NCBI RefSeq assembly: GCF_030028105.1 | Contig: NC_092371.1 | Coordinates: 204,288,031-204,352,030 of the forward strand | Direction of reading: 5' to 3' | Source: Mobula birostris | Lineage: Eukaryota | DNA: 64,000 nucleotides | In this document: in pieces, positions 1-64,000 of the stretch | Position numbering within the stretch: the first letter of the stretch is position 1 | How the letters are laid out: each line of letters begins with the position of its first letter | The notes under the pieces: model-generated | The model's input: the letters and a program-made list of their open reading frames with translations, nothing else | The model's database searches: none | What the model was told of the DNA's origin: nothing | Program-made: the position numbers and the translations under genes

Positions 1-740
1 ATGCTGACTTTTACCTATTATGATGTGCCTCCAAGTACCTGCAACCACATCCTTAACGATAGACTCCGACATCTTCTCAACCACTGAGATCAAGCTAACT
101 GATCTATAATTACCTTTCTTCTGCCTTCATTCCATCTTGAAGAGCGTTGTGACATTTGCAGTTTTCCAGATCTTCAGAACCATGTCAGAATCTATTGATT
201 CTTGAAAGATCATTATTAATGCCTCCACAATCTCTAGCTATCCTTCAGAACCCTGGGGTGTAGTTCATCTGGTCAAGGTGACTTTTCTACAATCAGACCT
301 TTCAGCTCCCCAAGCACATTCTCCTTGTTAATAGCAACTGCTCTCACTTCTGCCCCCAACACTCTCAGACTTCTGGCATACTGCTACTGTCTTTCACAAT
401 GAAAACTGATGTAAAATACCTATTCAGCTCGTGTGCCGTTTTGTTGTCCCCCATTACTACCTCTCCAGCATCCATTTCCAGTTGTACAATATATACTTTC
501 ACCCCTCTTTTACTCTTTGTATATCTGAAAAATCTTTGTAGTAGCTTCTGATATTATTGGCTAGCTTTCCTTCATATTTCATCTTCTTCCCCCCACCCCC
601 ACATTTTTTTTTTAGTTACCCTTTAGTTTTTAAAAGTTCCCTATTCCTCTAATTTCCCACTAACTTTTGCTTTATCATATACTCGTTTTTTTTTCTGTGT
701 TGACTTCCATGTCAAGCACAGGTTTCACCATGCTGCCTTT

Positions 741-1539
741 GAAGGCAGCCTAAAACATCAACTTTTTATTCTTTTAGATTATGAGGGCACTCAGTCCTCG
801 TTTATTGTCATTTAGAAATGCATGCATTAAAAAATGATACAATGTTCCTCCAGAATGATCTCACAAGAAAACACAGGACAAACCAAGACTAAAACTTACA
901 AAACCACGTAATTATAACATATAGTTACAACAGTGCAAAGCAATACCACAATTTGATAAAGAACAGACCATGGGCATGGTAAAAAAAAAGTCTCAAAGTC
1001 CCGATAGCCTCATCATCTTCACGCAGGCGGCAGAAGGGAGAAACTCTCCCTGCCATGAACCTCAAGCGTTGCAAACTTGCCGATGCAGCACCACCGGAAG
1101 CACTCGACCACAACGAACTCTGAGTCCGTTCGAAAACTTCGAGCCTCCGAGCAGCCCCTCCGACACAGCCTCTCCAAGCACCATCCTCTGCCGCGCACTT
1201 TGACCCCGCCCCAACAAGCAAAGCCGAGGACTCGGGGCCTTCCCCTCCGGAGATACCGGACCACACAGTAGCAGCAGCAGCAGCGAAGCAGGCATTTCAG
1301 AAGTTTAACCAGATGTTCCTCCGTGCTCTGACGTCCGTCTCCATCAAATCAGGGTTGTGCATGGCACCCTACTTGACAAATAACAGACACCACCAGAGTG
1401 GCTGCTGCGAGTTGCGTCACGCCACCATCTTCTCCTCCCTTCAACTTTTTTACATAAATATTGCCTGGCCTGCTGAATTCCTCCAACATTTTGTGTGTGT
1501 TACTTGGATTTCCAGCATCTGCAGATTTTCTTGTCTTTG
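741..1539 (+). mobile_element. Penelope-like terminal-repeat fragment with eroded hammerhead core, split by the 769-1440 insertion
   Basis: Shares ctggcctgctgaattcctcc..tgtgtgtgtt..gatttccagcatctgcag with other copies; flanked by tgccttt duplication (734-740 / 1540-1546). Confidence 0.7.
769..1440 (-). mobile_element. Non-coding, CpG-rich SINE-like / non-autonomous LINE derivative
   Basis: TSD tcaacttttt (758-767 / 1441-1450); 5' end ggaggagaagatggtggcg (YY1-like); 3' tail tttattgtcattt (plus reading) also seen in the LINE tail at 11745. Confidence 0.7.
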
Positions 1540-4500
1540 TGCCTTTAGAATACATCTATGGGATGTATCTTCTCTTCCACTTTTGATTTGCACCCCGAAA
1601 CTCCAGTGATTTTTGCACTGCTGCTATCCATGCTAATGTCCCCATCCAATTATCTTTAGCCAGCTCCTCTCTCATGCCTCTGTATTTCCCTTCCCTTCAC
1701 TCCACTGTACTGCTGATGCATCTGACTTTAGTTTCTCCTTCTCAAATTGCAGGTTGAATTCTAACATATAAAGGTCACTGTCTCCGAAGTGTTCCTTTTC
1801 CTTAAGCTTGGTAATCCTATCTGGTTCATTACACAATGCCCAGTCCAGAATAGCTGATTCTATAGTGGTCTCAACCACAAACTGCTCTAAAAAGCCATCT
1901 TGTAGGCATTCTACAAATTCTCTCTCTTGTGTTCCAGCACCAACTTGATTTTCCCAATCTACCTGCATATTGAAATCCCCCCAGGACTATTGTAACATTG
2001 CCCTTTGGCATGCATTCTCGATCTCCAGTTGTAATTTTTAGCCTACGTCCTGACTACTCTTCAGAGGGCTGTATATAATTCCCATCAAGAGTTCTGTCTT
2101 TCTATCCCATGTCACCTCTTTATAAGGACTTGATTTTATGTTTTACCAACAGAACCATGGCACCCCATGCCTACCTGCTTGTCCTTTCGATACAATGTGT
2201 GTCCATGGATTTTAAGCTTCCAACTATGATCTTGCATCCAGGACTCAGTGATGCTCATGTCATATCTGCCAATCTCTGTGCTACAAAATCATCTACCTTA
2301 TTCTGTCTATTGCGTGTATTCCAGTATAACAACTTATGTCCTGTGTTCATCATCTTTTTTGATTTTGACCCCCTTTTTACACTGCAACTCATCCCACTGA
2401 CAGCAATTTTGCCTTTCATCTGCCTGACCACACTGCCTCTGCTTGTAAACCAGTAGCCCTCTCCCCCCACCTTTTTGTACAAGTCATGCCTTCCCCAGAA
2501 GAAATCCCAATGATGCAGAAATCTGAAACCCGACATCAGTTCCTCAGCCACACATTCATCTGCCAAATCATCCTATTTGTACCTTCACTGGTGCATGGCA
2601 CAGGCTACAATCCAAAGATTACTACCCTGGAAGTCCTGCTTTTCAGTATTCTACCTAGTTCTCCAAATTCTCTCTTTAGTACGTCCTCGCTTTGCCTATC
2701 TATGTCATTGGTGCCAGTATGTGCCAAGACTTCTGGCTGCTCACCCTCCCACTTTTAGAAAGTGATGGATCCAATCTGAGACACCCCTCTCCCTCTCCTG
2801 ATGGTCATCTAGGTATTTGCCTCCTGCAACTTAGGGGTGACTATCTCCTTGTAGCTCCTATGTATCATCTCCCCAGTTTCCTGTATGAGCCAAAGGTCAT
2901 CAAGTTGCAGCTCCACTTCCTTAACATGTTTTCTTATGAGCTGCAGCTTGGTGCACCAGGTGCAAATGTGGTTATCCATGAGGCTGGAGGTCTCCCAGAA
3001 TTCCCACATTTCACACAAAGAATGCATCACAACCCCGGAGACTTTCTCACCCTGCTCTAACAATGTACTAACAGGCAAAGAATGAAGAAGATGAAGAAAG
3101 AAGAAATTCACCAGATGCCTTGTCCAAGCCTGTTAGCAAAAGCCTCCCCACTCTAACCCTGGTCCACTCACTCAGTGGTTGTTTTTATTTGCCCTTGCTG
3201 ATGAATTGTGACTGCACTGCCATAAAAAAACAAAATCCCGCTAAAGCTCAATTTTAAATCTCTCTCTCCCTGAACCTGTGTGAGGCCTCCTCCATCAATT
3301 CGACTGTGGCTGCCTTGCTGAAAACAAAAAAGGAAAATTGTGAAAGCTCCTTGTTTTAAATCTCACCTTCCCTGACCTGTGTGAGGCTTTTTTCCGCCGA
3401 ATGGACTGCGACTGTGAAAGTATGTTAAGAAGCATACCTTCATTGTATGCTTTGACCTAGTTGCCTCCATTTTCCTTTGTGAGTATAACTACCAAAGACC
3501 TTTGGTTTAGTGCTAAAGCCTCTCATCTACTCATTTGCTGCTCATTTCATATTGATATATGGTGAGAGCTGATTACCTAAAAGAGTAATTTACAACAGTA
3601 ATTGTTCATGAGCTTGTTCATAGAGCTGCACCACACTTGCAACATTTCATTGTTTTTTTAATATGTACAGGATTTATCTATTACTATCCATTTACATGTT
3701 GATTATCTGATAACAACCTAAATAGTTATTGCACATTATGGAGATTTCTCCTTGCTTCATCTATTCCTTGAATTTAAACTGAAGTGATATTTGATGTAGA
3801 GTGCTATCATCTTTGTTTCTTGCTTTTAAGTGGATTACTGGTAAAGTAGGCATGTCTGTCCAATTATTAAGGAAATTACATCAGTTATTTGATGTAACGA
3901 TCTCTTTGTTATCAGTTTCCTCTTCAGAAGTGTTTGTATAGGCTGATGAATGCTCATGCTAATTACAGCTTGTGAATAATAGTTATTACTGTTGGCTGGT
4001 GTTCAAGGAGCAGATGATTGCCAATGTTACCAATTGTTGATTGCAATTTAGTGATACTTGCTGGAAAGGTCTGAGTGTTTTGGGTGAAGAAGAGTTCAAT
4101 ATCAGCCCATTGCTATAGAATTGTGAAATCTATTGTCTAGATCATTTGCAGAGAATTAACATCTAACAGAGATGTATGTATCTATGGAGCAATACTATGG
4201 CCCAAACCAATAACTCAAAATGTAAGGTTGATGTATCTTCAGTGCATCTTAAGTGAAGCAGAATAATGGCTCTCTCTATTTCTTCCTAAGCTTGTATTGT
4301 TTTAATTTTTCCTTTCTGAAATTTCTTTCTGCACTAAATTCTTGTTGATACTTATAAAGATAAATGTTCAGCAAAAAATGAATGTACAAATCATATGAAG
4401 TATCAAGCTCAGCTACATAGCAAAGTAATGTCAAAACAAGTTCAAAGTTGAGATGAGGGACAAGGCAAAATATTAAACAACTGAGGTTAACCTGAGGTTG

Positions 4501-4899
4501 AAAAGAGGGATTTGGAAGATATTTGAAGGAGCAGGAAACTGGAGGAATATTATGGAAAAACATGATTTCTTCAGTATTCTGGAGAGATTTCTTAGGGAGA
4601 TTGCTGGATTATGATGTGATGCTAGAACTAATTTTAACAAAACATCACTGAAAGCATGTATAGCAACCTCACCTCTATTCCAGTTAGACTAACACAGCTT
4701 CTGGATTGAAACAGGAGCTTTCCTTGTTTATATGACTTGTTAGTATTTATGAAGAAATACATCCTTTATATTCATATTGGGCATTTAAAATATTTGGAAC
4801 ATTGGTTCTGCTTGGAAATATCCTGATGTAAACTAATGATGAGGACTCTAAATAGCATGTCTCTGTAGTATGCCTGCTTTAGTGGATTTGTTTCATTAG

Positions 4900-5066
4900 G
4901 GAGCTGGAGACACAGAGCCTGATGAAAATGACAAGGCTGATCAGAAAGGGAAATCATCACCATTCGAGGAAGATAAAAAAAGAGATCTGAAACAAGGAGA
5001 TGATATTTCCAAAGCTAATGGGCTAGTTTTGCAGAATGGAATAGATACAGATTGCAAAGACTTCAA
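4900..5066 (+). CDS. PUM2: PUM2 exon A (GAGDTEPDENDKADQKGKSSPFEED...DCKDF), phase 0 to 2
   Basis: ttcattag acceptor, gtaagt donor at 5067; 167 nt; KGKSSPFEED and DCKDFN motifs. Confidence 0.92.
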
Positions 5067-7511
5067 GTAAGTGTCTTATTTTGGTATTCATAAATTTTGT
5101 AAAAGTTTTTAAGCTATCAGACTTACTTTCATAAATTGAATGTTAGCATGCTATCAAGTGCTCAGGTAGTCTATTTCAAAGTCTTGCAGCAGTCCAAGTC
5201 TGAGCAGACCAAGTATAAGGGCTATATAAAAATGACTTGAAAATGCACCTCCCCCTCCAAATAATCCCCGCCCTTCCCTTTGTAAGGAGTAGGGCAGGGT
5301 GTATTAATACAATTTTGCTGATTTCATCTGAAACTACTTCAAGTTTATTTATTTCTGGAATGGCTAATTTAGTCGATATCCAGCCATAGACAAGAACTAG
5401 CAAAATAAAAAGTATCTCCAGCCAAACTTTAGTGTGTGAACAACTAACTTAACTGTTACTTAGAATGCAAAGTTGTCACCTAATGCCAATTTTTGTAAAC
5501 TCTATACTGGAATTTTATATTAGATAATTCTTGAAGATGAAAGATTTCGCAGCTTGTATCATGGCTCGATTTTTAATATAGACTGAGAGAAAGAGCTTGC
5601 ATTGCTTTAATTCAACTTGTAATCAATTTACATCCTCTATGGTGAAATTTATTATTCTCAAATCACAATGTGACAAGACCATGTTTACACATTCTTGTAA
5701 GTTTTCTTGTTTTCTATCATCTCTGCAGACTTTTCCACTCCCTATAGGTGCCATTAGATACAAGTTTTCTCCTTACTGCAGTTATTCTGCCATCTGGATT
5801 AAGAAACTTATGTTGAGGGTATTTGCCTATAGCTGCTTGTAGTTTTGATTATAAATACACACTTCTCCAACATGTTTAGGGGTATCTGGAGGGTATGGAA
5901 ATTGAAAAGGTATCAACAAAATGCAGCAAGTATTTTTTTTTTATTGTGGGCTAATTTGAAGAGAAAGGTATCTGGGGAATAATAGATTTTTATAGTATAT
6001 AGTAAATGAAAAACCGCATCTTCAATATATTTAGATTTAAAATATGGAAGAAAGCATCTGACAGACTTTTTGGGTGGGTTGGAGCTGAACTTACTAATGG
6101 ATGAAAGGTTTTACCCTTGGGTTTCACCCATTTGCTTTGACTAAAGAAGAGCATGGAGGAGGTCATTAATCTGTGACTTAAATGGGGTATACTGGTAACT
6201 TAATGTTATTTCTTGATATCAAGATCTGGAGGAAAATGTTTATTATTAATATATTATATCATCAGTAATAGATATGCTTAGAGATCATTGTTAAAATATT
6301 GTTGCCATTGCTATCCATTTTTCAATAAATGGTCCTTGTCTTATAAAAGTATATTTGATATCAATGAAAGTGGTTCATTTCCAAGGATAATTACAGTTCC
6401 CCATTTAAAAGGAGTCTTAACTCATGGATGACTGCTTAGAATTTCAAATTGTTTCTATATATTTGTCATTTTACATAGAAAGCATAAGGCACAATGCATG
6501 ATATTTTTGTAAAGGTGCCTTGACATTGCTGTAGATCTGCAGTTGCTGATGTGCAGTATCTGCCGCATACAAATTCAAATTCAAATAAAATGTGAATTAT
6601 GTTTCAGTGATATATACGCAGGTTTGCAATTGGTTTTGGAAGGAAAAGAAGCTATCAGGTGTGCCGTCTTATGTATATAGTAAATAGATGTTAAGTCAGT
6701 AGTGGTTAGGTGATAGCTATAACTAGCACAGTTTCCTACTAGAGGTGGAAAGCTTTATGGAACCAAAAAGTACTTCATCATTCAAGGGCAACCATTTCAC
6801 ACTCGGGCAGTTCATAGACATTTCTAATATTTTGATGTCATTTCTAAGTTAAGAGTACCAATTTTGGCATAATCGTTACTTAGATTTGTCATAATAATTT
6901 TTGAACCCAAATGAATGAAGTATATTCAGTTAATCAGAAGCTATATCTCCCATTAAATTAGCAGTACACTAAGGGCGATTTCTGATGCAGAGAGAATTTT
7001 CTGCCTAAAGACATTTTCATGTCAAAAAACTGACGGGGGTGGCGGGGGGTGGGAGAAGTCAGTTTAGATAATGGTGGGGAGTTGTGGAGGCCAAGTATTT
7101 GAGAAGGGACCCAACATGTTTTAAAAGGACCCAAAAGTGTACCAAACCTTGGAAAAAAATGTGTTTGTATGTTGATATTAGGGCATGAATCTTTAATAAT
7201 CAGCAGGTGCCATTTGAGGGATAAGGACGACAGCATTTTATTTACCTATTTATTTCATTAATTTGTTTGATAATGAAAAGTAATTTGCAGTAAACTAAAA
7301 AGAGGGTAAATTTAAAATTTACAGGCACTCAATATCTAGTATTTATAATGATATTTAAATAATTGTTTTAATAATAGCAGTATGAACTGCCCATTAAACT
7401 TTAAACTTTTTAAAGTAGCTTTTTAATTCAAAATACTGCCTTTTTAAAGAGTGTGTGTATTGCATTTAACAGAAAACTATAAATCCTTATTTGTATTTTT
7501 ATGCTGCACAG

Positions 7512-7788
7512 TCGTACTCCTGGAAGTCATCAAGCCTCTCCCACAGAAGTGGCTGAACGCCTGGGTCCAAACCAAAATACTTCAGAAGGTTTAGTCCAAT
7601 TGTCTAATACTACAACAAATAAACCATCTGGAGAAGAGTTTCATAATTCTGACACTCAAAGTTTAGACACCATTGAGGCCGCAGTTGGCTTAGATCATTT
7701 GCAGTTTGACTATTCAAGCGGTCAAGTATCCATGGACTCCTCAGCAGCAGCAGCTGTAGGTCTTTTTGACTACAACTCCCAGCATCAG
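7512..7788 (+). CDS. PUM2: PUM2 exon B ([13 protein letters not shown]...[10 protein letters not shown]), phase 2 to 0
   Basis: cacag acceptor, gttagt donor; 277 nt; within ORF 7501..7806. Confidence 0.95.
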
Positions 7789-8706
7789 GTTAGTCTTTTT
7801 TGCTGAGTGACTTGATGTTTGATTCTCCCCCGTGTAAACATTATTAACTGAGTTGAGTACATTTGAAATAGAAAAGTATATCAGAATGTTACAAAACCCA
7901 AACATATTGCAACAACTTGGCTAAGGTTCAATGCTTCACGTTTAAAAAAAGGTTTAACTAAAATAAACCAGCTATGTGTGCCTATAGCAGAAGATTTTTA
8001 AAAAAATCTTCAATCAGAATTTGAGTAACTCTTTCCTTCTGAAGAATGAATAGAAAAGGCTTGAATGTAAAATTAGCCCTAATGCTGATTGGAATATAAA
8101 CATTTCAATCATTTGAATTTGTTGATTTCCTATTTCTTCATTGATTATCAGAATAAATATTTGGTTGGTGGAATTGACTGGAGCAAAAGCTTAACCATTT
8201 CTACTAGAAAAATGATGTGGCTCCTGCTACTAAAGAAAAGTTGGCAGATGCTGCTGTATAGTTTTGCCAATGTCAAGTATTTTCAGAATGTAATAATAAG
8301 CTTTTAAAAAATTATATGTTTTAATATCGGTTCTGATTCAAATCGAAGATGCTTTCTTATTTAATCTTGCCTCCAGGAAATTACATGGTTTTAACTACTT
8401 ATCATCATTTTTTTTTTCAACAATGCTTACCAGGAATAATATTCTTTCTAAACATTTCCTTCCACGAAAATTTTATTTGATAGTTTCAGCATCTTTGTTG
8501 AAGGAAATTACTGTTAATGTTCATTAATGCTTGCTTTCAGCATGAATTTTCATTTTATTCTTATTAAACCAATTTTTGCATTTAAAATTCTCTTTCTAGT
8601 TACAAATTTCACAGCTTTGTGCTTAGTTTTACTTTCCTGCTGCTCTATCTGTGCAGTATTTAAATCTAAATAGTTCTGTGAAAAATAAGTGAATTAGCAT
8701 GACATA

Positions 8707-9214
8707 CAATAGTGTGAAAAAGTCTTAGCCACACATATATAGCTAGAGTGCCTAGGACTTTTGCACAGTTCTGTAGTAATTTTATGTATTGCGCTGTACT
8801 GCTGTTGCAAAATAAAACAAATTTCATAACATGAATGACGATAAACCTGACTGATATGGGTCTCTTTTGTGGACTGAGAATGGGAAGGAGGCAGAGAGAG
8901 GGGAATCATGGTTGGGGAAAGGGGAAGGGAAAAAGGAGGGAGCAGAAAGCACCAAAGACATTCTATAATAATCAATAAACTAATTGTTCGGGATCAAATG
9001 ACTTTGCTTGGAGCCTCAGGGCTGGGTGTGACTGCACTCACAACACCCCTCTTCCGCCCAGCACTCCTCCTCTGCCACCTGTTCTACATCCATCTCAAGG
9101 CACTCCACCCTCGCATTTCCCTACATCCTTTGCTCCCACCAGATTTACAGACTTACTCTCCTTTCCATAATGACAAATACAGTATTGTTCAAAAGTCTTA
9201 GGCACCCTAGATAT
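8707..9214. mobile_element. Composite non-autonomous Tc1-TIR element, copy 1
   Basis: Hairpin of two Tc1-type TIRs (8707-8773), a LINE-tail plus G-rich/C-rich core, and a third TIR at 9180; colinear with 45789-46258. Confidence 0.75.
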
Positions 9215-9239
9215 TTGAATATGTATATATGTGTGTAGA

Positions 9240-9545
9240 CAGTGGTGCTGGAAAGTTTGTGAATCCTGTAGAATTTTCTCTATTTCTGCATAAATATAAT
9301 CAAAATATGATTAGATCTTCACATAAGTCTTAAAACTAGATAAAGAGCACCCTATTAAATAAGTAACACAAAAAAATTATACTAGTTTATTTATTTATTG
9401 AGAAAAATTATCTAATATTACATGTATTTGTTGGAAAAGCTATGTGAAACTCTGGAGTAATGCCTTCTACAAAAGCTATTTGGAGTCAGGTGTTCCAGTC
9501 ACTGAGAGGAGATTGGAGGTATGGGTTGTAGAGGTGCCACTAGCC
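9240..9545 (+). mobile_element. Tc1/mariner 5' end fragment
   Basis: Starts cagtggtgctggaaagtttgtgaa, a typical Tc1 TIR, followed by AT-rich subterminal sequence. Confidence 0.55.
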
Positions 9546-10969
9546 ACTACACAGAGCTGTTCTCCGCCTAAGTGCCCCAGATTTGTATTGATCACCCTAA
9601 TCAAACCGCTCAAAAATAACCGAAAAGAAGAATAACCAGAATCTTGAACATCAAAGCCCCCCAAAATGAGTCCACAGCCTCACCGGTCAACCCTTGCAAC
9701 GTGGATCCCAAGACTTCTGTACTTTCCTCTGACAGGAGCTAGCGACCAGGAGAGGAATACCAGTCACATAGGCAGAATGGTGCCTTAACACCCGCCTGTC
9801 CTTTGCTCTCATCCTCGTCGACTTCAACCTTGCTTGCATCCAGGCTACCAGGTCACGCAGTCTGCTCCGAACCTCAGAGACAGCAACGTGCCAGGTCGCT
9901 CAGTCAGCCTTAAAATGCACATCAAGTTGTAAATCACAGGTTCTAATTGCATGTAGTAATAGAATCATATTTAAAAGAAGAAAATTAATTTCATTAACGA
10001 TCTACAGGGCGTTGCTGTCGGTTGCTTGTACCATCTTGAGACCTCCCAGTTTCTCAAGATTTTAATTGGTATATAAAGATAAGGTTTGAGAGTCATGATG
10101 CTTGCAGAAACATTTTTGCCACTTCCTGTTTAAACGTGCTTTAAAATTATTTTCATGACCTAATAGTTTGAAGCAGAATATTGGGGTATTACTGCCAAGA
10201 TTCTGGAAGGTAAATCTATTCCAACCAGAAAGGGACTCCTGTGCTGATGAAGCCACTGTTCAAGCCAGAACAAAGGACTTATTTGAGGTTAAACCACCTT
10301 CTGTTTTAATGTGGCTTTTCATATAATCACTTTCCACAGTTGGTCTCTAGTTGAGCATAAAAGGCTATGTCATCATCTAAGATGAAAGCAATTATTTTGA
10401 ATTCTTCTTGGAACTTTAAATAAGCATTGTTATGCTAGTTGCACAGCATATACTGTATATGCTAAGTACGATGTTAAAGTAATAGATTTTTAAAAATTCT
10501 GTGAAGTGTTAACTAATTACCACGTGATACAGAAAGATAGCAAAGACAGCAAGTTTTTCAATCAGAAATGTATGTAATTAGATTGAGGATGTTTTGAAGT
10601 GATTTTATACAGGAAGTCATTGTGAGGTTAAGGTGAACACCTTATAAGATGGAAGGAATTGGATAAATGCTTGGGAAAAGGGAAAAGAGTTACTGGGCCA
10701 AGCGAAAATGTACATTGGATGAACTGGAAAACTCTTTAAAAGAATTACCCCAGGCACAGTGGTCTTCTGTGTAATTGATACTGTGATTTGCAAGTAAAGG
10801 CAGGACAATCTTGACTGATATGCTAAAAGGAAGATTTATTTAATTGATTTACATCATTCACATGGTTGTTTTTCATTTCATTCTCTCCTGGTTTTTACCA
10901 ATGTTAACGTCTATGTGAAGCGTCTAACGTCTGCATGAAGCTAGCTTGGAATTAAGCGTTTTAAAATTG

Positions 10970-11227
10970 GCCCGCTGGTGGCGCAGTGACATCAGTGCCG
11001 GACTCCGGAACGAAGGTTCCCGAGTTCGAATCCAGTCGGGCCACTCCCGGGCATGCTTTCCACCTGTGCCGGGTTGAGTGTCAAGCTCGCAACTCGGCCT
11101 CGTAAAAAAAGAGACTGCTCTGTGAGAAGGACGTGGGGGGCCACTCACAGAATCTTTCCTCCAAGACAACCACTTGAAAAGTGGTCGCCAAGGCTCTGGC
11201 AGAGTATGGCACTCAAAAAAAAAAAAA
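10970..11227 (+). mobile_element. Young tRNA-derived SINE
   Basis: A box tggcgcagtg (10979-10988), B box gttcgaatcc (11024-11033), A13 tail, TSD aaaattg, CpGs retained. Confidence 0.9.
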
Positions 11228-11669
11228 TTGCAAGGTCCAATATTTTTGAACAGTCTCATCTAATGTTGTGAGTTACTGTGCCTTTGATCGTGTTTTAGAC
11301 AGTTGATTGGCAGCTAAGTTGATTTTAACTATAATTTTTACAAAAATATAACAGATTTCTGGCATCTGCTTTTGCATTTGTTAGTCTCTTGTTTTATGGT
11401 CATTTTCTTACCATAGAATTATCTCTTAAGTCAGTCAGCAACTTTCTGTTAGTGAAGTTTTCTGTGTTTTAGCATATTATGTGTTGCTGTTGAAATAATT
11501 TTTCATTTTTACTGGATATTCAATAACGTCAGTCAATCTTCCAATGGCATTCTTTTAAACTTCCACTCTTATTCAAACATAGAATTAGATTTATGTGTTT
11601 TTAAGTTATCTCTTCTTCGTATTTTCTATTTTGAGCTTACACTTTGCAAAGTTTCCAGTGTTCTTTAAA

Positions 11670-12700
11670 CCATAGGACATGTGAGCAGAATTAGGCCATT
11701 CAGCCCATTCAGTCCGCTGCTTCTCACCATATCAAGTCAAGTCACTTTTTATTGTCATTTCGACCATAACTGCTGGTATATTACACAGTAAAAACGAGAC
11801 GTTTTTCAGGATCATGGTGCTACATGAGACAATACAAAAACTACACTGAACTACATAAAAACAACACAAAACTACACTAGACTACAGACCTACCCAGGAC
11901 TGTGTAAACTGCACAAAACAGTGCAGGCATTACAATAAATAATAAACAAGACAATAGGCACAGTAGAGGGCAATAGGTTGGTGTCAGTCCAGGCTCCGGG
12001 TATTGAGGAATCTGATGGCTTGGGGGAAGAAACTGTTACATAGTCTGGTCGTGAGAGCCAGAATGCTTCGGTGCCTTTTGCCAGATGGCAGGAGAGAGAA
12101 GAGTTTGTATGAGGGGTGCGTGGGTCCTTCATAATGCTGTTTGCTTTACGGGTGCAGCGTGTGGTGTAAATGTCTGTAATGGTGGGAGGAGAGACCCAGA
12201 TGATCTTCTCAACTGACCTCACTATCCACTGCAGGGTCTTGCAATCCGAGATGGTGCAATTTCCGAACCAGGCAGTGATGCAGCTGCTCAGGATGCCCCT
12301 ACCAATCAGGAATCTATCAATTTCTGCTTTAAATATACCCACAGACGTGGCCTCCACCACAGTCTGTGGTAGAGCATTCCACAGATTCATCACTCTGGCT
12401 AAAAAAAAAAATTCCCTCTTCTGTTCTAAAAGGTCACCCCTCAATTTTGAAGCTGTGCTCTCTAGTTCTGGATACCCCCACCAGAGGAAACATCCTCTCA
12501 ACATCCACCTTATCTAGTCCTTTCAGTAGGTTTCAATGAGATCTCCACGCATTCTTCTAAATACCAGTGAGTCCAGGGACAAAGCTGCCAGATGCCCCTC
12601 ATTGGTTAACCTCTTCATTCTCGGAATCATCCTCATGAAACTCCTTGGGACTCTCTGCAATGACAATACGTCCTCTCTGAGATAAGGGGCAAAATCTTTA
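11670..12700 (-). mobile_element. CR1 3' fragment containing a nested Rex1/L2-like 3' fragment (about 11731-12295)
   Basis: RRMRGDLIETY and V.NLWNALP (CR1 C-terminus); ILSSCITAWFGNC (Rex1-like); (tcaag)n tail. Confidence 0.8.
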
Positions 12701-13720
12701 GTTACAGACGGACTCATTGACTACCATATGGAAGAGTTGTGGGCTTGCAGGTATTAATTAGCCGCTGGCGTTATTTCAGCATAAATTGAGCTTGTGGATT
12801 TTTAGAAAATAATTTGTATCATGCTTTAATTAGATTGCATGCTGGATTGGCTATAGTTTTGTTCATGGATAGTTCACAAGGACTTGTTAAGCAGGTTCTT
12901 CAGCACAGGTAATGCTAATAATTGATTAACATTTTTGTGTACAATTCTTTATAATATATCTTCATACATAATTATTCATAGATGCTGGTCATTTATGTCT
13001 TCAGTTTTCAAACTTTGTAATTTTAATTTCATATTTTATTTCCTCTTCAGATTCTGTATCCAGTATATAATCTTGATTGCATGAATCATCTGAAACAGTA
13101 AATGCAAAAATACCTGTTTTAAGGCTTTGTAATAGAGGCTAGCTATATTAGTCCTGTTAGAGTAAGTGCAGATTATTTATCAAAATATGGGATTGGTTCG
13201 GCAGTCACGGTTTGGAAAATGATGACATGCTCAGATGGAAGTAAGTATTGGGGATCTGAGAAAAAAACATTAATTTGATAAGGCTCTTTTTTAATGGAAG
13301 CTTGAATCCATGTAAATTTTTAAAAGAAGACAAAGCACTAGAAGTGTTTCAATGAAAAGAAGTTATGGTGCTGGTTTTCTTTATCAGAGCTGTCAATCAG
13401 CATTAATATGAGTACATGTTGCTAGGTTTTAATTTGAAGTTTTAATCATATATGAGATTAGGCCATCACTTTAAAGAATTGCCTGGGCCATGTATCTTGG
13501 AATTTAGACTATGGCCACCATTCATTTCCCTACCTATTGGCACCATTCTCAACAAAAAAGTCCTAAACCATCAGCAAACTCTCACCAAAATCACAAGACT
13601 TCAAGACAGTACACTGCCTCTGAATAACTGCAAATTCCCTTGCCCCCACTCTTCAAAAAAAATTGGCACTCTGCCACTTCCCGTAAAATAATAGTGAAAG
13701 CCTACATTCTCTGCCAATGG

Positions 13721-13885
13721 AAAAGAGGTGCAGTCAACGTTTCAAACCAAAATCTTTCAGCAGGATTGATATCTCGGCCCAAAACATCATCTGGACTTTT
13801 TTCCATAGATGCTGCCTGCCTGCTGAGTTCCTCCAACATTTGTGTGTGTTGCTTTGACTTATCTGCATATTTTCTCTTGTGTTTG
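13721..13885. mobile_element. Penelope-like terminal-repeat fragment with two opposed, degenerate hammerhead remnants
   Basis: Minus strand caatc-CTGCTGA...GAAACGTT-gactg, then plus strand tctcggccc-aaaacatc and the pLTR tail. Confidence 0.65.
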
Positions 13886-15756
13886 ATGCTCTCCCAATGT
13901 TCATCCAGTATCTGGAAGTAAGTCCTACTCCATTATGGTACCATGTGGGACAGAAGGAGGACAGGTGATGGAGAGTGGAGAGACATGAGAAGAGTACTGG
14001 GGTGAGGTGAAATGGGGAAAAGCAAGAAGAATAAGGTGTAGAGAGAGAATGCAGATGATGGAGGAGTGTGGAAACTATGCAATTATAGGCAAGCTCATGA
14101 TGTAATTTGAACACATTGAAAATTTTTAAACTCTTGAGAGATTAAGACAAGAGTTTAACGACAGGCGCATTCTAAGATATTAGGATTTTAGTTCTTTTTA
14201 AAAATATGACTAGAAATGCCATTAACTTGAGGTAAGTTTTTATTGTATAACCTGGCAGAACTACTTTTTACCTTGCTGATGGTCTGTATTAATACGCAGT
14301 GAAATAGACTATAACTTGTCTGCAGTTAGATAACAGTAATAATTAAAAAAAATACAAGAAAGATAAAGATGAAAAAAGTCAAAGACTGAGAAAATGGTGT
14401 CTTAATAGGATATGCTGTGCAACTGTATTCACTTTCGTGTCTTCTGAATTTGCTGTTGGATCACTTTCTAATTGAAATGGGTGGGTTTTGCAGATAAAAT
14501 TTACATGTATTCTGCCAACTACTACATTATCATTAATGTTTTTGATTTTCACAAAATCTACTAGTTACATGTATCTAAAGTAGCTTCTAAATTCTATCAT
14601 GTTCTGGAGTTAATATATATAAAATATTATATTTCTATTTTCCAAGAACAAACTCAAGTGTAAAATTATTATTTCAAAGCCTTTATTTTTTTTCAGATTC
14701 CAGGGATAGCTACAAAATATGAGACTACTTGCAGTATTTTTGGTTGAATCAGAAATTAGTTTTGTTAACTTTAGCTTCAGGTCATTATGAACTACTCTAT
14801 TAATTAGCCAAAACTTATGAGGCTTTTGAGTTTGGCAGGGATTAACATGTTCAGTCTAAGGAATAAGAGGTGTTCCTTGGAATGGAATGCCTCAAGTACA
14901 AGGAGAGGCTAGGTTTCTTTGGATAGGCTGGGTTTCCTTGGCATGGCAGTTGTTAATAGTTTCTGATTGAAATAGACAAAATTGAAGGGTACATATAGGA
15001 TAGATAAAAATTTTGCACATAGAGATGTTTAAAACTAGAGATGATACTTTTTTAAGGTCATAGGTAATGAGGGGTTTGGTGGGGATTTGAGGTAGGATCT
15101 TTTTCCCCCCACCCTGGTGATAGAATATTGAAAGTTTTGATTGAGAGCATGAAAGCATAGTCTGTCAATACTTAACTAATAAGAGAAGCACTTCAATTAC
15201 CAAGATATAAGAGGTCATAGACAAGTATTACAAAGTGGGATTAGTATAGAAGGGTTGGCATGGATGTGGTTAGCCTATTTTTGAGCTGTTTAACTCTGAG
15301 AAATCATTTAGAGCCAGTGATATTTCAACTAACATTTTAAGTTTGTTAAATCCAGTTATGCTGTGAAATTAAATCAATAAACAGTTTTATTTACATAATT
15401 GCTTAAATTTCCTGACTGCTCTCACACTATGAATAGTTCCTGAGAATCTGCCACTATCACTTACTAGTGAACGAGAACATACATACTGGAAGCAGGTGAA
15501 AAATTATCTCTCACCCTCAGTAAGCCATATTACATCCAGACCAAGCCTTTCTTCACAATGCAAATAAATTATCCTGTTATGATTAACTATATTAGATGCT
15601 GTTTTACAAGATACTTCTAAGAGTGTATTTGGATGGTGACGGGAATATATTTTTCCTTGAGCCATTTTTACATGCAGTTTTGAAGAACCAGTAAGGTAAA
15701 ATATAAAAGTACTTTGCTGTGGTACTCCACATTCATTTTGTAATTGTGCATTGCAG

Positions 15757-15850
15757 CTCTTCCAACGGCAAAATGCACTGACAGTACAGCAGCTGACTGC
15801 AGCCCAACAGCAGCAGTATGCACTAGCAGCAACACAGCAGCCACACATAG
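15757..15850 (+). CDS. PUM2: PUM2 exon C ([31 protein letters not shown]), phase 0 to 1
   Basis: ttgcag acceptor, gtaagg donor; 94 nt. Confidence 0.95.
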
Positions 15851-17705
15851 GTAAGGAGCAAGAATAACTTATTTAGTCAATACTTGATCAAAATTCAAGG
15901 TTAAATACTTTGCCCTTGGTAAATCTAAGTCTGGGGGAAAAAATCCTTTTGAATATCTGTGGCCAATTCTTGCACTTTCATGTAACCGCTTAATATGTAT
16001 GTTAGGCCATGTTTGAATGTTTTGGATTGCTTTAGGATTCTTTAACTCTCCTTGAACACTTTAGAAGCTTATTGTTCATATTGATTTATCTTTAGAAGGT
16101 TAAAATATAATGTTTATTAGAAGACAGATGAGAGGAGATCTGTGTGGAGCGTAAACACTGCCATAAATCAGTTGGGACAGACTTTGACCATCTCCGCAAT
16201 CCCTTGAGGGGAGAGCTTTAGGAGTTATGGGAAATACCCAGAAAAATATTATCAGTGGAAATTATGGAAGCAAATCTACTTGAATACTTTGGTATGAAAT
16301 CTCAATAGTTGATTGATTCCTTACTTGGAATAAAATGAATTAGCCACTGCAGTAAAAGTGCCCAGTAATGCAGCATTCTCACATCTGTTTTTGGAAATGA
16401 AAACAGATAGCTTTGCAATATCTTCCCTTTATATGCAGCCTCATTACATGACTCCATTGCAGGAAATTATTTCTTGAGATAGAATGACAATGCAGTACAT
16501 TTTCAAATGACTTTGTTCATTGGGCTACATAGTCCTTCACAGAGACCCTGCAATAAACAGTCTGCTGCATCAACCTCCACCCCTGTATACTGCTCAATAT
16601 CTCCACAATTTTATCAGCACTTATGTTTCAACTCGTGCAAAAAAAAAGTGGAATTTATATTTCTTAGAGTAACCTTTTCCATATTTGCATACAGACAGCA
16701 GGATCATTTGAAAATATAATTTTATTTGTTGTGTATGTAAGCAGTAGTTTCTGTTTAAAGTTGCAACTTGGATGGTTTTGTTGTCATCAGTTTGAATCTA
16801 CTGCAGTCAATTTTGTATTTGGGGGAATTTGATATCAAAAGCAGAATACAAAGCACTAGATAAAGGCTAGAAAATACTGTTGTGTTCAGATTTCTCCTAA
16901 ATTTTTAAGATGATTAGAGATCAGTTCATAAAATAGAATCAGTGGGAATTTAGAATTCTGCATACTGGCACCAATCAGATAAATGGTGCATGTACAGATG
17001 AAGGAAATGCTGGACTGCAAGCCAGGAATATCTGTGATAATTTATGGTAGTTGCTCCTCAATCTTATTCCCAGATTAATACATGCACTATCCTAAATGTA
17101 ATTATATCTTCACTGTAATGGTTATAAGAGATAGAATTTCTTGGCTGAGATGATTATATGTTAAAGACTTGGTTTTCAATCTTAATGGTAAATGTTACCA
17201 GAGTACAATACTTCCACTAATTTCATTACAGAATCTGCAATATATTACTTGCCATTTCTACATGTGTAAAGAGCCTTTATCTTGCTTCACTGATGGTTCA
17301 CTGATTTAAGTTTGAAAACATGTATTGTGCATTTCATTTTTCGCCAGAACCCGCCTCCTTTCTGTTTCTATATTTTTCTTGCAACTTACGGGTTTGTAAC
17401 CATACTGAGATGTCATGTTTGCAAGAACATGTGTGACCACTTCTTTAGAAAACTTTATTCCCTCTATCTCCATGACATTTGTGTTAGCATCTTCTATGCC
17501 ATGCTGAAGTATAGAATATGACCAGTGGGATGGAAGCTCACTTATGTTGGCAATATGAAGGAAAAGACCATTTATTGCTACAAAGAGTTATTTAGATTTC
17601 TGTGGGGAATTGTCAGAAGTGAAGACCGATGGACTAGTGCTCAAAAATGTACCTTTTGGATTTTTTTGGAATAGAAGGAGTAAATAATGTATTTTTTTGT
17701 CTTGA

Positions 17706-17870
<165 letters not shown>

Positions 17871-18139
17871 TAAAGTTGTACAGACCTAATTTAAAAGGCT
17901 GTTGGGGGCTGAGGGTGGGATAAAGAAGAAAGCAACTCAGTATTACACACCTTTGTATAGATTGGAGCAGGTCATATACTCCATTTGAACAAACTGCTTT
18001 CAGTCCCAGTTGAAATCAGTGATTTCTAATATTTGTGTCTGATAAAGTGGCATTAATGCTAAGGAACTTCAGCGAGATTCTCACCCTTCTATTAGAGGTG
18101 GAGCCAAATAACTGATTTGGTGTTCTAAATCTAAAATCA

Positions 18140-19099
18140 GGGATCTGTTCTGGGACCCTTACTCTTCGTGATTTTTATAAATTACCTGGATGAGGAAGTG
18201 GAGGGATGGATTAGTAAGTTTGCTGATGGCACAAAGGTTGGAGGTGTTGTGGATAGTGTGGAGGGCTGTCAGAGTTTACAGCGGGACATTGATAGGATGC
18301 AAAACTGGGCTGAGAAGTGGCAGATGGCGTTCAACCCAGATAAGTGTGAGGTGGTTCATTTTGGTAGGTCAAATATGATGGCAGAATATAGTATTAGTGG
18401 TAAGACTCTTGGCAGTGTGGAGGATCAGAGGGATCTTGGGGTCCGAGTCCATAGGATGCTCAAAGCAGCTGCGCAGGTAGACTGTGTGGTTAAGAAGGCG
18501 TACGGTGTATTGGCCATCATTAATCGTGGAATTGAATTTAGGAGCCGAGAGGAAATGTTGCAGCTATGTAGTACCCTGGTCAGACCCCACTTGGAGTACT
18601 GTGCTCAGTTCTGATCGCCTCACTACAGGAAGGATGTGGAAGCTATAGAAAGGGTGCAGAGGAGATTTACAAGGATGTTGCCTGGATTGGGGAGCATCCC
18701 TTATGAGAATAGGTTGAGTGAACTCGGCCTTTTCTCCTTGGAGCGACGGAGGATGAGAGGTGACCTGATAGAGTTGCAGAAGATAAGATAAGGGCATTGA
18801 CCGTGTGGATAGTCAGAGGCTTTTTCTCGGGGCTGAAATGGTTGCCACAAGAGGACCTAAAGTGCTGGGGAGTAGGTACAGAGGAGATGTCAGGGGTAAG
18901 TTCTTTACTCAGAGTGGTGAGTGCGTGGAATGGGCTGCCGGCAACAGTGGTGGAGGCGGATACGATAGGGTCTTTTAAGAGACTTTTGGATAGGTACATG
19001 GAGCTCAGAAAAATAGAGGGCTATAGGTAAGCCTAGTAATTTCTAAGGTAGGGACTTTGTGGGTTGAAGGGCCTGTATTATGCTGTAGGTTTTCTATGT
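18140..19099 (+). mobile_element. 5'-truncated CR1 LINE
   Basis: ORF 18168..18614 (KFADGTK, DLGV, LVRPHLEYC.QF); tail ending tttctatgt. Confidence 0.92.
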
Positions 19100-19871
19100 A
19101 AAAGCCAGTTCAGTACTTGGAGAATTGAAAACTTTCCGTTTCCCCCATCATAACATCATAATGTGTCCGGCTGTAGTTTTCCATAGCATATGCGAATGAA
19201 GTTGTATATGCTACTAATATATATTTTTGACCATTCCTTGATTTCGAGAATAGCTAGACGTCTGGCCCACTACTTTAACCTTTGGCAGAACTTTGAACCT
19301 TTTCCATCAATCCCCTGTAATCCTTATCCTCTGTGTAATTATGTGAGAATGTGAGTATCTGCTAGTTGCTCTAATTTATTGAGAATTTAAAAAAAATATT
19401 TTCAATGTTTGCTGTCATACAGTATGTCTACAATTGTAACTTTTACCCTATTCCCAAATCTACTTGGGCCAACTTGTCTTAAATTCTCACGAAGATGACC
19501 GTACTTGAATTTCACATACTGGTTCCAATTTAGGCACGTAATGCTCAGAGCTGAAGTAAAATATTATCTTATAATCACTTTCTCCAGTGAATTCCTTTCT
19601 GAGATTACTGATCAATCATCCCTCTAAAATAACCAGTTCTTTTGCTGATTCCATTATTCCTTGCTGCAGCAAACTTTTGAGATCTATGATCTGTTTTGCC
19701 ATTTTCATTTATATAGTTTATGTCAAGATTGAAGTCCTCTTGTTATTTTTGTTTTGTCTTTATTAACAACTTCTCACATTAATTGAATGACACTCAATCC
19801 TGTTATTTAGCTGCTGTCAAATGGGCAGTGTTTTCGGACTCTTTATCTCTGTTTTCATTCATACTCATTCG

Positions 19872-22800
19872 AGAAACATAGAAAACTTACAACACAATAC
19901 AGACACTTCGGCCCACAATGCTGTGCCGAGAATGTCCTTTCTTTAGAAATTACCTCGGGTTACCATTGCCCTCTATTTTTCTAAGCTCTATGTACCTAAG
20001 CAGAAGTCTCTTGAAAGACTATCGTATCCATCTGTCACCACTGTCGACGGTAGCCCATTCCACGCACTCACCACCCTGAGGTTTTTTAAAAAAAAAACTT
20101 ACCCCTGACATCTCCTCTGTACGAACTTACAAGCACCTTAAAACTGTGTCCTCTTGTGTTAGCCATTTCAACCCTGGGAAAAAGCCTCTGGCTATCCACA
20201 TGATCAATGCCTCTCATCATCTTATACAACTCTATCAGGTCACCTCTCATCCTCTGTCACTCCAAGGAGAAAAGGCCAAGTTCACTCAATCTATTCTCAT
20301 AAGGCATGTTCCCCAATCCAGGCAATATTCATGTAAATCTCCTCTGCGTTCTTTCTATAGTTTCCACATCCTTCCTGTGGTGAGGTGACCAGAACTGAGC
20401 ACAGTACTCCAAGTGGCATCTGGCTGGGGTCCTATATAACTGTAACATTACCTCTGGGCTCTTGAACTCAATCCCACGATTGATGAAGGCCAATACACTG
20501 TATGCCTTTTTAACTATGCAGTCAACCTGAGTGTCCTGTAGACTCGGACCCCAAGATCCCTCTGATCCTCCACACTGCCAAGAGTCTTACCATTAATACT
20601 ATATTCTGCCATCATATTTGACCTACTAAAATGAACCACCTCACACTTATCTGGGTTGAACTCCATCTGCCATTTCTCAGCCCAGTTTTGCATTCTATCG
20701 ATGTCCCGTTGTAACCTCTGACAAACTTCCACACTATTCACAACACCCCCAACCTTTGCGTCATCAGCAAATTTACTAACCCATCCTTCCACTTCCTCAT
20801 CTAGGTCATTTATAAAAATCACGAAGAGAAGGGGTCCCAGAACAGATCCTTGAGGCACACCACTGGTCACCAACTTCCATGCAGAATATTACTCGTCTAC
20901 AACCACACTTTGCCTTCTGTGGGCAAGCCAATTCTGGATCCACAAAGCAAGGTCCCCTTAGATCCCATGCCTCCTTATTTTCTCAATAAGCCTTGCATGG
21001 GATACCTTATCAAATGCCTTGCTGAAATCCATATACACTACATTTACTGCTCTACCTTCATCAATATGTTTAGTCACATCCTCAAAGAACTCAGTCAGGC
21101 TCGTAAGGCATGACCTGCCTTTGACAAAGCCATGCTGGCTATTCCTAATCATAATTTGCTTCTCCAAATGTGCATAAATCTTGCCTCTCAGGATCTTTTC
21201 CATCAACTTACCAACCACTGAAGTAAGACTCCCTGATCTATAATATCCTGGGCTATCTCTACTCCCTCTCTTGAATAAGGGAACAACATCCGCAAAGCTC
21301 CAATCCTCCGGAACCTTTCCCGTCCCTGTTGATGATGCAAAGATCATCGCCAGAGGCTCAGCAGTCTCCTCCCTTGCCTCCCACAGTAGCCTGGGGTATA
21401 TCCCGTCTGGTCCCGGTGACTTATTGAACTTGATGCTTTCCAAAAGCTCCAGCACATCCTGTTCCGTAATATCTACATGCTCAAGCTTTTCAGTCCACTG
21501 TAAGTCATCCGTACAATGGCCAAGATCCTTTTCCATAGTGAATACTGAAGCAAAGTATTCCCTAAGTACCTCAGCTATCTCCTCTGGTTCCATATACATT
21601 TTTCCACTGCCACACTTGATTAATCCTATTCTCTCATGTCTTACGCTCTTGCTCTTCACATACTTGTCAAATGCTTTGGGGTTTTCCTTAATCCTGTTTG
21701 TCAAGGCCTTCTCATGGCTCTTGCTGGCTCTCCTAATTTCATTCTTAAGCTCCTTCCTGCTCGCCTTATAATCTTCTAGATCTCTATCCCCTAGTTTTTT
21801 GAACCTTTCGGAAGCTTTTCTTTACTTCTTGACTAGATTTATAAGGGCCTTTGTACACCATGGTTCCTGTACCCTACCAGCCATTCCCTGTCTCATTGGA
21901 ACATACCTATGCAGAACGCCACGCAAATATCCGCTGAACGTTTGCCACATTTCTGCCGTACATTTCCCTGAGAACATCTGTTCCCAATTTATGCTTCCAA
22001 GTTCCTGCCTGATAGCCTCTTATTTCTCCTTACTCCAATTAAATGCTTCCCTAACTTGTCTGTTCCTATTGCTCTCCAGTGCTATGGTAAAGGAGATAGA
22101 ATTGTGATCACTTTCTGCAAAATGTCTCCCACTGAGATCTGACACCTGACAGGTTCATTTCCCAATACCAGATCAAGTACAGCCCCTCCTCTTGTTGGCT
22201 TATCTACATATTGTCAGGAAACCTTCCTGGACACACCTAACAAACTCCACCCCATCTAAACCCCTTGCTCTCGGGAGATACCAATCGATATTTGGGAAAT
22301 TAAAATCTCCTGCCATGACAACCCTTGTTATTATTACATCTTTCTAGAATCTGTCTCCTTGTCTGCTCCTCGATGTCCCTGTTACTATTGGGCGGTCTGT
22401 AAAAACACCCAGTAGAGTTATTGACCGCTTCCTGTTCCTAACTTCCACCCACAGAGACTCAGTATACAATCCCTCTATGACCTCCTTTTCTGCAGCTGTG
22501 ACACTTATCTCTGATCAGCAGTGCCATGACCCCACCTCTTTTACCTCCATCCTTGTCCTTTCTGAAGCATCTGAAGTCTAGCACTCTTAAGTAACCATTC
22601 CTGCACCTGAACCATCCAAGTCTCTGTAATGGTCACAACATCACAGCTCTAAGTACTGATCCACGCTTTAAGCTCATCTGCTTTGTTCATAATACTCCTT
22701 GCGTTAAAATAGACACATCTCACACCATTGGTCTGAGCGAATCCCTTCTCTATCACCTGCCTATCCTCCCTCTCGCACTGTCTACACGCTTTCTCTATTT

Positions 22801-23800
22801 GTGAGCCAACCGCCCCTTCCTCCGTCTCTTCATTTTGGTTCCCACCCCCCCAGCAATCGTAGTTTCAACTCTCCCCAATAGCTTTAGCAAACCTCCCTGC
22901 CAGGATATTGGCCCCCGTTGGATTCAAGTGCAATCCGTCCTTTTTATACGGTTACACCTGCCCCAAAACTCGTCCCAGTGATCCAGAAATCTGAATCCCT
23001 ACCCCCTGCTCCATTCCCTCAACCACGCATTTATCCTCCACCTCATTCTATTCCTGTACTCACTGTCACGTGGCGCAGGCAGTAATCCTGACGTTACTAC
23101 CTTTTGAGGTCATACTTCTCAACATCCTTCCTAACTCCCTGTAGTCTGTTTTCAAGACCACCTCCCTCTTCCTCCCTATGTCGTTGGTACCAATATGTAC
23201 CATGACCTCTGGCTTTTCTCCTCCCACTTCAGGATATCGTGGACACGATTAGAAACATTTCGGACCCTGGCACCTGGGAGGCAAACTACCATCCAAGTTT
23301 CTTTCCTGCGTCCACAGAACTGCCTGTCTGACCCCCTAACTATAGAGTCCCCTGTCACTGCTGGCATCCTCTTCCTTTCCCTGCCCTTCTGAGCTACAAG
23401 ACCAGACACTGTCGCTTCCCCCAGGTAGGCTGTCTCCACCGCCCCCCCCCCCCCCCCCCAAATTACTCAAGCAGGAGTACTTATTGTTAAGGGCGACAGC
23501 CACAGGGATACCCTGTAGTATCTGACTCCTGCTCTTCCCTCTCCTGACTGTTACCCACTTATCTGTCTCCCGAGGACCCAGTGTGACTTCTTACCTATAG
23601 CTCCTATCTATCACCTCCTCACTTTCCCTGACCAAATGAAGGTCATCGAGCTGCATCTCTAGTTTCCTAACCCGGTCCCTAAGGAGCTGCAGCTCAACGC
23701 ACCTGGCACAGATGTGGCCGTCCGGGAGGCTGGGAGTCTCCCGGACTTCTCACTTCTGACACCCAGTACAGAATACCAGCCTCTCACACATACTTCCTGT
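19872..23800 (-). mobile_element. Near full-length, disrupted CR1 LINE (ORF1 SGNH-esterase, APE endonuclease, RT)
   Basis: GDSIVRG..VCLPGA (23176..23439); KSPGPDG, QHGF..GRSC, DFSKAFD (20958..21704); SGVPQGSVLGP, FADD (20514..20873). Confidence 0.93.
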
Positions 23801-25034
23801 CCCTCCCTGTCTTCTACTTGTCACTTTTCTAAGGCAAGAGCTTTATTGTTGTCCTTCACTGTAGCAGTGGTCAGTTGTTCCACTCCAAGCCACTTCCCAT
23901 TTTGTCTCTCCTTTTTAATTACTAAATAGCCCAGAATAATTAATTTTGAAACTAAAGTTACCAAGACCATATCTCTAATGGATTTTACATCAAGGCTACT
24001 TACCACTATTTTTGCTATTAATTTATCTATCATAGTGCAGGTAGTCCTCCATTCACTATAGTGTCTTTAATTTGATCTTTGGATGGAGATTAATGAAGGC
24101 CTCAATCAGCAACAGCCATATTTCTTTGTATTTGATTGGCCTGGCAATTTGCAATTGTAACCACCTTCTATTACTTGTACAATTAGATCCTTTGATTCAA
24201 CACATTTCACATACAGATATTTGTGGTTATATTGTTTATTTATTTTGCCCTTCATGGTATCAGTAGGGGCAGTGTGTACCTGTAAAACAACTGTTGCAAT
24301 ATAGGGAAATGTGGCAGATGCTTTGTATGTTGGTCCCACAATCTGTATGATCAGATAAAACGTTGATGCAGAAGGAATAGTAGTTATAATCTTCCATGTC
24401 CTCTCTTAGAACACACCCTGAGAGCAGACAAAATCTACATTTACTATCTTACGCGAAATTTAGTACTTCCAGCAGCAAAGTATTCCTTCAGTGGCGCTCT
24501 GAATGTTTGCTCCTAGGATGTGCTGAAATCATTGGCATGGAGTTTTCTGATTTGAGTTCCAGATATTATTCCGCTTTCATTTATGTTAAGTGATCTTCTA
24601 AATCCTTCCTCTTTCCCCGTTATTCCTGCATTTTTTAAACCAAGTTCCAGTTATTCAAAACCTTTGAATTTGTGGCATATTTGTAGGATAGAAAATGCTC
24701 CTAGTAATTAACATTATTGAGAGACTTTGAGTGTTCATGGTTCAGTAATAACTTCATATAAATGGAAAAGTTTTACACCTGAGTAAGTAGTGCAGGCACT
24801 GGAGTTTCAGGTCGCTACTGACACAGTAGCAACTTGCATGCAGAGGACAGTGGTGGGGGATTGAAAAGAGTCTTAGACGAATGGGTTGGCATTCATGTTT
24901 GGAGATGGATATTTATAAAGATTACGAAAGGAAGCAAAATATTAGAGGACTTCCATTAGTATTTGTGAACAGTGTTTTCTAGTGCTGCTAAAAAAAGACC
25001 AGTTGCTTCACCTGTTGCTTCATTTTTGAGCCAG

Positions 25035-25177
25035 GTCCTACCGTTGTCCCTCCTCAGTATTATGGAGTTCCATGGGGTGTGTATCCAGCTAATCTGTTCC
25101 AACAGCAAGCAGCTGCAGCAGCTGCAAACAATTCTGCCAACCAACAGGCTGCAACACAGGCACAGCAAGGACAACAA
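25035..25177 (+). CDS. PUM2: PUM2 exon E ([25 protein letters not shown]...GQQ), phase 1 to 0
   Basis: gccag acceptor, gtacgt donor; 143 nt; conserved [12 protein letters not shown]. Confidence 0.95.
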
Positions 25178-25777
25178 GTACGTGTTTCTCATTGATTTCA
25201 CTGTCTAGGTTACCTTCCGTGAATGGCTGTAACGTATTCTACTAAATTCTCTGTACAAATCTACTTAAATATTGGATGGATATTTGTGTTCATTCTGTCA
25301 TTATATAGCAAAGAAATGGCTCTCCAGTTCAGCATGTTCACACTGATTTTCAAGCACCCATCCACACAAATCCTACGTTTACTTTTTCACTCCCATACAG
25401 ATCTCCCGCCATTTTATTCACCTTCCACTCAATTTACACTAGTCACAACATATGGTTGCCAGTTTACAAACCAACGTACACATTCTTGGCAAGTGGGAAA
25501 AAAAATGGGGGAACCCACGTAGTCACAATGTACATATAGACAGCCTTTAAGGTCAGGGTCAAATTTGGGTTTCTGGAGCTGTGCAGAGGCAGTGCTAACC
25601 ACTGTTCTGCATAAATTGTATTTATATTTTAGTTACTTTAAGAATTTAAAACATTTTTATAAGTCATGCCCTAGTAATTCAATTTTAGTGATTAAAAAAT
25701 GAATTTATCGATGAGATTGGCTAGCTGCTGTTGTATCATGAAAATGATAAAGTCTTTGTTTTATGCATAATTGCTAG

Positions 25778-25913
25778 GTTCTGCGAGGTGGAAATCAGCG
25801 CCCACTCACTCCGAATCAGGGTCAGCAGAGTCAACAAGCTGACTCGCTAGCAGCTGCTGCTGCAACCAATCCGGCTCTTGCCTTTAGTCAAGGCCTTGCC
25901 ACTGGAATGCCAG
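25778..25913 (+). CDS. PUM2: PUM2 exon F ([17 protein letters not shown]...GLATGMP), phase 0 to 1
   Basis: ttgctag acceptor, gtatgt donor; 136 nt; QRPLTP motif. Confidence 0.95.
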
Positions 25914-26499
25914 GTATGTGTCTTTGTTACAATTACTTTTGAAGAGTAGCTATTTAATATACAACTCCACTTTTCTCCAGCACAGAAGACAAGCAGTAAC
26001 TCCTGGAGGAATGTAATTTCTTACATGAGGGCACTCCTATTCTTCATGCAATGAATTTTTTTCTCAGAAGGCGATAGTTGTTTTCCTTGAAATCCACACA
26101 TTCTGAACTCCACAGGTAAAATCAGAAATTGGATTTACAAGCTCTCTCCATTGACTAGAGAGGTCTTAAATAAAATTTTTCTTTATTGTTATAACCTGAA
26201 GAAACTGAGTCAGTTAGACCTTTCTGACCAACACACCATGTTTCTTTTTGCTAAGACTGTGAGGATGTGGGATAGAAAGCTTGATTATGGACTGATGAGC
26301 AGGTAGACCCAGGAGGGGAAAAGGTGGAATTGGAAAATTAAGGAAGCTGATGATGGGAATCCTCAGTGGAGAGTTGAAGGGGAGATGGAACCAAATGGAG
26401 AGGGGATCTTGTTGGTGAAATGAACTAGATAGAATCATGAGAAGGAGAAGCATGAAATTATCCAATGGTTAGGCTGGAACATTTAACAAGTCTCGCATA

Positions 26500-29400
26500 G
26501 TAGACTAGTCTAGACGTTTAGGATGAACTGGCTAATTGGATCCAAAATCTGCTAGTGATAGGATGCAGAGGGTAGTGTTGAAAGTTGTTTTTCTGATTGG
26601 GACCTGTACAAATGGAAAGGTTTGCACCTGAACTCCAAGTGAGGGGGGAACCAGTATTCTTGCAGGAAGGTTTGCTAGTGGGTTTGCTCAGGGAGAGGGT
26701 AGTTGGTGGTGCCACATGCAAGTTAGAGAACAGTTTAATGTGGGAAAGGATATGGTGAAGGAGGGAGGGCTTCAGATTTTTTTGTAATGTTGGGCACTTT
26801 TCCAAGGAAGGGAGGGCCTTTACAATTGGGATGGTTTACACCTGAACTGGAAGGGTACCAATATCCTTGTGGGAAGGTTTGCCTGAGGCTCCGGAGGGTT
26901 CCTGTACTGTGGAAGACGTCCTGCCTCGTCCCTGTGCCGAAGATGCTGTGCCCCAGCGGCCTCAATGACTATAGACCGGTGGCATTGACCTCCCACATCA
27001 TGAAGACCCTGGAGAAACTTGTTCTGGAGCTGCCCCGGCCGATGGTCAGGCCACACTCAGATCCCCTCTGGTTCACCTACCAGCCCCGACTAGGAGTTGA
27101 GGATGCCATCGTCTACCTGCTGAACCGTGTCTACGCCCACCTGGACAAGCCAGCGAGCACTGTGAGGGTCACGTTTTTTGACGTCTCCAGTGCATGCAAC
27201 ACCATCCGCCCTACTCTGCTGGGGGAGAAGCTGACAGCGATGGAGGTGGATGCTTCCCTGATATCATGGATTCTTGATTACCTGACTGGCAGACCACAGT
27301 ACGTGTGCTTGCAACACTGTGTGTCTGACAGAGTGATCAGCAGCACTGGGGCTCCACAGGGGACTGTCTTGTCTCCCTTTCTCTTCATCATTTACACCTC
27401 AGACTTCAACTACTGCACAGAGTCTTGTCATCTTCAGAAGTTTTCTGATGACTGCCATAGTTGGATGCATCGGCAAGGGAGATGAGGCTGAGTACAGGGC
27501 TACGGTAGGAAACTTTGTCACATGGTGTGAACAGAATTATCTGCAGCTTAATGTGAAAAAGTCTAAGGAGCTGATGGTAGACCTGAGGAGAGCTAAGGTA
27601 CCGGTGACCCCTGTTTCCATCCAGGGGGTCAGTGTGGACATGGTGGAGGATTACAAATACCTGGGGATACGAATTGACAATAAACTGGACTGGTCAAAGA
27701 ACACTGAGGCTGTCTACAAGAAGGGTCAGAGCCACCTCTGTTTCCTGAGGAGACTCAGGTCCTTTAACATCTGCCAGACGATGCTGAGAATGTTCTACGA
27801 GTGCGGTGGCCAGTGCGATCATGTTTGCTGTTGTGTGCTGGGGCAGCAGGCTGAGGGTAACAGACACCAACAAAATCAACAAACTCATCCGTAAGGCCAT
27901 GATGTTGTGGGGATGGAACTGGACTCTCACACGGTGGTGTCTGAAAAGAGGATGCTGTCTAAGTTGCATGCCATCTTGGTCAATGTTTCCCATCCGCTAC
28001 ATAATGTACTGGGTGGACACAGGAGTACATTCAGCCAGAGACTCATTCTGCCGAGATGCAGCACTGAGCGCCATAGGAAGTCATTCCTGCCTGTGGCCAT
28101 CAAACTTTACAACTCCTCCCTTGGAGGGTCAGACACCCTGAGCCAATAGGCTGGTCCTGGACTTATTTCATAATTTACTGGCATAATTTACATATTACTA
28201 TTTAACTATTATGGTTCTATTACTATTTATTATTTATGGTGCAACTGTAACGAAAACCAATTTTCCCCCGGGATCAATAAAGTATGACTATGACTAGTGC
28301 TGCTCTTGGGGATGGGAAGTAGAGTGCCAGAGCTGCTAGTGAGGTAGTTCTGAGGAAAGTACATGTTAAGCCTATACATGGAACTGAAAGGTTGTGCAGG
28401 ATATATTGTGGATAAGCTAAGAAGTTGGATTAGCATATGGAATTATGATATTGTAGCTATTATTGAGACTTGGTTACATGAGGGGTAGGACTGGCAGCTC
28501 AATGTTCTAAGGTTCTGTTGCTTTATAAAACAATAGTAGAGGGGGACTTAAAGGGGGAATAGTGGTATTGCTCATTAGGGAAAATGTCATGGCATTGTTC
28601 AGGCAGGACAAACTAGGCTGCTGAGGCTGTACAGGTGGAACTGAGATTATATTATAAACCTCCCAAAAGTAAGTGGATTTAGATCAGCACATTTGTGGAG
28701 ACAGTTGCAAGAAAAATATTGGTGCGATAGGTGATTTTAACTTTCCATATATTGACTGGGACTCCCATACTGTCAAAAGACTGGATAGGATAGAATGTCA
28801 AATGTGTTCAGCAAAGTTTCTTTAATATGTAGAGGTCCCAACTAGGGAGTGCGAAACTGAATCTCTTTATTAGGAATGAGATAGGGCAGGTGACAGAGAT
28901 GTGTGTAGGAAAGCAGCTTGGATCTAGTGATCATAATTCCATTAGTTTCAAGATAATCATGGAGAAGGATAACACTGGTTCTCTCGCAGGTGTGGATTTT
29001 TTTTTGCGTGGCAAAGAAATACTTGATAAGTGAGATGCCTTCAGAACTGCAGTGGGATCTGAGCCAACTGGAAAAATGGTAGATGGAATTTAATGAAGAC
29101 TAGTGTGATGTGCTGCAATTTGGCAGGACAAACCAGGTTCAAACTTACACAATGAATGGTAGGGCAGTGAGGACTGCGGTAGTACAGAGGAATCCGGATA
29201 TACAGATCCATACAGACAGGTTTGTAAAAGGAATTTTTGGCACATTGGCCTTCATAAATCTAGAGTATTGATTGGGATGTTATGTTGAAGTTGTATAAAA
29301 CATTGGTGAGGTCAAATTTGGAGCATTATGTGCACTTCTCGTCACCTACCTACCGGAATGATATCAATAACATAGAAAGAGTACAGAAAAATATTTATGA

Positions 29401-30510
29401 AGATGTTGTTGCGACTTGACCTGAGTTATAGGGAAAGGTTAGAGTTTTATTCCTTAGAGAGTAGGAAAATGATGGTGATTTGATAGAGGTATAGAAAGTC
29501 AAGGTGTGTATTGTTAAGGGTAAAGGCAAGCTGGCTTTTTCCACCGAGGCAGGGTGACACTAGAACTAGAGGACACAGGTTAAAGGTGAACTGTGAAATA
29601 TTTACAAGGAACCTGAGGAGGAACTACTTCACTCAGAGGGTGGTGCAAGTGTGGAAAGAGCTGCCAGTGGATGTGGCAAATGAGTGTTTGAAACATTTAA
29701 GAGAAGTGTGGATAGGTACGTGGATTGGAGGGGTATTGGGGGTTATGGTCCAGATGCGGGTCAATGGGAATGGGGAATAGAGAGGGGGGTGGAGGGCATT
29801 ATCAGAAGTTCGAGAAATCAATGTTAAGTTTGGAGGCACCCAGATGGAGTCAAAGAGGGGTAATGTAAAAGGTAGGGCATTGAGGAATATTGTTGAACAG
29901 AGAGAACTAGGAGCCATTGGTTCATTTAGCCATTGGTCAAGGCATGGTAGAGTTCAATCCTTGTGTTGCAACATTACATATCTCTGTTCAACTGCATTTG
30001 AAGGTCCAGTCACCACACTATAGGATGGATATTATTGCCCTAGAGAGAGCACAGAAGAGATTCACTAGGATATTACCTGAGGTGGAGGACTTAAGTTATG
30101 AGAAGAGATCAGATAACCTTTTTTCTTTCTCTGGGACTGATGGAAGCTGAAGGGTGACCTGAAAGAAATATATATGACAAGGATTCAATTAACCATCGAT
30201 GAGGTAGATAGTGAAGTGTACTTTAGGAAATTAGCAGGGGTCTTGAAACATAGTTTTAGGGTGACAGGAAAATATTTTAAAGGGGATCTTAGGTGTGTGT
30301 TTTTTTTTTAACTTAACGAGTGGTACATTCCTGGAACACACGGCCAGAAGGGGTGAAGCAATCAAATACAATTACTACATTTAAGTGACCATTACACAAA
30401 CACTTAATAAGCAAGGCAAGATGGGTATGGTCGAAATGCAGGCAAATGGAATTGGTGTAGATGGGCAAAAAAACTGATGTGGTGGACTGAAGGGCCCCCA
30501 TTTCTTATTG
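26500..30510 (+). mobile_element. Cluster of old CR1 fragments, host of the Rex1 insertion
   Basis: Endonuclease remnants (GDFNF, DIVAI.ETW) and TRGHRLK / FTQRVV.VW motifs with many lesions. Confidence 0.7.
26883..28296 (+). mobile_element. Young 5'-truncated Rex1/Babar-clade LINE with frameshifted RT
   Basis: NDYRPVALTSHIMK, TGAPQGTVLSPFLF, FSDD, YKYLG; aataaa plus (tgacta)n tail; inserted at tttgc|tagtgct of a CR1. Confidence 0.9.
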
Positions 30511-30874
30511 TACAAGCTTGATTATTATTCTGGTCTCTGGAAAGTGAAAGTAAAAGAAAAGGAAAACTTGTGATAATCAAATTTCATAATATAAAAATTA
30601 TCCTATATCTGTTTTTAATATATAAACACATCCTATTTATATAATATAAAAAGAGGCTATATTAAGATGCTGAGGAATAATTTTATAGACAAGAGCCTCA
30701 AAAGCCTCAGCTTACCATTGTACTGGATCTGAATGACACAATTAAATTCTATGCTTAATTGTGAACAGTGAACAAATTATTTCAACAGCTATTGGTTTTT
30801 GAGTTATGGATTCGAAGTGTGGGTAGAGTTGATTTTTTTCCGCCTATTTTTATTACCAAATCACTACTTTTTAG

Positions 30875-31018
30875 GTTATCAAGTTCTAGCGCCAGCTGCT
30901 TACTATGACCAGACTGGCACCTTAGTAGTGGGACCTGGAGCAAGAACTGGATTAGGGACACCAGTTAGGCTGGTAGCATCAACACCAGTTATCATCAGCT
31001 CCGCTGCCGCACAAGCTG
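30875..31018 (+). CDS. PUM2: PUM2 exon G ([26 protein letters not shown]...SSAAAQA), phase 1 to 1
   Basis: tttttag acceptor, gtaggt donor; 144 nt. Confidence 0.95.
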
Positions 31019-31412
31019 GTAGGTCATGATTTTAATATGAAGTGCTAATATTTATTGCTTTCAAGTGAAAGATGTGGCTGAAATGGCAAACTTACTGCTT
31101 GTCTGCTTCTTATCAGCAGCAATGGTCACAATATATGATCAGCAAAGCCTCATCAGGGGCACTAAACTCCTTTCAGAGTTCAATGTTTGCTCCCTTGGTT
31201 GAATTTTGTGCTTGTTTGATTTTATTTTATTTGTGAGTGGTCATGTGCCTGGCCCATGCATGCCCCTATTAAAGGTGCTATTCTCTCTCCCCCCCCCCCC
31301 CCCCACACTTGGAACATAGGAACATAATTCTTCAATCCCTGTTTTCACATTGCACATTCTTAAGCATAGCTGACTTAGGGCAGTGAACAATGCAGAGGAT
31401 GGTGACAGATTA

Positions 31413-31930
31413 CAGACATCCCACCTCTCCTGGAAGTTCCGGGAGTCTCCCACATATAAATAGTGGTTCCCTGATGCCCGCAAGTTATATATAATATCGC
31501 GGAAATCAATTTTTTTGTGAGCGAGAGAGAATGCGAGCGAGAGCGTGAGAGAGCGCACAAGCGAGCGAGAGCGCGCCATGGGAGAGTGTTCCAGAAAAAG
31601 AAAATATAAAACGTACGTCACCCCAGACTACACTAAAGTGTACCCCTGCCTAATAGGGGTCAAAAATAATGACAGTGTTGCTCACTGCACTGTTTGCAAC
31701 AGTGACTTTTCTATTGCCCATGGTGGGTTAAGGCTGTAAAAGACACATTGAGGTGAGTTTAACAGGTTTCATTCATTCATCAGCATAGCTAACGTTATTT
31801 AAACTAGCTGGCTAGCTGCCAAGAAGCTACTCCATTGCAGACGTCCCATCTCTCCCGGAGGTTCCGGGAATCTCCCGCAAATTGATGGTGTTACCTCCCT
31901 GAAAAGAGTTTTTGCAGGGTGGGATGTCTG
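31413..31930 (+). mobile_element. Non-autonomous hAT-like element with transposase N-terminal zinc-finger remnant
   Basis: 13-bp TIR CAGACATCCCACC / GGTGGGATGTCTG; 6-bp near-TSD agatta/agattg; AHCTVCNSDFSIAHGG (BED/TTF-like). Confidence 0.8.
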
Positions 31931-33164
31931 AGATTGCCATCTCTGAATATGAAATTGCTGGTGGAAATTCCATTGAAGGGAAGGGTTTTTCTTTTAAGTT
32001 TAGACATGTACAGTCCTGCATTTATAAAAAAATGTAGAAGTTGCCATTCAAGAACAGCAACTAGAAGTTGCCTGACACCATGTTTAGCCCAATATTACAG
32101 GGAGTAATTTATATTTTGTGGGCATTGGCCTTTTGGATAATGAAGTTGATCTTCAGTGATGAAAATTGAACAGTTGCTTCTAGTTACTGAATATTCTAGA
32201 CATCACTTGTAGATTATTTCACCATAAAGGTTAACTGCATATTTGGCAGTTAATTAGTAGGGCAGGGAGAGACAGATAGAGAGACAGTTTACCAAGTCAA
32301 ACCCAATAAAATCCCCGAACTTAACTCTTATCCCTATACATTGGTTAATTTCATAGATATAAGTGAATGCCCAGCATTTCCTCATCATTTTATAAATCAA
32401 TTTATTTTCAATTAAAATGAATCTGTTAAACATACTGTATACGTTCACTGCTGTTCATGCTACATTTCAACTGGGCACAGATCTATTTTTTGAGAGCTAT
32501 TAATTTGAGGAGCAAGAAAATACATTTTAAGCTGTGTACTCTGAACCTTTCTCAGCAATGCCACTTGGGTATGTCAGAAATATATTTTTACCCAGTTCTT
32601 AAGGCATGCTCAACAAACTCCATGCCTTACAAATCATTTTTTTCCCCCTAAAAAGTACTAATGTCCTACTAATGCTGCTGTCAATTTGTTTTGAATTATG
32701 AAAGATGTGTATAAACCAATGCAAGTCTCAACCCAGATTTTGGGAGACAAAAGAAAAATCTCAATATCCATCATAAGTTATGTGAAGGTCATGTAACTTC
32801 AAATGCATGAAGGTGGACCTTAGAGTCTACCTTGTTATAATCTTGCACCTTGATGTTTGCCTGCTCAGCCATTTCCTCTCTGACTGTTAGACTTTATTCT
32901 GCATTGTTTTACTTACTTTTACCTGGATGTACTATGTAATGATTTAATCTATATTAACGGTATACAAGACAACTTTTCACTCTATCTTGGTTCATACAGT
33001 AATAAACAAATTCCAATCCCTTATTGGAATTCCAATTTGAAATCCAATAAGGCCAGCATGAAATAAGTTTCAGCAGTTGAATGAACTGTTGATATTGAAG
33101 CTTAGCAAGCGTTTATTGATATAATTACAGCCATAACCGCGATGGGAATAAAACTGAATAGCTG

Positions 33165-33860
33165 GTATTCAATGTCGCAAAAACAAAGGAGCTGGTTGTG
33201 GACTACAGGAGGAATGGAGGCAGGCTAACCCCTGTAGTCATCAGTGGATCTGGGGTTGAGAGGGTGAACAACTTTAAGTTCCTCTGCATGCATATCACCA
33301 AGGACCTCACATGGTCTTTACATACCGGCTGTGTGGTGAAAAAAGCACAACAGTGCCTCTTTCACCTCAGACAGTTGAAGAAGTTTGGCTTGAGTCCCTA
33401 AATCCTAAGGACTTTCTACAGGGGCACAATTGAGAGCATCCTGACTGGCTGCGTCACTGCCTGGTATGGGAACTGTACTTCCCTCAATCGCAGGACTCTG
33501 CAGAGAGTGGTATGGACAGACCAGCACATCTGTGGATGTAAACTTCCCACTATTCAGGACATTTACAGCGACAGATGCAAAAAAAAAAAAGGGCCGGAAG
33601 GATCATTGAAGCCCCAAATCACTCCAACCACAAACTGTTCCAGCTGCTACCATCTGGAAATGGTATCACAGTATAAAAGCCAGGACCAACAGGCTCCAGG
33701 ACAGCTTCTTCCGTAAGGCCATCAGACTGATTAATTCACGCTGACACAATTATATTCTATGCTATTTTGACTGTTCTGTTGTATGTACTATTTATTATAA
33801 ATTACTATAAATTGCACATTCAAATGGAGATGTAACGTAAAGATTTTTACTCCTCGTATG
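33165..33860 (+). mobile_element. Rex1/L2-like LINE 3' fragment; its tail resumes at about 35566-35603
   Basis: KTKELVVDYRR, FKFL, IESILTGCVTAWYGNC motifs; aataaa-(caatt)n tail beyond the nested CR1. Confidence 0.8.
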
Positions 33861-35565
33861 TAGAAAACATAGAAAATAGGTGCAGGAGTAGGCCATTCGG
33901 CCCTTCGAGCCTGCACCGCCATTTATTATGATCATGACTGATCATCCAACTCAGAACCCCGCCCCAGCCTTCCCTCCATACCCCCTGATCCCCGTAGCCA
34001 CAAGGGCCATATCTAACTCCCTCTTAAATATAGCCAACGTACTGGCCTCAACTGCTTCCTGTGGCAGAGAATTCCACAGATTCACCACTCTCTGGGTGAA
34101 GAAGTTTTACCTAATCTCGGCCCAAAAGGCTTCCCCTTTATCCTCAAACTGTGACCCCTTGTTCTGGACTTCCCCAACATCGGGAACAATCTTCTTGCAT
34201 CTAGCCTGTCCAATCCCTTTAGGATTTTATACGTTTCAATCAGATCCCCCTCAATCTTCTAAATTCCAACGAGTACAAGCCCAGTTCATCCAGTCTTTCT
34301 TCATATGAAAGTCCTGCCATCCCAGGAATCAATCTGGTGAACCTTCTTTGTACTCCCTCTATGGCAAGGATGTCTTTCCTCAGATTAGGGGACCAAAACT
34401 GCACACAATACTCCAGGTGAGGTCTCACCAAGGCCTTGTACAACTGCAGTACTACCTCCCTGCTCCTGTACTCAAATCCTCTCGCTATAAATGCCAGCAT
34501 ACCATTCGCCTTTTTCACCGCCTGCTGTACCTGCATGCCCACTTTCAATGACTGGTGTATAATGACACCCAGGTCTCGTTGCACCTCCCCTTTTCCTAAT
34601 CGGCCACCATTCAGATAATAATCTGTTTTCCTATTTTTGTCACCAAAGTGGATAACTTCACATTTATCCACATTAAATTGTATCTGCCATGAATTTTCCC
34701 ACTCACCCAACCTATCCAAGTCACCCTGCATCCTCTTAGCATCCTCCTCACAGCTAACACTGCCACCCAGCTTCGTGTCATCCGCAAACTTGGAGATGCT
34801 GCATTTAATTCCCTCATCCAAGTCATTAATATATATTGTAAACAACTGGGGTCCCAGCACTGAGCCTTGCGGTACCCCACTAGTCACCGCCTGCCATTCT
34901 GAAAAGGTCCCGTTTATTCCCACTCTTTGCTTCCTGTCTGCTAACCAATTCTCCATCCACATCAATACCTTACCCCCAATACCGTGTGCTTTAAGTTTGC
35001 ACACTAATCTCCTGTGTGGGACCTTGTCAAAAGCCTTTTGAAAATCCAAATATACCACATCCACTGGTTCTCCCCTATCCACTCTACTAGTTACATCCTC
35101 AAAAAATTCAATGAGATTCGTCAGACATGATTTTCCCTTCACAAATCCATGCTGACTTTGTCCGATGGTTTCACCACTTTCCAAATGTGCTGTTATCACA
35201 TCTTTGATAACTGACTCCAGCAGTTTCCCCACCACCAACGTTAGGCTAACCAGTCTATAATTCCCCAGTTTCTCTCTCCCTCCTTTTTTAAAAAGTGGGG
35301 TTACATTAGCCACCCTCCAATCCTCAGGAACTAGTACAGAATCTAACGAGTTTTGAAAAATTATCACTAATGCATCCACTATTTCTTGGGCTAGTTCCTT
35401 AAGCACTCTAGGATGTAGACCATCTGGCCCTGGGGATTTATCTGCCTTCAATCCCTTCAATTTGCCTAACACCACTTCCCTACTAACAAGTATTTCGCTC
35501 AGTTCCTCCATCTCACTTGGACCCTCTGTCCCCTACTATTTCTGGAAGATTATTTATGTCCTCCT
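33861..35565 (-). mobile_element. Young 5'-truncated CR1 with an open 423-aa RT
   Basis: ORF 34240..35511 has all RT motifs (KSPGPDG, DFQKAFD, SGVPQGSVLGP, FADD); (tttctatg) tail. Confidence 0.95.
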
Positions 35566-36204
35566 GTGTGAAGGATATAAGAAATAAAGTCAATTCAAAT
35601 CAAGAAGATTGCCTATTTTGATGATGTCATGCCTCATGTTAGAAGGAATTACATAAAATACTTTGTTCCTTTTCCATTATTCTTCAAGGTGTTGCATTGT
35701 TACATGTCTTATGATTCTAGGCCATGTGGAGAAGAGAGTACTGTACCACCAGTAACTGTCTTGTAATAGGTAGTAGGTTCCAGGCATCAGTACAAAATGA
35801 CACGAATGATTGTCAAATAGTTATCTTAATGTGAGAAGCTATTCTGCAGATCAAATGGGAGTGATTAGAAAAAGGAGACCCGTTCTTTGCTGATGTGGTA
35901 CCTTTCTCATGTCATCCCATCGTAGGTAAATCAGAAACTTGGTGAATGTTATTGATTGCTGTCTGTCTCCCTTGTTTGGGAATTTAAGAGAAGTTAACCG
36001 GATTTCTTAAATCAATCAATTTTAAAACCTATCCATTTCTGGGCAATAATCAACCTTCCTTATATTTAAGGATCAATGAATATTTGTGTTTAAGATGATT
36101 TTATTCATTGATGTACTCATATCTCAATTACTCTGTACATTTCTGATCACCAAATGACAGGGAAAATGGGGTTGCACCGGACAGCCCGGAAGGACAATTT
36201 ACAA

Positions 36205-36385
36205 AGACTCCCTTTTCTGTTTCATTCTGGCTTCTTCTCCCTTCCTTTCCAATCCTGATGAAGGATCTCGGCCATAAACGTTGACTGTTCATTTCTGCAG
36301 CTGCTGCCTGACCTTTTGAGTTCCTCCAGTATTTTGTGTGTGTTGCTCTGGATTTCCAGCATCTCAGGATCCCTTGTGTTTACAA
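36205..36385 (+). mobile_element. Penelope-like terminal repeat with inactivated hammerhead (GAAA to TAAA) at 36250-36287
   Basis: caatc-CTGATGA-aggatctcggcca-TAAACGTT-gactg plus pLTR tail. Confidence 0.75.
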
Positions 36386-36639
36386 ATCTGTTTCCAAATC
36401 CTGAAAATCCTAGGTATGAGGGGAGATTGTGTAAGTTAAGGTAGCTTTATTTGCCACAAAAGAGGCTGAAGTGAGACTGAAATGAAGTGTGAAAACATAT
36501 GAATGGGCAAGAGAGTAGATAGGAATAACTTGAGATTGAACGATGCTTAACAAGGTGCTGGAAGCAGAAACCCTATTTACATTAAATTAGTATTGGATGT
36601 GTTCTTGAATCCTGAAAAAAGCTCTGCGCTTTATACTTG

Positions 36640-37102
36640 CAACACACACAAAATACTGGTGGAACAGAGCAGACCAGACAGACCAGAAGAAGCACAGTCG
36701 ATGTTTCGGGCCAAGACCCTTTGTCAGGACTCTAAAAGTTGAAGGGCTGAAGAAACTACAGATGGGGAGCAGTGAGAGAGGGTTTCACTAAACTCCCGTC
36801 GAAAAGAAGATTTAAACTTCTTCAGTGAAGGCATCACTGGAAGAGGCTTTGCAGTAGTTAATTTAAAAACGCAAACATGAGGAAATCTGCCGATGCTGGA
36901 AATTCAAGCAACACACACAAAATGCTGGTGGAACATAGCAGGCCAGACAGCATCCATTGGAAGAAGTACAGTCCTGATGAAGGATCTTGACCCGAAATGT
37001 CGACTGCTTCTTCCTATGGATGTTGTCTGGTCTGCTGCATTCCACCAGAATTTTGTGTGTGTTGCTTGAATTTCCAGCATCTGCAGAATTCCTCATATTT
37101 GC
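36640..37102. mobile_element. Non-autonomous Penelope-like element: pLTR, short ORF stub, pLTR plus inverted pLTR
   Basis: Direct repeats near 36640 and 36907, inverted arm 37002-37102; near-TSD tgcgctttatacttg / tgcactttatgcttg. Confidence 0.85.
36969..37006 (+). ncRNA. Minimal type-I hammerhead ribozyme motif, sense to PUM2
   Basis: CAGUC-CUGAUGA-aggaucuugaccc-GAAA-U-GUC^GACUG; stem I CAGUC/GACUG perfect; core intact; stem II has one mismatch and position 15.2 is U. Confidence 0.75.
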
Positions 37103-37129
37103 ACTTTATGCTTGATGTTTAGATTGGGA

Positions 37130-39240
37130 TAATGTCAAGGCTGCAGTAAAGGAGGAAGTCATGGATTGTCTACTGAGTCAGTGTGGGTGGAAGTTAGTGG
37201 CAGAAACTCTACAGTGTGTTTTTTTTTATTGACCCCACAATAGTGACAGGGATATCAAGGAGCAGGTAGGGAGGCAGATTCTAGAACCGTGCAATAACAA
37301 TAGGGTTGTTGTGATGGGACTTTCCTAATATTGATGAGCATCTCCTTAGCGCATGGGGTTTAGATGGGGTGGATTTTGTTACGCGTGTTCAGAAGGTTTC
37401 CTGACGCAATATGTAGATAAGCCAACTAGAGGAAAGGCTGTACTTGATCTGGTGTTGGGAAATGAACCTGGTCAGGTGTCAGATCTCTTGGTGAGAAAGC
37501 ATTTTGGAGGTAGTCATCACAACTCTTACCTCCTTTACCATAGTGCTGGAGAAGGATAGGAGCAGACAATTTGGGAAAACATTTAATTCGGGTAGGAGGA
37601 AATATGATGCTATTAGGCAAGAACTTGGGAGCATAAATTGGGAGCAGATGTTCTCAGAGAAATGCATGGCAGAAATGTGGCAAATGTTCACTGAGCATTT
37701 GCATGGCATTCTGCATAAATATGTTCCGCTGAGGCAGGGAAAGGATGGTAGAGTAAAAGAACCATGGTGTACAAAGGACATGGAAAATCCAGTTAAGAAC
37801 AAACAAAAAGCTAATGAAAGGTTCAAGAAACTAGGTACTGAGAGTGTTCTGGAAAATTACAAGGTTTCCAGGAAGGAGCTTAAGAATGAAATTAGGAGAG
37901 CTAGAAGGGGCTATGAGAAGATTTTGGCAAGCAAGATTAGGGAAAACCCCAAGGCTTTCTACAAGTATGTGAAGAGCAAAAGTATGAGTTGTGTGAGAAA
38001 GGGACCAATCAGGTGTGATACTGGAAACATGTGCATGCTGGAGTAGGTAGCAGAGGTGCTTAATGAATACTTTGCTTCATAGTTCACCGGGAAAAGGACC
38101 TTGGCATTTGTGGGGATGACTTACAGCAGACTGAATGCTTGAGCTTATAGACATTAAGAAAGAGAATGTGTTGGAGCCTTTGAAAAGCATTAAGTTAGAT
38201 ATGTCGCAGGACTGGACGAGATGTACCCCAGGGTACTATGGCAAATGAGCGAGATTGCTGAGCTTCTGGTGATGACCTTTGTATCTTCAATAGGGACAGG
38301 AGAAGTATTGGAGGGTTGCAAATGTTATTCCCTTGTTTAAGAAAGGGAGTAAAGATAACCCAGGAAATTATAGACCAGTGATCTTACTTAAGTGGTGGGC
38401 AAGTTGTTAAAGAAGATCCTCAAAGGCAGGATTTATGAGCATTTGTAGAGACATAATCTGATTAAGAATAGTCAGCATGGCTTTGTCAAGGGCAGGTCGT
38501 GCCTTACAAGCCTAATTAAATTCTTTGAGAGGTAACAAAACACATTAATAAAGGTGGAGCACTGGATGTACTGTATATGGATTTCAGTAGGGTCCCCCAT
38601 TCAAGGCTCATTCAGAAAGTAATGAGGCTTGAGAAACTAAGAGACCTTGCTCTGTGGATCCAAAATTGGCTTGCCCACAGAAGGCAAAGAGTGGTTGTAG
38701 ATGGTTCATATTCTGCATTGAGCACAGTGACCCAGTGGTGTTCCACAGGGATCTTTTCTGGGACCCCTCCTCTTTGTGATTTTTGTAAATGACCTGGATG
38801 AGGAAGTAGAAGGGTGGGTTAGTAATTTTGCTGATAACACTTACTGACTGGGCTGTGACGTGGCAGATGGAGTTTAATCCAGGTGAGTGTGAGGTGGTTC
38901 AATTTGTTAGGTCAAATTTGAAGACAGAATATCAAACTAATGTTAAGACACTTTGGCTGTGTGGAGGATCAGAGTGATCTTGTTGTCTGCGTCCATAGGA
39001 CACTCAAAGCTGCTGCGCACATTGACAGTGTTGTTAAGAAGGCGCATGGTGTATAGGCCTTCATCAGCTGTGGGATTGAGTTCAAGAACAATGAGGTAGT
39101 GTTACAGCTTTATAAGACCTTAGACCCCACTTGGAGTACTGTGTTCAGTTCTGGTCACCTCACTACAGGAAGAATGTGGATGCTATAGAAAGAGTGCAGA
39201 GGAGATTTAATAAGGATGTTGCCTGGATTGGAGAACATGC
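37130..39240 (+). mobile_element. Decayed CR1 ORF2, similar to 19872-23800
   Basis: FLTQYVDKPTRGKAVLDLVLGNEPGQV; ENPKAFYKYVKSK; RT remnants with stops. Confidence 0.88.
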
Positions 39241-39343
39241 AGTCATGCACTGTTGAACTTGAACACCACCCCGGTCGGCCGGTCAGCAAGAACATTGTCA
39301 ATATTAAACCGGTCCGTGGTGCAAAAAAGGTTGGGGACCCCTG
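39241..39343 (+). mobile_element. hAT-Charlie-type 3' end fragment
   Basis: aaaccggtccgtggtgcaaaaaaggttggggacccctg, the characteristic MER1/Charlie terminus (recalled). Confidence 0.65.
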
Positions 39344-41421
39344 ACGTAGGCGATCATGGTGACCATAATTATTGTTGGCAAATCCTTCTACCTTTGCTGC
39401 CTTCTGGGCAGATTGCTACCTGGTGTAAATGTTCAAATGGTATGCTTGGATTTGTGCATACACTAAGTTTAGTCTGAGGTCTAACTTTCATATGCAAAAT
39501 TGTTAGAATTTAAGAAAGCATAAAATAGAAATGAATAAAGGTAATTTCTAGAGATTATCTACAACTGTCTGATGCTCCTGTGGTCTAAAATGAAGAACTA
39601 AATGCCACTGTCTTCCACCTGTAATCGTATTTAAGGCTGGTGATTTTCCAGAAACATTGTTAGCTTGACCTAAGGTGTATGTGTTTCCATGGAATATGAT
39701 TGTACATATCTGTATATCTAGATCTAGGTTTATCAAGGATAATTTTTCACAAGTTAATTAATCCCCAAGTTCTATAAATTAAAAAAATTCCAACTGCTTT
39801 TATCAAAATCTAAGTGATCTATTTCTACTTGAATGTCTGAAGGGGCTAGCATCCCAGCAGTGGAAGTAGTCATAAATAAGTCTGAACCATAGACAACTGT
39901 TTTGCAAGTGTTTTTGATTTTCACAGGAGTTAAAATGAGATGGAGTGTGGCTTAGGTCAAGTTGTGAAGTTGTTTCATTTCACCAGATTGAGAATTTTCA
40001 TGCAACTCGTCCTTTGATTGGAACATGAACTAAAATGACTTTAGCTATTCCTTCAACTGTGTCCACTTGCAATATAATCTACTTGTTGTGTATTCTTATG
40101 CTGTTGTTGAAAAAAGTCTGATCACCTTTGCTGAACCCATTACCTTCATTATGGCATTGTTTGCATCTGTATCACCTTGTCTGTTAATTCACAAGTTCTT
40201 TCATCATGGTTGAGAGATGTTTTGTTCATTTAATCCATAGGCAGCCAATTTATTTGTAACAACTTAACTATTTTAAGTGTGTCACCTTTGAAGTAAAAAT
40301 CGAGATCTCTTTTTTTAAAGACCTTTGGGGCAGGGTGTGGAATTTATCAATGATCTTAGAAAAAGACGGGCAAAGAATTGACTTCACATGTTTATGCTCA
40401 CTGAACTAAATTGAAGGAAGCATCCTTCCTTTTGCCTTAGTGAATTTCATTTCCATTGGATACAGATTCATTTCTTATATTTTAAAGTCTGATCCCAATG
40501 AATTTGCTTTATTTGTTTTGGAAATGTGTCCAATTTACCAAAAACTATCCATCTGTCTAAAACTGGATGATATTCCAGAATTTGGTAAGCTAGTGCAAGC
40601 TGCGCTAATTTTAAAAATATTTCCTTCTTCTCGTTAATTTTGAAGCAACAGGTGTACTTGATTAGCCTTGTTAGCAGTATCTATTGACAGTGTTTCTAAA
40701 TGAATGATCAATAAATGTTCATTTTTCCGTCTTTTTCAAAGGATGTCATTTCATTATGTTTCATTTTTGGTTGTGGAGGATGCTGAACTGTGGAAGAAGT
40801 AACCTTGCCACATAGGATGCTCCTTATTTTCCACAGGAACCGTCCTCCCCTAGAAAGCCCAATATGTTCTTTTCGGAAGAATATTGTACAGAATTTTGGT
40901 CTCCTGATCTTTTTGCTTCTCTTGTGTAATAAAGAATCTGGTGCCTTGCATCATTAGGGCGAAGTTCCTTTTGAGATCCATTGCATGGTATGATGGTCCC
41001 TTCATCCTTTTGATTTTTCCCATTGGTAACCTAGGCTCAATTCTATTGATATGTGGAGGATGTTTTCCTTTGTAGAATGAGGAAGATCCTATAAGGTGGG
41101 TAGTTTGACATCTCAATCCTATTAGATCTTAATTACTGAGATACTGCATCCCATTTCTTGAGAGTGATTGCCAAAGTAATTTTCTAGTTGCATTTATGTT
41201 TCATTTTATAATTTAACTGGAGGTTCTGTGAAAGTTAATTTGTTCTAGATTATTCCTCACATAGCTTTCTATGCAAATTTTTTGTTGATCTCATTATGCA
41301 CTTTAATTAAGTTTCTCTATCTCCCTCAGTGGAGCCATTTTTAGAAAATGTGACATTTCCTTGTTTTAACAATTTTAACATTTGTCTTGGCATTTTTTTT
41401 TTGGTAATTTTGCTGAAACAG

Positions 41422-41709
41422 CTGTGGCAGCTTCAGCTAACGGAACAGCAAGCAATTTAGCAGCAGCAGCAAATGGTCTCTTCCGCCCAATTGGAACACA
41501 ACCACAACAGCAGCAGCAGCAGCAGCAACAAAGTAACAACTTGCAGTCAAGCTCCTTTTATGGCAGCAGCTCCCTTTCAAATAGTTCTCAGAGCAGTTCA
41601 CTGTTCTCTCAAGGACCAGGCCAGCCAAGCAACACATCACTTAGTTTTGGGAGCAGTAACTCACTGGGTGCTGCTATTGGCTCTGCACTTGGAGGATTTG
41701 GATCAGCAG
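41422..41709 (+). CDS. PUM2: PUM2 exon H (AVAASANGT...polyQ...SALGGFGSA), phase 1 to 1
   Basis: aaacag acceptor, gtgagt donor; 288 nt; within ORF 41382..41717. Confidence 0.93.
41505..41531 (+). repeat. Coding polyglutamine tract Q9: CAA(CAG)6CAACAA
   Basis: Read directly in exon H. Confidence 0.95.
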
Positions 41710-43559
41710 GTGAGTAATGCCTAAGTTATCAGCATGTTTGCATACCATGGATTTCTATCAAGCATACTATGTTGAAGTATTTGCATCAGCCAAATATAAC
41801 AAAAAATATAGCTGTAACAAAATCAACTTTTATTCATTGGCATCTTTGCAGTTTGGTGGAAAATGGGACTAAATAATTGTGCATGATTATCATTATTTGT
41901 ACCATTTTCAGATTAATACTTGTCATAGAAATTATGCATATATCCAAATAAAATGTAGAACTATGTCATCTCTATACCCTTTTAAAAATCAATGGACAAT
42001 TCTGTATTTTAAGGTGAAAAAACTTTTACTGTAAAATACAGAAAAAATAAATCAAATGAATGACTAATTTTTCAAAGCAAGTGCCATATCTTCAAAGAAG
42101 ATATTGCTGCACTGCCCTGATACATAAACATAAATCAATTAAAAATGCCTTTACAGTTATTTTGTGTAATATTTGAAATGAAGTTCTTAGAATTTTACGT
42201 GAGAATTCCAGATGCATAAATACAGATAAATGAGAGTTTACTGCATCTGGCGGTGGTGGGGGGGATGACATGGTTATAAGCTCCGGGTAGATTTTGATAA
42301 TGTTTTTCATCTTGATTAATAACCAGATTAATACCAAATATTTCAATAATTAGCCCATTATTCTTTCCTGCTAGTTTCAAATTGCGCAATAAACGTGTTT
42401 TTCGTTATTTTTGTATACAAAAGCAAAGTAAGAACTCAATGCATGTAGTAGAGGATTGTCCTGAAGGTAGAGACACAAACAGGTTCATCGGTATCTTCTG
42501 TCCTGCACCGTTAAATTATTCCAGATTGAGGATGGTTGAGTTCTTGCAAGACGAAAAAATCTTTAAAGTCCAGCCCGATTATCCTGACTTATTACCATAT
42601 TTTTGACCTCTTTTCTTTGCAGAAATTGTTCGGCCTCTTTAAATAGACTTCCAGTTTTCCCCCTGATAACATTGTGTGAATCTTTTATTTGAAGAGCATG
42701 TTCCCTCTGCCTTGCCATTTTCTTTTAAGTTTTGTTCAAGATTTGACTGATTTTTCTGGATCTGCTTTATTTTAAAAAGATTAGAAGTCATGTTTGTTTT
42801 AAAAAAAAAAGCCTGGTCAAATTTTCTTCTATCAGATGAAGATATTATTGTATCCTTGGCAAGTAACTTTCATACACTTAGCTAGTCAGAATGATGTGGA
42901 CTGTAGTGTGCAAACAGGTCTCAACAATCATCAGAATCACCCTGTGAAAGAATTGATTTTTTAAATTGTGCTGACTGGCCAGTATTAACTATGTTGTCTC
43001 TGAATCTGCTTGACGTTTACTATGAATGAAAGAATAACAAAACTTGAGGTTGTTCAGTACATCAGCGATGTCTCTAGAGTTAAAACCAGGCCAATGATTT
43101 CATCAGAAAGAAATAGTTTTAAGTTGTAGAAAAGGGTCAGCAGTGGGAAGAGCAATGAGAATAGGCTGGGTGACACAAATGGTGGTGGTACTGGTTGGGA
43201 GAAGATGTGGAAGTTTGTTAACCACAGACAATCTTCTTGTGGACAAATGTATGAGGAGAGAGAGGGAAAATTGTTGGAATAGCAACAACAACAGTAACAA
43301 CAGGTATAGCCGTTGTTGGAAATCCTGAAATGAGAGGATGCTGGAAGTACAACTGGAAAGGCTGATCTGCTGAAATTGTTGAATTCATTGATGCATCCAG
43401 AGGGTTGTAACAGTCAGGAATTAAAGTGATTTAGTTGGGCTAATGTTGGGCTTGCTCAGAACAACTAGAGCTGGATGCAGAACCTTCTCTTTAAAGTGAT
43501 GTGTTTGGATTGAAAGGTTACAATTGGTTGGCCTTGAGATGATATCATTGCACCATATT

Positions 43560-43790
43560 GATACTATTTTGTGAAATATAATTAATACTGGCATGGAGAG
43601 TTAAAGTATTAGGCAATTGGAATGTTAAGGTCACCCTTGTGAAATGAGCAGAAGTATCTCAACATTGAGCACTGAGTGCAGTATAGTCAATCAGAAGAAG
43701 TACAGGTAAGGAGTGTTTGAAAGGGAAGATGTTTAAGGGCAGGTGTTACATCATTTGCAGTTTCAGGAAAAGGGGAGTGGATGTTGGTGC
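43560..43790 (-). mobile_element. Heavily decayed Penelope-like GIY-YIG region
   Basis: Loose nucleotide resemblance to the Penelope endonuclease segment at 63543-63665. Confidence 0.35.
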
Positions 43791-45148
43791 AGATGGAATT
43801 GTGAACCAAGTATTCACAATTATCACTTCGAAATCCTGGAAGCTGAGGGGAAGTAGTGTCATTACATTGAAATTGAACATGTTCTTCATTGCAAGATCAT
43901 TAAATGTTTCCCTCTCCCCAGATCCGTCCATACTTACTAAGTATTTTGAGTATGTTCTTAAGGTATTCAGCATTTGCTGTTTTTTTTTTTTGGTTTTCTT
44001 CTTGTTTATTTTTTTTAATCTTGCACTTATGCACATTCAACACCTTAGATGTTCAAAATTACATTGATGAAAAACATTTCATTCATTGTTAGATAACTGT
44101 CAATGACAAAAATGAAAAGTAGTAAATGAGCTATTTATTTGCATAATTAGAGATGGAGAGCATTTCCAGGGTTTGATCTGAAGTACACTGTGCTTCTATT
44201 GCAAACCAACTCTGAAAGTGTTGACATTAGGTAGTCTTTGGTCCAACTTTGCTATATTGAATAGTTTAAAAGTATTTGTCACTTCTAAAACTTACTAAAA
44301 TTGTAGAAAACAATTTAAATTAATTTTCAAAACAAAATCCCTCTGCAAATGGTGCTTTCTCTTTGAACACTTAATCCATAGCCTTACAGATCCCAAATGG
44401 AATTTTATACAAGGTCTAACGTAGTATGATATCGGAGAGGTGAGCCCCCCAGCTGTAAATTCTAAGGCAGATCAGCAAGATTGCTCAGAGTTGGGAAGTC
44501 TTCTAATTAACAGATTGACATTTGATAGCAGATGCACGAAAGTTACAGACTTTTGTTTTAATGGCTAAAAATAGGCAACTCCATTAAGAGCAACATTATT
44601 AGCTCGCAAGGTCTGACCTAAGATATATTTAGTTATTGTAAAGATACAAATGCTACATAACCTTAGTTATGTTACTGAAACTTGCCCCCTGCCTCCCCAC
44701 TTTAGTATATATTTTGTTTCCTTATGGCACCTAACTAACAGCTTCTTCAAAATCTAGCAATTTTTCATTTCTGATATTAGACATTACAAACATATATTTT
44801 TAAAATTCTCATAGGTTATTTTTATTTAATTTCCACTGTTCTATCTATGCCCTGTTTCCAAAAAATGCTCTATTGTTTTGTAGGTTTTCTTTCACTTAGT
44901 TGTCCTTAAATTGGTTTTTGCTTTAAAGTTTAACCTCCCAGTGGAAAATACTGTTACTGTTCTGTGAACATTGGTCAGTATGATTTTAAATGACAAGAAG
45001 GATGCCAAGACAAGAAGATAGCAATTTAGCTGTTAATCATCACAGCCATTCCTTCTTGATTCTAATGTATTTTTATGGTTGTAGCAGTCATTGATGATAA
45101 AAAGGTAAATGTTTTTATTAGTCTTTATTCAAAATATTGATATTACAG

Positions 45149-45385
45149 TTGGCAGCTCTGGAAGCAGCAGTGTATCAAGACGAGATTCGTTGTCTACAGC
45201 TTCTGATCTATACAAACGGCCCAACAGCAATTTGCCTCCAATTGGACAACAGTTCTACAACAGCTTGGGATTTTCTTCTTCACCTGGTCCAATTGGCATG
45301 CCCCTTCCTAGCCAGACGCCTAGTCATTCTTTAACACCACCTCCATCTCTTTCCACACAGGGATCTTCATCTACTCTTCATCTTG
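45149..45385 (+). CDS. PUM2: PUM2 exon I ([15 protein letters not shown]...[19 protein letters not shown]), 79-codon symmetric exon
   Basis: ttacag acceptor, gtatgt donor; 237 nt, phase 1 to 1. Confidence 0.95.
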
Positions 45386-45788
45386 GTATGTTTGCTATTC
45401 CATACTGCATGTTAGTTTGATTGAATGTGCATTTTTATTTATATCTAAATTGTTAGCTGGTCTTATGCTTCTTCTGTTCAGTCTCATGCAAAAGAAAACT
45501 ATCTTTTTTGAGAGTTGCTTATTGTACATTCTAGATAAGATTGGTCTTTAATTATGATTTTGTAAGTTAGTTGGTTTATCATTTACTGTGGTAATCCTCA
45601 GCTATATGTTTATGCCAAAGAAAATCTTTTTTACTTAATGGAAAAGAAAGAGCCATTATCAGTAATTAACAGAAGCATGTCTTTTAATAGTGCAAATTAT
45701 AAAGTGAATAGATTTTAATTCTGTGGAATAGTATCATTTGCATTTTTTGTGCGTAAAAAGTGGAAGAGCTCAGTTATTTGGTAGTATA

Positions 45789-46258
45789 CAGTATTGTGCA
45801 AAAGTCTTGGGCACAAAAAACAAATTCCATGACATATGAGTGATACTAAGCTTGATTCTGATATAGGTCTCTATTTTGGATGAGAGCGGGTCAAGGGCAG
45901 GGAGAGGGGAATCGTGGCTGGGAAAGGGAGAGAGGAGAGGGGAGGGAGCAGGAAGCACTTGCGAGGCATTCTGTAATGATCAAAAAACCAATTTGTTTGG
46001 AATCAATTGTCCATACCTGATGGCTGGTGGCTCAGGGTTGGGTGTGTCTGCACCCACACCAACCCCACCCTTGGCACATTTTCTCTGTCACCTGTTCCAC
46101 TTAACCTCCCACTGCACTCCACTCATCATCCCCAACATCCATTGCTCCTGCCAGATTTACAAACTCACTTTCCATTCCACTTTGACAAATACAGTACTGT
46201 GCAAAAGCCTTAGGCACCCTAGCTATATATTTGTGCCTAAGACTTTTGCACAGTACTG
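45789..46258. mobile_element. Composite non-autonomous Tc1-TIR element, copy 2
   Basis: ta-CAGTATTGTGCAAAAGTCTTGGGCAC at left; TIR-TIR hairpin at 46192-46258; core colinear with 8790-9180. Confidence 0.8.
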
Positions 46259-46404
46259 TTTATGACGTAGTTTTAGATAGGAAGGAAAGCGCAAGTTGAA
46301 GATAATGGTTCATATTCCCTTATTGTGAAACTTGAATTTTCATGCTGAGCAATTATATAAAACGTCGGCAGTCTTGTAAGATTCATCATGTATTTTCACT
46401 GCAG

Positions 46405-46672
46405 GTGGACTGACCAATGGCAGCGGTCGATTCATTTCTGCAGCACCTGGTGCTGAAGCTAAAAGTCGTAGTGGAATTGGTTCAACAAGTCTGTTCAGTT
46501 CTAGCAGCCAGCTGTTTCCTCCCTCTCGTCTTCGCTACAGCCGATCTGATATTATGCCTTCAGGCCGTAGTAGGCTGTTAGAGGACTTCAGAAATAACCG
46601 TTTTCCTAATCTTCAGTTACGTGACCTGGTTGGCCACATAGTTGAATTCTCCCAGGACCAACATGGGTCTAG
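46405..46672 (+). CDS. PUM2: PUM2 exon J ([20 protein letters not shown]...[36 protein letters not shown]), start of PUM-HD
   Basis: ctgcag acceptor, gtaatg donor; 268 nt, phase 1 to 2; missed by the ORF track. Confidence 0.96.
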
Positions 46673-47094
46673 GTAATGATTTTTAAAAAATGGATATATA
46701 TTTTTATACTTAATATTGACTATTATATGAAGCATAATGATTATTTCTATGGTTTTAATGCCATGAAGGAAATCACAATAGTTACAGCATAGAGTTGTGG
46801 TGTGCATTTAGCTTTTTGTGTGCACAATGCTTGTATGCCTTAGAAATAGCTTTGGATATTGAGTTAGCTTTGGATATTTTGTTACATATTTGTTAGTGAT
46901 TGTATTTAAATTTATGCAACTAATTCAGTGATTTCCAAGTCTTCTATTGGATCCCATGGCACCTATGCCCTGTTTAGATTATTCAGGAATAACCGATTTT
47001 ATCTTTCTGAGACATACTAAAACTGCCACCAAGGAGGAAGATTTTCTATTTTTTATTATTATAAAGTTTTACCTTATAAAAAATATCATCTATT

Positions 47095-48340
47095 GGAGGT
47101 CTCAGGGTTCTTGGAGGCACTTGATAAAGTAGGCCAAAGTCAGCATGGTTTCCTTGAGGGAAAATCTGTTGGAATTCTTTGAGGAAATAATTAACAGGAT
47201 AGTCAAAGGAGAATCAGTGGACATAGTGTACTTAGACTTTCAGGAGGCCTTTGACAAAGTGCCAAACATAATGCTGTTTAACAAGTTAATAGTCCATGAT
47301 ATTGCAGGAAGGATACTAGCATGGATTGGCTGACTGGCAGGAGGCAAAGAGTGGGAATAAAGGGAGCCTTTTCTGTTTGGCTGCTGGTGCTCTGCAGCGG
47401 TCAATGTTGGGACCACTTCTTGTTACATTATATGTCAAAGATTTGGTTGACAAAATTGATGCCTTTGTGGTAATTTGTAGACAATACAAAGATAGATGGA
47501 GGGGCAGGTAGTGTTGAGGAAGCAGGGTGTCGGCAGAAGCACTTAGATTAGGCAAAAATGTGGTAAATGGAATACAGTGTCAGGAAGTGTATGGTCATAC
47601 ACTTTGGCATAAGGAATAAAAGCATAGACTTTTCTAAATGGACGGAAAATTCAAAAATCCGAGTTGCAAAAGCCCTTGTGCAAGATTCCCTAAATGTTAA
47701 CCTGCAGGTTGAGTCAGCGGTAGATGTGTTGTTAGCATTCATTCCAAGAGGGCTAGAATATAAAAGCAAGGATGTAATGTTGAGGCTTTGTAAAGCACTG
47801 GGTGAGATATTACTTGGAGAAGTGTGAGCAGTTTTGGGCCTCTTAATTTCATGAAGGATGTACCAACATTAGAAAGGGCTCATGAGAATGACTCCAGGAA
47901 TTAAAGGATTATCTTATGTGGACCATCTGGGCCTGTACTCGCTAAAATTTAGAACAATGAGGGGGATCTCATTGAAACCTGTCAAATGTTGAAAGGCCTA
48001 GAGAGAGTGGATATGGAGAGGATATTTTCTGTAGTGGGGGAGTCTAGGACCAAAGGGCATAGCCTCAGAATAGAAGGATATGTATTTATAATGGCAAAGA
48101 GGAGGAATTTCTTTAGCCGGAGGGTGATGAGTCTGTGGAACTCGTTGCCACAGCTGGCTGTGGAGGCTAGGTGTATTTAAGGCGGAAGTTGATAAGTTGT
48201 TGATTTATCAGTGCATGCAATATTCTAGGGAGAAAGCAGAAGGATGTGATTAAGAGAGAAAATGAATCAGCCACAATGAAATGCCAGAGAAGACTCGATG
48301 TACGGAGTAGCCTAATTCTGTTCCTATGACTTAAGGTTTT
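47095..48340 (+). mobile_element. Decayed CR1 RT/3' fragment
   Basis: DIVYLDFQEAFDKVP, RTKGHSL, RRNFFSRRVMSLWNSLP. Confidence 0.85.
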
Positions 48341-48515
48341 TTGGTCACCTCAGCTTTGACAGCTACAGGGTATGGATTGTAATTAACTTGAGTATTTGGT
48401 TATGTAAAGAATACTACTCATTTGATGAAATATTTAAAACAAAAATGGATTCTACAATGCTATTAGCATATAGTCAATTATATTTTTTGGGGATGTTTGT
48501 GGTTGTGTCTGACAG

Positions 48516-48645
48516 ATTCATTCAGCAAAAATTGGAGCGAGCCACCCCTGCGGAACGCCAGATGGTTTTCAGTGAAATCCTGCAAGCAGCATATCAGCTG
48601 ATGACTGATGTGTTTGGAAATTATGTAATACAGAAGTTCTTTGAG
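48516..48645 (+). CDS. PUM2: PUM2 exon K, PUF repeats 1-2 ([19 protein letters not shown]...[11 protein letters not shown])
   Basis: gacag acceptor, gtaggc donor; 130 nt, phase 2 to 0. Confidence 0.97.
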
Positions 48646-48876
48646 GTAGGCATATTTTCTGAAGCTTACTTGATAATTATTTTAATATAATGGCTGTTTT
48701 AATTAGCTGTTCTATTCTGAAGATTTGGGTGTGCTAGTAACATCAGGGCCAAGGATGGACTGTCTCGTCTTTCAAAGTTCAAAGTAAATTTATTATCAAA
48801 GTACAAAATGCTACCATATGCAACCCTGACATTCTTTTTCTTGCAGACATTTGCAATAAATCCAATATAGAATAAT

Positions 48877-49479
48877 TGATTTGATAGCACCGATCTGCCT
48901 TGAAGGACAATGGAGTTTTTCCACAAGCTTGGGCAGAAAAAATGGAAATCCTCGGGTGCCCAGTTGTCAAAGTCCCCTTAGCCTCACCAGTGTAGTCGAA
49001 AGAAAAGCAAAGCAATATGTTTGGCACCAACTTGGATGCAGGAACTGCCAGAAGGATGTTCAGTGATGTGCAGCTGCCATAGGGGCTCCACTCCAGATTT
49101 TCTGTCTGGGTTTACTCCTGTAGTCTTCTCTCCGGAGGCTGCCCAAAAGGCTGTGGGGCTATTTACGCTTAGCTGGGGATCTGAATTCATGAGAACCGGT
49201 GGGCCTGCTTGCTATATGTTCAGGGGCCAGACCTCCTCCCTGTCCTCTGTAGTTCAGCCTGACTTTGAGAGGAGTTCAGTTTCCATGTGTCGCCAGCAAG
49301 GCGGCACTACATGAGGTTTGCTATTGGAGGACTCTATATACTGGCAACGAGAGACTTCCACATTCAGCTCTCCTTTTTGTGAGACTGCTAGCCAGTGGTG
49401 GAAGCTGAAAGCGAGAGCAACGAGCACAACCCACTACACTACCACGTTAGATGTGTCACAACCATTTGACACACAATTC
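48877..49479 (-). mobile_element. Non-autonomous, ORF-less RTE-derived element (5' UTR joined to 3' tail)
   Basis: TSD agaataat (48869-48876 / 49480-49487); RTE-like 3' end ccattgtccttcaaggcagatcggtgctatc; 5' ribozyme fold; RTE assignment recalled, not searched. Confidence 0.7.
49244..49474 (-). ncRNA. HDV-like (double pseudoknot) self-cleaving ribozyme
   Basis: P1 GUGUGUC/GACACAU with G.U at the cleavage site; P2 CCUC(A)UGUAGU/ACUACAGAGG; P3 GCC/GGC; L3 GCCUUGCU; P1.1 CC/GG; P4 CUGA(A)CU/AGUCAG; J4/2 G-C-U-G-A. Confidence 0.8.
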
Positions 49480-50089
49480 AGAATAATAACCGTTATAGAA
49501 TCAATGGAAGTCCACACCAACTTTGTGATTCAAACAGTGTGCAAAAGACATAAACTGTGCAAATACAAAAAGAAAGTAGTAATAGTAATAATTAAATAAG
49601 CAATAAATATGGAGAACATGAGATGAAGGGTCTTTGAAAGTGAGTCAGTAGGTTGTGGGAACATTTCAGTGATGGGGCAAGTGAGGTTGAGTGGTTATCC
49701 CCTTTGGCTCAAGAGCCCAATGGTTGAGGGGTAATAACTGTTTCTGAACCCGGTAGTATGAGTCCTGAAGCTCCTCTACCACCTTCCTGATGGCAGGAAG
49801 ACAGCATGACCTGGGTGGTGGGAGTTCCTGATAAATTGTGCTGCTTTCCTGCAACAGTGCTTCATGCAGATGTGCTCAGTGGTGGGGAGGGCTTTATCTG
49901 TGAAGGGCTGGCCCTTTGAGCCTTCTCTGTGATAATGAATACTATAGCTGATTGATTTTTCAGCCTTGTCTGGATCCCTCAATTCCTTTAGTGCCCGGAA
50001 GTATAATAATCATTGTTTAATACATTGAGCTACCGCAGTATGGCAGGATAGAGAGTTCCAAAGTTCTACCACTAATCTGTACTTCCTTC

Positions 50090-50351
50090 AGTCATAGTCA
50101 TACTATTGATCCCGGGGGAAATTGGTTTTCGTTAGAGTTGCACCATAAATAATAAATAGTAATAGAAGTAAGAGTGATCAGCAGCACTGGGGCTCCACAG
50201 GGGACTGTCTTGTCTCCCTTTCTCTTCACCATTTACACCTCAGACTTCAACTACTGCACAGAGTCTTGTCATCTTCAGAAGTTTTCGGATGACTCTGCCA
50301 TAGCTGGATGCATCAGCAAGGGAGATGAGGCTGAGTACAGGGCGACGGTAG
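50090..50351. mobile_element. Rex1 insertion with inversion: 3' tail on minus (50090-50167), internal RT segment on plus (50171-50351)
   Basis: Both parts are near-identical to segments of 26883-28296 but in opposite relative orientation. Confidence 0.85.
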
Positions 50352-50419
50352 TTCTACCTTCTCATTCGAACCTTTATTTGCTGGTATATCTGACAAGTTT
50401 TAATTACCTTCCATGAACA

Positions 50420-51265
50420 TGGGCCTCTGTATGTCTTGGAACTGGGTCCTCGACTCAATACAAGACCACGGTCTGTGCACACCGGAAATAACATCTCATT
50501 CTTGCTGACAATCGCTACTGGCTTACCTCAAGGATGTGTGCTTAGCCTACTGTTATAGTCTGTCTACATCCACGATTGTGTGGTTCAAACTCCATCTGTA
50601 TGCTTGGTGACAAGGAGGTATACAGGAGTGAGATAGGTTAGCTGGATGAGTAGTGTTGCAGCAACAACCTTGCACTGAACATCATTAAGACCAAGGAGTT
50701 AATTGTGGGCTTCAGGAAGGGGAATTTGGGGGAACACAAACCAGTCCTCAGTGAGGGATCAGAAATGGAAAGGAGCCATTTCAAGTTACCGGTTGTCAAC
50801 ATCTCTGAGGATCTGCTGTATCCTGGGCCCAAAACAGTGGCTATATTTCATTATGAGTTTGAGAAGAATTGGTATGTCACCAAAGACACTTGCAAATTTC
50901 TACAGATTCATCATGGAGAGCATTTTAACTGCTTGCATCACCGTCTGGTATGGAGGGGCCACTGACTGCATAGAATTGAAATAATCTGCAGAAAGTTGTA
51001 AACACAGCCATCTCCGTCATGGGCACTAGCCTCCCTGGCATCAAGGATTCAGTCAAAAGCTGATATTCTTCATTAAGGACCCCCCCCCCCCCCCATCACC
51101 CAGGACATGCCCTCTTCTCATTGCTACCATCAAGGAGGAAGTACAGAAGCCTGAAGACATACACTCAATATTTCATGAACAGCTTCTTCCCCTCTGCCGT
51201 CAAATTTCTGAATGGATGATGAATACTATAATCAGTAGTTTTTTATATTTTCTTTGCACAATTTA
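50420..51265 (+). mobile_element. Decayed Rex1/L2-like LINE; its tail resumes at 52901-53015
   Basis: TG.PQGCVLS and IMESILTACITVWYG remnants. Confidence 0.75.
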
Positions 51266-52898
51266 CAGGTGTCCCCTGTTTTTCGAACGTTCGCTTTACG
51301 AAACCTCACTGTTACGAAAGTTATCTGTTTTCGCTAACAGGTGTTTTCACTATTACGATAAAAGGCAGCGCGCGAAAAAAAGCAGCGTGCGCACCAAGCA
51401 GCCAAGCGCCCCCCCCCCCCCCCCCCCCCCGGAACTGCATTCTAGCCGGCAATGCTTAAACACGTGCCTGTGAGCAGCCGTTAGCAAGATGAGTTCTCAG
51501 GTATCGGAAGAGCCTAAAAGAGCTCGTAAGGGTGTTACACTTAGCATAAAACTAGACATAATTAAGCGTTTTGATAGTGGTGAACGAAGCAAGGACAAAG
51601 TGAGTTTGGCTTGTGGAAGTTGACGAAGATGATGTTGAAGAGGTTTTGGCATTCCATGACCAAGAACTGATAGATGAAGAGCTGATGCAATTGGAAGAGG
51701 AAAGGATAACAATCAAAACCGAATGCCGTAGCGAATGGACCGGAAGTGAAGTCGTCCTGGAACTGAACATGAAGCAACTGTGAGAGATTTTCGCTGCAAT
51801 GATAAAGTACAACTTTAATTTTGAAAGGGTACGTCGGTTTAGGGCATATTTGCAAGATGGTTTGAGTGCTTACAGAGAACTGTATGATAGAAAAATGCGC
51901 GAGGCTAGCAGTCAAGCATACTGTCATTTCTCAAGCCTTCCACAGCAGACGATGAACCTCGCCCTTTGACATCGAGGCAGGCAGACATAGAAGAGGATGA
52001 CCTGCCTGCCCTGATGGTAATAGAGGATGAGATGACACCTCAGTGTCCCACCACCCCAACCCCCGGGCCGTGGACAGATACTGATTCGCGGAGAATGCAG
52101 CGGTAGCTGGGAGGCACCCGGCACATCTTTAAGAAAAAAAAGCCGAAATAAACAAGTTAATTAATTAGGTGCCGCTCAGCACATAAATGTCAGCCCAGAT
52201 CAGAGGCGATTGCCGATTGCGTCGCCTCTGATCTGGGCCGACATTTACGTGCCGGGCGGCACCTAATTAATTAGCTTGTTTATTTCAGCTTTTTTCTTAA
52301 AGATGTGCTGGGTGCATCCCGGCCCCCGCTGTACCGCTGCATGCTTCGCGGATCGGTATCGGTTGGCGGCCTGGAGGGTGGGGACCACGACACCACCCCA
52401 ACCTCCGACTCAGCCTCACACACCAGTGTGCTTGGTGCTGTCTTCCCAATTCCGGTAAGTGATACGACACTGTATATACATTATTTCTACTTTATATAGG
52501 CTGTGTATTTTTATGCATTATTTGGTATGATTTGGCAGCTTCATAACTTAAAGGTTACTGGAGAGAGTGTTTTTGCTGAGAGCACTTGCACTGTTTTTGC
52601 AGAGAGCGCTTGTGTGAGATATTCGCTACGGAGAACAGTTCAGCAATGATTGTAGAGAAGTATTTCTACTTTATATAGGCTGTGTATTTATCATATCATT
52701 CCTGCTTTTACTATATGTCACTGTTATTTTAGGTTTTATGTGTTATTTGGCATGATTTAGCAGGTTACTTTTAGGTCTGCGAATGCTCACAAATTTTTCC
52801 CATATAAATAAATGGTAATTGCTTCTTTGCTTTACGACATTCCGGCTTACGAACCATTTCATAGGAACACTCTACCTTCAGATGGCGGGGGAAACCTG
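51266..52898 (+). mobile_element. Internally deleted Tigger/pogo DNA transposon
   Basis: TA TSD; termini CAGGTGTCCCC / GGGGGAAACCTG; from 51489 MSSQVSEEPKRARKGVTLSIKLDIIKRFDSGE (CENP-B/psq HTH) joined to a C-terminal EVDEDDVEEVL..AYRELY segment; DDE core absent. Confidence 0.88.
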
Positions 52899-53797
52899 TA
52901 CTTGATTTATTTTTTTTATATATATGCTTATTGTAATTTAGAGTTTTTTTGCTGTCACAAAACAACAAATTTCACAACTTATGACAGTGATATTAGACCT
53001 GATTCTGTTTCTGAAGACAAATGCAGAGTAATTGTTTAATTGTGTTATGTCCTTAGTTCTACATTATAATTTCTCCTTGCCCTATTTGGAAGGGGCCCAC
53101 ATTGATGGTCCCTTTTTCTTTCCCTTTTTCGTATCTATATATTTTTTAAATCTCTCAGTTATTTTTTTTGTTTCTAGCTGGTTTTGTACTCCTGTTCTGT
53201 CCCATCTTTAAGTCAGTTTATTGCTGCTTTGCCAAATTATGAAATGTTGCCAATCCCCAGAACCACTGCTATTTCAGTCAATTTCCAACATACCCTGCTA
53301 TAATAATGTATTTAATTTCTTTGGTAGGCATACATGTATCACTTTGTAGATTTTTTGCCTTGTAGGAAGAAGTACTACATGGTGTAAATTTTAATGAGAA
53401 TACAACGTGTATATTTTGTGGGCTGTGTACAGTTTGGTCTTCATACCCAAGGAGGGGGGTGTTTGTTGAGAGGAATATTCTCATTCTCACTGAAGATTAG
53501 ATGAAATGAGATGTATCTCATTGATACAAAAACTTCTGAGTAGGACTGGCAAGGTAAATGCAAAGAGGATATTTTCTTTGAAAGTAGAGTCAGAGAACTA
53601 GAAGGAGAGTAGATTTTATATACATGGTTATAGGTAACGCCCTTGCTCACTTACACTGAGAAGCTGTCGGTAGTTTCTGAATTATTGCTGTGGTTGGTTG
53701 ATGTTGATGTAGTACTAGGTTGGAAATTCCAGAATGTTAACCAGTTTGTGAAGACAAAATGATTTGAAGTGGGGAAAAAAAGTATCCAAATAACAGT

Positions 53798-53989
53798 CAC
53801 AAATAAGAGAAAATTTGCAGATGCTGGAAATCCAGGCAACACACACAAAATGCTGGAGGAACTCAGCAGGCTTGAGAAGGGTCCTGCTGAAGGGTCTTGG
53901 CCCGAAATGTCAACTGTACTCTTGTTTTTTTTTCTCCCAATATATGCTGCCTGGCCTGCTAAGTTCCTCCAGCATTTCGTCTGTGTTGC
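53798..53989. mobile_element. Penelope-derived hairpin element with central hammerhead remnant (CUGCUGA, mutated) at 53879-53916
   Basis: Inverted pLTR arms; 14-bp near-TSD atccaaataacagt / atccaagtaacagt. Confidence 0.85.
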
Positions 53990-55159
53990 ATCCAAGTAAC
54001 AGTGATGTATCACTTGGAGCCAGTATTCACGCAGTATGACTACTCTTGTCTTGAGTGACATGCTGTCAATTTCATCTAGTTGAATTGCTTAAGCATATAT
54101 GTTTTATGCTACAAATCAAATAATTTGGATAACTGAGCTTACCAAATATTGTCACTGTACGCATTTTAGGAAGTTAACAAGAGGTTCACATGGAAAGGAA
54201 ATTAACGCATTTACCATAGAGTGCCTATTCCTGTCATAAGCTTGTAGCCAGCTTGTGTTCCAGTGACTCCCACTATGTGAATGATGCAGTTGAGACTCAT
54301 GATCATTGCTGAACTTTTCAAGATGGTCATTTCTTGCTGCTTGTGTTGTGCAGTTGTTACCTTCCACTTATCAAAGCAAAACCAGACTGCATTCAACGCA
54401 CATGATTGAAATGTTCAAAATCCAGCAGAACCTCAGTAAACCACTAAGTCCTACAAACAATCCCTTAAGCTTGTATTCTTTGTCTCCTCCATGATCATCT
54501 GCTTAATTCCCTCTTCTATGCTTCATGCTCCAATCAAATATCAGTCCATATGTGATGTGCTACTGATGTTATGGTGGAATATTATTATATCTAAAAACGA
54601 AGGAAACAAATGTGCATCTCCAGTGGATGACATGTAACTGGTAATGTATTCGTTGTTTTAGAAAGAAGTTGCTGAATTTGTAATTTCTTTAGCTGTTAAC
54701 TTGATCTTTTCCTTTTTTAATTTGTGAAGTGTAAGGTCCTCTAAATTTGAAATAAGGCAAGCTAAAGGCAAATAAGAAAAAAGTTATGGTAGCTCTGATC
54801 ATCTTCCCTTCTGTTTATTGTCATAAGGCCTATAAAAATGTTTAAATTATTTTGATAAATATGTTTAGTTGTCGAATTGAGCTTTGAACAACTTATGGCA
54901 CTTCTACAAGCAAATATATTGGGAATGTTGGTTTCCTTTGGCAACCAATTACCAGTGCTTCAGTGCTGGTGATGCTCAATGTAATCTGTTTTACATACTT
55001 GCTTAAATTGTTAGGTTGGATATCATCACTTAAATTTCTGGCTCATGATTTCTACTCTGCTTCTCACTCGCTTGTGCACTCTCACATTTTGTAGTCTTTG
55101 AGTTGCTGGATTCACATATCATTTGACTTGAAATTTATGGTTTGTTTCAACCTTTTCAG

Positions 55160-55294
55160 TTTGGAAGTTTGGATCAGAAGCTAGCTTTAGCCCAGCGTAT
55201 CCGTGGCCATGTTTTACCTTTGGCTCTCCAGATGTATGGTTGTCGTGTTATTCAGAAGGCTTTAGAATCCATTTCAGCAGACCAGCAGGTAATT
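55160..55294 (+). CDS. PUM2: PUM2 exon L, PUF repeat 3 ([43 protein letters not shown][VI]); alternative end at 55288
   Basis: ttttcag acceptor; tandem donors gtaatt (55289) and gtaagt (55295). Confidence 0.96.
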
Positions 55295-55361
55295 GTAAGT
55301 TTGAACAGATTTTTAAAAAAATAATTATACACTATTAAATATTGCAGTATTTTTCTCATAA

Positions 55362-55580
<219 letters not shown>

Positions 55581-55835
55581 TAAAGATAACCATATCAAGT
55601 ACGATGCTACATCTATGCCTTTATTTCCTTTTAGTGGTTATACCTCATCCCAAGAGGTGAAACACTTATGTGGTGATGAATTATTCTCAAGTACCAAAAC
55701 TGATAAAATTAAAGAACTCTCTTAAACTATCACTCAGCATAGTTTTACTAAATAGTAATTCCAGATTGGACCCTCACCAAATGTAAAGCGATTGTAGTAT
55801 AATACAATGTGTATCTTACTAGTCTGCTTTTAAAA

Positions 55836-56369
55836 TGTAACTCTCACTTCGGCTAGGGGGTTATAGCCCCCAGCCCGGCTAAACTTAAGAAATCTCGTTT
55901 GGGTGGATGTGTCCCCTGTTACAAATCAGTACCCTGAAATAACACAGTACACAATATGCGATTAAGCTTTATAATTCTCACTTTGACTATACAGTTAGTA
56001 AAGAAACGAAAAGGGAAAAAGGGCCCAATCTTATTAAACAGTCTGTTGCACAATGTTGGAGCTCTCTGATAAGCCGATTATCCACCATTGGCCTCCTCTG
56101 ATCGTCACTGCCCTTCAGACCCTCGCTCCAAGCCCACCCTGTCCGGCAGTCTACCAATTTTCTCCATTTGTGTCTTCTCTCCATACTTCTTTCTCCCCAG
56201 CAAAACACCGCGCGAAAATCTCTCTTCCAGACTCACATGAAAGAACAACAGCATTCCAACTCGTTATCTCTAGTCATAACCCAAAAATTGCTGCAACAGA
56301 GAAATCATTACATTATCAGTGAAACCTTACAGCATGTTACGCAGCAGTGAAACCCTACAGCATGTTACA
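55836..56369. mobile_element. Probable solo LTR
   Basis: TGTAAC...GTTACA inverted termini; aaaa/aaag flanks; ~25-bp terminal tandem duplication; non-coding. Confidence 0.55.
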
Positions 56370-56596
56370 AAAGGGAGCAATGAATCATAGGGAGAATGTT
56401 CACAAGCCTTTAATACGCATTCTCAACAAGTGAAGGTACCAGAAATACAGTTTTGTAAAATTAAGACAATAATATGACAATATTATGCTTGGCATACTTT
56501 TATGTGATCAGTGAATTACTTGTCTGACAATATAAGTATAGGTTGTTGATACCTAGGCAGATTTTTTTTATATAGCTGAACAAGGTCATTAAATAA

Positions 56597-56700
56597 ACAA
56601 CACACACAAAAGTTGCTGGTGAACGCAGCAGGCCAGGCAGCATCTCTAGAAAGAGGTGCAGTTGACGTTTCAGGCCGAGACCCTTCGTCAGGACTAACTG
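56597..56700 (-). mobile_element. Penelope-like terminal repeat fragment
   Basis: Same pLTR as 36640-37102, CpGs retained. Confidence 0.8.
56659..56696 (-). ncRNA. Minimal hammerhead ribozyme motif with fully intact core, antisense to PUM2
   Basis: UAGUC-CUGACGA-agggucucggccu-GAAAC-GUC^AACUG; palindromic ACGU stem III; one C.A mismatch in stem I. Confidence 0.75.
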
Positions 56701-56862
56701 GAGGGGTCTTCCAAATATTCAATTTAAAAGGAATATTCCTCAACTGAATAGTGTCAATGTAAATCTTGTCTGCTGCTCAAGTGCAGTGAAAAACTTACTT
56801 GGAGCAGCATCACAGACACATAGCATTGTATAAGCAATACTCACAAGAAAAACATAAATATA

Positions 56863-58373
56863 CAGTGGCTCGAAAAAGTATTCAGCCCCCAGAACTATTT
56901 TCATATCTTACTGTCTCATTTCCGAAATTTAAAATATATTGAAGTGGGGCTTTTTTTGGAGCTAATCGACAACATTGTCAAATCAAAAGAAAAAATCCAA
57001 AACCTGTCAACAATATATTAATAATTATAAACCTATATTATGAGGCTGAAAACTATTATTTCCTTTGTAATTACGCTAAGTTTCTCCTTTCTCAGATGTA
57101 GTATTACTAACTCACCCAGTTTGTTGATGCAGTAAATTGGAGGATCATTTTCAATGAATTCATTAGAATAAATACTCCATGTGTATGTAAGGTCCAACAG
57201 TATGATAGGTTGTCAACAGAACAAACCAAAATAAAGACAAAGGAGCATTCAAGACAAGTCAGGGGAATGTTAATAGAGAAGCACAAATCTGGGGAACGGT
57301 ACAAAACCGAAAAGCACTGAATACAGCTTGGAGCTCTCTGCAATCCATCATGAAAGAGTGGAAAAAATATGAAGCCACAACCACACTGCCTAGGTCAGGC
57401 CTCCCCTCTAAACTTAGTCACTGGAGAAAAATGGCACTTGTAAGAGAGGCTAATGTGATGTCAACAGTCAGTCTGAGTTGCAGAAATCAACGGCTGTAAC
57501 TGGAGACGAGGTTTATGGCTCCACAATCTCTATGGCTTGCACAAAAAGGGTCTTTACTGAAGACTGGCAAGGGAGAAGCTTTGTCTAAATAAAGTGTACC
57601 CTTGCCCATAAAGACTTAGAAGATACTGTGTAGATATGGTAGAAGGTCTTGTGGTCGGATGAGACTAAAGTGGTACATTTTGGCCTGAACATTAAATGGT
57701 ACATGTGGCGTAAATCTAATACATCACATCAGCCAGGTAATACCATTCCTACTTTAAAGTATGGTGGAGGTAGCATTGTGCTATAGAGATGCTTTTCAGC
57801 AGCAGGGACTGGAAATCTGGTCAGGATTGAGGGGTAGATGAATGCTGCTAAATACAGAGAGATTAATGGATAAACACCTGCTAGCCTCTGCGAGAAATCT
57901 TAAGCTTGGCAAGAAGTTGATATTTCAGCAGGACAACGACCCAGAGTTCACTGCCAGTCAAGAGTCCTGACCTTAACCGGATCAAACATCTCTGGCAAGA
58001 CTTCCAGGTTGCTGCCCACTGCTGCTCATCAACTAACCTGGCACAGCTTGACCGATTTTTGCAAGGAGGTAAATCTTGCTCCATCATGTTGAGCAAAGCT
58101 AATAGAGACTTATTTTAAAAGACCACTGGCTGTAACAGCTGCTAGAAATGGTTCAATTAAGCACTGAGCAAAGGGGATGAATACTTTTGAACTGCTGACA
58201 TTTCAGTCTTTGAATATTTAATTTTTCATGCGTTACTATTTTCCCTGTTTTTGGGCTCCACTGTGGGGGGGGAAGGAGAATAAAAATTCTCAGTTAAATT
58301 GATCGAAATCCCTGGTTGTAATACTCCTTTTATATGTATAAAGGGTGGGGCGGAATACATTTACAAGGCGCTG
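56863..58373 (+). mobile_element. Decayed full-span Tc1 transposon
   Basis: TA TSD; imperfect TIRs CAGTGGCTCGAAAAAGTATTCAGCCCC / GGGGCGGAATACATTTACAAGGCGCTG; remnants [33 protein letters not shown]. Confidence 0.88.
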
Positions 58374-58509
58374 TAAATTATGCCCAGTGTTTTACAAGAC
58401 AATGCAATGAGATCAATAATCAAAGTCCACTTTGTTCATAGTATTGCCAAACTGTAGTGATTAGGGTTTTGTTGCTTGGTTCAAGAACTAAAGAGCTGAA
58501 GGGAAGTAG

Positions 58510-58605
58510 TAATAGTATAAGGCAGCCTTCGATCCCAGGGGATCATGGGTTTGCGCCTCTGGTGGACCGTGTCCTCTCCAGGGCACAAGCCTGGGTAGGA
58601 AGATT
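58510..58605 (-). mobile_element. Short 5'-truncated retroposon (RTE-type 3' tail)
   Basis: 13-bp near-TSD tgaagggaagtag / tgaaggcaagtag; 3' end cccatgatcccctgggatcgaaggctgcc followed by an AT-rich tail. Confidence 0.65.
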
Positions 58606-59149
58606 TGAAGGCAAGTAGCTGTTGTTGAACCTGATGGTGTGAGACTTTAAACTTTTGTACCTTTAACCTGATGGTGTGGGAATTCAGATGTCAGTACCTC
58701 CAACCTGATGGTGGCTGCAAAAAGATGCCATGGTGGAGATCTTTGATAGATGTTGCCTTCTTGAGGTAGCTGCACTCAGTTTCTGTGGCTGACCACTGCA
58801 TTTCTGGTCCTCCACCTTGCCTTTTTCTTTGTGCTTCTTCAGAAGAGCTTAGACAGCACATCTTGAAACTCATGCTGCTGCAAATATTCTGCTTTGGAGA
58901 GGCCTTTATGATACAGAATGACTATCTTGTTGCTGTATTCTTGTTATTGTGTAAGAATTGATGATTTGAAGGTTAAACTGTCACATCTACCACCCCGTCA
59001 CCTTTTAGTTTCGTTGTCCAGTTTGATTCCTTCTATACCATTTCTGTTTCAGTTAATCAGTTTAGTTCATTCAACTCATGTTATTGATCATTAGCACATG
59101 TTTGTTATCTTTGTTTAATTATGCACTGGGTGATATACCTACAAAGTAA

Positions 59150-59418
59150 TCAAGTTTTTATTTGAAAAGTTTAGTATGTTCATTTCTTTAACAAAATACA
59201 ACATTTTTTTGAAAAATGAATGTTTGGTCATCTAAAATTTGATATTTTCTACTGCACACTAATTCAAAAGACAAAAAATAAACATCTAAAACAAAATTGA
59301 TATGAAAAATCTAGGGTGCCTAAGACTTTTTGCACAGTACTGTACATTTTATTATGTATTGCACTGTACTGCCACAAAACAACAGATTCCACAACATATT
59401 AAACCTGATTTTGATTCT
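59150..59418 (+). mobile_element. Tc1 right end (TIR 59311-59342) joined to a LINE 3' tail
   Basis: ctagggtgcctaagactttttgcacagtactg-ta, same TIR as the composite elements. Confidence 0.6.
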
Positions 59419-59639
59419 AAGTAAAGATGCTGGTATGCTTTTCTTATGATTATACAAATGTGCTGCACCCAGGACAGGTAATCAGATTTGTTAGTATCCA
59501 GGATTTAAAGCTGATAGCTCTTGTGTGAATTTTTTTTCTGAGAACTGAAATCTTAAGTGTAGAAAATGATTCCAAGATTTTGTTTTTACTAATTTCCATA
59601 CCTGATAAAATGTGCATATACCTTTTGACACTTAATTCT

Positions 59640-59950
59640 GGCCCTTGTGGCTAAAGGGATCGGGGGTATGGAAGGAAGGCTGGTAGTCACAGTCATAGTC
59701 ATATTTTATTAATCCCGGGGGAAATTGGTTTTCGTTAATGGTTGCTCCATAAATAATAAATAGTAATAGAACCATAAATAGTTAAATGGTAATATGTAAA
59801 TTATGCCAGTAAATTATGAAATAAGTCCAGGATCAGCCTATTGGCTCAGGATTCTGAGTTGGATGATCAGCCATGATCATACTGAATGGCGGTGCAGGCT
59901 CAAAGGGCCGAATGGCTTACTCCACCTATTTTCTATATTTTCTGTTTCTG
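59640..59950 (+). mobile_element. CR1 3' tail with nested minus-strand Rex1 tail (about 59685-59850)
   Basis: CR1 tail matches the reverse complement of 33861-34000; the insert matches the reverse complement of 28135-28296. Confidence 0.8.
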
Positions 59951-60124
59951 AAGGCAAACCTTTCTCTTACTTTCATAATTGCTTTGGACTGAGGGCTGCA
60001 ACAAAGTGCACCTTTATTTAAAAGTGTAAACAAAGTGAGTTTTTACTTTCATATTTGACTGTTAAACAAGCAAGAAAGTGGCACAGTTGAAATAAGATTC
60101 TTATTAAGAACGTTAATAAACTTT

Positions 60125-63100
60125 GGAGGCTGACGCTGAGAACGATTGGAGCTCCGGGGCGCGAGGGTCTAGGTTCAGGTCCCATGTTGGCAGCCCGGTA
60201 GGAGTCTTGGACTGGCCGTCTCATGCTTATGCTCCATTTGCAAACAAAAACCTCCAGATGAGAGTGACAATAACAAGAAGAATCATGCCAGCTTGGACAT
60301 CGCCTGGATTAACAAGGTCCATGCCAGTGATTAGGGAACCGAGGACCTTCTGGCGAGAAATTGGCTACTGGGTCAAATCATAGATAGCCGAGACTGGACA
60401 ACATGGAATTAATGGAATGCTACTTTAACAGCAACCCACATGAAAGAGGATACATCAAGTCCATGTGGGGACCTTGGCAACAACGAAAACCATCATCCAC
60501 ATTCACAGAAAAACAACTGGTTACCCAGCAATCAAATGTTGTCGCTAGAGGATTGCCATCACATCTTGAATTGGAAGACAAACAATCATGATGCACCACA
60601 GCAATATTGCTGCAGAACCAAGCTGATCGGAAAATATGAGTTCAAACCCCACCTCCACAACTCACAGATGGCGCAAAGGTAATAGCATCACTTGTACACA
60701 GGAAATGCAAGTTCGAACCTCAACTGGGGGCATATTGACGCTGGCTGCTGCAACCAAAGAAAAGATCGAGGCTAAACTGGCGACAGTCAAATCAACGGAC
60801 CAATCCCTCCCCCCCCCCCCCCCCCCCCAGATTTAGTGATTAAAATTCCATCAGACAGCATGCTAGAAACACTGCTCACAATTGCAGCCTCCAGTATAAC
60901 AGATCAATAACCTGATATATGTATCAACACCAGCAGTCCTAGAAATGCTGGGCTACAAAATAAAATACAGTGGAATGTACTGTTATAACTCCCTGTGGAG
61001 ACGACGATTAGAAGCCAAGATGAAAACCACAGGAGTGGAGATCAGCAGACTAAGGCTACGTCCACACTATGCCGGATAATTTTGAAAACGCCGGTTTCGA
61101 GTGAAAACGACAGGCGTCCACACTAAGCGTTTTTCAAAATATCTCCGTCCACATTAGGCGGATATTTGGGCAAATCTCCTACTGGGCATGCGCAGGACAC
61201 GCAGAAAACAAGCGAAGAGGAAACGATGTACTTGGTGCGCGGTTGTCCGGTTACAGAGTAGAAAAACTTTAAAGGAATTGCTCTTGGCTCTTGCACAGGA
61301 GGACTTAAAACTTAAAAAAAAAACAAATACTGGGGCGTATGGAGGCAACTGACAGGAAGTTCACAGACAGTATGACCCAGCTGACGATGAACATTGAAAA
61401 ACTAACTCTGTTACATTAATAAAGCACCTTGTTAAATGTATAAAACATCTGCATCAGCGTTATCTTGTATCTCCATACAATGTTACATTAGGCTGTTACA
61501 CATCCATTGTCAGAGAAGTACTTGCATAAATAGGTAAACCACCTTCATACAAGCAAGGACAGAAAACAGGGCGAAGTGAGTATACTTATTTATTCAGTAA
61601 ACTATGGGTCAACTGGCTTCAGTCTTGTCCGTCTGTTCTGAAATTGTTAGGTGGTGGCGTTCAAGAAAACAAAGAACATCTGTTGCAGCACGTCATGACA
61701 GCGTTTTTAAATAGTCAAAAAAACTCACTTTACAATTTAACTCACGCCGTTTACACCGACTGTGCGTTATAACAGCTTGCGCAGTACCAAGCAGAAGCAG
61801 AAAAAAGCATTGTTGTTGTGGTGTTGTCATAACAGCGTTTTAAAATCTCTCCGGTTACCCCGTACACACTACGCCGGATATTAAGCGTTTTCAGATTTAT
61901 TCACTCTGGAGAGTGTTTTTGAAAATCTCCATTTTCGGTGGCTGAAAACGCCGTTTCAGTGTGGACGGGAGGGCAAAACGAAGAGAAAAAGCTTCATTTT
62001 CAAAATTATCCGGCATAGTGTGGACGTACCCTAACTGACCTGCAGAAAGGTGGGAACACCAAAGATTCATCTTGTTTACTAGGAAATACAGAGGCATATC
62101 CATAGCCAAAGCCCTGGAAACTGCTAAGCAACAGTTAACAGCTCTGGCTATCAGTCCACAGAGGTACACTAAGGACGTAGATGCCAAGCAAATAAATGCA
62201 CTCTTCTCCAAAAAACCGGGGAAAGTATTCGCACAGTTCCAGAGCAACAACATGCCAGTACCTGAACCAACCAAAATGGCAACTGAGAAGTACTGGAAGA
62301 GTATATAGGAGAAAGAAGCATCACATAACACTAGAGCCCAATGACTGAAAGACGTACAAGCAAGCCTCTGCAATCTCGCAGGGGAAGAACTAGTCACTAT
62401 CGCAGCAATAGATGTACAGCAACGGGTAACAGGTATGAAAAACTGGACATCACCAGGGCCTGACATGATCCACACCTATTGGCTGAAGAAACTAACAGCA
62501 TTACTTGGCTCAAATGAACCGGTTGTTTGAAGCAGGCTCCCACCCTGACTGGCTAACTCAAGGAAGGGCAGTATTCATAATGAAGAATCCTCACAAAGGA
62601 GCAACACCATCAAACTACCAGCCTATTGCCTGCCTTTCAACAACATGGAAGCTCCTATCAGGCATCATAGCCACCAACCTGAAGGAACGTGTGTGTTAAT
62701 TCCTGAGTCCAGCTCAGAGGGGGGTTAGTAATGGAACCAGAGGCTCCAAGCACCAACTATTGGTAGACAAAGTAGTCATTTGAGACTCCAAGACCAGGCA
62801 AGCCAACCTAACCACAGCTTGCATCAGCTACCAGAAAGCATACGACTCAATGCCCATACATGGATCCTGGAATGCTTGTCTCTGTACAAGGTCAACAAGA
62901 CATTGTGGACCTTCATTAAGAACTCAGTGGGTTTTTGGAAGACAATGCTAGAAGTTAACTCAAAGCCAATAGCACAAGTGACCATCAGATGTGGAATATT
63001 CCAAGATGATACACTTATCCCCTGCTGTTCTGCATAGCCTTGAACCCCCTCAGCCAGATCGTCTCAAAAGAGTGAATGTGGGTACAGGTTCAAGAGTGGG

Positions 63101-63542
63101 GTGACCATCAGCCACCTCATGTACATGGATGACATCAAGCTGAATGCCAGAAATGAAAGAGACATTGACTCACTAATCTACCTGACAAGTATGTACAGCA
63201 GAGACTTCAGGATGTCATTTGGACTGGAAAAGTGCACCCGAATGGTAGTGAAAAGAGGGAAACTCATCAAGACTGAAGGAGTCAAGTTACCTGAAGGCCA
63301 CATACCAGATGTACAGGACAGCTACAAATACTTGGATTCTGCAGGCACGCAGAAGCCACGATGAGGACACAAGGAAGGCTGTAACATGAAGTACCTCCAA
63401 AGAGTAAGACAGGTCCTAAAAAGCCTGCTGAATGGGAAGAACAGGATCAGAGCCATCAACACATTCGCCTTACTAATTATCACATACCCAGCTGCAATAG
63501 TGTGCAGGCCAAGGAATGAACTGGAAGCCACTGACGTCAAGA
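60125..63542 (+). mobile_element. R4/Dong (Rex6-like) non-LTR retrotransposon, 5'-complete, disrupted and 3'-truncated
   Basis: LMECYF.S.P..RGY..M...W N-terminus; WRRRLEAK; NWTSPGPDMIH.YWLKKL; SNYQPIACLST.WKL; ISHLMYMDDIKL; INTFA. Confidence 0.8.
61054..62031. mobile_element. Non-autonomous PIF/Harbinger transposon (978 bp)
   Basis: TAA TSD (61051-61053 / 62032-62034); ~35-bp TIR GG(C/G)TACGTCCACACTATGCCGGATAATTTTGAAAA; subterminal gtccacac repeats; excision restores host frame EISRLTDLQKG. Confidence 0.92.
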
Positions 63543-63665
63543 CCGATGTAGAGGAGGCTGCACCAGGAGCACCGGATGCAATAGATGACACCAACAGACT
63601 CACAAGTGAAGTGTTGCCTCACTTGGAAGGACAGTTTGGGGCCCTGAATGGTGGCAAGAGAGGCA
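63543..63665 (-). mobile_element. Penelope-like element GIY-YIG endonuclease fragment
   Basis: QVRQHFTCESVGVIYCIRCSWCSLLYIG in ORF 63473..63673. Confidence 0.85.
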
Positions 63666-64000
63666 CTTGGCACTTTTCATTTTAGTTGTTCTCTTTAGAA
63701 GAGCTACGCAGTTAAACCCTTCCCCTACCTTTGCTGCTACATTTTTTGTTTTGATAGTCACCTAAATCAGCCACACTTTTTTTTTGTAGAAATGCTCACC
63801 GCAAATTGTCTGTTTGCAAAACAGCTGATTCCTCAGCAATCATATTAAGTAAAGTCGCTATAAACTAATTCTTATTTCTTTCATCAAAACCATATGCTTA
63901 ACATGTAGACCTTCACTTAACCTGTGCTCTAAGGAAATCAACATCAATTTCTAAAGGAAGCCATTTTCTTCAATCTTGGTTATGAACATTTTCCAGAAAT

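Follow-up and report, generated by a model that had tools for sequence, protein, structure and literature searches.

A hammerhead-tipped hairpin in a PUM2 intron is very probably a head-to-head junction of a Penelope-like element

The hairpin of about 100 bp that carries a hammerhead core at its tip in a PUM2 intron of Mobula birostris is very probably a head-to-head junction of a Penelope-like element (PLE), likely formed by annealing of cDNAs via hammerhead stem I, and the hammerhead at its tip is predicted to leave the PUM2 transcript uncut. This hairpin, or rod, turned out to be the inverted junction of a 460-bp PLE insertion at positions 36640-37099 of the window (the whole 64,000-nt stretch of DNA analysed) and not a stand-alone element. 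What was observed directly is the family to which it belongs, its layout and target duplication, its mutations and the recurrence of the junction. The original prediction had favoured a functional viroid-like rod that could cut the nascent intron and had named an inert Penelope relic as its fallback; we judge the relic to be the best reading.

Results

Anatomy of the insertion and fold of the rod

Table 1. Features of the Penelope-like insertion and its host intron in the window
Feature	Position	Strand	Remarks
Host PUM2 intron	31018..41411	+	about 10.4 kb; bounds approximate, from protein alignment
Target-site duplication, left copy	36625..36639		13 of 15 nt identical to 37100-37114
Tail-less pLTR end (3' end of the minus-strand body)	36640..36699	-	78-79% to reference family copy; inverted pair I5
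Second hammerhead, antisense to PUM2	36700..36731	-	core G8 replaced by A; from motif scans
Stub of the 5' region of the PLE ORF, continuing the left arm	36731..36870	-	from family match
Left arm of the rod: minus-strand pLTR and tail region	36871..36973	-	begins exactly at the hammerhead cut position
Minimal type I hammerhead	36969..37006	+	stem I 36969-36973/37002-37006, core 36974-37001
Apex hammerhead, details	extra A 36981; stem II 36982-36985/36990-36993; predicted cut 37001/37002	+	
Right arm of the rod: inverted, 5'-truncated pLTR copy with its tail	37002..37099	+	
Target-site duplication, right copy	37100..37114		15-nt direct repeat flanking the whole insertion

Alignment of the minus strand of 36973-36731 with a near full-length family copy (L142) showed 93% identity over 243 nt, spanning the hammerhead cut position, the pLTR, the tail region and the start of the ORF; 40 other genomic matches to this segment were found at 92-94%. 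The alignment of the left arm begins at reference position 144, which is the core start (116) plus 28. Read on its minus strand, the insertion consists of pLTR, stub and pLTR, a partial tandem, and an inverted, 5'-truncated copy lies adjacent to it. A tail is present at one outer end only, and the two hammerhead cores are on opposite strands (Table 1). On all four structural features tested, the insertion is an EN+ PLE.

Aligned as reverse complements, the arms (36871-36973 and 37002-37102) differ by exactly 10 mismatches and one 2-nt indel, the very figures that had been given as approximate, and the 28-nt apex left between them (36974-37001) is the hammerhead core, with the arms extending stem I as claimed. 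The segment 36860-37112 folded at -162.4 kcal/mol (z -19.6), a value that none of 200 shuffles reached, and the opposite strand of the rod folded equally well (z -18.9). The folding check named with the original prediction returned the single rod, but the apex did not take the shape of a hammerhead in the predicted fold. The hairpin described there is real, but the insertion to which it belongs is larger than the rod. ADAR may edit a 100-bp intronic duplex in passing, as it would thousands of other inverted copies, and editing or dicing of the rod is a possible incidental side effect.

Counted by hand, the arm mismatches comprise three that give G-U pairs on the sense strand, three that do so on the antisense strand and four transversions; across the junction loci described below that passed the ungapped filter, the split was 17 sense, 17 antisense and 15 transversions. 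With neither sense-strand bias nor compensation, the arms carry no sign of selection.

Host gene and relatives

A PUM2 protein found by homology was aligned exon by exon to the window (tblastn) and identified PUM2, on the + strand, as the host gene. The rod sits between coding exons 30874-31017 and 41412-41708, which are consecutive in the PUM2 protein, and the + strand of the contig carries PUF repeats. The host exons are closer to the PUM2 than to the PUM1 protein (e.g. 94% vs 81%), whereas a paralogue on contig C34 displayed the opposite pattern, PUM1 fitting better than PUM2. The position of the hammerhead on the sense strand of PUM2 pre-mRNA, as originally predicted, is borne out by this mapping of + strand exons around the rod. 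Two LINE-like fragments in opposite orientation flank the Penelope insertion, one at 34240-35532 (-), with an RT match, and one at about 37100-38500 (+). These LINE-like flanks form the inverted pairs I2 and I3 (71-77%) and add a further source of imperfectly paired duplex RNA to the intron.

DNA reads of relatives yielded a contig from organism B (about 1% diverged) that enters the Penelope insertion. In organisms C and D, which are 7-10% diverged, the alignment of the contigs ends at 36639, where the left duplication ends, and a further 78 and 163 letters follow without matching the insertion; the contig from organism E stops earlier, at 36620. The insertion boundary at 36639 is confirmed, since the contigs of relatives stop there. 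Judged from where the alignments end, the site is likely empty in organisms C and D, and the insertion is likely lineage-restricted and absent in relatives 7-10% diverged.

The Penelope-like family in the genome

Ten frames from long family copies were scanned for protein domains. RVT_1 was detected in three of them (best E 7e-7, 0.1 bit under the curated cut-off), a score that fits decayed frames, and GIY-YIG in one, downstream of the RT and over the cut-off (E 2e-5). Long copies (L142 and L136) carry hammerheads at both ends. This RT and GIY-YIG family, together with the 93% identity of the stub to a long copy, upholds the Penelope origin originally proposed. Exact matches of one 26-nt native-context hammerhead motif in the 4.0-Gb genome revealed at least 47,907 family copies, a lower bound on family size as it rests on a single 26-mer. 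Among 100 of these matches listed, a hand count of pairs within 2.1 kb gave 11 head-to-head and one tail-to-tail. A DNA search with the rod, in which 40 of 4,025 candidates were scored, gave loci with matches on both strands in almost every case; among the best matches, another 24 loci that were inspected had varied apices.

The window itself contains five more family fragments (1454-1547, 13772-13880, 36253-36381, 56595-56700 and 63546-63663); the family core at 56695 (-) is near-intact and antisense to PUM2, and that at 36256 (+) has lost G12. A later PUM2 intron holds a second, more decayed fold-back of the family (53800-53989); a hammerhead-like segment lies near its tip, and its flanks seem to contain a duplication of about 14 nt.

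Recurrence of the stem I junction

The same stem I junction was found at 141 loci genome-wide (74 forward, 67 reverse; control 0), with a pattern that replaces a narrower one, which missed the main subfamilies and retrieved only 7 loci. We examined the first 30 of the 141 loci, the window's own included. Each of the other 29 is a short fold-back standing alone, with a tail on just one arm (left in 16, right in 13); they come from several subfamilies. Both tail sides and several subfamilies are expected of repeated independent events. Target duplications, mostly 12-14 nt long, scored at least 9 in 27 of the 30 loci and in none of 90 shuffled (mismatched) pairs; that of the window insertion scored 7, under the cut of 9. 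Arm identity at the window copy (88%) is the lowest of the 30, the others reaching 91-100%, and core, stem II and palindrome are all kept in 13 of the 30.

Joins at other short microhomologies yield junctions that lack a hammerhead; one at the neighbouring 6-nt palindrome GTCGAC was detected at 74 loci (148 matches, each locus appearing twice). The stem I junction, with a 4-nt overlap, is about twice as common (141 vs 74) on patterns that differ in length.

Several loci show peculiarities at the junction. About 12 of the 100 cut-site starts listed, from 242 in all, have two nucleotides swapped at the stem I junction (L115, L122 and L129 are of this type), which looks like a micro-inversion inside an 8-nt quasi-palindrome. 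One arm end, at L035, has a 10-nt stutter right at the stem I junction. At L169 and L173 the arms differ at one subfamily-diagnostic site, as fits copying from two RNAs; a single transition would also explain this. Seven identical palindromic junction 28-mers lie within about 620 kb (G000:C17:31971049-32587974), a cluster that is probably a segmental or tandem duplication.

Arm starts at the cut position

The start of the left arm exactly at the cut position could mean that the relic's junction records ribozyme cleavage: reverse transcription would have stopped at the cut-made 5' end of the template RNA, and the left arm copied from this hammerhead-cut RNA would then have been joined at stem I. 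Genome-wide, 242 arms start exactly at the cut as compared to 102 at the one control position, four bases downstream, and about 104 vs 65 are left after removal of hot spots by hand, figures extrapolated from the 100 of 242 cut-site and 100 of 102 control matches listed. However, by hand count about 57 of the 100 cut-site starts listed belong to the stem I junction or a 2-nt variant of it, for which microhomology predicts the same base. A filter that excludes the stem I junction returned 399 matches. Among the 100 of these listed, 7 of them with indels and left out of the count, 9-10 copies start at the cut, but hand counting placed 16 starts at -3, 11 at -6 and 9 each at +3 and +4; the immediate neighbours -1 and +1 have only 2 and 1. 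Furthermore, the sequence continues uncut across the site in at least 47,907 copies, and for an anole PLE it is described that insertion did not need cleavage and that no reads ended at the site (PMC11167929). A mild excess of starts at the cut position is possible from these counts; a clear spike was not seen. We consider it unlikely that the relic's junction records cleavage, and equally doubtful that the stem I junctions, 141 or more in number, form a germ-line fossil record of hammerhead activity.

One junction common to 141 copies, and compact, similarly sized fold-backs with target duplications at 29 of 30 sampled loci, would also be in line with a self-propagating palindromic mini-element family (MITE- or retrozyme-like), of which the rod would be a member moving as a unit. 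This is very unlikely, given that the tail changes sides (16 left vs 13 right), that subfamily marks vary between copies and, in L169 and L173, also between the arms at one site, and that apices vary widely among the best DNA matches. In addition, the window copy carries an extra 230-nt body, and no same-sense hammerhead tandem bounds the unit, as would be expected of a retrozyme.

State of the apex hammerhead

The apex hammerhead retains every catalytic position of its core. The conserved core, the extra nucleotide after A9 and the G10.1-C11.1 pair are all present, in accordance with the minimal dimer-type hammerhead that had been claimed. We compared it with 119 cores collected from fetched loci, a set that the search patterns biased towards intact cores. 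The window core departs from the family at five positions, including 36984, 36990 and 36998, and two of these changes are damaging: the A at 36984 creates an A-C mismatch in stem II (115 of the 119 cores have G), and the U at 36998 (102 of the 119 have C) breaks the 15.2-16.2 palindrome for dimer stem III. Pair probabilities in stem II were 0.32, 0.32, 0.0 and 0.005, as compared to 0.88-1.0 in the two commonest family cores, and those of proximal stem I were only 0.22-0.35 because the apex misfolds. No dimer stem III duplex was predicted for the window core, and lengthening stem I does not make up for the absent stem III.

A relaxed scan of the window revealed no intact sense-strand partner core. 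A search of the whole window with Rfam gave no match at gathering scores. At E up to 10, matches were confined to generic hairpin (microRNA) models and, being far below their cut-offs, were rejected; no hammerhead model was among them. Pairing of the apex core with the antisense copy 250 nt upstream was not supported (probability 0.0). The mutated hammerhead of the window copy is predicted to be inactive, and cleavage of the intron is unlikely. The A-C mismatch in stem II and the lost stem III palindrome speak against the functional, intron-cutting rod of the original prediction, and so do the occurrence of the same architecture at 141 loci on both strands and the lack of a sign of selection or conservation.

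Co-option of the rod as a PUM2 regulator, affecting the gene through cleavage of the nascent intron or as a substrate of ADAR or Dicer, would agree with its sense orientation in the intron, its stable 100-bp duplex, its intact core nucleotides and the active intronic hammerheads described for RECK and C10orf118 of amniotes (PMC10761166), but is highly improbable in view of the stem II and stem III defects, arms without strand bias or compensation, the likely absence in relatives 7-10% diverged, the lack of any Rfam hammerhead match up to E 10 and of an intact sense-strand partner core in the relaxed scan of the window, the description of minimal PLE hammerheads as having no monomer and low dimer activity (PMC4209133) and that of an anole PLE hammerhead as needing the element's protein (PMC11167929).

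Discussion

We infer the following course for the head-to-head junction. The PLE endonuclease would nick both target strands about 14 nt apart, and each nick would prime reverse transcription at one of two start sites bounding the tail. The two resulting cDNAs, one with and one without the tail, would meet head to head and be joined where they share a few bases. Stem I would supply these bases, with a cDNA ending in AGTC pairing with one ending in GACT, which is always possible because the two stem I strands are complementary. Such pairing leaves exactly one hammerhead core between the arms, and the "locked stem I" of the original prediction would thus be a by-product of the join. In twin-primed L1 inversions, the junction is formed by microhomology. 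The free choice of tail side fits the joining of two cDNAs. Since its insertion, the window copy would have decayed neutrally and would form a passive duplex in the pre-mRNA that leaves with the intron.

In vitro, the purified protein of an anole PLE nicks and extends both target strands, and its reverse transcription starts at two sites bounding the tail (PMC11167929). Arkhipova and colleagues interpreted junction palindromes as self-priming on an antisense template (PMC3846280), and fold-back self-priming could give similar shapes by a different route. Counted against the joining of two cDNAs and an inactive hammerhead are the duplication score of 7 at the window insertion, the intact catalytic bases of the core and the excess of stem I junctions; something beyond microhomology may favour the stem I junction (141 vs 74; 242 vs 102).

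The rod most likely does not matter for PUM2. The tens of thousands of copies of its family permit counting where PLE cDNAs stop and join, and such counts bear on the origin of inverted pLTRs and on the cutting of minimal hammerheads in vivo. If the junctions were fossils of cleavage, they would be in vivo evidence for a role of PLE hammerheads, which in vitro work has left open. For tests, the 13 fold-backs among the 30 sampled that keep an intact core are more suitable substrates than the window copy. Dimer cleavage of PLE hammerhead variants is the topic of PMC5785218, as cited in PMC6765202. Junctions at hammerhead stem I were not found in the literature searched, mostly without subscription papers and supplements, which is weak evidence of novelty.

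Like the intronic hammerheads of RECK and C10orf118 in amniotes, the window hammerhead lies on the sense strand of an intron. In the amniote hammerheads stem III is stable, and their description is that of active, conserved ribozymes (PMC10761166), whereas the window hammerhead shows neither conservation at the orthologous site nor Rfam-grade structure and belongs to a high-copy repeat, of which it is one decayed, likely lineage-restricted copy. Inverted L1 insertions made by twin priming (PMC2837659) share with the window insertion an inverted truncated copy between target duplications; they differ in element class, and in the window insertion both arms copy the same pLTR region and are hence complementary and form a hairpin.

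The minimal hammerheads of metazoan PLEs (PMC4209133) resemble the apex core in being type I without loop III, in their 4-5 bp stem I, in an extra nucleotide between 9 and 10.1 and in the G10.1-C11.1 pair. In contrast to them, the window core no longer has one pair of stem II or the 15.2-16.2 palindrome; stem II of its family has 4 bp, and the inversion lengthens its stem I to about 100 bp. The closest likeness in layout is found in Pen2a_Av (PMC3846280) and the general PLE scheme (PMC8557442), where pLTR segments also lie in tandem around ORF sequence, an adjacent inverted pLTR overlaps at the junction, a target duplication is present and a tail of 30-40 nt occurs at one outer end only. Compared with Pen2a_Av, the window insertion has its ORF cut to a 140-nt stub and a duplication of about 14 nt instead of 8-10, and its junction lies on stem I with one core forming the loop. 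The window insertion is an ordinary transposon relic, a partial tandem plus an inverted pLTR with one tail, in a layout that is already known.

What the first reader, a model, noticed from the sequence alone, without database searches (positions are those of the whole stretch)
49244..49474. Complete HDV-like ribozyme fold at the 5' end of an ORF-less ~600-bp retroelement
Seen on the minus strand, with every HDV helix in the correct order. P1 is GUGUGUC (49474-49468) with GACACAU (49291-49285) and has the canonical G.U at the scissile position. J1/2 is ~150 nt. P2 is CCUC(A)UGUAGU/ACUACAGAGG, P3 is GCC/GGC, P1.1 is CC/GG, P4 is present, and the catalytic C in J4/2 is at 49257. The predicted cut is only 5 nt inside the TSD-defined 5' end (49479). 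Known: R2, R4 and RTE LINEs use 5' HDV-like ribozymes. Inference: this is a ribozyme-headed, internally deleted non-autonomous family that excises itself from read-through transcripts instead of using a Pol III promoter. L3 reads GCCUUGCU rather than UCCUCGCU, so this copy may be weakened.
Basis: partly seen in the sequence, partly recalled or inferred. Interest (0 to 1): 0.85.

Follow-up and report, generated by a model that had tools for sequence, protein, structure and literature searches.

The report
Decayed delta-type ribozyme heading a ray retroposon
A 603-base non-coding jumping-gene copy in a ray Pumilio-gene intron begins with a fold like the self-cutting hepatitis delta RNA; this kind of element is already known, and this copy looks mutated.

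Summary
The fold is unlikely to be chance. My own descriptor hits once in the window, against 1 of 150 shuffles for the full fold. The P3-L3-P3' letters match the HDV ribozyme at 12 of 14. Two lines of comparison support a real ancestral ribozyme.

- **Ray paralogs:** almost all differ from this copy at two core positions, and both changes improve the fold: L3 G->U and one more P4 pair.
- **A related repeat family in an unnamed organism:** rebuilt from ORF translations in two frames, it keeps J4/2 with the catalytic C, P3, P1.1 and P2. It loses one P2 pair on both strands and shows an A.U->G.C change in P4.

Boundaries (8-bp duplication, GC shift, end of homology) fit a 603-bp ORF-less insertion in the 3'UTR of an older LINE, antisense to a Pumilio-family gene.

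Not shown:
- cleavage;
- conservation of the P1 5' strand, which no relative covers;
- the LINE parent;
- any Rfam hit (none found).

A local hairpin competes with P1.

This scan has already reported ribozyme-headed retroposons elsewhere in this genome. Verdict: new member of a known kind, this copy probably weakened. Confidence about 0.6, interest 0.35.

The parts
49480..49487 (.). 5' copy of the putative target-site duplication ATTATTCT (read on the minus strand)
   Evidence: An exact shared word of 8 or more arises in 6.3% of 20000 shuffles of the two flanks. A second shared 8-mer, ATTCTATA, also exists.
49475..49479 (-). 5 extra bases (GAAUU) between the duplication and the first base of P1
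   Evidence: Read as junction filler by inference only.
49468..49474 (-). P1 5' strand GUGUGUC. The predicted cut lies 5' of G49474.
   Evidence: Conservation in other copies could not be tested.
49451..49458 (-). Local partner (UGACACAU) that forms an 8-bp hairpin with 49474-49467 and competes with P1
   Evidence: MFE folds. Duplex energy is -9.4 kcal/mol, against -7.8 for P1.
49317..49467 (-). J1/2 insertion of 151 nt
   Evidence: On its own it folds to a closed multibranch domain at -35.1 kcal/mol. Its 3' part, 49398-49317, is 44 of 65 determined positions identical in the Q family.
49306..49316 (-). P2 5' strand CCUC(A)UGUAGU
49292..49305 (-). P3 (GCC), L3 (GCCUUGCU) and P3' (GGC). The G at 49302 is private to this copy.
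   Evidence: In one search, 49302 C>A on the + strand shows in 8205 of 8328 depth units and 107 contigs of run X1, and likewise in the other 3 runs.
49283..49291 (-). P1 3' strand GACACAU, then GG of P1.1
   Evidence: The Q family has GAUAC-U followed by GG.
49259..49279 (-). P4 hairpin
   Evidence: The family majority has G at 49265. In the Q family, pair 49276.49262 is G.C where this copy has A.U.
49254..49258 (-). J4/2 GCUGA, with the putative catalytic C at 49257
   Evidence: Identical in 7 of 7 Q-family members.
49244..49253 (-). P2 3' strand ACUACAGAGG
48877..49243 (-). Non-coding body and tail of the element
   Evidence: No Pfam family for its ORFs. Translations of relatives cover 48884-49401 in shifting frames.
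48869..48876 (.). 3' copy of ATTATTCT
49480..49911 (-). Host repeat, part 1: 3' end of a 5'-truncated, very abundant LINE (end of its ORF plus an AT-rich 3'UTR)
48771..48876 (-). Host repeat, part 2: rest of the LINE 3'UTR and its tail
   Evidence: In one search, loose ends at 48770-48772 have unrelated flanks, and the loose-end consensus at 48805 is homologous to 48806-48835. GC is 0.31.

Best explanation
This is an old, mutated copy of an ORF-less non-LTR retroposon whose first 232 bases carry an HDV-like self-cleaving ribozyme with a 151-nt insertion in J1/2.

In active source copies the element would have no promoter of its own. It would be transcribed as part of a longer read-through RNA. 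The ribozyme would then cut just 5' of the first base of P1, which releases an RNA with a defined 5' end. A LINE reverse transcriptase would copy that RNA into new sites. These steps are inferred.

What is shown: the fold is present, the ray family majority and a foreign relative keep its core, and the insertion boundaries fit.

This copy sits in the 3'UTR of an older LINE, antisense to a Pumilio-family gene. It carries two private changes that weaken the fold: U->G at L3 position 1 and G->A at the end of P4. I therefore take it to be a dead or weak copy.
For: - All helices are present.
- The own descriptor gives 1 hit in the window. In 150 shuffles, 4 gave the core and 1 gave the full fold.
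- P3-L3-P3' matches the HDV ribozyme sequence printed in PMC5718131 (passage) at 12 of 14. The expected number of such hits is 0.12 per window.
- Only two near-fixed differences between this copy and its paralogs fall in the 74-nt core, and both improve the fold. 49302 gives L3 UCCUUGCU, which is 13 of 14 to HDV. 49265 adds pair C49272.G49265.
- In the Q family, J4/2 GCUGA is kept in 7 of 7 members and P3 can pair at 3 of 3 positions in 7 of 7. P1.1 can pair at 2 of 2 in 6 of 7. In 6 of 7, P2 can pair at 9 of 10 positions, and the tenth pair (49313.49247) is missing on both strands. Pair 49276.49262 is G.C in 7 of 7, against A.U here.
- All 14 determined substitutions in the core lie in L3 (3), the P1 3' strand (1) or the P4 hairpin (10). 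None lies in P2, P3, P1.1, J1.1/4 or J4/2.
- J1/2 loops of 216-498 nt occur in self-cleaving silkmoth R2 ribozymes (PMC3774820, passages).
- Boundaries: an 8-bp duplication, GC of 0.50 inside against 0.31-0.35 outside, and relatives' homology ending at 48884-48891.
Against: - No HDV-like Rfam family matches, even at E<=10 or in truncated mode.
- The fold is not the MFE and the stretch is no more stable than shuffles.
- The P1 5' strand prefers a local 8-bp hairpin.
- No relative or listed paralog piece covers 49463-49474, so P1 covariation and the family's 5' end are untested.
- The two long paralog contigs that run on unaligned both stop at 49462. They are X5 record 22, with 108 letters left over, and X7 record 32. 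They may be the same locus in two close species.
- The duplication is only marginally significant (p about 0.06).
- The core is no more conserved overall (53 of 67) than the stretch downstream (18 of 19).
- The Q-family nucleotides are inferred from two reading frames of different paralogs. All seven members share one frame-B partner, so they are not independent.
- P0006 and P0004 keep L3/P3 poorly, as far as one frame can show.
- No LINE partner was identified.
Confidence: 0.62

Rival explanations
1. The element is just a conserved non-coding interspersed repeat, for example a SINE with a conserved central block. The HDV-like pattern would be a resemblance without catalysis. The conserved letters would then serve another role or reflect uneven decay.
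For: - No Rfam hit.
- Folding energy is ordinary.
- Conservation is as high or higher outside the ribozyme: 18 of 19 downstream, and blocks such as the one translated as RGSTPDFLSGFTP at 49081-49119 recur in most of the 31 relatives.
- My descriptor was written after the fact.
- An A-box-like 11-mer (10 of 11) lies at 49439-49429. The box consensus is recalled, and I estimate about 0.1 such matches by chance in 600 nt.
Against: - Both private differences of this copy restore HDV features in the family majority.
- Substitutions in the Q family avoid P2, P3, P1.1 and J4/2, and they cluster in P4, which still forms a stem.
- A P2 pair is lost on both strands together.
- ARAGORN and the Rfam tRNA model find nothing.
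Confidence: 0.2
2. The ribozyme core (P2, P3, L3, P1.1, P4, J4/2) is real, but the reader's P1 5' strand and cut site are wrong. The family would begin near 49462, and the true substrate strand would lie elsewhere or be supplied differently. The nearness of 49474 to the boundary would then be a coincidence of this copy.
For: - Long paralog contigs stop at 49460-49462 (table 8).
- The strand at 49474-49467 is tied up in a local hairpin with 49458-49451.
- A 7-mer complement within 200 nt accompanied 1 of the 4 chance cores found in 150 shuffles.
Against: - The closest 7-of-7 partner within 200 nt upstream of P2 is the one at 49474; the script reports only the nearest.
- It gives the canonical G.U first pair and lies 5 nt from the duplication.
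- Losing 12 terminal bases from an alignment at about 84% identity is expected from soft-clipping.
Confidence: 0.12
3. The element is a retroposon oriented on the + strand, with its 3' end at 49479. The terminal hairpin 49451-49474 would be its reverse-transcriptase recognition stem-loop. The minus-strand HDV-like pattern would then be antisense and meaningless.
For: - Depth and contig counts rise from 48953 (14 contigs) to 49036 (108 contigs), as 5' truncation on the + strand would give.
- There is a stem-loop at the + strand 3' end.
Against: - Relatives in other assemblies do cover 48884-48990, so the dip is not a family boundary. The reads tool itself warns that a dip in depth is no finding.
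- After the rise, contig counts are flat at about 75-117.
- The structure-preserving pattern of change fits the minus-strand fold.
Confidence: 0.04

Closest known systems
R2 retrotransposon HDV-like ribozymes, especially the silkmoth ones (PMC3774820; passages and section 16 read)
   Same: - The ribozyme sits at the 5' end of a promoter-less non-LTR element.
- P1 is 6-7 bp, P2 at least 5 bp, and P4 is variable.
- There is a catalytic C in J4/2 and a conserved G in L3 that pairs with a U in L3.
- Active examples have J1/2 loops of 216-498 nt.
   Different: - R2 inserts only in 28S rDNA and encodes its own protein.
- This element is dispersed, ORF-less, and found here in an intron inside another LINE.
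- J1.1/4 is 3 nt here, against 0-2 in R2.
R2 SIDEs and the R2/R1 hybrid SIDEs (PMC3414825, abstract); NARTc of Trypanosoma cruzi (PMC3383444, abstract in the listing)
   Same: These are short non-autonomous elements that keep a 5' HDV-like ribozyme plus a 3' end used by a LINE's machinery.
   Different: For those elements the autonomous parent is known. Here no parent or shared 3' end was identified.
RTE and baggins elements with HDV-like ribozymes, and drz-Agam-2-1 with its structured J1/2 (P1.2) domain (PMC6765202 passages; PMC4908430 passages)
   Same: - Promoter-less elements transcribed from introns or from upstream elements.
- A structured J1/2 domain that brings P1 and P2 together.
   Different: - Relationship to RTE was not tested here.
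- The Rfam drz-Agam models give no hit.
- J1/2 is longer here, and it starts with a hairpin that sequesters P1.
Genomic HDV ribozyme (sequence as printed in PMC5718131)
   Same: P3-L3-P3' GCC UCCUCGCU GGC matches at 12 of 14 in this copy and 13 of 14 in the ray family majority. GG follows the 7-nt P1 3' strand. J4/2 has C-N-R-A.
   Different: - J1/2 is 151 nt.
- P2 is 10 bp with a bulge.
- The P4 sequence is unrelated.
- One extra base stands between the catalytic C and GAA.
555-564-bp ribozyme-headed RTE-derived retroposons reported by this scan elsewhere in the same ray genome (notes s1-145255, s1-145075, s1-145706, s1-145293)
   Same: Same genome, similar length, and an HDV-like fold in the first ~190-230 bases.
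   Different: Those notes describe an extra hairpin in L3. Here L3 is canonical and the insertion is in J1/2. I could not see their sequences, so I cannot say whether this is the same family.

Membership tests
HDV-like self-cleaving ribozyme (fold class) | Nested double pseudoknot with P1, P2, P3, P1.1 and P4 in the canonical order | tested here: met
   every listed pair forms except C49272/A49265. The family majority has G at 49265.
HDV-like self-cleaving ribozyme (fold class) | Catalytic C in J4/2 | tested here: met
   C49257 lies in GCUGA. The same 5 letters stand in 7 of 7 Q-family members.
HDV-like self-cleaving ribozyme (fold class) | L3 with CC for P1.1 and the conserved G that pairs with an L3 U (PMC3774820) | tested here: inconclusive
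   CC and G are present. The U is replaced by G in this copy (49302) but is present in the ray majority and in the Q family.
HDV-like self-cleaving ribozyme (fold class) | Helices supported by compensatory change across relatives | tested here: inconclusive
   There is one A.U->G.C change in P4 and one P2 pair lost on both strands. P1 is not covered by any relative. The relatives' nucleotides are inferred from translations.
HDV-like self-cleaving ribozyme (fold class) | Match to a curated covariance model (Rfam HDV, CPEB3 and drz families) | tested here: not met
   no such hit at E<=10. These models do not allow a 151-nt J1/2 and do not model the pseudoknot (the second point is recalled, not tested).
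HDV-like self-cleaving ribozyme (fold class) | Site-specific, Mg-dependent self-scission | not testable with these tools
   A bench assay is needed.
Ribozyme-headed non-autonomous non-LTR retroposon (SIDE / NARTc type) | Ribozyme cut site at or next to the element's first base | tested here: inconclusive
   In this copy P1 starts 5 nt inside the duplication. Paralog alignments reach 49460-49462 only.
Ribozyme-headed non-autonomous non-LTR retroposon (SIDE / NARTc type) | Dispersed copies flanked by target-site duplications | tested here: met
   In one search, about 75-117 contigs per run carry the family letter across 49036-49422 (61-63 at 48998-49003), in 4 runs of 3 organisms. The 8-bp duplication has p of about 0.06.
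Ribozyme-headed non-autonomous non-LTR retroposon (SIDE / NARTc type) | No coding capacity | tested here: met
   The longest ORF overlapping the element (48877-49479) is 97 aa, on the opposite strand. No Pfam family at E<=0.1 for the 3 minus-strand ORFs tested that overlap the element.
Ribozyme-headed non-autonomous non-LTR retroposon (SIDE / NARTc type) | 3' end shared with an autonomous LINE that mobilises it | not tested
No similar sequence exists elsewhere in the window.
tRNA-derived SINE (Pol III) | tRNA-like head with A and B boxes | tested here: not met
   ARAGORN finds nothing, and there is no tRNA match at E<=10. Only an A-box-like 11-mer is present, and I saw no B box by eye.

The most novel reading that the evidence does not exclude
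The element belongs to an old retroposon superfamily shared by several animal lineages. Its conserved ~150-nt J1/2 domain, together with the 5' hairpin that sequesters the P1 strand, would act as a folding switch that decides when the delta-type ribozyme cuts. That would be a regulated form of 5' processing not described for retroelement ribozymes.
Probability: 0.08. Interest if true: 0.6.

Novelty: new member of a known kind. Interest (0 to 1): 0.35.

Why it matters
[quoted passage not shown] A search for 'HDV-like ribozyme' with 'elasmobranch' found nothing. The same with 'shark' found one paper, on R2 distribution, seen as a listing only.

A ray family with a canonical core and a very long J1/2 extends that picture to cartilaginous fish. 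Its many natural variants could be used to study how large J1/2 domains and competing hairpins affect cleavage. It does not change the principle.

Tried and rejected
**Rfam.** The whole window at gathering scores gave nothing relevant. So did three sub-stretches at E<=10.

**tRNA-derived head.** ARAGORN found nothing. I rejected this reading.

**Other copies in the window.** blastn at word sizes 11 and 7 found none.

**Collection scans with a 21-letter core pattern.**
- Metagenome contigs: 0.
- Viral contigs: 0.
- Prokaryote genomes: 1, a chance match in a Prosthecobacter MAG that lacks the rest of the motif.

**The search for related loci with alignment A2.** Nothing was confirmed in metagenome or viral contigs. 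Alignment A1 was too divergent to use.

**Protein searches.**
- The search for homologous proteins with the two + strand ORFs alone found nothing.
- The protein atlas gave nothing usable.
- The listing of cluster members gave no names or accessions, so the organisms of the relatives are unknown.

**An earlier reading I dropped.** From the depth profile and the joints 48800-48806 -> 49552, I first took the family to run on to 49551 and the element's last ~100 nt to be private. I dropped this for three reasons:
- a LINE paralog contig crosses 49552;
- the GC profile places the boundaries at 49479 and 48877;
- relatives cover 48884-48990.

**Other scans.** The bacterial promoter/terminator scan was irrelevant.

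**Literature.** I did not ask for paper supplements. The supplementary ribozyme lists of the 2009 and 2011 genome-wide searches, cited in PMC6765202, may already hold fish examples.

Full report
**What is there.**
- P1: 49474-49468 with 49291-49285, 7 pairs, the first a G.U.
- J1/2: 151 nt.
- P2: 49316-49306 with 49253-49244, 10 pairs and one bulged A.
- P3: GCC/GGC.
- L3: GCCUUGCU.
- P1.1: CC/GG.
- P4: a hairpin at 49279-49259.
- J4/2: GCUGA, with the C at 49257.
- The 8-mer ATTATTCT stands at 49487-49480 and 48876-48869. The element is therefore 603 bp (49479-48877), and P1 starts 5 nt inside it.

**Is it chance?**
- I wrote the descriptor after seeing the site. It asks for P3, CC in L3, GG after a 7-nt strand, P4 of at least 4 bp, C-N-R-A, and P2 of at least 6 bp. 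It finds this site as the only core match on both strands of the window.
- Of 150 dinucleotide-preserving shuffles, 4 gave any core match. One gave a core with a 7-of-7 P1 partner within 200 nt.
- The P3-L3-P3' 14-mer of the HDV ribozyme, as printed in PMC5718131 (passage), matches the window only here, at 12 of 14. The expected number is 0.12, and 12 of 100 shuffles gave a hit.
- Multiplying these partly independent rates is my own rough inference. It gives under one such site per genome of a few gigabases.

Against this, no Rfam family of the HDV class matches. I tried the gathering score over the window, E<=10 over 1 kb, and a truncated scan of 49236-49322. The 241-nt stretch folds no better than shuffles: z = +0.46, with 134 of 200 folding at least as well.

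**Surroundings.**
- The window has no N.
- 49911-49552 on the minus strand is the end of a LINE ORF plus an AT-rich 3'UTR. It belongs to a very abundant family, with summed contig depth of 10^5-10^6 against about 10-25 for unique flanks. Its tail ends at 48771, where loose ends have unrelated flanks.
- GC is 0.31-0.35 in 49552-49670, 49480-49551 and 48806-48876. It is 0.50 in 48877-49479, including 0.47 in the last 108 nt.
- A paralog contig runs unbroken across 49552 (49515-49684).
- I therefore read the 603 bp as one insertion into that LINE's 3'UTR.
- The duplication alone is weak. An exact shared word of 8 or more arises in 6.3% of 20000 shuffles of the two flanks, and a second 8-mer is also shared.
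- A PUF-repeat exon lies on the + strand at 48511-48645. The element is therefore antisense to its host gene.

**Ray paralogs.**
- Contigs of four runs from three coded organisms were laid at 80% likeness or more. Across 49036-49422, about 75-117 contigs per run carry the family letter (61-63 at 48998-49003).
- Listed paralog pieces differ from this copy by about 15-18%.
- Within the 74-nt core, only two differences are near-fixed among the listed ones (40 were shown; 373 more were not).
  - 49302 C>A on the + strand: 8205 of 8328 depth units and 107 contigs in X1, and similar in the other runs. This makes L3 UCCUUGCU, 13 of 14 to HDV.
  - 49265 T>C on the + strand: 7434 of 7671 in X1. This adds pair C49272.G49265 in P4.
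- Both changes improve the fold. If the fold were an accident of this copy, I would expect the family majority to break it instead.
- Limits: all runs are contigs, so starts and strands cannot be read. The two long paralog contigs that run on unaligned both stop at 49462, and none of the listed pieces covers 49463-49514.
- Depth falls to about 50 at 48886-48939. The tool warns that such dips are no finding, and the next section shows that stretch is conserved elsewhere.

**Relatives in other assemblies.**
- The + strand ORF 49021-49311 is antisense to the ribozyme and surely not a gene. A full HMMER scan with it gave 7 hits at E<=0.001. Two are unrelated tandem-repeat proteins and five are true relatives.
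- A profile search gave 31 hits among 2896 candidates, from ENA, Logan and NCBI contigs of up to 4.9 Mb, all without names.
- Laid on the window by tblastn, they cover 48884-49401 in shifting frames, as a non-coding repeat would. So the element's 3' part is family sequence, and homology ends within about 8-15 nt of the duplication.
- One family does allow inference. I call it Q: P0022 plus P0045-P0050, seven paralogs from one cluster at 90% identity. Q reads the core in one frame, and a frameshifted paralog (P0027) reads it in another. Codon choices that satisfy both frames fix most bases: 38-48 of 42-50 frame-B residues are matched, depending on the member.
- Results, member by member:
  - J4/2 is GCUGA in 7 of 7.
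  - P3 can pair at 3 of 3 positions in 7 of 7.
  - P1.1 can pair at 2 of 2 in 6 of 7.
  - P2 can pair at 9 of 10 in 6 of 7, with the tenth pair (49313.49247) absent on both strands. In P0047 it is 6 of 10.
  - Pair 49276.49262 is G.C in 7 of 7, where this copy has A.U.
  - L3 begins with U and keeps CC and G.
  - The P1 3' strand reads GAUAC-U in 6 of 7 members.
- In the majority version, 53 of 67 determined core positions are identical, with 4 gaps. All 14 substitutions lie in L3 (3), the P1 3' strand (1) or the P4 hairpin (10) (my count; totals).
- P0006 and P0004 share the two P2 deletions. They keep L3/P3 poorly, as far as a single frame can show.
- Caveats: the bases are inferred, and the seven members share one frame-B partner. 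'Can pair' includes ambiguous positions. The stretch downstream of the ribozyme is even better conserved (18 of 19).

**Mechanism.** Most likely (confidence 0.62) this is a decayed member of a ribozyme-headed, ORF-less retroposon family.
- Inferred: source copies are transcribed by read-through, the ribozyme cuts 5' of the first base of P1, and a LINE enzyme copies the released RNA.
- Known from the literature: long J1/2 loops (216-498 nt) are compatible with cleavage in silkmoth R2 (PMC3774820). Structured J1/2 domains speed up cleavage in drz-Agam-2-1 (PMC4908430).
- Here J1/2 alone folds to a closed domain at -35.1 kcal/mol.
- The P1 5' strand also forms a local 8-bp hairpin at -9.4 kcal/mol, against -7.8 for P1. 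That could slow or gate cleavage.
- This copy has lost the L3 U that pairs with the conserved L3 G (PMC3774820). It is also antisense to its host gene. I take it to be inactive or weak.

**Comparison and novelty.**
- It works like the R2, RTE, baggins and L1Tc ribozymes, and like the non-autonomous SIDEs and NARTc (PMC6765202 passages; PMC3414825 abstract).
- Membership of the fold class is met for architecture and for the catalytic C. It is inconclusive for covariation and not met for curated models. Cleavage is untestable here.
- Earlier notes of this scan report 555-564-bp RTE-derived, ribozyme-headed retroposons in this same genome. I could not compare sequences, so this may be the same superfamily drawn differently.
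- It is a new member of a known kind.

Noticed in passing
48511-48645 (+): An exon that encodes Pumilio-family (PUF) repeats (Pfam E = 1.3e-14), with GT right after 48645. Run X5, guessed to be RNA, covers 48508-48669 at depth 72-129 and has none in the flanking bins, so it behaves like RNA.
   Followed up: partly
49480-49911 and 48771-48876 (-): A 5'-truncated copy of a very abundant LINE 3' end. Its ORF end reads ...HHPGHAVF... in one frame. In most other copies the middle of the 3'UTR differs, which produced many joints 48800-48806 -> 49552 in the reads table.
   Followed up: partly
49451-49474 (-): An 8-bp hairpin that ties up the P1 5' strand. On the + strand it would be a terminal stem-loop.
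   Followed up: partly
48886-48939 and 49185-49194: Holes in the depth of paralog contigs, at about 30-200 against thousands beside them. Relatives elsewhere nevertheless cover 48884-48990. The cause is unknown: it may be a filter of the reads tool or local divergence.
   Followed up: no
49021-49599 (+): One + strand frame is open for 193 codons apart from a single stop at 49312-49314. Public protein collections hold dozens of such spurious ORFs translated from relatives of this repeat.
   Followed up: partly
P0005, P0008 (proteins of relatives): The conserved block (PDFSS.F..EAF....NHKAV.LF) occurs twice in one ORF, which suggests a tandem duplication inside some relatives of the element.
   Followed up: no
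20961-21704 (-), 26787-27891 (+), 34243-35511 (-): Reverse-transcriptase ORF fragments of other retroelements. The second carries a C-terminal match to Pfam ALKBH8_N.
   Followed up: no
49429-49439 (-): The 11-mer UAGUGUAGUGG resembles a Pol III A box at 10 of 11 (consensus recalled). There is no B box and no tRNA-model match.
   Followed up: yes
L001:1900-1920: The 21-letter core pattern matches once in a Prosthecobacter MAG. The next letters and the context do not fit the ribozyme. About one chance hit is expected in a collection of that size (my estimate).
   Followed up: yes
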